A DNA stretch of 32,000 bases from Telmatocola sphagniphila (GTDB taxonomy: Bacteria; Planctomycetota; Planctomycetia; Gemmatales; Gemmataceae), in NCBI RefSeq assembly GCF_018398935.1, contig NZ_CP074694.1:5460001-5492000 (forward strand), written 5' to 3'. The translations under genes and the position numbers were made by a program. How positions within the stretch are numbered: the stretch's first letter is position 1; the number at the start of each line of letters is the position of its first letter. Positions 1 to 32,000 of this stretch are shown piece by piece. The notes beneath the pieces are model-generated. The model saw only the letters and a program-made list of their open reading frames with translations. It ran no database searches and was not told the DNA's origin.

Positions 1-873
1 CACCGATACCGAAACCACACCATCGGCCGTCGGGATGACACCGAAGGTATAGGTGGTCGAGTTCACGGCGGTGAAATTCGTGACCGTGCCATTGGTGGCC
101 GTGATGCCCGAAGCGCTAAATCCGGTGACCGGTTGCGAGAACGTTGCGGTGTAGGTGATTGGCGAGAGCAGGGTTGGGTTACCGGTCGTGGTAGAGAGTA
201 CCACCGTCGGGGCAACGTTACTCGGCGGCGTGACAGGCGTGGTCGACGAAGGTGGGGAACCCGGACCGAAGCTGTTCACCAGATAGCCTTGTTCGAAATT
301 ATTGCCGACACTGCCGTAGCTGTTGCTGCCGCTACCGCCGTGGATCAGGACTTCGCCGCCGAAGTCATTCCCGGCCAGGGCCATGTAGTTGTTGCCGTTA
401 CCAGTTACCAGGGAGAACATCTGGTTGATCGTGGTATCGGTCAAAGTAATCGTGTTGTTGCCCGCCCCGACGGCGATCACGGCTCCTTCATTGGCCGAGA
501 CACCCAGCAATTGAACCGAGTTGTTACCATCGCCGGTCATCAGCATGATCGTGTCTTGAGCGTTCAGGCCCTTGAGGACGATCGCATTATCGCCGCCGCC
601 GTCGACGATGTGATAGCCCTTGCGAATGCCCGACACCGTTACGGAGCTGGTGCCGTTGATGGTCGTATTGGAGTTCAGAGCGGTAATCGTGGCGTCGGTG
701 CCCCCGTAGCTCGCGATCTGGAATTGGTTCGATTGCGAATCCCCCAGAACGTAGAGGACGCCGTCGAAAACCTGTGCGGCGACGTTGCTCGAAAGTACCC
801 GACGGTCTTCGAGAGCTTCCACGCTCGGGCGAAAGCGGAACGGGACGGAATTGACAATTTTCTTAGAACTCAT
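1..873 (-). CDS. Secreted/cell-surface repeat protein, 5' part only (the gene runs off the left edge). It has an N-terminal LEDRRVLS-type motif, ~20-aa GxGNN repeats and an Ig-like module.
   Basis: This ORF is absent from the supplied track because no stop lies in the window. The reverse complement of 873..1 is open for all 291 codons: MSSKKIVNSVPFRFRPSVEALEDRRVLSSNVAAQVFDGVLYVLGDSQSNQF... It contains periodic units VDGGGDNAIVL / MTGDGNNSVQL / GAGNNTITL / TGNGNNYMAL / GGSGSNSY. These are followed by PTVVLSTTTGNPTLLSPITYTATFSQPVTGFSASGITATNGTVTNFTAVNSTTYTFGVIPTADGVVSVSV, a bacterial Ig-like pattern. The + strand ORF 133..891 is its Arg-rich antisense shadow. Confidence 0.75.
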   Translation of the reverse strand, partial: MSSKKIVNSVPFRFRPSVEALEDRRVLSSNVAAQVFDGVLYVLGDSQSNQFQIASYGGTDATITALNSNTTINGTSSVTVSGIRKGYHIVDGGGDNAIVLKGLNAQDTIMLMTGDGNNSVQLLGVSANEGAVIAVGAGNNTITLTDTTINQMFSLVTGNGNNYMALAGNDFGGEVLIHGGSGSNSYGSVGNNFEQGYLVNSFGPGSPPSSTTPVTPPSNVAPTVVLSTTTGNPTLLSPITYTATFSQPVTGFSASGITATNGTVTNFTAVNSTTYTFGVIPTADGVVSVSV

Positions 874-1147
874 GAGCCTCTCCACGGATGACACAGCACC
901 AAGATAATCGGAAGATCTGGGATCGGAAATCACTCCGCAATACCGGTAAAAGATCCCAATTCAGTAAGCCAAGCAAACCGTAACACTTATGACGATGTTG
1001 CCGGTAGGGCCGTTTGGGTTTTTCGCCCGTTTTTTCTACGCGATCGGTACATTTTACCCATACGAGTGTCCTAATCCAATTTTGACCGATATCCACCTGT
1101 TAAAACCGGCTTATTTAGCCAATCGAAAATTCTCATCAATTTCTCCC

Positions 1148-1177
1148 TTGACCTGAATAGACATTCTGTCTTATGAT
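1148..1177 (+). promoter_or_regulatory. Putative sigma-70-type promoter of the blaI/blaR1-like operon
   Basis: -35 TTGACC (1148-1153), an 18-nt spacer, and -10 TATGAT (1172-1177), about 35 nt upstream of the ATG at 1212. Planctomycete promoter consensus is poorly defined, so this is tentative. Confidence 0.3.
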
Positions 1178-1196
1178 GCTCGAAGACAATTTGTCT
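1159..1196. promoter_or_regulatory. Two 13-bp perfect dyads AGACA-N3-TGTCT; candidate operators for the BlaI-like repressor
   Basis: AGACATTCTGTCT (1159-1171) and AGACAATTTGTCT (1184-1196) lie 25 bp apart centre to centre. The first sits in the putative -35/-10 spacer. The second lies between the -10 and the AAGGAG ribosome-binding site (1199-1204). Confidence 0.45.
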
Positions 1197-1211
1197 TAAA
1201 GGAGTTTGGCC

Positions 1212-1607
1212 ATGGCTCGGACGGCTCGGGATGTGACGGATGCGGAACTGGCAATCCTGGAACTGTTGTGGGCGAACGGCCCGTGCAGCGTTCGCCAACT
1301 GGCGGAAATCCAACAGCAGGCGGGAGCCCCGACGCAGGCCGCCACCGTGCAGAAGTTGCTGGAACGACTGGAAAGCAAGGAGTGGGTGGAGCGCCGGCGG
1401 GACGAACCGGTGATGCGATTCTCTGCCCTGGGAAATCGCGACGATCTGATCGGCCAACGGCTGCAGTCGATCGCCGAGCAGCTTTGTGAAGGATCGCTGA
1501 CACCTTTGCTGACTCATCTGGTGAAACAAGAACGGCTCACCAATAAGGACCGCCAGCAGCTCAAGCAGTTGATCGAAGATCTCGACAGCAAGAAGAAGGG
1601 GGTGTGA
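1212..1607 (+). CDS. BlaI/MecI/CopY-family winged-helix transcriptional repressor
   Basis: MARTARDVTDAELAILELLWANGPCSVRQLAEI...ATVQKLLERLESKEWVERRRDEPVMRFSAL matches the Penicillinase_R (BlaI) family pattern. A helical C-terminal dimerisation part follows. The ATG at 1212 is 7 nt after AAGGAG, so it is preferred to the track start (TTG at 1206). The gene is immediately followed by an M56 BlaR1-like gene. Confidence 0.85.
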   Translation: MARTARDVTDAELAILELLWANGPCSVRQLAEIQQQAGAPTQAATVQKLLERLESKEWVERRRDEPVMRFSALGNRDDLIGQRLQSIAEQLCEGSLTPLLTHLVKQERLTNKDRQQLKQLIEDLDSKKKGV

Positions 1608-1608
1608 G

Positions 1609-3573
1609 ATGAACTCGCTCATCGAACTTCAGCTTCGTAATGCCCTGGCGGCCAGCCTCCTGGCTGTGATTGTCTGGGGGGTCTGCCGGTTCGTCAAGCG
1701 ACCGGCGGTACAGCACACACTCTGGATGCTGGTGCTGTTGCGCTTATTCATGCCTCCGATCTGGGCGGTGGAACTGCCGCACTGGCCGACTCGCGAACCG
1801 GAGGTGTTGGCGAAAGTGAAACCGCCGGAAATTCCGGTGGAGAAGCCGGTTCAGAATACGGAACCCGATCCCAGGGATCTGATCGAACCGAACTTGGCCG
1901 CGAACACCAATATTCCCACGCTCCCGGAAACGGCCTTCGATCAACAAGAATCGATACTCCCCGACGTTACGGCTGCCACGTCGGTGCCCCAGGTGGCCGA
2001 GGAAAAGCCAGCCCTCGTGCTCGCTGAGCCCCAGGAAAGCACTCCCCGAATCTCTTTTACCCTGTGGGATCAGATCCTGACGATCTGGCTGGCCGGTTTT
2101 TTGATTCTGCTGACTTTGGGTTTATATAGGGTGCTGCAGTTTCAACGGCTCTTGCGGCTTGCTGAACCGGCCGATGGCGATCTTCACGCCCGGCTCGATC
2201 GTCTGGCCGCGCAATTACGGCTACGTAACACACCGCCGATTCTGATGGTAGCCGGGACGCTGCCGCCGATGCTCTGGCAGGGGAAGATTATTTTCCCTCG
2301 CCAACTGAAGGCTCTCTTATCCCCGGCCGAGTGTGACGCGGTTCTGCTGCACGAACTGGCGCACCTGTCGCGCGGTGATGGCTGGGTGCGCTATCTGGAA
2401 TGGACGGCTTCCCTCGTCTATTGGTGGTTCCCCTTGGTGCGGTTTATCCGCAAGCAGCTGAGGGCGGCCGAGGAACTCAGTTGCGATGAAGTGGTGATCG
2501 CCCGCTTGCCCGAACGAAAAGCTTACGCCACCGCGCTGGTGGAAACGGCTGGTTTTCTGAACGGTCCGTGTCTCGCTGTGCCGCAGTTGGCCAGTGGCGC
2601 GGGTCCGGTTCTTTCTCTCCAACGGAGGATCGTGATGATTATGCAAAGTAATAACCGTCGGCGCAGCCGAACGGCCTGGTTGTTCAGTTTGGCTCTGGGA
2701 GTGGGAGGGTTAACCCTTTCACCCATCTATGCCCAGCAGCCTGCGCCGGCAGCACCGTCCGGTATTCCGGCCACCCGGGCGGAAGCTCCCTCCGATCCGA
2801 GAGCGAAAGAACAATCGACGGAAGATCGAATCCGCGAGACAGATAATCGAATCCGCGATCTTCAAAGACAGCTGGCTGAAGAACAGCGAAAATTAGCTCA
2901 AGAACGGGCGCAAAAACCGAAAGGCACGCCGGAAGAGATCGAAAAAGCCCGGAAGGAACTGACGGAAATCCAGACGACACTGCGTGAGATGAATCAAAAA
3001 ATGATCAAAGCTATGAATCATCTCATGGAATTGGAAGGTCGATCCGGTGCTGCGGGTGGCTTTGCCTTCGGCGGTGGAACTGCTGGTGGAGGAGGTTTTG
3101 GTGGTAGTTTCGGTGGCTTCCGCGGTCCGGGCGATGGCGGCTTCGGCGGTCCGGGCGGTGGCTTCGGTGGTCTGGGCGGAGGTGGCGGCGGTGGCGGCGG
3201 TGGCTTCGGCGGTGGTGCGATAGGGGGTAGGAACACGGGTGGGAGTACAGGCCCAACTCCACCGGCGCCTCCCGCTGCCACTACTCCAGCCCCGGGCGGA
3301 CGTTTGGGCGGACCAGGCGGTCCTCCCGGCATGACCGGTCCTGGAGCATCGGGAGCTCCCAGCATGGGGGGACCAGGCGGGTTCGCGGGGCCAGGTGCCC
3401 CTTCCGCGGACGCCAACCCCGATGCGTTCGGGCAACCGAGCAGTACTCGACGTGCGAGTTCTCCCGAGAATGCTCGCGTTCAAAGCGAATTAGCCCAAAT
3501 GAAGAAGGAAATGAGCGATCTTCGCAATATGATGATGGAAATGCGCGAAATGCTCAAAGCGAAGAAGCCTTAA
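1609..3573 (+). CDS. BlaR1-like M56-family membrane metalloprotease / signal transducer with a Gly/Phe- and Pro-rich low-complexity C-terminal region
   Basis: The ATG at 1609 lies 1 nt after the repressor TGA (gtgTGAgATG), suggesting translational coupling. N-terminal TM helices are present. The HExxH motif HELAH is at 2350-2364 in the context LLHELAHLSRGDGW typical of peptidase M56. A later hydrophobic span is AWLFSLALGVGGLTL. This is followed by a charged coiled-coil-like stretch, GGFGG-type repeats, a Pro-rich stretch and a second charged helix. Confidence 0.85.
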   Translation: MNSLIELQLRNALAASLLAVIVWGVCRFVKRPAVQHTLWMLVLLRLFMPPIWAVELPHWPTREPEVLAKVKPPEIPVEKPVQNTEPDPRDLIEPNLAANTNIPTLPETAFDQQESILPDVTAATSVPQVAEEKPALVLAEPQESTPRISFTLWDQILTIWLAGFLILLTLGLYRVLQFQRLLRLAEPADGDLHARLDRLAAQLRLRNTPPILMVAGTLPPMLWQGKIIFPRQLKALLSPAECDAVLLHELAHLSRGDGWVRYLEWTASLVYWWFPLVRFIRKQLRAAEELSCDEVVIARLPERKAYATALVETAGFLNGPCLAVPQLASGAGPVLSLQRRIVMIMQSNNRRRSRTAWLFSLALGVGGLTLSPIYAQQPAPAAPSGIPATRAEAPSDPRAKEQSTEDRIRETDNRIRDLQRQLAEEQRKLAQERAQKPKGTPEEIEKARKELTEIQTTLREMNQKMIKAMNHLMELEGRSGAAGGFAFGGGTAGGGGFGGSFGGFRGPGDGGFGGPGGGFGGLGGGGGGGGGGFGGGAIGGRNTGGSTGPTPPAPPAATTPAPGGRLGGPGGPPGMTGPGASGAPSMGGPGGFAGPGAPSADANPDAFGQPSSTRRASSPENARVQSELAQMKKEMSDLRNMMMEMREMLKAKKP

Positions 3574-3640
3574 TCCCCACTGAACTTCTCTGCAGCTCGC
3601 GCGGCCACGATGCCGGGATGAGCTAATGATCCTCTTGCCA

Positions 3641-3680
3641 TCCGTGTCGTGGAGTTCCTCCCTCCGACACGGATTTTTTT
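3641..3680 (+). terminator. Intrinsic-terminator-like hairpin plus T7 tract after the blaR1-like gene
   Basis: A 9-bp perfect stem tccgtgtcg (3641-3649) / cgacacgga (3665-3673) encloses a 15-nt loop and is followed by ttttttt (3674-3680). The T tract abuts the ATG of the next gene (3681). Confidence 0.5.
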
Positions 3681-5759
3681 ATGAAGCCACTTTCTCTCCC
3701 GCTTTTCGGTCTCTTATTCGTTGTCTTCGCGGCTCGGGCCGACGATCCCTCCCGTGTCCTACCCGCCGGGGAAAAATCTACCCATCAGCGCACCGAACTC
3801 GTCGATCTCTACAAGAACTACTTCCCTTTTACTCCCCCGGCCACCAAACAGGAATGGGAAAAGCGCCGGGATTTCGTGCGGACGCAGGTACTGGTAGCCA
3901 ACGGCCTTTACCCATTACCCGAAAAAACACCGTTGAACCCAGTCGTGCACGGCAAGGTCGATCGCGAGGAATACACCGTCGAAAAAGTCTATTTCGCCAG
4001 CCTGCCGGGCCATTATGTAACCGGGAATCTCTATCGTCCGAAAACGCGCGGCAAACACCCCGGTGTACTTTGCCCGCACGGCCACTGGGCCGATGCCCGC
4101 CTGATGGTCGAACCGGATGCCGTGGCCAAAAAGCAGATCGACAGCAATGCGGAAAAATATATGCCCAACGCCAAGCAGTTTTTGCAGGCGAAGTGTGCCC
4201 AGCTGGCTCGCATGGGTTGCATCGTCTTCCATTACGACATGGTTGGCTCGGCGGAAAGCAAAGCCATCCCGCACCGCGAAGGTTTCAAGGATGTGCAGGC
4301 CGAACTCTGGCAGCAGAATTTCATGGGCCTGCAAACCTGGAACAGTATCCGCTGCCTCGATTTCCTCGAAACTCTTCCCGATGTTGACATGAAGCGCATC
4401 GGCGTCACCGGCGCCAGCGGCGGCGGCACGCAAACTTTCCTTCTGGGCGCGGTCGATGACCGGGTCAGCTGCATTTTCCCGGCCGTGATGGTCTCCACGG
4501 CGATGCAAGGCGGCTGCGTCTGCGAAAATTGCTCTCTTTTGCGAGTGAACACTGGCAACATCGAGTTGGCGGGAATCTTCGCCCCGAAGCCGATGGCCAT
4601 GAGTGGTGCCAACGACTGGACGAAGGAAATTGAAACCAAAGGTTACCCGGAATTGAAGCAGCTCTATAAGCTCTACGGCGCGGAAGAAAAAGTGTTTGCC
4701 CGCGCCTGGCCGGAGTTTCCGCACAACTACAACCTGCATGCCCGCGAACTGATGTATAGCTGGTTCAGCAAATATCTGCTGGGTAAAGACGAGAAGATCG
4801 TCGAGAAGGAAATCGTCCCGGTGGCGCCCAAGGACCTGATGTGTTTCGACGCCGAGCATCCTCGGCCCAAGGATGAAACCAATGCCGACGGAGTTCGCAA
4901 GTGGTTTACGGAGCAAAGCAAAAAGCAGCTGGAGAAGATGGAGGCGAAAACTCGCCTGGCCGGTCTGAAGGCCTTGGTTTGCGATCAATTTCCCACCAAG
5001 GACGAGTTGAAAGTTGTGAAGATGTTTCCTGAGGAGAAGCTCGCCGATGGTACCCGCGTTCACAAGATCATTGTCGGCCGGAAGAATGAAAAAGACGCGA
5101 TTCCCTGTGTAGGACTGGTGCCGGTCGGCTATCAGGGCACGGGCGTGATCTGGGTGCATCCCAAGGGCAAAGCCAGTTTGTTCGATGAGAAGGGGGAACC
5201 GGTGGCTGAGGTGAAAGCCCTGCTAGCGAAGCAGATCGCGGTGATGTCTTTCGACAGTTTCCTGACCGGCGAACTGGCCAGCGATAAACCTTATACGGTG
5301 GATAAGGTCTATGCCGGGTTCACCTTCGGTTACAATCGTTCGATACTCGCGAATCGGGTACACGACACTTTGACCGCTCTGAGTCTAGTCAAGAACATGA
5401 TCCAGCCGAAGCGAGTATTCCTCGTGGGTTGGGAAAGTGCCGGTCCGCAAGTGGTGATCGCCCGGGCGCTGGCGGGGGATGCCGTCGAGCGCACCGCCGC
5501 CGATCTGAATCAGTTCCAGTTCGAGAAGATCTCGGCCATGAACGATGCCAACCTGCTGCCCGGCGCTTTGAAATACGGCGGCCTGAGTGGCATGTTGGCG
5601 CTCTGTGTTTCGAATGAGCTGCTCGTATATAACCCGTCGGATGCAAACGTGACCGCGTTGGCGAAGGATGCCTACGCCGCGGGCAAAACCGAGGATCTGT
5701 TTGTCGTTAAGCCAGAAAAGCCGGAGAAAAAAGACGTGCTGTCGTGGTTGACGAGGTAG
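3681..5759 (+). CDS. Secreted alpha/beta-hydrolase (acetyl-xylan-esterase / dienelactone-hydrolase-like serine esterase)
   Basis: Signal peptide MKPLSLPLFGLLFVVFAARADD. GxSxG nucleophile elbow in GVTGASGGGTQTFLLG. The long ORF has host-like composition. The substrate cannot be inferred from sequence alone. Confidence 0.7.
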   Translation: MKPLSLPLFGLLFVVFAARADDPSRVLPAGEKSTHQRTELVDLYKNYFPFTPPATKQEWEKRRDFVRTQVLVANGLYPLPEKTPLNPVVHGKVDREEYTVEKVYFASLPGHYVTGNLYRPKTRGKHPGVLCPHGHWADARLMVEPDAVAKKQIDSNAEKYMPNAKQFLQAKCAQLARMGCIVFHYDMVGSAESKAIPHREGFKDVQAELWQQNFMGLQTWNSIRCLDFLETLPDVDMKRIGVTGASGGGTQTFLLGAVDDRVSCIFPAVMVSTAMQGGCVCENCSLLRVNTGNIELAGIFAPKPMAMSGANDWTKEIETKGYPELKQLYKLYGAEEKVFARAWPEFPHNYNLHARELMYSWFSKYLLGKDEKIVEKEIVPVAPKDLMCFDAEHPRPKDETNADGVRKWFTEQSKKQLEKMEAKTRLAGLKALVCDQFPTKDELKVVKMFPEEKLADGTRVHKIIVGRKNEKDAIPCVGLVPVGYQGTGVIWVHPKGKASLFDEKGEPVAEVKALLAKQIAVMSFDSFLTGELASDKPYTVDKVYAGFTFGYNRSILANRVHDTLTALSLVKNMIQPKRVFLVGWESAGPQVVIARALAGDAVERTAADLNQFQFEKISAMNDANLLPGALKYGGLSGMLALCVSNELLVYNPSDANVTALAKDAYAAGKTEDLFVVKPEKPEKKDVLSWLTR

Positions 5760-5792
5760 GAACTCGGTAGCTCGCTAAGGGACGGCCGATCC

Positions 5793-8700
5793 TTATCGGA
5801 ACGTCTCGGCGAGCTTCTTGGCCTCGGGAGTACCGATGTAATCGAACACCTGTACGGCCCGGAGTTGCTTCAAATACTCTGGGGATGGGGTGCCGATGCT
5901 TTCCAAAATCGTTTTAAGACGGCCACGTCCTTCGACCCCGACGATCTGCTCGGCCTTAGACAACTCTTTAGGTATTCTGTCGGCAATCTTCACTAGCTCG
6001 GCGGTCGCTTTTTCCCGTGCCGCGAACCTGTTGGAATCGAGATCTTTGATCCAGTTTTCCACCTGTTTCGGATCGGGTGCGGGAAGTGGCTTCAAATTCT
6101 TCCGGATAACTTCCAGAGCCAAATTGGGATTAGAAGCCAAAGCGCGAATGGCCTGGAAGGCTTTCTTAGCATCTTCATCACCTAAGTCTTTGAACGATTG
6201 TTCCGGGTCGCACTTCAAAGGCTGGGTGGGAATGACTTCCCAGATATAGCAGGGGGCGTCTTCGCTGGCAGCGACCAGGAGTTTTCCGTCAGGCGAGAAA
6301 TTTCCGGAGACAGAGGTCTTATGACCTTCGAATGCGAACATTTCTTTTCCAGTAGCGACTTCCCAGAGTCGTAAATGACCGTCAGCATCACCGGTTGCGA
6401 GCAATTTTCCGTTTGGTGAAAATCCAATCCAGATTCCAGGATTACCAAAAAGCTGGCTATGACTGGGAAGAGTTTGAAATCTTTCTCCTTTGGCTAGGCT
6501 CCAGATAGTCACTGAGCAGGGATTCGAGTTGCCTTCACTTGAAGCGGGATTAGTTGATGCACTATTACAGGCTAGGTACGACCCACCCGGGGAGATTGCA
6601 AGTTGGCGATAGATCAGCGTAGGGTCGGTAATAGCTAGAATTTTTTTTGTGTTCTCGACATCCCAGACACTTATCTCATAGTGTTTCTGATTTTCTTGAT
6701 ACCGATTTGTAATCAATTTCCTTCCATCGTTCGAAAGAAGAAATTTTTCAAATCCATTCAGTTGGTCTGGTGTAAAATGGGCAATTTGTTTTCCCGATTT
6801 AACATCCCAAATGAAAATCGCCTTGTCTAGCCCACCGGTAGCCAATCTCGATCCATCCGCCGAGAATGATTTTTGAAATGGATAATCCTTGTGGCCCACT
6901 AACTCGTGAAGCACTTTGCCAGTGCTGGCCTCGGCAATTAGAAGCGTATTTGGCGACTGAGATGAACTCTTATCCATTTGTTTGTTGAAGACTTTTAATT
7001 TGCAATCTGCTGAGTACGTAATGGACGCTCCGAATTCGTAGTTCGGCTCTTTGGTTCTGCTAATTGTTTTTCCTGTTCGCCAGTCGATACTTGTTAGAAA
7101 GTGCGATCTGGTGAGTATGAGTGACTTTCCATCAGACGAAAAAAGACTTTCAAAGAAGTCCCGCTGTTCGGGTGAATTAGGTAAATAGTTTCTAGTACTT
7201 AAATCCCAGAGACTAATAGTACTACTGCCAAAAATTATACCTGTCAAACTGCTCCCGTTTGGAGAGAAAACGAGGTCTTGCTGATAGTGGAAAGAGTGTA
7301 ATCTACCGATTTTATTTAGACTGACCGCATCAACTATTTCAATGAAATTACCTTGTCCGTTCCCCACAACAATCAACTTTCCATCGGGAGAAACGTCTAT
7401 ACAACTCGCATAAGTATCGACTTTGGCCGAGCGGAGCATTTTTTTAGAATGAATGTCGATGATCTCGACATTTCGAACGAAATTTTCGTTTCGACCTGTG
7501 AGTAAAACGAGGTTTTGGCCATCATCGAGAAAACGGACCCGATATAGAGAGTCTACCGGCGCCGGAATAGTTCCGATATTTCTTAGGGTAGCTACTTCGA
7601 ATATCTGAATGGATTTGTCTGGCTTACCAGCGAATACAAATCGATCACCTTTGGTTGTGAATGCGAGTTCGATTTCACGGGAGTCCGTAATAGTGGCAAC
7701 TCTATGAATGACTTTACCGTCGGTTAAAGATCGCAGTTCGATCGATTCATTCTGCCAGATATAAATAGCATTCTTGCCATTCGGAGTGATTTTAACAGCG
7801 ACTAAACGGTGCGATAATTTGGGATCGAGTCGCAAATCAAAATTAGCGATTTCTTTCTGCTCTTCGATGTTCCAAATTCTAATTGCCTTTTGGTCTGCTA
7901 TGAAAAGCTTCTTGTTATCCTGCGAAAAACCGAGCGAAATCTCTTTTGAGGATAGTACTCCCTGGGATCGGGGTTCAGACGGTTGTTGGATACGAAGCAA
8001 TTCCTTCCCTTTTTCACTATCCCAAATGCGAACCGTAGAATCCTTAGGATCTAGCGAGGCCGAAGCCAGCATCTTGCTATCGGGAGAATAGGCCAGCGCT
8101 ACAACCTCTCCCGCATGCCGAAATCTCTGCGTTCCTAGGCGCACGAGAGCCCCCGGCGGCAACGGCGCGCCTTCGGGATCGATGTAATTCTTTTCCGGCG
8201 GCATCTCCAACGGCTTCTGCACGGCCTTCTCAGAGGGCTTTTCCTTCTCCGGTTGTTGCGAGTTTAGGGTGTTGTAAACTGTTCCCGAGACCAATAAGAC
8301 GCTGGCCGCGATGAAGGCCAGGCTCTTCTTGAAAGCGAGCGCTCCCACACCTCCCGCGAGTGGCAAAACCGTCGAGGATAATGCGGGTGCAAGAATCGCC
8401 GAAGCATTGATAGTGTTGGGAATAGTGGAAGCCAGTAGCGAAGGCAGAGCAACCACTTTAAGTCGCGTACGCAAGCGTTCCCGGGCCCGGGACAATCTTG
8501 AATCCAAAGTGCCCACCGGAATTTTGAGCTCGCAGGCCGCCGCTTCCCGAGAACGCCCCTCGAGTTCGCATAACACCAGAGGATCGCGGTAGCGAGAAGG
8601 CAAACGGGTAATTTCGGCATCCAGGATTTGAAGGATTTCCCGAGAGATCGCGGCCTGCAAGGGATCGCAGTGAATTACTTCCGATCTCGCCGCCTTCTGT

Positions 8701-9047
8701 TCATGACTCGACCGGCGTTTTTGACCGCGCCGTACATTGAAAGCCACCCGGTAGGCAATGCGATGGAGCCAACCCGCCAGATTAGAACCGCGATGCAAAA
8801 TATTGGCTTTTCTAGACAGGATCACAAACACGGCCTGGCAAGCATCTTCGGCTTCCGCCGGGTTCGGGAGCAACCGGTTGCAGACGCCGTACACCATCGG
8901 CGCATGTCGCCAGAAAAGCAGGTCGAAAGCCAGGGAGTCGCGATTTTGCACGTAACGCTCGAGCAGTTGCGCATCGGTTACCGCCGCCGCTTTCATTTCA
9001 AGATCGGCACGCAGCGAATGAATCAGCGACTTAAGAATCGGCGTCAT
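5793..9047 (-). CDS. ECF-type sigma-70 family factor fused to a transmembrane segment and a large WD40-repeat domain
   Basis: The start was chosen at ATG 9047 (GGAG 8 nt upstream) rather than the track start at 9104. Sigma region 2: FDLLFWRHAPMVYGVCNRLL...DACQAVFVIL. Region 4 HTH: LPSRYRDPLVLCELEGRSREAAACELKIPVGTLDSRLSRARERLR. Hydrophobic span: LAFIAASVLLVSGTVYNTL. Many WD40-like blades follow, e.g. GEVVALAYSPDSKMLASASLD..VRIWD, GHKDYPFQKSFSADGSRLATGGLDKAIFIWD, GFSPNGKLLATGDADGHLRLWE and GHKTSVSGNFSPDGKLLVAASEDAPCYIWE. The protein ends with a helical tail. Confidence 0.85.
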   Translation of the reverse strand: MTPILKSLIHSLRADLEMKAAAVTDAQLLERYVQNRDSLAFDLLFWRHAPMVYGVCNRLLPNPAEAEDACQAVFVILSRKANILHRGSNLAGWLHRIAYRVAFNVRRGQKRRSSHEQKAARSEVIHCDPLQAAISREILQILDAEITRLPSRYRDPLVLCELEGRSREAAACELKIPVGTLDSRLSRARERLRTRLKVVALPSLLASTIPNTINASAILAPALSSTVLPLAGGVGALAFKKSLAFIAASVLLVSGTVYNTLNSQQPEKEKPSEKAVQKPLEMPPEKNYIDPEGAPLPPGALVRLGTQRFRHAGEVVALAYSPDSKMLASASLDPKDSTVRIWDSEKGKELLRIQQPSEPRSQGVLSSKEISLGFSQDNKKLFIADQKAIRIWNIEEQKEIANFDLRLDPKLSHRLVAVKITPNGKNAIYIWQNESIELRSLTDGKVIHRVATITDSREIELAFTTKGDRFVFAGKPDKSIQIFEVATLRNIGTIPAPVDSLYRVRFLDDGQNLVLLTGRNENFVRNVEIIDIHSKKMLRSAKVDTYASCIDVSPDGKLIVVGNGQGNFIEIVDAVSLNKIGRLHSFHYQQDLVFSPNGSSLTGIIFGSSTISLWDLSTRNYLPNSPEQRDFFESLFSSDGKSLILTRSHFLTSIDWRTGKTISRTKEPNYEFGASITYSADCKLKVFNKQMDKSSSQSPNTLLIAEASTGKVLHELVGHKDYPFQKSFSADGSRLATGGLDKAIFIWDVKSGKQIAHFTPDQLNGFEKFLLSNDGRKLITNRYQENQKHYEISVWDVENTKKILAITDPTLIYRQLAISPGGSYLACNSASTNPASSEGNSNPCSVTIWSLAKGERFQTLPSHSQLFGNPGIWIGFSPNGKLLATGDADGHLRLWEVATGKEMFAFEGHKTSVSGNFSPDGKLLVAASEDAPCYIWEVIPTQPLKCDPEQSFKDLGDEDAKKAFQAIRALASNPNLALEVIRKNLKPLPAPDPKQVENWIKDLDSNRFAAREKATAELVKIADRIPKELSKAEQIVGVEGRGRLKTILESIGTPSPEYLKQLRAVQVFDYIGTPEAKKLAETFR

Positions 9048-9244
9048 GCAGGCGGTCTCCTGGGGGCTATCCAACAAGATAACACCGCTCGAACCGCAAA
9101 CCATTCCGTATTTTTGTATTTTCAGGCGATGTTTTTTCGTCTTGGAATTGGATCGTTAGCTGATCTGCAGAAGGCGTCTGACTCTCAACTTCGCCATCGA
9201 GACAAACTCATTTAACGTCGAAGGCGAAATTGACTACTCGCCGG

Positions 9245-12226
9245 TCAATCCTGTGGGTAGCCGACGTACTGGCCTTCGGGAACTTGATCGGTGTTGTAGA
9301 GCTTGTTGTTCTTGGAGTAGCGCAAAAAAGTCAGATCGTTCTTGGGATCCAATGAAAGTGCACTCGTTGCCATCGCGCCGCGCAGGCTGTCGAAAAGCGG
9401 TGCCCCTTCGATCCAGTAATAGTCGCGCAGATTATTCTCGGCGACCAGCCAACTCGGTTTGGAAAGTCCCGGCTGCTTGCTATCCAAAAACGATTCGAGA
9501 ACCGAAGGTTCCCACGGCAAATTCGAAGCCGGCGTCCAGACATGAATCGGGCTTTTCCAGCCCTGATCGTCGAAAGCGAGTTTATTCCAATTCTCCGCCT
9601 TATTGGTCGAAACTTTCCAACTCGCATCGGTCGCGACTAATTGTTGCTTGCTGTCGGATAGTACAATCTGCGCCCACAATCCTGCCGGCGTGTAATTCTC
9701 CCGGGCTACCGGGTCCGTTTCGTGAACTCCCTCCACGGCAATCAGATTGTCTCCCGCCTTCAACTTGCTGCTAATATCGAAATGATAGATCCGGCGGGTG
9801 AAGTATTTGGTCGGGCTCTTCGCCACTTCCTCGCCGTTGATCCAGACGGTAAAGCTGTCGTCGCAGCCCAAATCCAAAAAGGCCTTCTTGGGCTGTTCGC
9901 CCACCTTGAAGGTTTTTCGGAAATAGCAGGTGCCCGGCTTCACGCCCCGGCCCAGAGCGATCGATTCTTCGCGCAGCCAGATCCAGTCGGCATTCAACTT
10001 CGGCTGCTGGCCAAGCCCTTCAATGGCGGAAACCACCGAAGAGTTGTGGCTGGTCGGATTGGCAAACAGATTGTTCCGAACGGTGAGTTTGCCTTGCTGA
10101 AAACCGGGAATCGAATCGAAGTGGAAGCCAGAACGGATCTCGACGAAAACGTTATTCTCGATGAGCCCCTGGATCGACTTCTGCTCCGAAGCACCGCGAA
10201 AAGCGAAGGCATTGTCGAGACGATAGAAGCGGTTTTTCTTCCAGTCCACCTGCACGAGTTCAGAGCTGATTCTATTGGCCGCCTGGAACGATCCCTCGAA
10301 GCGGCATTCCTGCACGCGAATGAACTGATTGGATTGACCATCGAAATTGATCGCCGAATCGACGTTAGTGTTCGAGTTGTTCATAAAGCGGACGCGCTGC
10401 AGGTTCACCGGCCGCTCCAAGGTCCCCCTCGCATCCCGAAAGTGGATCCCCGAGTTCAAAAAGCCGGTGAGGTCACAATCCTGAATGGTGAACCCGGCGC
10501 AGGGGCCGCTGAGTTGAATCAGTTCGTCGGTATTGTCGTTCCCGTCGAAGCGGAAGTTTCGAAACGCCGCCGAGCTGTTGTTGATTTCCAGCATCGGTTT
10601 GCCCGCCGGGGTCTGGCTATCCCAGATCACATGTTCCCCGGGTCGAGTGGGTTCCCCCTGAAAGGAGGCTTTGAAACCGGCGGGAATGACGATCGGTTCG
10701 CGAACACGATCGCCGCGCACGATGATCGTACTTCCGGGCGTGGCCGAATCGATGGCTTCCTGCAGAGTTTTCTTCTCGACTTCCTGGCCCCCGCTCGAGA
10801 GGTGGAAAGTCGCCCGGACGGCGCTGTTTTCCAGGCCGTTCGAAGATTGGTTGGGAGAGTTCTTGGCCGGATCCTTCTCGTCATTCTTTGCGTTGGCGTT
10901 ATTGCCGCGATTGCTAATCACATAGAACAGGGCAATCACCAGAGCCAGGATGACTCCGCCGCCAATGGCATAGATGCCGGTCTTCTTATCCGATTTCGTC
11001 TGGGTTTTTCGAAGGGAACCGGTGCTGTAGCGGGCCGAACCATTCGATTTCGGAAACCGGCGTGAAGCCATCGAAACGCTGGAAACCGGGCTGCCATTCG
11101 ACGTCGAATGAATTCCGTTCCCGGTCGGCTCACCGCTCGAAGATCCCCCACCTAAGTAAGGAATCTCTTCCATGCTCGGCGGGTCGATCGGTGTGGAAGT
11201 CCAGGGCTCCAATGCCAGGGCGACCTCTTCCGGAGTCTGGAAGCGATCGTCCGGATTCTTGGCCATCATCTTGCGAACGATGTCCGCCATCGCCGTCGGT
11301 ATTTCCGCGCGCAGAGTTTCCAGTTTCACCGGTTCGTGCGTCTGGTGGTAGAGCAGTTTCTGAACCGAGGAGGCTCCGTCGAACGGCGCTCGCCCGGCCA
11401 ATATGAAATAGAAGGTCGCCCCGAGGCTGTAGATGTCGGTGCGGTTGTCGACGTTGTGGCTTTCGATGGCCTGTTCGGGGGAGATGTAGTCGGCCGTGCC
11501 GAGAATCCCCTGTTCGTCGAGATTCTTGGTCAGTTTATCGGCCCGATCATCCAGGTAGCGTGCCAGACCCAGGTCCAGAATTCGCAGCGTGCCGTCGCGG
11601 TCGATCAGCAGGTTGCCCGGCTTGATGTCGCGATGGGCTAAACCCGAATTGTGAATGTATTGTAGGCCCAGCGCGGCCTGCGCGATGTAGTGGGCCGCCC
11701 GAACTGGATCGAGCGGTCCTTTTTTGGAAACCAGATCGTGCAGTGAAACGCCTTCGACGTAATCCATCACCAGATAGTAGAAATTGTCCTGGCGGTCGAT
11801 GTCGTGGGCCCGCACCAGATTCGGGTGATTCAAGCCGGCGGCCGCTCGAGCCTCCCGGAAAAACCGTTCCACCGAAACTTGATCATTCGTCGACTTGGCC
11901 GGCAAAATCTTCATGGCCACGTTATGATTCATCGTCGTATGCTTGCACAGGTAGACGGTGCCCATACCTCCCGAACCGAGTGGCTGCATGACTTTGAACT
12001 TACCGACGACAAATCCTTTGTAGCGCCCCTTCAACATGTTCTTGACGTGGAATTCCGTCAGCAGCCCAGAAGTGATCAGCGTGCGAGCGAACTCATGCAT
12101 GGTTCGCGGCGGCGTGGGAAGCTTCCGAAGGCTCATGACGTGTTCGCGAAGAGCATCCGGCGGGACCAGACCGCTTTTCTGGACGATCAACAGAAAAGCA
12201 TCCGCGGTAGTGGGAGGAATTGGCAT
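9245..12226 (-). CDS. Membrane-anchored Hanks-type Ser/Thr protein kinase with a C-terminal extracytoplasmic beta-helix and galactose-binding-like domains
   Basis: Kinase motifs: GSGGMGTVYLCKH, VAMKIL (ATP-binding Lys), HRDIKPGNLLI (catalytic loop), DLGLAR and SPEQ. TM helix: GIYAIGGGVILALVIALFYVI. The roughly 550-aa ectodomain has parallel-beta-helix-like repeats (IQDCDLTGF, RVQECRFEG, IENNVFVE, TVRNNLFAN). It also has a jelly-roll-like module (CYFRKTFKV...AFLDLGCDDSFTVWINGEEV). Confidence 0.9.
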   Translation of the reverse strand: MPIPPTTADAFLLIVQKSGLVPPDALREHVMSLRKLPTPPRTMHEFARTLITSGLLTEFHVKNMLKGRYKGFVVGKFKVMQPLGSGGMGTVYLCKHTTMNHNVAMKILPAKSTNDQVSVERFFREARAAAGLNHPNLVRAHDIDRQDNFYYLVMDYVEGVSLHDLVSKKGPLDPVRAAHYIAQAALGLQYIHNSGLAHRDIKPGNLLIDRDGTLRILDLGLARYLDDRADKLTKNLDEQGILGTADYISPEQAIESHNVDNRTDIYSLGATFYFILAGRAPFDGASSVQKLLYHQTHEPVKLETLRAEIPTAMADIVRKMMAKNPDDRFQTPEEVALALEPWTSTPIDPPSMEEIPYLGGGSSSGEPTGNGIHSTSNGSPVSSVSMASRRFPKSNGSARYSTGSLRKTQTKSDKKTGIYAIGGGVILALVIALFYVISNRGNNANAKNDEKDPAKNSPNQSSNGLENSAVRATFHLSSGGQEVEKKTLQEAIDSATPGSTIIVRGDRVREPIVIPAGFKASFQGEPTRPGEHVIWDSQTPAGKPMLEINNSSAAFRNFRFDGNDNTDELIQLSGPCAGFTIQDCDLTGFLNSGIHFRDARGTLERPVNLQRVRFMNNSNTNVDSAINFDGQSNQFIRVQECRFEGSFQAANRISSELVQVDWKKNRFYRLDNAFAFRGASEQKSIQGLIENNVFVEIRSGFHFDSIPGFQQGKLTVRNNLFANPTSHNSSVVSAIEGLGQQPKLNADWIWLREESIALGRGVKPGTCYFRKTFKVGEQPKKAFLDLGCDDSFTVWINGEEVAKSPTKYFTRRIYHFDISSKLKAGDNLIAVEGVHETDPVARENYTPAGLWAQIVLSDSKQQLVATDASWKVSTNKAENWNKLAFDDQGWKSPIHVWTPASNLPWEPSVLESFLDSKQPGLSKPSWLVAENNLRDYYWIEGAPLFDSLRGAMATSALSLDPKNDLTFLRYSKNNKLYNTDQVPEGQYVGYPQD

Positions 12227-12604
12227 GACCGAGTCGCTGGTCCTTTACGCGGGCGGATAGCTCATCGTTAATAAAACAATCAAGCGAATATATAAATGCA
12301 CTAAGTGCAAGTTAACTAACCTACCGAGATTACCCCCAATTTTAATCCAGGTGCAATTCATTTCGCGCCTGAAAAAAAGCCGGGAGACTCGGATTATTTT
12401 CAGAAGCTGGGACAAAATTCGGGATCTGCTCGATAAACGCAAGTTCATTTAGCAAATAACGAGCTTCTATGCCCGGCGAGTTCTTGACTTCCACTAATAT
12501 AGATTAGATTTGGATCGAAAGGAAATGCGCTTCCCTATTGAATTTACGTTCATTACCCTACAGGACGGCTCAGGAGTTCCAGCTGTCATTCTCCGAACAG
12601 ATTT

Positions 12605-15600
12605 TCATTCCTTCCGGTGTGAAAATATCCTGTCCACCCGGGTGGTGTTGCCCTGATTATCACGGATTGTGACAATGATCTCCCCCCGTTCGATTATGGC
12701 CGGGGCTGAACTCAATTGGAGTTCCCAGATCCCGGTCTCCCGTTTCTTAAATAGAGAGGATAAATCGCTGCCGGGCTTCTGACCGTTCACCTCGAAATCG
12801 GCCTTCACGGTCCAGGAATCCTGATCGAGCCCCGAATTCACATCCCACAGGCCGATCAGGATTCGGTTAAACTCCTTGTTCACTCCCGGCTGAGGCGAGG
12901 TGACGGTTACCACCGGGCGTTGATCGTCGCAAAACCAGCCAAAACCGCCGCTTGTGCGGGCGGGGTGGTAATCGATATCCAATGGACAGCCCAGATCGAT
13001 CCAGCGGGCGATGTTCCGCTTGTCTTCCTCGGTTAACGGTTCGACTTGAATAGTCTTCCCATCCGGCGTCTTATAAGTCCCAGCCACCGCTTCGGGTGGG
13101 GGCATGATGCTGCCGGTGTAATCGAGATCGGCCTTGTTCAGGTTTTCCCGGGTCGGCGGTAGGCTCTGGCCGTGGAAGGTCAGGGTCGAGGGGTCGCCCG
13201 GTTTGGTTTCCGTAGGGAAATCCTCGTTGGTCCAGCCGTCGAGCCGGCGGCCGAAGACTTTCCATACCAGAAGACTGCGGCGCGATTGAAATTCGCGGAT
13301 ATAGCGGGAAGCGTTGGTCTGCCGCCAGCTACCGATCAGCGGTTTGTAGCCGAATTTGGCTTCTTTATCCATCGCCAGTCGGAAGTAAGTGGATGGTACC
13401 GGATGATCGTGCCGGATGGGGTAGGGCCGGTTGTCATCGAGCACTAACTTCGCCGCGGCCTCGCCCGACTTCTCAGTATGGCAGGCCACGCAGCTTTTTT
13501 CGAAGATCGGTTTGATGTCCCGGAAGTATTCCACATCGCGCACACTCTTCTCGTAGCGGATACCCGTCTGCCGATCCTTATCCCACTGCTGATGCGATTG
13601 ATCCTGCTCGGCCGTGGTGATCATCGGGAATTTTTCCACCAGATCGAACGGCACGTAATCTTTCTGGGCCGCTTTCGTTTTGGCGAATTCGGTCGGCTTC
13701 TGGCTATGGGCGTGGCAGCCGCCGCAGTCGTGTCGGATCTCGCCGGGCCGGAGTTGGTGCCACGTCTGCGACATGTTCAGAACCATGCCATTTTTGTCGA
13801 GTGTCTGGAAGGTGAACGCCGTGTCGGCCGGGATACGGGCCAGGAAGCTGGTATCCGGATTGCCATCGGTATCCAGAGGTTCTTTGCCGTCTTTATCGAA
13901 CTTGCGCACGGGAATTTCCCCAAGAATGCGCAGCCGTTCGTTGGCATGATTGCGGAACAACCGGCCCGCTTTCGGCCCGCCTTTACGGCGATCGGTCGTC
14001 GGCTCCATTAACAGAATTCGAATGGCGTGAATGTCGTCGTTGGAATACTTCCCGGCCTCCGCCCCCTGGTTGAACCAGTTCAGCGAAGCGCCATTTTCGG
14101 CCGTGTTAAACGGGTCGAGCCCGGCGTAACCGCTTTTATCTTCGCCTTTAAAGCCGGCGGTGACGGTGCCCGCCGCCACGTAGCCGTTTGGATAGCTCTC
14201 GCGCTTGTAAAGACTGGAAGTACCTATCAGCCCGAAGGGGGTACCAGCGGGCAGATAGGTTGAGAGCGAACCATCGTTGCGATAGCGCGGCAGTGTCTTG
14301 GGTTCTTTGATGCCGTAGATCCGCTCGTAGGGTACGACCGCCTTGGGGAAGATTTCGTTATATCGGGGATCGTTTTTGATCAGCCGCATTTGCCCCGGCT
14401 CATCAATCGGTTTGCCGCCGAGGATCATGTAGATACCGGCATCCACGACCGGATTTCGCTGCACGAGATGCGTATTCACCGGTCCCGGCGACCAGACTAC
14501 CAGCAAATTGTTTTCGGGGGCCGGGGCGGGATGCGTGAACTTTCCCACGGCAATGCTCTGGGGATCTTTCAAGTCGCTCGGCCCGGCCGGACCTTCCGCG
14601 TTGGAGGCGAACCGGGTGAACGACTCCACGCCATGAGGCGAGAAGGGAAGTTTGTAATAGAGGCCTTTGCCGTTGTCGTAGCGGCCGAAACGCAACGGCG
14701 GATTTCGGGGATCTTCCATGTGCCCGGGGCCAAACGGCGGATACCCTTCGGGATTCGACGTGGGCAACTTCAGAAGAGATCCAAATCCGGCATTATTGTG
14801 GTTGTAGTATTCCTCGATTACTAATGAACCGTCCGAAAGCTGGGCCTGAAAATGGAACAGATTCGGCGCATTCACTGGATCGAAAGCGCTGACGATCGGT
14901 TCCCAGTTCGTGCCATCCGGATGAATGCCCCAGATGCCCCAGAGCAGATTGTTCCGCAAACCTTGCGATTCGAAAGAGCTGAACATAATCCGGCCATCTC
15001 TTAGCACAACGGGATGCAGAGCCATCCCGGCGTTCAGAAAGCCGATGCATTCCGTTTCCCCCGTGTCCTCATCCATTACGAACAGTTGCAGGCAGGGCGA
15101 GGAATGCTTGGGGGCCTGGAAGCCATAACGTGAGGAGACGAAAGCGAGCTTACCGCCAGGTAGTGGGCAGGGGCCGGTGTTGAAAACGCCGTGGTTGAAG
15201 TAAGTCCGGCCATTGTCCTCATTGCGATAGAGACGGCCCCAGGCGGTGGCTCCGGTGTTCGGCTCGTATTTCTGTTCGGTGAGCAGCGTCTTTTTGCCAC
15301 TAGCCAGATCGAGTTTGTAGATATCCGACCCGCCAAAGGGAGGCTGCGTGAACTGATTCGTCCCTTTCAGCCCGCGCAAATGGACGTAGTAAACTGATTT
15401 GCCATCCAGCGAAACCACCGGATCCATGATCGCCCCATCCAGGCCGCCCTGGACCAGCAGTTCTTCCTGGCCATCCGGATGAAGTAGCATCAGATCGGCA
15501 CCCGGCTCCATCAGCAGCGGGTGATCAATCTCCGGCCAGACGGTGGGGGTGCTGTCTCCCTTGCGGGGCATGCGGACATAGACGATGTCGAAATCGTACC

Positions 15601-15736
15601 TGACCGATTTGTCTTCCCGCAACGAAGGAGGCGTGATATTCAGCTTACCAAGAAACAGCGGCTCATCGGCCGGCTGGGAAAAGAGGCCGCCGAGGGAAAA
15701 TATCAGGAAAACCAAGGGCAGACAGAAGCGCATCAT
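12605..15736 (-). CDS. Secreted beta-propeller (TolB/PD40-like) protein with two c-type heme-binding CxxCH motifs
   Basis: Signal peptide MMRFCLPLVFLIFSLGGLFSQP. The N-terminal two thirds are propeller-like. CGGCH is at 13712-13726 (residues 671-675). CVACH is at 13478-13492 (residues 749-753), in the context YFRDIKPIFEKSCVACHTEK...LVLDD typical of the Planctomycete cytochrome c (PSCyt1) motif. Confidence 0.75.
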   Translation of the reverse strand: MMRFCLPLVFLIFSLGGLFSQPADEPLFLGKLNITPPSLREDKSVRYDFDIVYVRMPRKGDSTPTVWPEIDHPLLMEPGADLMLLHPDGQEELLVQGGLDGAIMDPVVSLDGKSVYYVHLRGLKGTNQFTQPPFGGSDIYKLDLASGKKTLLTEQKYEPNTGATAWGRLYRNEDNGRTYFNHGVFNTGPCPLPGGKLAFVSSRYGFQAPKHSSPCLQLFVMDEDTGETECIGFLNAGMALHPVVLRDGRIMFSSFESQGLRNNLLWGIWGIHPDGTNWEPIVSAFDPVNAPNLFHFQAQLSDGSLVIEEYYNHNNAGFGSLLKLPTSNPEGYPPFGPGHMEDPRNPPLRFGRYDNGKGLYYKLPFSPHGVESFTRFASNAEGPAGPSDLKDPQSIAVGKFTHPAPAPENNLLVVWSPGPVNTHLVQRNPVVDAGIYMILGGKPIDEPGQMRLIKNDPRYNEIFPKAVVPYERIYGIKEPKTLPRYRNDGSLSTYLPAGTPFGLIGTSSLYKRESYPNGYVAAGTVTAGFKGEDKSGYAGLDPFNTAENGASLNWFNQGAEAGKYSNDDIHAIRILLMEPTTDRRKGGPKAGRLFRNHANERLRILGEIPVRKFDKDGKEPLDTDGNPDTSFLARIPADTAFTFQTLDKNGMVLNMSQTWHQLRPGEIRHDCGGCHAHSQKPTEFAKTKAAQKDYVPFDLVEKFPMITTAEQDQSHQQWDKDRQTGIRYEKSVRDVEYFRDIKPIFEKSCVACHTEKSGEAAAKLVLDDNRPYPIRHDHPVPSTYFRLAMDKEAKFGYKPLIGSWRQTNASRYIREFQSRRSLLVWKVFGRRLDGWTNEDFPTETKPGDPSTLTFHGQSLPPTRENLNKADLDYTGSIMPPPEAVAGTYKTPDGKTIQVEPLTEEDKRNIARWIDLGCPLDIDYHPARTSGGFGWFCDDQRPVVTVTSPQPGVNKEFNRILIGLWDVNSGLDQDSWTVKADFEVNGQKPGSDLSSLFKKRETGIWELQLSSAPAIIERGEIIVTIRDNQGNTTRVDRIFSHRKE

Positions 15737-15968
15737 TTTGCTTCGGTAGGAGTGTGAAATTCGTGATTACGAAGCAATTGTAGGCGACAATTCGCCGAGA
15801 TATCGCCCGGTTGTCGCGACTTCTCGGATTCTTTGGTATCGATCGGGGCATTTTGAAAGTGCTTTTCTTTGCAGACATAAAGAATTTCTGTTGCGGCAAG
15901 AAATTTGTAGGGTTATAAAGGAGTCACCCAAATCCTTTTAATATCAAGCCTTAGAGCGAGCAGCGTCC

Positions 15969-16172
15969 ATGAGTAAACCTCAGAATGACGATCCCCTCGA
16001 GAAGGTATTGCGACAGCCTCCCTGGTCTAAACCGGTGGGGATGGAGGATTGTATCGCTTCAGATGAGATGACGTTCACAGAAGCGTGCGAATATTTGGAC
16101 TGGCTGGAATCCCATGGCGAACCACCCGGCCGCATCGAAATTCAAGCAGACGGTAAAGTAATCATCCGGTAA
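15969..16172 (+). CDS. Small hypothetical protein (67 aa)
   Basis: This is the only sizeable ORF in a 527-bp gap, and its composition is host-like. It has no recognisable motif and no clear ribosome-binding site. Confidence 0.3.
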   Translation: MSKPQNDDPLEKVLRQPPWSKPVGMEDCIASDEMTFTEACEYLDWLESHGEPPGRIEIQADGKVIIR

Positions 16173-16263
16173 ATTGCCGAATTTTTCCCTTCTCCGCCCT
16201 TTCCGCACATAGCTTTTGATTCCCGGCCCGGCTATTCTGTTCTGAATAGGAGCCGGGCTATTC

Positions 16264-17121
16264 ATGAATATGGCGGAATTTATTCAGCGGGATTTGGAGT
16301 CGCGGATTCGAGCCAACAACTTGGATCTCCCCGCGCTCAGCTTGCCCGCCTTGGCCAGGCACTATCAAGTCAGCTTTACCCCCGTTCGTCGCGCTTTGAA
16401 AAAACTGGTTGAGGAGGGCTTTCTCACACAACTGGATAATCGCCGTATTAAAGTTGCGGCTAATCCCCCGGACAAAGACAATAGCCCGCTGAATCGTCCG
16501 GTATTACCTCCTCGCTGGGAGGATGTCATCGCACACGAACTGCTGCTGATGAGTCTCCGCGGCCAAGCCGATTTTTTACGCGAAGAGGCTATGGCCGCAC
16601 ACTTCGGCATCGGCCGGATGCTGCTGCGCCAGACATTTTCCCGTCTCGCCGGGATGGGGGTGATCGAACATGTGCCGAGGCGTGGCTGGCGGATACGTCC
16701 TTTCGAAGAAAGGGATCTTCATTCCTTTCTCGAAATCCGGGAATTACTGGAAATTCAGGCGCTGCGCTCGGCCCGCGAGAACTTGGAAGCGCCGGTGTTG
16801 CAGCAGTTGCAGGCCGCTAATGAACCTTTGACGCCCGATGGTCCGCCCCGCATCGATAATTCGCTGCACGCCTACTTCATTGAGCGGGCTGGGAACCGAT
16901 TCATTTCCTCCTTCTTCTCTCAGAACGGCGGATACTTCCGCTGGCTGTTCGATAACGCCACCCTCGAAGCTCACTTGATTGCCGAAATGGCCTGCGAACA
17001 CGCGGCTATTCTGAAAGCGTCGTTGGATCGAGACTGGGCCACGGCCGAGAGTATCTTGAGCAAACATATCCGGGCTCAAGGCGCCATCGTGCAGCAATTG
17101 ATCGCTAAAGTGTCCGGGTAA
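16264..17121 (+). CDS. GntR-family transcriptional regulator with two winged-helix segments and an FCD-like effector domain
   Basis: LARHYQVSFTPVRRALKKLVEEGFL and MAAHFGIGRMLLRQTFSRLAGMGVIEHVPRRGWRIRP are both GntR-type HTH patterns. A helical FCD-like part follows (FLEIRELLEIQALRSA...). AGGAG lies 11 nt upstream of the ATG. Confidence 0.8.
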   Translation: MNMAEFIQRDLESRIRANNLDLPALSLPALARHYQVSFTPVRRALKKLVEEGFLTQLDNRRIKVAANPPDKDNSPLNRPVLPPRWEDVIAHELLLMSLRGQADFLREEAMAAHFGIGRMLLRQTFSRLAGMGVIEHVPRRGWRIRPFEERDLHSFLEIRELLEIQALRSARENLEAPVLQQLQAANEPLTPDGPPRIDNSLHAYFIERAGNRFISSFFSQNGGYFRWLFDNATLEAHLIAEMACEHAAILKASLDRDWATAESILSKHIRAQGAIVQQLIAKVSG

Positions 17122-17199
17122 AAGCGATTGTTCTTGCCTGAATTGCATCTTCGCGCCTTTTCCTTAAATTTTTGCTCAAGTCTGGTCGATTTCAGATAC

Positions 17200-18480
17200 A
17201 TGAGAATCCGTCTAGCACTAATCGCGTCGCTATTTTCGTTATCGCCGCTTGCCGCCCAGGAGACCCAGCCGGCGGGTTTCTCCCGTCCCGCGCTCAACCT
17301 GAAATTGCCCGATGTGCCCGAGCCCGCCGGTCCCTCCCGGCCGGCCGATACCTTGCGAACCTTACCCCCTTTGATTCCACCAGGCGGCCTGCCGCCGGAG
17401 CTGAAAAAAGAAGCGTCCAAGAATTCGGAAATCGATCCGTCCCTGCAGAAAATCGACCTATCGTCGGTTACCATCCAGGATAAGTTCGGCCGGTTTCTGG
17501 TAACCTCGGGTAACTCGGTCCTTCGGGACTGCGGAGCGGATCGCGCGACGGCGCAGACCGTTTTGATGGTCATTCAGCAGATGGGTTTCACTCACCACGG
17601 CAGCATTGCCGGCGCTAATCCGCCATTCGAATACTGGCTGGTCGAAGATCAGAGTATGGCGAAGAAGGGGCTCGTCTCCTCGGAAGCCCACACCAAGACC
17701 TCAATGATGATCCCGATCAATGCAGAAGGCATCCATGCGAAGAAGGTCTCCGGCGCCTGGATCGTCACGGACGGTGGCCGGGTTCTCTACAATTTCGGCC
17801 AGTTGGAAGAGAATGCCCGGAAAGCGGTGGAAGTGCTGAAGAAATATGGTTTCAACGCCTTGGGAATCGTCGGTCAGCCAGTGCCGATCATGACCTATCC
17901 CACCAAGGCGGCCGGTTCCGCGATTACTGCGCCCGCGGCCTCGAGGCAAACACCGAATGTACCGTTCGATCCCGAAACGGCCCGCTTCCTGCAGAATGGT
18001 TTCTTCATTCCGCAGGTCGGCTATCTCGGACATCGCAAGCCGTTCGATCTTCAGCAGCTGGAATTGAAGCGCGGTCGCGAATGGGTGATGCTGGCCGGGC
18101 CGATGACTCTGTTCAACTTCGGCAGCGACGAGAACACCGGCCGGCAAGTTCTGCGAGCTTTTCAGGATTGGCACGTCAACGAGTACGTGGAGATTGGCAA
18201 CACGGGCTATCGATTATTTCTGGCGGCCAGCCGCGTTCCGAATGGCCGGCCGTTCAATGCGCGTTCGATCGACTTTCGAAACGAGGATTTGAAAGTCGTC
18301 AAGGACAAGGAAGACCACTACTGGCTACAGGCCGGTTCGACGCAGATCCTCGATTGCGGGAAGAGCGATAAGGACGCGGATCTGTTGCTGACCGCCTGCC
18401 GGTATTTCCAGGTCGACTGTGCGGCGAAATACGGCAACCCGCGCTACGGGGAACATATGTTCCTGATCCGAGCGCGCTAA
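17200..18480 (+). CDS. Secreted protein of unknown function with four ~65-aa internal repeats
   Basis: The start was moved to ATG 17200, which gives the signal peptide MRIRLALIASLFSLSPLAAQE. A Pro-rich linker follows. Then come four repeats sharing h-D...W.h..G...L.dFG....A......h..y......G (sequences are given in the findings). Confidence 0.7.
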   Translation: MRIRLALIASLFSLSPLAAQETQPAGFSRPALNLKLPDVPEPAGPSRPADTLRTLPPLIPPGGLPPELKKEASKNSEIDPSLQKIDLSSVTIQDKFGRFLVTSGNSVLRDCGADRATAQTVLMVIQQMGFTHHGSIAGANPPFEYWLVEDQSMAKKGLVSSEAHTKTSMMIPINAEGIHAKKVSGAWIVTDGGRVLYNFGQLEENARKAVEVLKKYGFNALGIVGQPVPIMTYPTKAAGSAITAPAASRQTPNVPFDPETARFLQNGFFIPQVGYLGHRKPFDLQQLELKRGREWVMLAGPMTLFNFGSDENTGRQVLRAFQDWHVNEYVEIGNTGYRLFLAASRVPNGRPFNARSIDFRNEDLKVVKDKEDHYWLQAGSTQILDCGKSDKDADLLLTACRYFQVDCAAKYGNPRYGEHMFLIRAR

Positions 18481-18495
18481 GAGATATCCGAAGTC

Positions 18496-19215
18496 CTAAC
18501 GAGATTTCCGAGGCTTCTTCTCGGCGGGGGTCCCCGTTGCGGGGGCCGATTTGTTCAAGGCGTACAGGCAATCGTTCCGCAGAGGGCATTGCGGGCATTT
18601 CGGCTTTTCGTGGCAGACGTCCGCAGCCACTTCGCTGATCAAATCGGTGAACAGCGGCCCTTTGGCTTTGGGAATGTAGTGTTCCAAAGTGCCCGAGATG
18701 TTATCCAGACTATCGGTGGGGTCGTCGATGGCACCAACCCGGTGCAATACTCGCAGCGTCGGCGTATCGAGCGGCATGGCGTGACCGCCGAAGCCCCGTT
18801 GCACCACCCAGGCGACGGAAAATTCATTCACGTCGTGCAGTCGGCTCAATTTGCGGGCGCCTTCTTTCTGCCCCTTTTTCGGTAACTCGTCCATGTTGAA
18901 CGAGTAAGTCAATTCGAACCATTCCTGCAGGATGCCGACTATCCGCTGGGCCCGCACACCGGCGTTCGGCAGTTCGCTCAGGGCTTCGCCCACTTCCGTC
19001 GGCGAGGAGACGCGGATTTCATTGAGGTCGATGAAGTTCTTGATCAGATTTTCGTAGGCGTCGGTGGCGAGTTTTTGCGTCGTGCCTTCCCGGAGTATCG
19101 AGAAGAGCAGTTCTTCCAGGATGGGACGGGATTCGGCGGCTTCTAACTCATACTTCTTCTTGGCCAGGTTGAAGATCTGAGTGAGTAACGCCTGTTTGTT
19201 GGTTACGGTCGGCAT
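18496..19215 (-). CDS. Endonuclease III-like (HhH-GPD superfamily) protein with a C-terminal Cys cluster
   Basis: The start was moved to ATG 19215, 23 nt after the rbfA stop. LSELPNAGVRAQRIVGIL is helix-hairpin-helix-like. PLDTPTLRVLHRVGAI resembles VDTHV.RV..RLG of Nth. CHEKPKCPQCPLRNDC (Cx5Cx2Cx5C) resembles the 4Fe-4S cluster loop. Confidence 0.65.
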   Translation of the reverse strand: MPTVTNKQALLTQIFNLAKKKYELEAAESRPILEELLFSILREGTTQKLATDAYENLIKNFIDLNEIRVSSPTEVGEALSELPNAGVRAQRIVGILQEWFELTYSFNMDELPKKGQKEGARKLSRLHDVNEFSVAWVVQRGFGGHAMPLDTPTLRVLHRVGAIDDPTDSLDNISGTLEHYIPKAKGPLFTDLISEVAADVCHEKPKCPQCPLRNDCLYALNKSAPATGTPAEKKPRKSR

Positions 19216-19237
19216 GGAGGTTCGTCCGTGGTGAAAT

Positions 19238-19651
19238 TCAGCCGGGGGTCTCGTCGGCACCCTCAATCTGTCCGGAATCCTTCTGTTCTGTTGTATCGGC
19301 TTTGCCCTCGAGGGCACGGGCTTCCGCCAAAAGTCGATTGACTTCGATACTATTTTTCACGCCCTCGTCCAGAACGAAAGTCAAGACGGGCAGGAAGCGG
19401 GTTTTCATGCGATCCGCCAGACGGGACTGGACGAAGCCAGCCGCGTGGTTCAGAGCTCGCAACCCCACCTCCTGAGTGCGCTGGTCTCCCATAATGGAAA
19501 CGTACACTTTCCCATGCTGCAAATCGCCGGAAACCTCGGCCCGGGTTACCGTTGTCATTTTCACTCGGGGATCGCGGATATGGAACAAAATGGTTTCGCT
19601 GGCCACTTCGCGAATGACCTCGGCCACCCGTGCCTGTCTATGTGTTTTCAT
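19238..19651 (-). CDS. rbfA: Ribosome-binding factor A
   Basis: MKTHRQARVAEVIREVASETILFHIRDPRVKMTTVTRAEVSGDLQHGKVYVSIMGD...FLPVLTFVLDEG matches the RbfA family pattern. The gene sits in its conserved position downstream of infB. The start was taken at ATG 19651. Confidence 0.85.
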   Translation of the reverse strand: MKTHRQARVAEVIREVASETILFHIRDPRVKMTTVTRAEVSGDLQHGKVYVSIMGDQRTQEVGLRALNHAAGFVQSRLADRMKTRFLPVLTFVLDEGVKNSIEVNRLLAEARALEGKADTTEQKDSGQIEGADETPG

Positions 19652-19737
19652 ACTCGAATTTCCTGCGGTGCCTCTCTTTTGCACCGAATTATGCGCCGGG
19701 AATACTGGCTCCCGGATCCTTCAATCAGAGGCCGGGG

Positions 19738-20016
19738 TTAAGAAAAGGGTTCGCAGTCGATATATTCCGCGACCGGATGGCCCCGGAGTGCCGCTTTGAT
19801 GTGTTCCAGACAACTGGCCACATCCTCGGCCTCTTCCGCCACCGTGCTGATGCCCAGCGTGATCAACTGATGGTTGTCCCGGCTGCCGACCTCGGCTATG
19901 GCCACATTGAAACCATTCTTCATCCGGTCGATGATGCTGCGCACCACCTGGCGCTTATCCTTGAGCGTCCGCGCTCCGCGAACCCGTAACCGGATGCGAA
20001 TTGAACCTGTGTGCAT
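19738..20016 (-). CDS. DUF503 (YlxP-like) family protein
   Basis: MHTGSIRIRLRVRGARTLKDKRQVVRSIIDRMKNGFNVAIAEVGSRDNHQLITLGISTV matches the DUF503 pattern. The gene has the usual placement between infB and rbfA. Confidence 0.8.
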   Translation of the reverse strand: MHTGSIRIRLRVRGARTLKDKRQVVRSIIDRMKNGFNVAIAEVGSRDNHQLITLGISTVAEEAEDVASCLEHIKAALRGHPVAEYIDCEPFS

Positions 20017-20063
20017 TCTGGTAGCAATCCGCCTTGCGGCGGATGCTATAAAAGGTTGACCGA

Positions 20064-23000
20064 TTAATCCAGCGTTCGCTGGATCTGTTCGATGCGGTAA
20101 GCTTCGATCACATCGCCCACTTTAATATCATCGTATCCGGCGATCTTGATACCGCAATCGTAGCCTTCGCGAACTTCTTTCACGTCGTCCTTGAATCGCT
20201 TGAGCGATTCGAGGCTGGCGACCTTCTCGGCGGGCGGGTAAACCACCGCGCCTTCGCGAATAACCCGGATCTTGGCCGAACGTTCGATCGTGCCCTGTGT
20301 GACGTAACAACCGGCAATCGTACCCACCCGGCTGATCTTGAAGGTTTCCCGGATAACCGCCCGCCCCAGGTGAATGACTTCTTCCCGAGGTTTGAGCTTC
20401 CCTTCCAGAGCGGCCTTAATATCGTCCGTCAGGTTATAAATGATGTTGTACTCGCGGAGCGGGATACCGCGTTCCTCGGCCAACCGCAGAGCCGCATCGT
20501 CCGGCACCACGTTGAAGCCGACGATCATGGAATCCTGCGGCGAAGTCATCGCCAACTGGACGTCGCTTTCGGTAATCGCCCCGATCCCGGCGTGCAGCAC
20601 GCGCACCCGGACTTCCGGATGCACCAGCTTTTCCAGCTCCTTGCGAATCGCTTCCACCGAACCGCGGGCTTCGGCCTTGAGGATGATCTTGAGTTCCGTG
20701 ATCTTCGTCTTGGCTTTGCTGAGGTTGTCGATGTTGACCGGTTCGTAACGGTACTGGCCCGCTTCGAGTTGCTTTTCCTTACGGCTCTCGGCAATTTCGC
20801 GAGCGTTCGAAAGATCGCTCACCACCGTAAAGTGGTCGTCCGCATTTGGCACGGCGTCGAGACCGGTGATTCGCACCGGCACGCTGGGGCCCGCTTTCTC
20901 GATGGCGACGCCCAGGTCGTTGTACATCGCGCGAACGCGACCGTAGCAACTGCCGCAGAGGATGACGTCGCCTTTATTGAGCGTACCCTGCTGAACCAGA
21001 ACCGTGGCCATAACCCCTTCGTCTGCCGACATGTAGGCTTCCAGGCAAGTGCCCAGAGCCGGCTTGTTGGGATTGGCTTTCAGTTCCTTGATTTCCGCCA
21101 CCAGGGCCAGCGTATCGAGCAGTTCGCTGATCCCCTTGCCGGTAGCAGCCGAGGTGTAGACGAACTGAGCATCGCCGCCCATCGTATCGGGCAGAAGGCC
21201 CAAAGAATAGAGTTGCGATTCGGTCTTGCGGATATCGGCGTTGGGCAGGTCGATCTTGTTGATCGCCACGACAATGCTGACGCCGGCCGCCTTGGCGTGG
21301 GCAATCGCTTCTTCCGTTTGGGGTTTCACGCCGGAGTCGGCCGCCACCACAATCACCACGATATCGGTGACGTTCGCCCCGCGAGCACGCATCTTGGTGA
21401 ATGCCTCGTGACCGGGGGTATCGAGGAAGGTGATCGGCTTGCCGTTGTGTTCCACCCGCCAGGCCCGAATGACCTGGGTGATGCCGCCCGCTTCGGTATC
21501 GACGACATTGGACGCGCGGATCTTGTCGAGCAGCGACGTTTTGCCGTGGTCGACGTGGCCCATGATGGTGACGATGGGAGCCCGGGGCTCCAGATGGCTC
21601 GGGTCGTCCTCGGCCTTCAGTTTTTCGAACAGATCGTCTTCGGCCGTCTTGGGCTTGATGATTTCCAGTTCGACCTGATTTTCGCCGGCGATCAATTCCG
21701 CCACTTCAGTATCGACGCTGGAATTAATCGTGTACAGCGAGTTGGTCAAATCCTTCAGCTTGAACAACAGCTGCGCGGCCTTCATACCCACCGCTTCGGA
21801 AAGCGAGCGGACGGTAATCGGCATGCTAATCGGCACTTTCCCCTTGCGCTCGAGCGTGCCGGGGAGCTTCTTCCGCAACTTCGCTTTCGCGTTGCGGTTC
21901 TTATAGTGGATTTCGTTTTCGATAACTTCGGCGTGGCCATCCTTGATCACCACGGCGCCGGCCAGAGTCTTGCGCTTTTCAGCTCGCTTGGCGCGTTCGC
22001 TGTGTCGGGCATTTCGGCCGGCGACCTTGCCGGGCTTCTTATCGTCTCCCTCTTCTTCGACTTCAGTCGCCGGGGCCGCACCTTGCGCTTTGGCAAGCTC
22101 GGCGGCGGCCGCTGCTTGAGCGGCCTTCTGCTCGCGCATGACGTCGATAAGGGTCTTGCCCTCGCGCATCGCCTTGAGCTGCTCGGGCGTGAATTTCACC
22201 GGACTGGGACCGACCTTTTTGTCGTCCTTTTTGCCAGCAACGGCCGGCACCTGACCGGCTGGGGCGCCGGGTCGTTTGGCCTGATCGCCGCGCGGCGGAA
22301 CCAGGGGTCGGCGATCGCCACCTTGTGGGCCGCGACCCGGTCCACCTTCGTTGCGTTGATCGCGTTGATTCGGAGTAGCCGGGCCACCCGGTCCGGGAGG
22401 TCGCGGCGAATTCAAATTCTGCATGGGCCGAGTCGGTCGCGGTAGAACGGGTGCGGCCGGTCGCGGCGGCGCTTGCGGAGTCGCCGGAGCTTGAGTGGTC
22501 GGAGCGGGTGGGGCTGCCGTCGGTGCTTGCGGCGGCGGACTCACCGGAGTTTGTTTGGCCGTGGAGGTCGGGACCGGAGCCGGCGCTGGCGTCGGAGCTG
22601 CCGGGCGATTGGTGACCGGAGTGCTGGGCGAGGAGGGTCGTCGACCTGTCAGATTCAAAATTTTATTCGAAGACAAATTCGGAAGTTTCGCTGGGGTTGG
22701 GGCCGGAGCCGGAGTCGGGGCTGGGGCCGGGATGGGAGTCGGCGCGGCCGCAAGGGTCGGTACCGTTTCGGGTGAATTTTCAGGCGCCGCGATCGGAGTG
22801 ATCTCGGCAGTAACAATGGGGGCTTCCAGCACCTCGACGGGCGATTCGGAAACGACCGCAGGGGTGCTCTCGACCACCGGTTCCGCTTCCGCGGCCGGGG
22901 GCGCTTCCGGAGCTTCTTCGGCGACGACCGGTTTGGCCGTTTTCGGGGCCGGGGGTAGCGTCCGGATTGGTTTATTCAAAGAGGTGGGAAGCGGCGCCGG

Positions 23001-23204
23001 GCTGGCAGCTGCCTTCGGCGCAGCGGCTTTCGACCCGCCCTGTTTGCGTGCATTCAATGCGTCGACTTGCTCCGGCTCCAGACTGCTCAACTGATTCTTG
23101 GCATCGAACCCGAGCTCTTTGCAATAGTCCAGAATGACCTTGCTATCGACCTTCCATTCTTTAGCTAAAGCGTAAATACGAATTTTGTCTTTGGCTTGCT
23201 GCAA
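20064..23204 (-). CDS. infB: Translation initiation factor IF-2
   Basis: IF2 N-terminal domain: [26 protein letters not shown] roughly 300-aa Pro/Ala-rich linker follows. GTPase motifs [20 protein letters not shown] and NKID are present, and the C-terminal domains are conserved. The TTG start at 23204 is preceded by GGGGGAG with a 6-nt spacer. Confidence 0.95.
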
Positions 23205-23216
23205 GCGGAACTCCCC

Positions 23217-23270
23217 CGAAGCGGTACTTTCCGCTTCGCTGACCCCAGAATGAAACTCAACTATATTATA
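23217..23270 (-). promoter_or_regulatory. Putative infB -10 element and 5'-UTR hairpin
   Basis: A perfect TATAAT lies on the minus strand (plus-strand attata, 23265-23270), with only a weak -35. An 8-bp perfect stem cgaagcgg (23217-23224) / ccgcttcg (23231-23238) with a 6-nt loop lies just upstream of the Shine-Dalgarno sequence. Confidence 0.3.
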
Positions 23271-23788
23271 TGTAAGCTTTTAAATCTTTTGTATTGACGA
23301 GAGTACCCACGACGGGAACCGTCCTGGGAGATTGAACCATTCCAGCCTGTTTTGCCCCGGCTGGTCGGTGAGTGGATGCTAGGGGATGCCTGCCAATGCC
23401 GTCTCGCCCCAGACTTGGATAGTCCCGGAGATGCAAACGAGTCGGCTACCATTCTCCTGTGGTCGGTAATGGAATCAGCAAAGTAGAGATCGAGAGAACC
23501 CTATTCTGCGTTTAGCTAATATACGGCGCGTACGGGAACTATTGCAAGAGGGTTGGACGAAGAATTTTACTCCGATCTCACAATAAACCCGGAAAGAGCT
23601 GATAATTCGTCTCGGTTTACCCTGACCTTTGCTCGCCGAATCCGATCTCAATTGGAACGATTTCCCACCGAAGCGGCGTTGCGGCTGACTTTTCCCATCA
23701 GACTCCCCGGATTCCTAATGATTTTCTCATGATCTCTATGGAGAATAGCGAACAATCCCAGCACTATCCGAATCGTGGTAGTTTCATC

Positions 23789-25696
23789 ATGAAAAAGATC
23801 CTTTTCACCGCACTCTCGACCTTAATTGGTCTGGGAGGAATTTCCCCGGCGTTCGCGCAGGAATTGTTGCCCGCCCCCCGCATCTCAGGCATTATCGTGC
23901 CGCCCTACCATCTCGTGCTGCCGGAGAATCTCAAAGACTACAAAACGGTGGAGACCGCCGCGAAATCGAAAAGTGTCGCGCTTTCCACGAATAAAACCGG
24001 CCAGACCGGCTATCTCGGCATCCACCTGGAAACGCAGGGAGACAAACTCTTAATCGATGCCGTGCAACCGAATAGCCCGGCCGCCGCCGCCAAGATTCAG
24101 GTCGGTGATCAGTTGATTTCCTTCGAGAAAGAGCCTTTGAAATCGGTGAGCGAATTTCGCGACCGCTTGCAGACGCTGGAGCCGGGACATCGGGTTCAGC
24201 TCCAAGTTTCCCGGGAAGGGAAGACAATCGATATTCAATCCGAACTGACTGCCACCAGCCGACCTATGAAGCCCGATGCTCCCCAGCCGGTGATGGGCGT
24301 GCGCGTCCAGGACAGCGACGATTCCTCGGGCGTTAAAGTCGAAAATGTCAACGAAGGTTCCACGGCCAACAAGGCCGGGCTGAAAGTCGGCGATATCATT
24401 ACCAAATTCGATGGCTCCGCCGTCACGTATCCCCAGAAGTTCACCGATCTCTTGGGGGAAAAGAAGCCGACCGACACCGTAACTCTCGAAGTGAAGCGGG
24501 CCGACAAGGTTCTGGCTCTGAAAGTTCCGCTCGAATCCTCCACCAATCAGCGAGGAGGCGGGGGTCGTGGGAATCGTGGCGGCTGGGACGATCGCATTGC
24601 CCGGACCTGGCAAAATCCGGTTTTCCGGCTGGCCATCGTCGGCGTGGAGTATCCCGATCTCAAGCACAACGAGAAAATCCGTCTCGAGGACTGGAAGCAA
24701 TCCTTCTTCAGCATCGGCACTTACAACACCACCAACGCCACGGGGCAGAAGACGCACGGCAGCGTTTGTGACTACTATCTGGAGCAATCCTTCGGCAAAC
24801 TGAAGGTGCAGGGCAAGGTGTTCGACTGGGTGCAGCTTCCCAAAAAACGCCTGGAATATGGCGGCAGCACGACGGTCAACTCCAAGACCGATTATCTGAA
24901 AGAAGTGACCGATAAATTAATTGCCCGCGAAGGGAAAGACGCGCTGAAGGACTTCGACGGCATCTTCTTCATCTATGCCGGGGATCGCGCGACTACCAAT
25001 CGCGGTTCGCTCTACTGGCCGCACCGGGCCAACTTCACGTATGAAGGGAAGCGCTGGCCCTATTTCATCATTAACGAGATGGCCTCGCCGCAGCGGATGA
25101 CCGACATCAGTGTGATGTGCCACGAATTCGGCCATATGTTGGGCCTCCCCGATCTTTATGCCCGGCCGGAAAATCCGGGCAGTGAAGGGGTAGGAGTTTG
25201 GTGTGCGATGTCCAACCAGTTGGGGAGCGGTCGGCCGCAGCATTTCTCGGCCTGGTGCAAGGAGCAGTTGAACTGGATCCAGCCGGTCACCCTCGACCCG
25301 ACCGTGAAGCAGAAGCTGGTTCTAGCACCTATAGAAGAAGACACGCATCAGTGCTTCAAAGTGCTTGTGCGACCAGATGGCAGCGAGTATTACCTGTTGG
25401 AGAATCGCCGTCGGAAGGGATTCGATAGCAATTTACCGGCCGAAGGTTTATTGGTCTGGCGAATTCTGAATAATCGACCGATTCTGGAAGAGTCGCATGG
25501 AATTGAGGGGCCGCGCGGTCCGACTTCGTTTTTGGGGATGGTGCCGTTCCCGAGTAACTCGAACAACAGTTTCACGCCGTATACGATGCCGAGTAGTCGA
25601 TCGCAGTTGGGCGGCGGCCTGCCGGTTTACATTACGAATATCCAGCGTCAGCCGGGCGGGTTGATCTCTTTCTGGATCGGGTACGAGTTTGAGTGA
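23789..25696 (+). CDS. Secreted PDZ-domain-containing M6-family (immune inhibitor A-like) metalloprotease
   Basis: The start was moved to ATG 23789, which gives the signal peptide MKKILFTALSTLIGLGGISPAFAQE. There are two PDZ-like modules: GYLGIHLE..LIDAVQPNSPAAAAKIQVGDQLISF and MGVRVQD..VENVNEGSTANKAGLKVGDIITKFDG. The zinc motif HEFGHMLGLPDLY is typical of the M6 domain. Confidence 0.85.
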   Translation: MKKILFTALSTLIGLGGISPAFAQELLPAPRISGIIVPPYHLVLPENLKDYKTVETAAKSKSVALSTNKTGQTGYLGIHLETQGDKLLIDAVQPNSPAAAAKIQVGDQLISFEKEPLKSVSEFRDRLQTLEPGHRVQLQVSREGKTIDIQSELTATSRPMKPDAPQPVMGVRVQDSDDSSGVKVENVNEGSTANKAGLKVGDIITKFDGSAVTYPQKFTDLLGEKKPTDTVTLEVKRADKVLALKVPLESSTNQRGGGGRGNRGGWDDRIARTWQNPVFRLAIVGVEYPDLKHNEKIRLEDWKQSFFSIGTYNTTNATGQKTHGSVCDYYLEQSFGKLKVQGKVFDWVQLPKKRLEYGGSTTVNSKTDYLKEVTDKLIAREGKDALKDFDGIFFIYAGDRATTNRGSLYWPHRANFTYEGKRWPYFIINEMASPQRMTDISVMCHEFGHMLGLPDLYARPENPGSEGVGVWCAMSNQLGSGRPQHFSAWCKEQLNWIQPVTLDPTVKQKLVLAPIEEDTHQCFKVLVRPDGSEYYLLENRRRKGFDSNLPAEGLLVWRILNNRPILEESHGIEGPRGPTSFLGMVPFPSNSNNSFTPYTMPSSRSQLGGGLPVYITNIQRQPGGLISFWIGYEFE

Positions 25697-25697
25697 G
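25610..25697. repeat. Left copy of an 88-bp direct repeat (last 28 codons plus stop of the M6 protease gene)
   Basis: It aligns base for base with 29521-29608 at an offset of 3911 and is 84/88 identical. The last 64 bp are identical. Confidence 0.95.
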
Positions 25698-25717
25698 ACA
25701 AGCTAAATTAGCTTGTC
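25697..25717. other. 21-bp perfect palindrome at the left junction of the inserted segment (hairpin, or a possible terminator or recombination site)
   Basis: gacaagctaa-a-ttagcttgtc starts directly after the TGA stop of the protease gene and ends without a T tract. Confidence 0.4.
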
Positions 25718-26110
25718 CATTTCACATTAAGTATTGTTGAGCTCCTGTTTTGAACGAGAGCTTGATGAGATGTTTTGTTAGTTGAGATTGAAGGTCAAGA
25801 TAATTTGGTTTAGAGCATAGCAATTTTGGGCGAAATTTACGTACTTAGAATTCATCTCATAGGTAGATGTTTAAGAATCAATTTAGCGTGCGAGTGATTT
25901 GGTTTACAATAAAATAAATTTGAAAAAAAGACATTTTTTTTTGCTTGACATAATTCAAATTAAGTTTAGCTTAACATAAAGCCTTTAACATGATTTAATT
26001 TTAAGATTAGAGAGAAGCTTTGCCGGAACCACAAAAAGCACAGAACTAATTTTATATTATTAATTACTGAGTTACAACAAATATCTAAAACTTAAGATCT
26101 TTTGCTTTAT

Positions 26111-26779
26111 ATGAATTTACTATCATTTACAATATTCCTCTTTTCAAGCAATATGCTTTTGATTACAGAGGATCCGATTGCTGAATTTGAAAACAATTTT
26201 CCAGTTATAAAAAAAGGGTTTTTAAGCTCATTCTCAAAATATTCGGAGCAAGAAGGAAGTGTTCCTACTGAAATAAGTCAATCTAATTGGATTGATTCGG
26301 AGAAATTTAAACGGATTACTGAATATAAAAATGTGGTGTCAAAGAAGGGCGAAACGAAAACTGTAGTAGATAAAACTGAAATAGTTATGTCTGAAAATGG
26401 TCGCATTTCTGTATCGATGGATTCAGCTGGGAAAGTTAGGGGTGTTGTGGCTAATGTGAAACAGCTTTCCCCAAAAGACTACATATCCAGAAAATATGAT
26501 TCCACTTGTTTTTCGATCAATGGAATAATAAATTACAACGATTATCAAACGCTTTCCGAGATATTATCTCTTTCAAAAAAAATCGAAACTGTCGGAGATA
26601 ATTTGAATGGAATCAAAGTCATCAAAGTTACGTCTGTAAGCGATTGGGGTAAACATACTCTATGGCTCGACCCAGCAAGAAGCTATTTACCGTTAAGAGT
26701 GTTACAAGAAAAGAAATTAACTGACAAGGTCGATGATGGGAAAAAATTTGAAAGATTGGGCCAAAAAAGACAAAGATAA
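26111..26779 (+). CDS. Hypothetical low-GC protein, N-terminal part of a possible LolA-like (lipoprotein-sorting fold) protein
   Basis: ATG 26111 gives a hydrophobic N-terminus, MNLLSFTIFLFSSNMLLI. IKVIKVTSVSDWGKHTLWLDPARSYLPLRVLQEK resembles LolA/RseB-like domains. The ORF ends shortly after two A6 runs and overlaps the next ORF in another frame. Confidence 0.45.
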   Translation: MNLLSFTIFLFSSNMLLITEDPIAEFENNFPVIKKGFLSSFSKYSEQEGSVPTEISQSNWIDSEKFKRITEYKNVVSKKGETKTVVDKTEIVMSENGRISVSMDSAGKVRGVVANVKQLSPKDYISRKYDSTCFSINGIINYNDYQTLSEILSLSKKIETVGDNLNGIKVIKVTSVSDWGKHTLWLDPARSYLPLRVLQEKKLTDKVDDGKKFERLGQKRQR

Positions 26780-27224
26780 TGAAGTTATACTCCCTAAGCA
26801 TCTTATACAACAGATCGATTCAATAAAACTCGATAAAGTGAATGGAAGGGATTATATATCTGAATATAAAATAGAAATAAGCATGGAATATTCAGATAGT
26901 TCAAAAAACAAAATTGATGAATTAGTTAAATTATACAACATAAAAATTGTCGATGAATGGCAACAAGATCCATTCGTGGTAACATCTCGCATCCCTAATG
27001 GAATGAAAATAGGTGTTCCAGACGATCGACCTTTTAACTATATTTGGAAAGATGGACGACCAACCAAAGTTATAGACGAAGCTGCAACAAATACATTAGA
27101 TAAAGTTGAATTTAAGACGGACAACAACAATTCTAGATTAAGAATAATCTTATTTGCATCATGCGTAGTTATTTTAATTCTGATACTGACGTTGTCTAAA
27201 ATTATACTTCGAAAACGGTATTGA
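26733..27224 (+). CDS. Hypothetical low-GC protein with a C-terminal TM anchor; probably the continuation of the preceding ORF
   Basis: The reading frame is open from 26721. PFVVTSRIPNGMKIGVPDD resembles the C-terminal strand region of LolA-like folds. The C-terminal hydrophobic helix is LRIILFASCVVILILILTL. Confidence 0.4.
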   Translation: MMGKNLKDWAKKDKDNEVILPKHLIQQIDSIKLDKVNGRDYISEYKIEISMEYSDSSKNKIDELVKLYNIKIVDEWQQDPFVVTSRIPNGMKIGVPDDRPFNYIWKDGRPTKVIDEAATNTLDKVEFKTDNNNSRLRIILFASCVVILILILTLSKIILRKRY

Positions 27225-27406
27225 TATGAATAATATAGTATAATAACAATTCTGATTTCTTCATGAAACAAATATAATGAAAAACTCAACGACCAACCAC
27301 AAGGTCCATATTGTGGTCTATATTGTTTCTTTTTTACATCTACATGTTTTATATTATCTCTAATTAGATGTTGTTTTAGAATAGATAGATGTAAGGACTT
27401 TCAATC

Positions 27407-27856
27407 GTGAAGAGATCAAAAGGATTTTCACTAATTGAACTAATTATAGTTATTTCAATTATTGCATTACTTTTCGGTATTCTGCTTGCGGCGATACAAA
27501 GAATTCGTGCTTCTGCGGCACTCTCTAGCTGTTTGAACAAGGCTAGACAGCTCAATATAGCGTTGCATGGTTATCACGATCAATACGGCCATTTTCCTTC
27601 AGGGATTATTAGTGCGGACTACCCAACAACTCAGCCATTCATGACTTGGCTTACAAAGCTCCTACCTTTTGTCGAAGAAGAACCGCTGTGGCAAAAATGT
27701 CTGCAAGCCTATGAAGTCGATAAGAATTTTGAAAAACCACCACATCTCGAAATTTTAGGTAAAAAGATCAAGTCGTATATTTGTTCCGCTGACCCTATTT
27801 CGCAAGAGCCGTGGAATTTTCAAGGCCAGTTTACTGTTGCATTTACAAATTATCTA
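27407..27856 (+). pseudogene. DUF1559 / prepilin-type N-terminal methylation domain protein, 5' fragment (interrupted by IS630)
   Basis: MKRSKGFSLIELIIVISIIALLFGILLAAIQRIRASAA has the type IV pilin-like GFSLIE leader and is typical of planctomycete DUF1559 proteins. The frame runs into the IS at the CTAG at 27854-27857. Confidence 0.85.
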
Positions 27857-29023
27857 GTGTAGTGTCTCAGAAATAGCGTTACTTTTAGCTCCTTTTTGCG
27901 GTTTACTCTATAGAAAAGGAGAAAACCCATGAAAGTCGCGCTGCCAATCTTACTTTCTGACGAGGAACGACAAACTTTGACTTCTTGGTCTCGGGGACGA
28001 AGTACTCCCGCTCGGCTGGTCCTGCGGGCGAAGATCATACTCGCGGCGGCCGCGGGTGTACGGAACAAGGACATTGCTCAGCAGTGCGGCACGTCGAAGC
28101 CCACGGTGGCGCGCTGGCGGACCCGATTTGCGAAGCTGCGTTTGGCGGGTATCGAACGGGACGCTTCGCGGCCGGGTCGAACGCCAGCGATCAGCCGGAA
28201 AGTCGTCGAAGAAATTCTCCGCAAGACCACTCAGGAGAAACCTTCTGGTGCCACGCATTGGAGCACGCGAACGATGGCCCAAGAGGTGGGAGTGAGCAAA
28301 GCCACCGTGCAGCGGGTTTGGTCGGCCCACAACTTGAAGCCGCACTTGCATAAGACCTTCAAGGTATCGAATGATCCTCAATTCGCCGAGAAACTGTGGG
28401 ACGTAGTGGGCTTGTACTTGAACCCTCCCGAGCACGCCCTGGTGCTGAGTTGCGATGAGAAGAGTCAGATTCAAGCCCTTGATCGTACGCAAAAAGCTTG
28501 CCGATGGTACCCGGCCGTTGCGGCACTCTGACTCACGATTACATGCGTCATGGCACCACCACTCTGTTCGCGGCCCTGAACGTGGCCGAGGGAATTGTGA
28601 TTGGCGAGTGCATGCCGCGACATCGACATCAGGAATGGATCAAGTTTCTCAAACGGATCGATGCCGCCACCGATCCGTCCTTGGATTTGCACTTGATCGT
28701 GGACAACTACGCCACGCATAAGCATTCCAAAGTTCGTCGTTGGTTGGCCCGGCATTCTCGATTCCACATGCATTTCACCCCCACGAGCAGTTCCTGGATG
28801 AATCTGGTGGAGCGTTGGTTTCGCGACTTGACGGACAAACGACTGCGTCGAGGCACATTTCGAAGCGTGCCGCAATTAATCCAGGCGATTGAGGACTACA
28901 TCGATCATCACAACAACACAGGAAAGGGATTCCAGTGGACCGCCAAAGCCGAAGTTATTCTGGAGAAAGTCCGCCGGGCGAGGGCTACCTTGGATAAAAC
29001 ACATTCTGTGTGAGACACTACAC
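27857..29023 (+). mobile_element. IS630-family insertion sequence, 1167 bp, apparently intact
   Basis: Terminal inverted repeats: gtgtagtgtctca at 27857-27869, and its reverse complement at 29011-29023. TA is present on both sides (27855-27856 and 29024-29025), each within CTAG. The element carries an internal DDE transposase gene. Its GC content is host-like, unlike the surrounding AT-rich DNA. Confidence 0.9.
27929..29013 (+). CDS. IS630-family transposase (HTH + DDE_3-like), requiring a -1 frameshift near 28490-28496
   Basis: ORF A (27929-28531) carries the HTH region, and its ...[14 protein letters not shown] is typical of IS630 transposases. ORF B (frame -1, open through 29013) continues with [29 protein letters not shown]...[11 protein letters not shown]...[20 protein letters not shown]. 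The junction is at c-aaaaa-g (28490-28496). Confidence 0.85.
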
Positions 29024-29025
29024 TA

Positions 29026-29457
29026 GGCTCGTCCGGTACAAATCTAGACACCTATGATGGAATATTATTTCCAGATTCTAAGGTTGCAATAAGTGCTATT
29101 TTGGACGGTACAAGTAATACTATAATTTTCGGGGAAAGACATGTAAGTGAGAGTCGAAATTATGGTTGGTGGTACGCCGGTTGGGGACAAACTCAAAGCG
29201 GATCCCTTGATTCGTTGATGGGTAGTCGTGAACTCAATTACGATCGGAGATTGGATAATTGCCCAATAGGTCCTTATAACTTTACGGTAGGTAAATCAAA
29301 AAATCCTTGCGATGTATTTCACTACTGGTCCCACCATAGCGGAGGAGCTGCTTTCGCTTTTGCGGATGGCTCTGTTAAATTCCTCAGATATGAGCAGGAT
29401 ATTATTCTCAAAGCACTCGCGACCCGTGCCGGAAGAGAAGATGTTTCAATCGACTAA
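29026..29457 (+). pseudogene. DUF1559 protein, 3' fragment with the H-X9-DG motif (continuation of 27407-27856)
   Basis: This fragment is in frame with the 5' fragment once the IS and one TA are removed. GSSGTNLDTYDGILFPDSKVAISAILDGTSNTIIFGERH... is present, and HSGGAAFAFADGS matches H-X9-DG. Confidence 0.85.
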
Positions 29458-29520
29458 AATAAATCCGTTTTTGCATTGATAGATAGTAAAAAGGATATTC
29501 CCTGGTATCTTTAGCTATGA

Positions 29521-29608
29521 GGCGGCGGCCTACCGGTATATATCACGAATATCCAGCGTCAGCCGGGCGGGTTGATCTCTTTCTGGATCGGGTACGAGTT
29601 TGAGTGAG
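29521..29608. repeat. Right copy of the 88-bp direct repeat (orphan copy of the M6 protease 3' end)
   Basis: See 25610-25697. The four differences all fall at codon third positions and are synonymous. Confidence 0.95.
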
Positions 29609-29968
29609 GGGGAAACGTCATCCCAGAGCAGAGTTTGTTTCTCAAGTACTACCGGCTGTGCCCGGTCAACAGCTTTGCCCTGAAAAATGTGCGAATTCTT
29701 CAGATGGCCTCACTGCCACGCAAAATTCACGTCAATTTGTCAGTGGGATGAACTGCTAAGCTCCTCTGGTAAGAGGATCACCCGACGGATTCCGCCTCAG
29801 CTTCGGCCAGAGTTGCAGTCGATGAAAAGATAAGACGGCAGTTCGGAGTAACATAACCAATTCAAACAGAATATTTAAGAATTCAGAATTCCAGAATTTT
29901 CAGCCCGAATAAGCCGAATAAATGTCGTATCGATTTCGGTTCGATACGAGAAATCATTGCAGTGAAAA

Positions 29969-31438
29969 ATGCTTAAAGTTCTGATAGGGATCTCGGCAGT
30001 GATCGCCGCTACGGGGTTATACTTTCATTTTTTTCGCGACAACGGGTCGAAGAGTTCTAATAGTTTCAACGCGACTCCCCGGCAACTCTCCTGGATTCGA
30101 ATCCTAGTTTGCCTGGCCGCTCTTCTGCTGACACTACTGGAAGACCTACCAAGAGTTGCAGAATTCCCTCGTGAATTCGGCGTGTCTTATGAGGCGACGG
30201 AGTGGCTACTTCGCCTACCTGGCTATTCTCAGGTATTGGTCAGCCGGAGTTACCTTGCTTTACTCCAGTGGGCTACGTTCTTATTACTTTTCCTGGCCAT
30301 GCTGGGTGTTTTTACTCGGTTCAGTCTTCCGCTGGCGGGACTCAGCTTCTTTTACCTGCAAGCGATTTTGCGTTATCATGCAATATCTTTTCACGAGGGC
30401 GTCTTACCGATTTATCTGCTACTGATTCTGACTTTCACTCCCTGTTCCGAGGTTTGGTCGTTCGATTCCTGGTGGAGATCGCCCCGGCCTGCACCATCTT
30501 CGCAAGCCGTTCGATTTAGTGTATTCCTGTGCTTTTTCGTTGTTGCCGCTGTCTATGTTTCTTGCGGATTCAGTAAGTTAGGCAATTCGGGTTTGAATTG
30601 GTTGCAACCCGAAAACTTGGAATTCAAAATTCTCCGCGATGCTATGAATCCCCTCTTCTTCAGTGAATTTCGCAATCCGGCTATCTGGCTCCACAGACAT
30701 GATGTACCCATTTTCAGTTACAGTCTAATAGGGATATTTACTGTATCAGCGGAATTGTCCTATATAGCAATCTTTTTTTCGAAGTGGGCACGGGTTGTGA
30801 TTCCTATTTTGATTTTCAGCTTGCACACTGGAATCCTAGTTTTTCAGAGGATTTTATTTCTAGACTTGATGATTCTCCAACTCATCTTCATTAACGCGAA
30901 CTGGTTAGCACTATGGGCTCGTCGAAATAAGGAAATTCCTCCAGATTCCGATAACTTCATTCGCATTTCGAAGCTGGAACATAGATCAGAAACGGCTTGT
31001 CCGAAGCAACGCCTAAGACTGCTGGCATTCATTGTGATTTCTGCGGGTATCTCCGCGGTTTGGATTTACAGGATCGAACGCTTCCCGTTGTCGGCGTGGC
31101 AGATGTACTCCGATGTTCAAGCTCGGATGCCGATCGTGTATTTTAAAGTGATGGCCACTCGAGAAAACGGTGAGATTGAGGAGGTCGATTCACATTTATT
31201 CTGTCGATCGGTTATGATCAACAGCTATATGATGCTTATCCCCTCTCTCAACTCGGAGCGTATGAGTACGCTAACTGAAGTCATTACGAATTACATTGAA
31301 AAAAGTAATAAGGCCTCGCCCCCAGAATCGCGAATTAAATGTATAGAAATCGAGAAATGGAACTGGGATTACTGGGAAGATCCGAAGAACCCAAATTGTG
31401 GAAAAATAGTCAATAGCTATGCGTTCTATGCAAAGTAA
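29969..31438 (+). CDS. Polytopic membrane protein, HTTM-domain-like (vitamin-K-carboxylase-related TM domain family)
   Basis: There are multiple TM helices. LSWIRILVCLAALLLTL..., ...MLGVFTRFSLPLAGLSFFYLQAILRYHAISFHEGVLPIYLLLILTFTPCSEVWSFDSWW resembles the HTTM pattern (..G..tR.a......y.s......nggd.l...Lf.l.f.P....S.D). A soluble C-terminal part of roughly 130 aa follows. GC content is lower than in the core genes. Confidence 0.7.
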   Translation: MLKVLIGISAVIAATGLYFHFFRDNGSKSSNSFNATPRQLSWIRILVCLAALLLTLLEDLPRVAEFPREFGVSYEATEWLLRLPGYSQVLVSRSYLALLQWATFLLLFLAMLGVFTRFSLPLAGLSFFYLQAILRYHAISFHEGVLPIYLLLILTFTPCSEVWSFDSWWRSPRPAPSSQAVRFSVFLCFFVVAAVYVSCGFSKLGNSGLNWLQPENLEFKILRDAMNPLFFSEFRNPAIWLHRHDVPIFSYSLIGIFTVSAELSYIAIFFSKWARVVIPILIFSLHTGILVFQRILFLDLMILQLIFINANWLALWARRNKEIPPDSDNFIRISKLEHRSETACPKQRLRLLAFIVISAGISAVWIYRIERFPLSAWQMYSDVQARMPIVYFKVMATRENGEIEEVDSHLFCRSVMINSYMMLIPSLNSERMSTLTEVITNYIEKSNKASPPESRIKCIEIEKWNWDYWEDPKNPNCGKIVNSYAFYAK

Positions 31439-31453
31439 ATCTCACTCGCACTA

Positions 31454-31749
31454 GTGCAATGTCTCAGAATTAGCGTTACTTTGAGCTCCTTTTTTTCAGT
31501 TCATTCTATAGATGAAGAGAAAACCCATGAAAATCGCCCTGCCAATTTCGCTGTCCGACTAAGAACGCCAAACGTTGACTTTTTGGGCTCGGGGACGAAG
31601 TACTCCCGCTCGGCTAGTCCTTCGGGCGAAGATCGTAAGCATCCCAAGGTTCGGCGTTGGTTGACCCGACATCCTCGATTCCACATACACTTCACCCCCA
31701 CGCGCAGTCCCTGGATGAATCTGGTGGAACGCCGGTTTCGCGACTTGAC
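31454..31749 (+). mobile_element. Degenerate, internally deleted and 3'-truncated IS630 remnant
   Basis: 31454-31634 aligns with the left end of the intact copy (27857 to about 28036), including the TIR (gtgcaatgtctcag vs gtgtagtgtctcag). It has an in-frame TAA where the intact copy has GAG. 31635-31749 aligns with about 28719-28833 of the intact copy. About 680 bp are missing internally, and the right end is absent. Confidence 0.8.
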
Positions 31750-31948
31750 AGGTATCTCAAATTCCCAGCAATTCACTTACTATGCCCGTATTTTCCCGAT
31801 CTGAAAGGCCGATTTTAACGACCCAGACTGCCTAAATTTCCATTTTCAGCCCAAGATGCTCTTAAAAATAAAGTATACCTTAATTAACTTGGATCTTAAC
31901 GCAAACAAAGTTGGATTGTCCCACCCGAATCCTAAGTGAGTGGTGCCC

Positions 31949-32000
31949 ATGCCCCTTCGCCTTCTGCTGAGCTGTCTGCTGTTGGTGCTTTGGAATTTCC
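31949..32000 (+). CDS. Possible 5' end of a secreted protein gene running off the right edge
   Basis: The ATG at 31949 is followed by MPLRLLLSCLLLVLWNF, which is signal-peptide-like. Only 17 codons are visible. Confidence 0.3.
   Translation, partial: MPLRLLLSCLLLVLWNF

Follow-up and report, generated by a model that had tools for sequence, protein, structure and literature searches.

The window analyzed here is a 32,000-nt stretch of the genome of Telmatocola sphagniphila, a planctomycete of peat bogs. It contains an M6-family metalloprotease gene (QVL31477.1 by cluster look-up, 635 aa), whose NCBI start is probably at 23789. Directly 3' of its stop codon lies a strain-specific foreign insertion of 3823 bp (25698-29520), referred to below as the islet. 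The M6 C-terminus is colinear with 40 homologues in an alignment (no indels, same stop position) and the ORF is intact. The features of the locus are as follows.

23729-25696, + strand, M6-family metalloprotease gene with two PDZ domains, the target gene (Pfam and NCBIfam matches)
25610-25697, + strand, left 88-bp repeat, attL-like: last 28 codons of the functional M6 gene, its TGA and the next base
25634-25697, + strand, 64-bp block common to both repeats
25697-25717, no strand, palindrome with 10-nt arms directly 3' of the stop codon, first bases of the insert
25718-26101, no strand, AT-rich non-coding leader of the islet (GC ~0.27-0.28, longest ORF no more than 33 aa)
26102-27224, + strand, frameshifted gene of ~375 aa (ORFs 26102-26779 and 26733-27224), annotated KIH39_21920
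27407-27856, + strand, 5' part of a DUF1559 gene, prepilin-like with an N-methylation motif (Pfam N_methyl; SBP_bac_10 positions 1-114)
27857-29023, + strand, IS630-family insertion sequence, 1167 bp (HTH and DDE_3 domains)
29026-29457, + strand, 3' part of the DUF1559 gene (Pfam SBP_bac_10 positions 163-266)
29521-29608, + strand, right 88-bp repeat, attR-like: untranslated M6 3'-end fragment
29609-31450, + strand, flank that originally followed the M6 gene and directly adjoins its stop codon in a relative (matches to contigs L035 and L031-33)
29969-31438, + strand, HTTM-domain membrane protein of 489 aa within this flank
31451-31749, + strand, older, internally deleted IS630 remnant, also present in the relative; it does not belong to the islet

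The two direct repeats had been described in an earlier note on this DNA, and every detail of that description was reproduced. They are 84/88 identical (95%), and 25634-25697 equals 29545-29608 over 64 bp, including the TGA at 25694-25696. Each of the four mismatches (25621, 25627, 25630 and 25633) occupies a third codon position of the M6 frame and is synonymous (CTG/CTA, GTT/GTA, TAC/TAT and ATT/ATC, left/right copy). All four fall within the first 24 of the 88 nt, a clustering with P of ~0.003-0.006. A crossover, or later homogenisation, must have taken place in or beside the 64-bp block. Chance similarity of the two repeats was rejected. A dispersed repeat family, which the earlier note named as a possible refutation, was also rejected: only two copies of the repeat are found in the window, and a third is absent even when 15 mismatches are allowed.

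A relative with an empty site, suggested earlier as a check, was found in contig L035 from a peat metagenome (JGI 3300042090). Here the protease gene is followed directly by the sequence from window position 29609 onward, the 3823-bp segment is absent, and the single 88-bp copy corresponds to the left side of attL joined to the right side of attR. L035 1-1236 aligns gap-free with window 24462-25697 (98.9% identity across the M6 gene part) and 1237-1682 aligns with 29609-30052 (97% identity). Exact absence of the segment in a near-identical relative indicates that the insertion is real, and the counter-scenario that all relatives carry the segment did not hold. The empty site is known from this one metagenome contig, 1.7 kb in length and of low coverage. 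It was retrieved with the M6 C-terminus as query; the full-length M6 query ranked it below at least 120 full-length matches. Contigs L031-33 match window 30728-31749 at 95.9%, and L031 is from the same metagenome as L035, a second stretch that confirms the lineage of the relative. The first 24 bp of the left repeat resemble L035 (GTT TAC ATT in common), and inside the 64-bp block L035 differs from both window copies at two sites (ACA and GAA). Scanning the genome collection with the M6 protein gave only relatives of 56% identity or less with no downstream synteny. A chimeric M6/HTTM query against metagenome contigs gave only a 66% relative, and a degenerate core-peptide pattern had 0 matches in viral or metagenome contigs. 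None of 18 more distant M6 loci has a duplicated 3' end; insertion at this site is thus not a recurring event in the family as a whole.

It is very improbable that the insertion is an assembly artefact, with a free circle threaded into the chromosome via the 64-bp repeat or with the AT-rich islet missing from L035 through poor coverage. A 64-bp repeat is beyond the resolution of short-read graphs, and L035 is the short, low-coverage contig described above. Logan contigs of run SRR14506984 independently confirm both junctions by exact matches (L036 = 25668-27883, L030 = 29579-31555) and break at that repeat, both beginning 30 nt inside the core, as a k-1 break at a repeat present twice would produce. 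Against an artefact, the source assembly is a single 6.59-Mb contig, a 3.9-kb circle with no replication gene and yet with a host IS630 is implausible, and protein searches gave no islet gene fragments from any metagenome.

The AT-rich contrast noted from the sequence survived windowed analysis: the islet without IS630 has a GC content of 0.33 vs ~0.57, and its GC3 is 0.26-0.36 vs ~0.70. The tetranucleotide correlation to the host is -0.10 (without IS630) and -0.03 for 29026-29520, compared with 0.66-0.88 in most host 1-kb windows. The 3823-bp segment, the IS630 copy apart, is foreign by composition. The right-hand GC boundary is not sharp, since the flank past 29609 is itself atypical (GC 0.46, r 0.39). 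The IS630 copy is host-like (GC 0.55, tetranucleotide r 0.68), in agreement with the GC reported previously. Its terminal inverted repeats are perfect (GTGTAGTGTCTCA), and the TA target is duplicated at 27855-56 and 29024-25. This copy is a later, host-derived insertion, separate from the arrival of the islet.

The coding content had been called orphan ORFs, a description that does not hold. Two of these ORFs make up a single gene broken by a frameshift, and homologues of it can be recognised. In a tblastn search with a 371-aa protein of contig L025, residues 3-215 matched 26120-26752 and residues 231-354 matched 26802-27173 (E 4e-44). The frameshift lies near A-runs at 26753-26801. Phmmer matches of the product are proteins of 364-390 aa; the N-terminus of the product resembles a signal peptide, and a transmembrane anchor lies at its C-terminal end. 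In Gemmataceae chromosomes, homologues of this gene are found upstream of the closest DUF1559 homologues. The DUF1559 gene reported for the segment is indeed present, in two pieces: it was split by the later IS630 insertion, and joining 27407-27856 to 29026-29457 restores an ORF of 293 aa (294 codons with stop). Judged by homology, the cargo is a Gemmataceae-type pair of a predicted ~375-aa envelope protein and a predicted DUF1559 pilin-like protein. Because both genes are inactivated, one by the frameshift and the other by IS630, the islet is decaying and not functional.

This decay would suit a reversed polarity of events: both repeats and the DNA between them would be ancestral to the species, and the relative would have shed the segment when its two flanking copies recombined. 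Direct repeats often give rise to such deletions, and a crossover inside the 64-bp block would yield exactly the sequence of the relative. We regard such a loss as doubtful: the segment is strongly foreign in composition and is found in no other dataset, and the 90% cluster of the islet gene contains only T. sphagniphila sequences. An earlier insertion of the same type would still be required, so this reading alters the timing only and not the nature of the event.

At the left junction, the previously recorded palindrome is present as GACAAGCTAA-A-TTAGCTTGTC and occurs once in the window. As RNA it folds into a 9-bp hairpin (-15.6 kcal/mol, z = -4.2); it has no U-tract, and a terminator scan made no call. 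It probably serves as a replacement hairpin resembling a terminator, or else as a site for protein binding.

The right repeat copy carries three changes in its first 24 bp (GTA TAT ATC) that are absent from both the host gene and the relative. Three unique synonymous changes in eight codons compare with 0.19 expected from the host-relative synonymous divergence (Poisson P(>=3) = 0.001). It was concluded that the insert brought in the first 24 bp of the right copy and that these derive from a less closely related M6 allele; their origin is thus element-borne. Two of the right-copy codons, CTA and GTA, are seldom used by the host (3% and 7%). The M6 gene of a low-GC donor was rejected as the source of the right copy: the 64-bp block is identical to the host and GC-rich in its codons. 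The right-copy variant was absent from viral contigs.

The same differences bear on two further readings, a local tandem duplication and a transposon-type insertion that duplicated an 88-bp target site. Direct repeats do flank the insert, and a weak inverted 7-mer (AGCTAAA/TTTAGCT) is present at both ends. A target duplication starts out identical, however, and it is very improbable that an untranslated copy would later acquire, within 7 nt, three changes that are all synonymous and at third positions. Duplications of 88 bp are not known from any transposase. From a tandem duplication one would expect the sequence 3' of the left copy to be repeated as well, and it is not. Both forms are hardly credible and are effectively refuted by the three-way alignment of the two copies and L035. 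The IS/transposon class was rejected as the 88-bp repeat carried coding-constrained differences before insertion, and terminal inverted repeats were rejected as evidence of transposition, the 7-mer being their sole support.

The lack of an integrase or recombinase gene, also remarked on before, extends to all ORFs of the islet and the window; the sole exception is the DDE transposase of IS630. Genes for integration or transfer were likewise not found in the islet. For the islet ORFs, NCBIfam had no matches and PHROGs none below E 0.06; no tRNAs or Rfam families were found. Islet DNA had 0 matches to plasmids and phages, the islet protein was absent from viral contigs, and the core and the palindrome had 0 matches there. 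A prophage or phage satellite was rejected, phage-related genes and viral similarity not having been found.

The proposal that the repeats are the attL/attR footprint of an insertion bringing a replacement 3' end is supported by the empty site, the repeats and the preserved reading frame. The insertion itself, its exact borders, its foreign composition and the empty site are observed directly. Like integrative elements of gene 3' ends, the locus has flanking repeats, an empty site and a target gene kept intact; a tyrosine or serine recombinase gene does not adjoin it. We consider it probable that DNA bearing an imitation of the M6 3' end integrated by a Campbell-type single crossover, and that the islet is now a non-autonomous, decaying remnant similar to a cis-mobilizable element (CIME). 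The original insert would have been ~2.65 kb of AT-rich foreign DNA, presumably circular, which the resident IS630 enlarged later. The incoming DNA would have borne an 88-bp copy of the M6 3' end (the last 28 codons and the stop, then the hairpin). One reciprocal crossover between this copy and the chromosomal gene would have inserted the whole molecule, leaving the intact gene on the left (attL) and the untranslated 3'-end fragment on the right (attR). The crossover may have been made by a site-specific recombinase, probably of the tyrosine type. Its gene would have lain on a portion of the element that was deleted afterwards, or a related element would have provided the enzyme in trans; such a history would make the islet comparable to a CIME. 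The mosaic att segment, with 24 diverged bp and 64 host-identical bp, may be a scar; such a mosaic is expected from an earlier integration/excision cycle with differing crossover points, or from gene conversion. Several observations count against this history: no integrase, excisionase, circular form or related autonomous element was seen, phages, plasmids and viral contigs gave no match, and the cargo is of the ordinary chromosomal Gemmataceae cassette type with no mobile-element machinery. Past position 32,000, where the window ends, a tandem array or an integrase gene might lie nearby.

A homology of 64-88 bp is enough for RecA, so that a site-specific enzyme is not strictly required. It is possible, if unlikely, that no site-specific integrase was ever involved in this lineage and that RecA-dependent recombination took place at the M6 3' end across 64-88 bp, with a circle or the chromosome of an islet-bearing conspecific as donor. 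The perfect 64-bp identity is longer than the minimum that RecA needs for pairing, the islet and the window have no recombinase gene, the mosaic att fits variable crossover points in a homology tract, and the cargo is of chromosomal type. RecA leaves unexplained an M6 fragment that ends one base past the stop and is followed by a hairpin, a layout that looks as if selected to preserve the target gene. It also only shifts the origin of the duplication to an earlier host. We also find it rather improbable that the islet is a still-mobile, att-only cassette in Telmatocola populations, with a recombinase encoded elsewhere, or with none and RecA using the 64-88-bp landing pad; the mosaic att would then be the scar of a prior excision and re-integration.

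In tRNA/tmRNA 3'-end islands and prophages, attP bears the 3' end of the gene and a direct-repeat fragment is left distally, so that integration regenerates a functional gene. The islet follows the same logic, except that its target is protein-coding and its 88-bp repeat has synonymous differences in place of an invariant RNA sequence. IMEX elements (e.g., CTXphi) exploit XerCD, have no recombinase gene of their own and insert at the chromosomal dif site; the islet also has no recombinase gene, but it lies at the 3' end of a protease coding sequence, a site that seems unrelated to dif. Non-replicating plasmids integrate through RecA by a single Campbell crossover in short cloned homology, which leaves flanking direct repeats. 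Such events are laboratory or accidental ones and do not explain the stop-trimmed homology and hairpin of the islet. An integrase-less island at a protease-gene 3' end had been called unusual, which is overstated, as both integrase-less att-flanked elements (CIMEs) and 3'-end replacement in a protein-coding gene (e14) are established. According to the account in PMC6379469 (citing Hill et al., 1989), e14 supplies replacement terminal codons to icd of Escherichia coli and leaves a 163-bp pseudo-3' end. Like the islet, e14 and phage 21 hit the 3' end of a protein-coding gene (icd) and have an untranslated pseudo-3' fragment as attR at the far end. They are prophage-sized and encode their own tyrosine integrase, whereas the islet is 3.8 kb, has no recombinase, resides in a planctomycete and targets an M6 protease gene. 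CIMEs keep attL and attR, lack integration and transfer genes, and can move only by the recombinase of a related element after accretion (PMC6323972). Streptococcal CIMEs, such as CIMEL3catR3 with ICESt3, resemble the islet in their intact attL and attR and their lack of integration and transfer genes. The autonomous ICE cognate to these CIMEs has been identified and experiments have demonstrated their mobilisation, whereas no such element and no integrase was seen for the islet.

The islet reveals no new mechanism, and its kind is already known in other bacteria. To our knowledge, mobile DNA in Planctomycetota has hardly been described so far, and the islet provides an example with clean borders for which both the filled and the empty site are available. 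The four SNPs beside the core offer a ready read-level assay for excision. DUF1559 pilin-like genes are hugely expanded in planctomycetes, and the cargo suggests that they travel with a conserved partner gene of ~375 aa. Foreign DNA appears to enter Telmatocola by classical 3'-end targeting with replacement, here with a protein-coding target and in an islet that carries no recombinase.

The 88-bp direct repeats that the earlier note placed at the end of the M6-family metalloprotease gene were reproduced at 25610-25697 and 29521-29608 (84/88 identity). The terminal 64 bp (the core, 25634-25697 = 29545-29608) shows no difference between the two copies. No third copy is present in the window with 15 mismatches allowed. 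The left copy covers the 3' end of a 655-codon ORF (23729-25696; QVL31477.1), namely its final 28 codons with the TGA, plus the next base. The encoded protein has a Peptidase_M6 domain along with two PDZ domains. All four mismatches (25621, 25627, 25630 and 25633) lie inside the first 24 nt of the repeat (P ~0.003-0.006), and reading the codons in a three-way alignment confirmed that each is a synonymous third-position change. The palindrome reported at the left junction (GACAAGCTAA-A-TTAGCTTGTC, 25697-25717) is present and occurs once in the window; when folded it gives a 9-bp hairpin (z = -4.2). The two junctions are as follows.

25610-25697, left copy (attL-like): left-type SNPs, with ACAAGCTAAATT
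29521-29608, right copy (attR-like): right-type SNPs, with GGGGAAACG

The 7-mer TTTAGCT is found seven times in the window, where 2.6 occurrences are expected, and four of the seven are in the islet between the repeats or at its edge. It stands in inverted orientation at both islet ends (25701-25707, minus strand; 29510-29516, plus strand), which hints weakly that protein-binding sites flank the att segment.

Distant M6 loci (n = 18, 44-56% identity) show neither synteny nor a duplicated 3' end. A search with the C-terminal 150 aa of the M6 protein retrieved a 205-aa fragment (P0285, 99% identity) encoded on L035, a 1682-bp peat contig of JGI metagenome 3300042090. Positions 1-1236 of L035 match window 24462-25697 without gaps (98.9%), and the contig then runs uninterrupted into 29609-30052 (97%). 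The empty-site check proposed earlier was thus positive in one metagenome contig, which joins the M6 stop to 29609 onward. In the three-way alignment, L035 combines the upstream context of the left copy with the downstream context of the right copy around one 88-bp unit. Window 30728-31749, including an internally deleted IS630 remnant, is matched at 95.9% by three other contigs (L031-33), one of which, L031, shares its metagenome with L035. Because these relatives match the right flank, it was already present in the ancestor of both lineages, which differ by the 3823-bp segment (25698-29520). Insertion with this topology, taken by itself, is highly probable. Repeat-mediated deletion in the relative would also leave one 88-bp unit; this course is improbable and would alter the timing only. 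A long target-site duplication and a tandem duplication were both ruled out by the three-way alignment.

The region lies on a single 6,592,641-bp T. sphagniphila contig, where it bears the locus tags KIH39_21915-21945 around the insertion site. In the Logan assembly of SRR14506984, two contigs are exact substrings of the window (L036, 25668-27883; L030, 29579-31555). Both start 30 nt inside the core, as expected for a k-1 break at a two-copy repeat, so both core exits (the exits only, not their connectivity) are present in the raw data. It is very unlikely that the segment is an assembly artefact.

Two further features of the relatives were observed. At position ~486 of L035 (window 24947) an AAG codon of the M6 gene reads TAG and JGI calls two genes, which may reflect a read error or a pseudogenized protease in that population. 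The decayed IS630 copy at 31451-31749 (L031 724-1216) has an internal deletion, equivalent to 28040-28718, in common with the ~96% relative; its 3' end is kept in the relative and the window copy is truncated at 31749.

Base composition and tetranucleotide correlation (r) computed against the host reference, window 1-25600
25698-27856, islet without IS630: GC 0.33, r -0.10
29026-29520, right part of islet: GC 0.41, r -0.03
IS630 copy in the islet: GC 0.55, r 0.68
Flank right of the second repeat: GC 0.46, r 0.39
Most host 1-kb windows: GC ~0.57, r 0.66-0.88

Host genes have a GC3 of about 0.70, islet genes one of 0.26-0.36. Because the right flank is atypical too, GC does not change sharply at the right-hand boundary. 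This ancestral flank downstream of M6 (29609-31450; GC 0.46, GC3 0.50, r 0.39) encodes a 489-aa protein that is HTTM domain-containing according to UniRef (the NCBI call covers 281 aa only), and an older variable region may border the M6 3' end. Another low-GC patch at 6001-8000 (GC 0.42-0.46, r to host 0.27-0.43) lies centrally in a 1103-aa ECF-sigma/WD40-repeat gene (ORF 5793-9104, minus strand), which suggests that this gene is mosaic or recombined. A homolog of its sigma-factor N-terminus is found just 5' of the M6 gene in two Gemmataceae MAGs (L001 8799-9260; L003 3394-3858), unlike in the window, where 15 kb separate this gene from M6.

The cargo is not made of orphan ORFs as had been described. 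A frameshift divides a single gene (annotated KIH39_21920) into ORFs 26102-26779 and 26733-27224: a 371-aa protein of the Gemmataceae contig L025 aligns to one frame through residues 3-215 and to the next through residues 231-354 (E 4e-44). Exhaustive phmmer searching with the islet protein gave about 35 proteins of 330-390 aa with 25-36% identity. Homologs of ~375 aa are found directly upstream of the closest homologs of the islet DUF1559 gene (51-53% identity), in ordinary Gemmataceae chromosomal contexts, with the common gene order [85-120 aa][~375 aa]([C39 peptidase/rhodanese])[MauE][DUF1559]. The recurrent cassette was located on three contigs.

L025 1111-5029: DUF1559 cassette
L026 3918-6888: DUF1559 cassette
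L027 941-3911: DUF1559 cassette

The ~375-aa protein carries a signal peptide and a C-terminal TM anchor and has no Pfam domain; it is a possible functional partner of the enigmatic DUF1559 pilin-like proteins. The A-homopolymer at 26575-26582 is A8 in the window and A7 in a Logan contig of SRR14506983 (L029), and the frameshift splitting the gene is also located at A-runs (26753-26801). These differences reflect either sequencing error or length-variable tracts.

The DUF1559 gene is interrupted by an IS630-family element (1167 bp, 27857-29023) whose inverted repeats are perfect and whose TA target is duplicated, and its removal in silico restores an intact 293-aa DUF1559 ORF. Both cargo genes are now inactivated. 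The IS630 is later than the insert, so the original insert was about 2.65 kb, comprising a leader, the two-gene planctomycete cassette and a 63 bp spacer. The 400-bp leader has no ORF >33 aa, and no tRNA or Rfam family was found in the islet. Domain searches agreed with the earlier reading that no integrase or recombinase gene is visible, either in the islet or elsewhere in the 32-kb window. Phage-family, viral-contig, phage and plasmid searches gave no phage or plasmid link for the islet.

Variable-site codons in the three copies of the 88-bp unit
Left copy: CTG GTT TAC ATT; no other differences
Right copy: CTA GTA TAT ATC; no other differences
Relative L035: CTA GTT TAC ATT; two changes of its own within the 64-bp block

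Three changes are unique to the right copy, and all three fall within a 7-nt stretch, at consecutive third positions. The host and the relative differ by 10 synonymous changes in 411 codons, a rate that predicts 0.19 changes for a stretch of 8 codons (P(≥3) = 0.001). Since only synonymous sites changed, unlike the random drift of an untranslated copy, the 24 bp derive from a different, more distant and functional M6 allele. The first 24 bp of the right copy thus came in with the insert. The nearest M6 homolog among 5.8 billion proteins has 64% identity overall and a different C-terminus. The encoded peptide is lineage-specific, so the mimic was captured from a Telmatocola-like host and not from a low-GC donor organism. 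The 64-bp core is the same in both copies and differs from the relative at two sites. A host-identical core next to 24 diverged bp indicates that the incoming att segment was a mosaic. Earlier integration and excision with differing crossover points could have left such a mosaic; subsequent gene conversion would have the same outcome.

The arrangement has the topology that results when a circular molecule joins the chromosome through one reciprocal crossover (Campbell integration). The incoming homology begins at a codon boundary and ends one base past the stop codon, followed by the hairpin. Such a layout preserves the target gene and characterizes elements that have become adapted to the 3' end of a gene. 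As the principal alternative, RecA could have recombined the DNA across the 64-88-bp homology, or a conspecific could have supplied an allele that was already filled. We consider this unlikely, as trimming to the stop codon and hairpin favors a site-specific recombinase. A putative origin by such a recombinase, with its gene lost or supplied in trans, is in our view moderately probable.

The three closest functional parallels are islands at tRNA gene 3' ends, e14/phage 21 in icd, and cis-mobilizable elements (CIMEs). In the case of e14, the terminal codons of icd are supplied by the element and a 163-bp pseudo-3' end remains (PMC6379469). CIMEs keep attL and attR and are devoid of integration and transfer genes (PMC6323972). 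The islet has no integrase and is therefore not a self-sufficient integrative element; it has the CIME structure of attL and attR without integration or transfer genes and is a candidate CIME. The att-footprint reading of the earlier note is supported, with a more modest novelty than it proposed. It was concluded that the foreign islet is real, has clear boundaries and is strain-specific, and that a close relative has the empty site. The islet belongs to an already known type of element and reveals no novel mechanism; such elements are hardly documented in this phylum.
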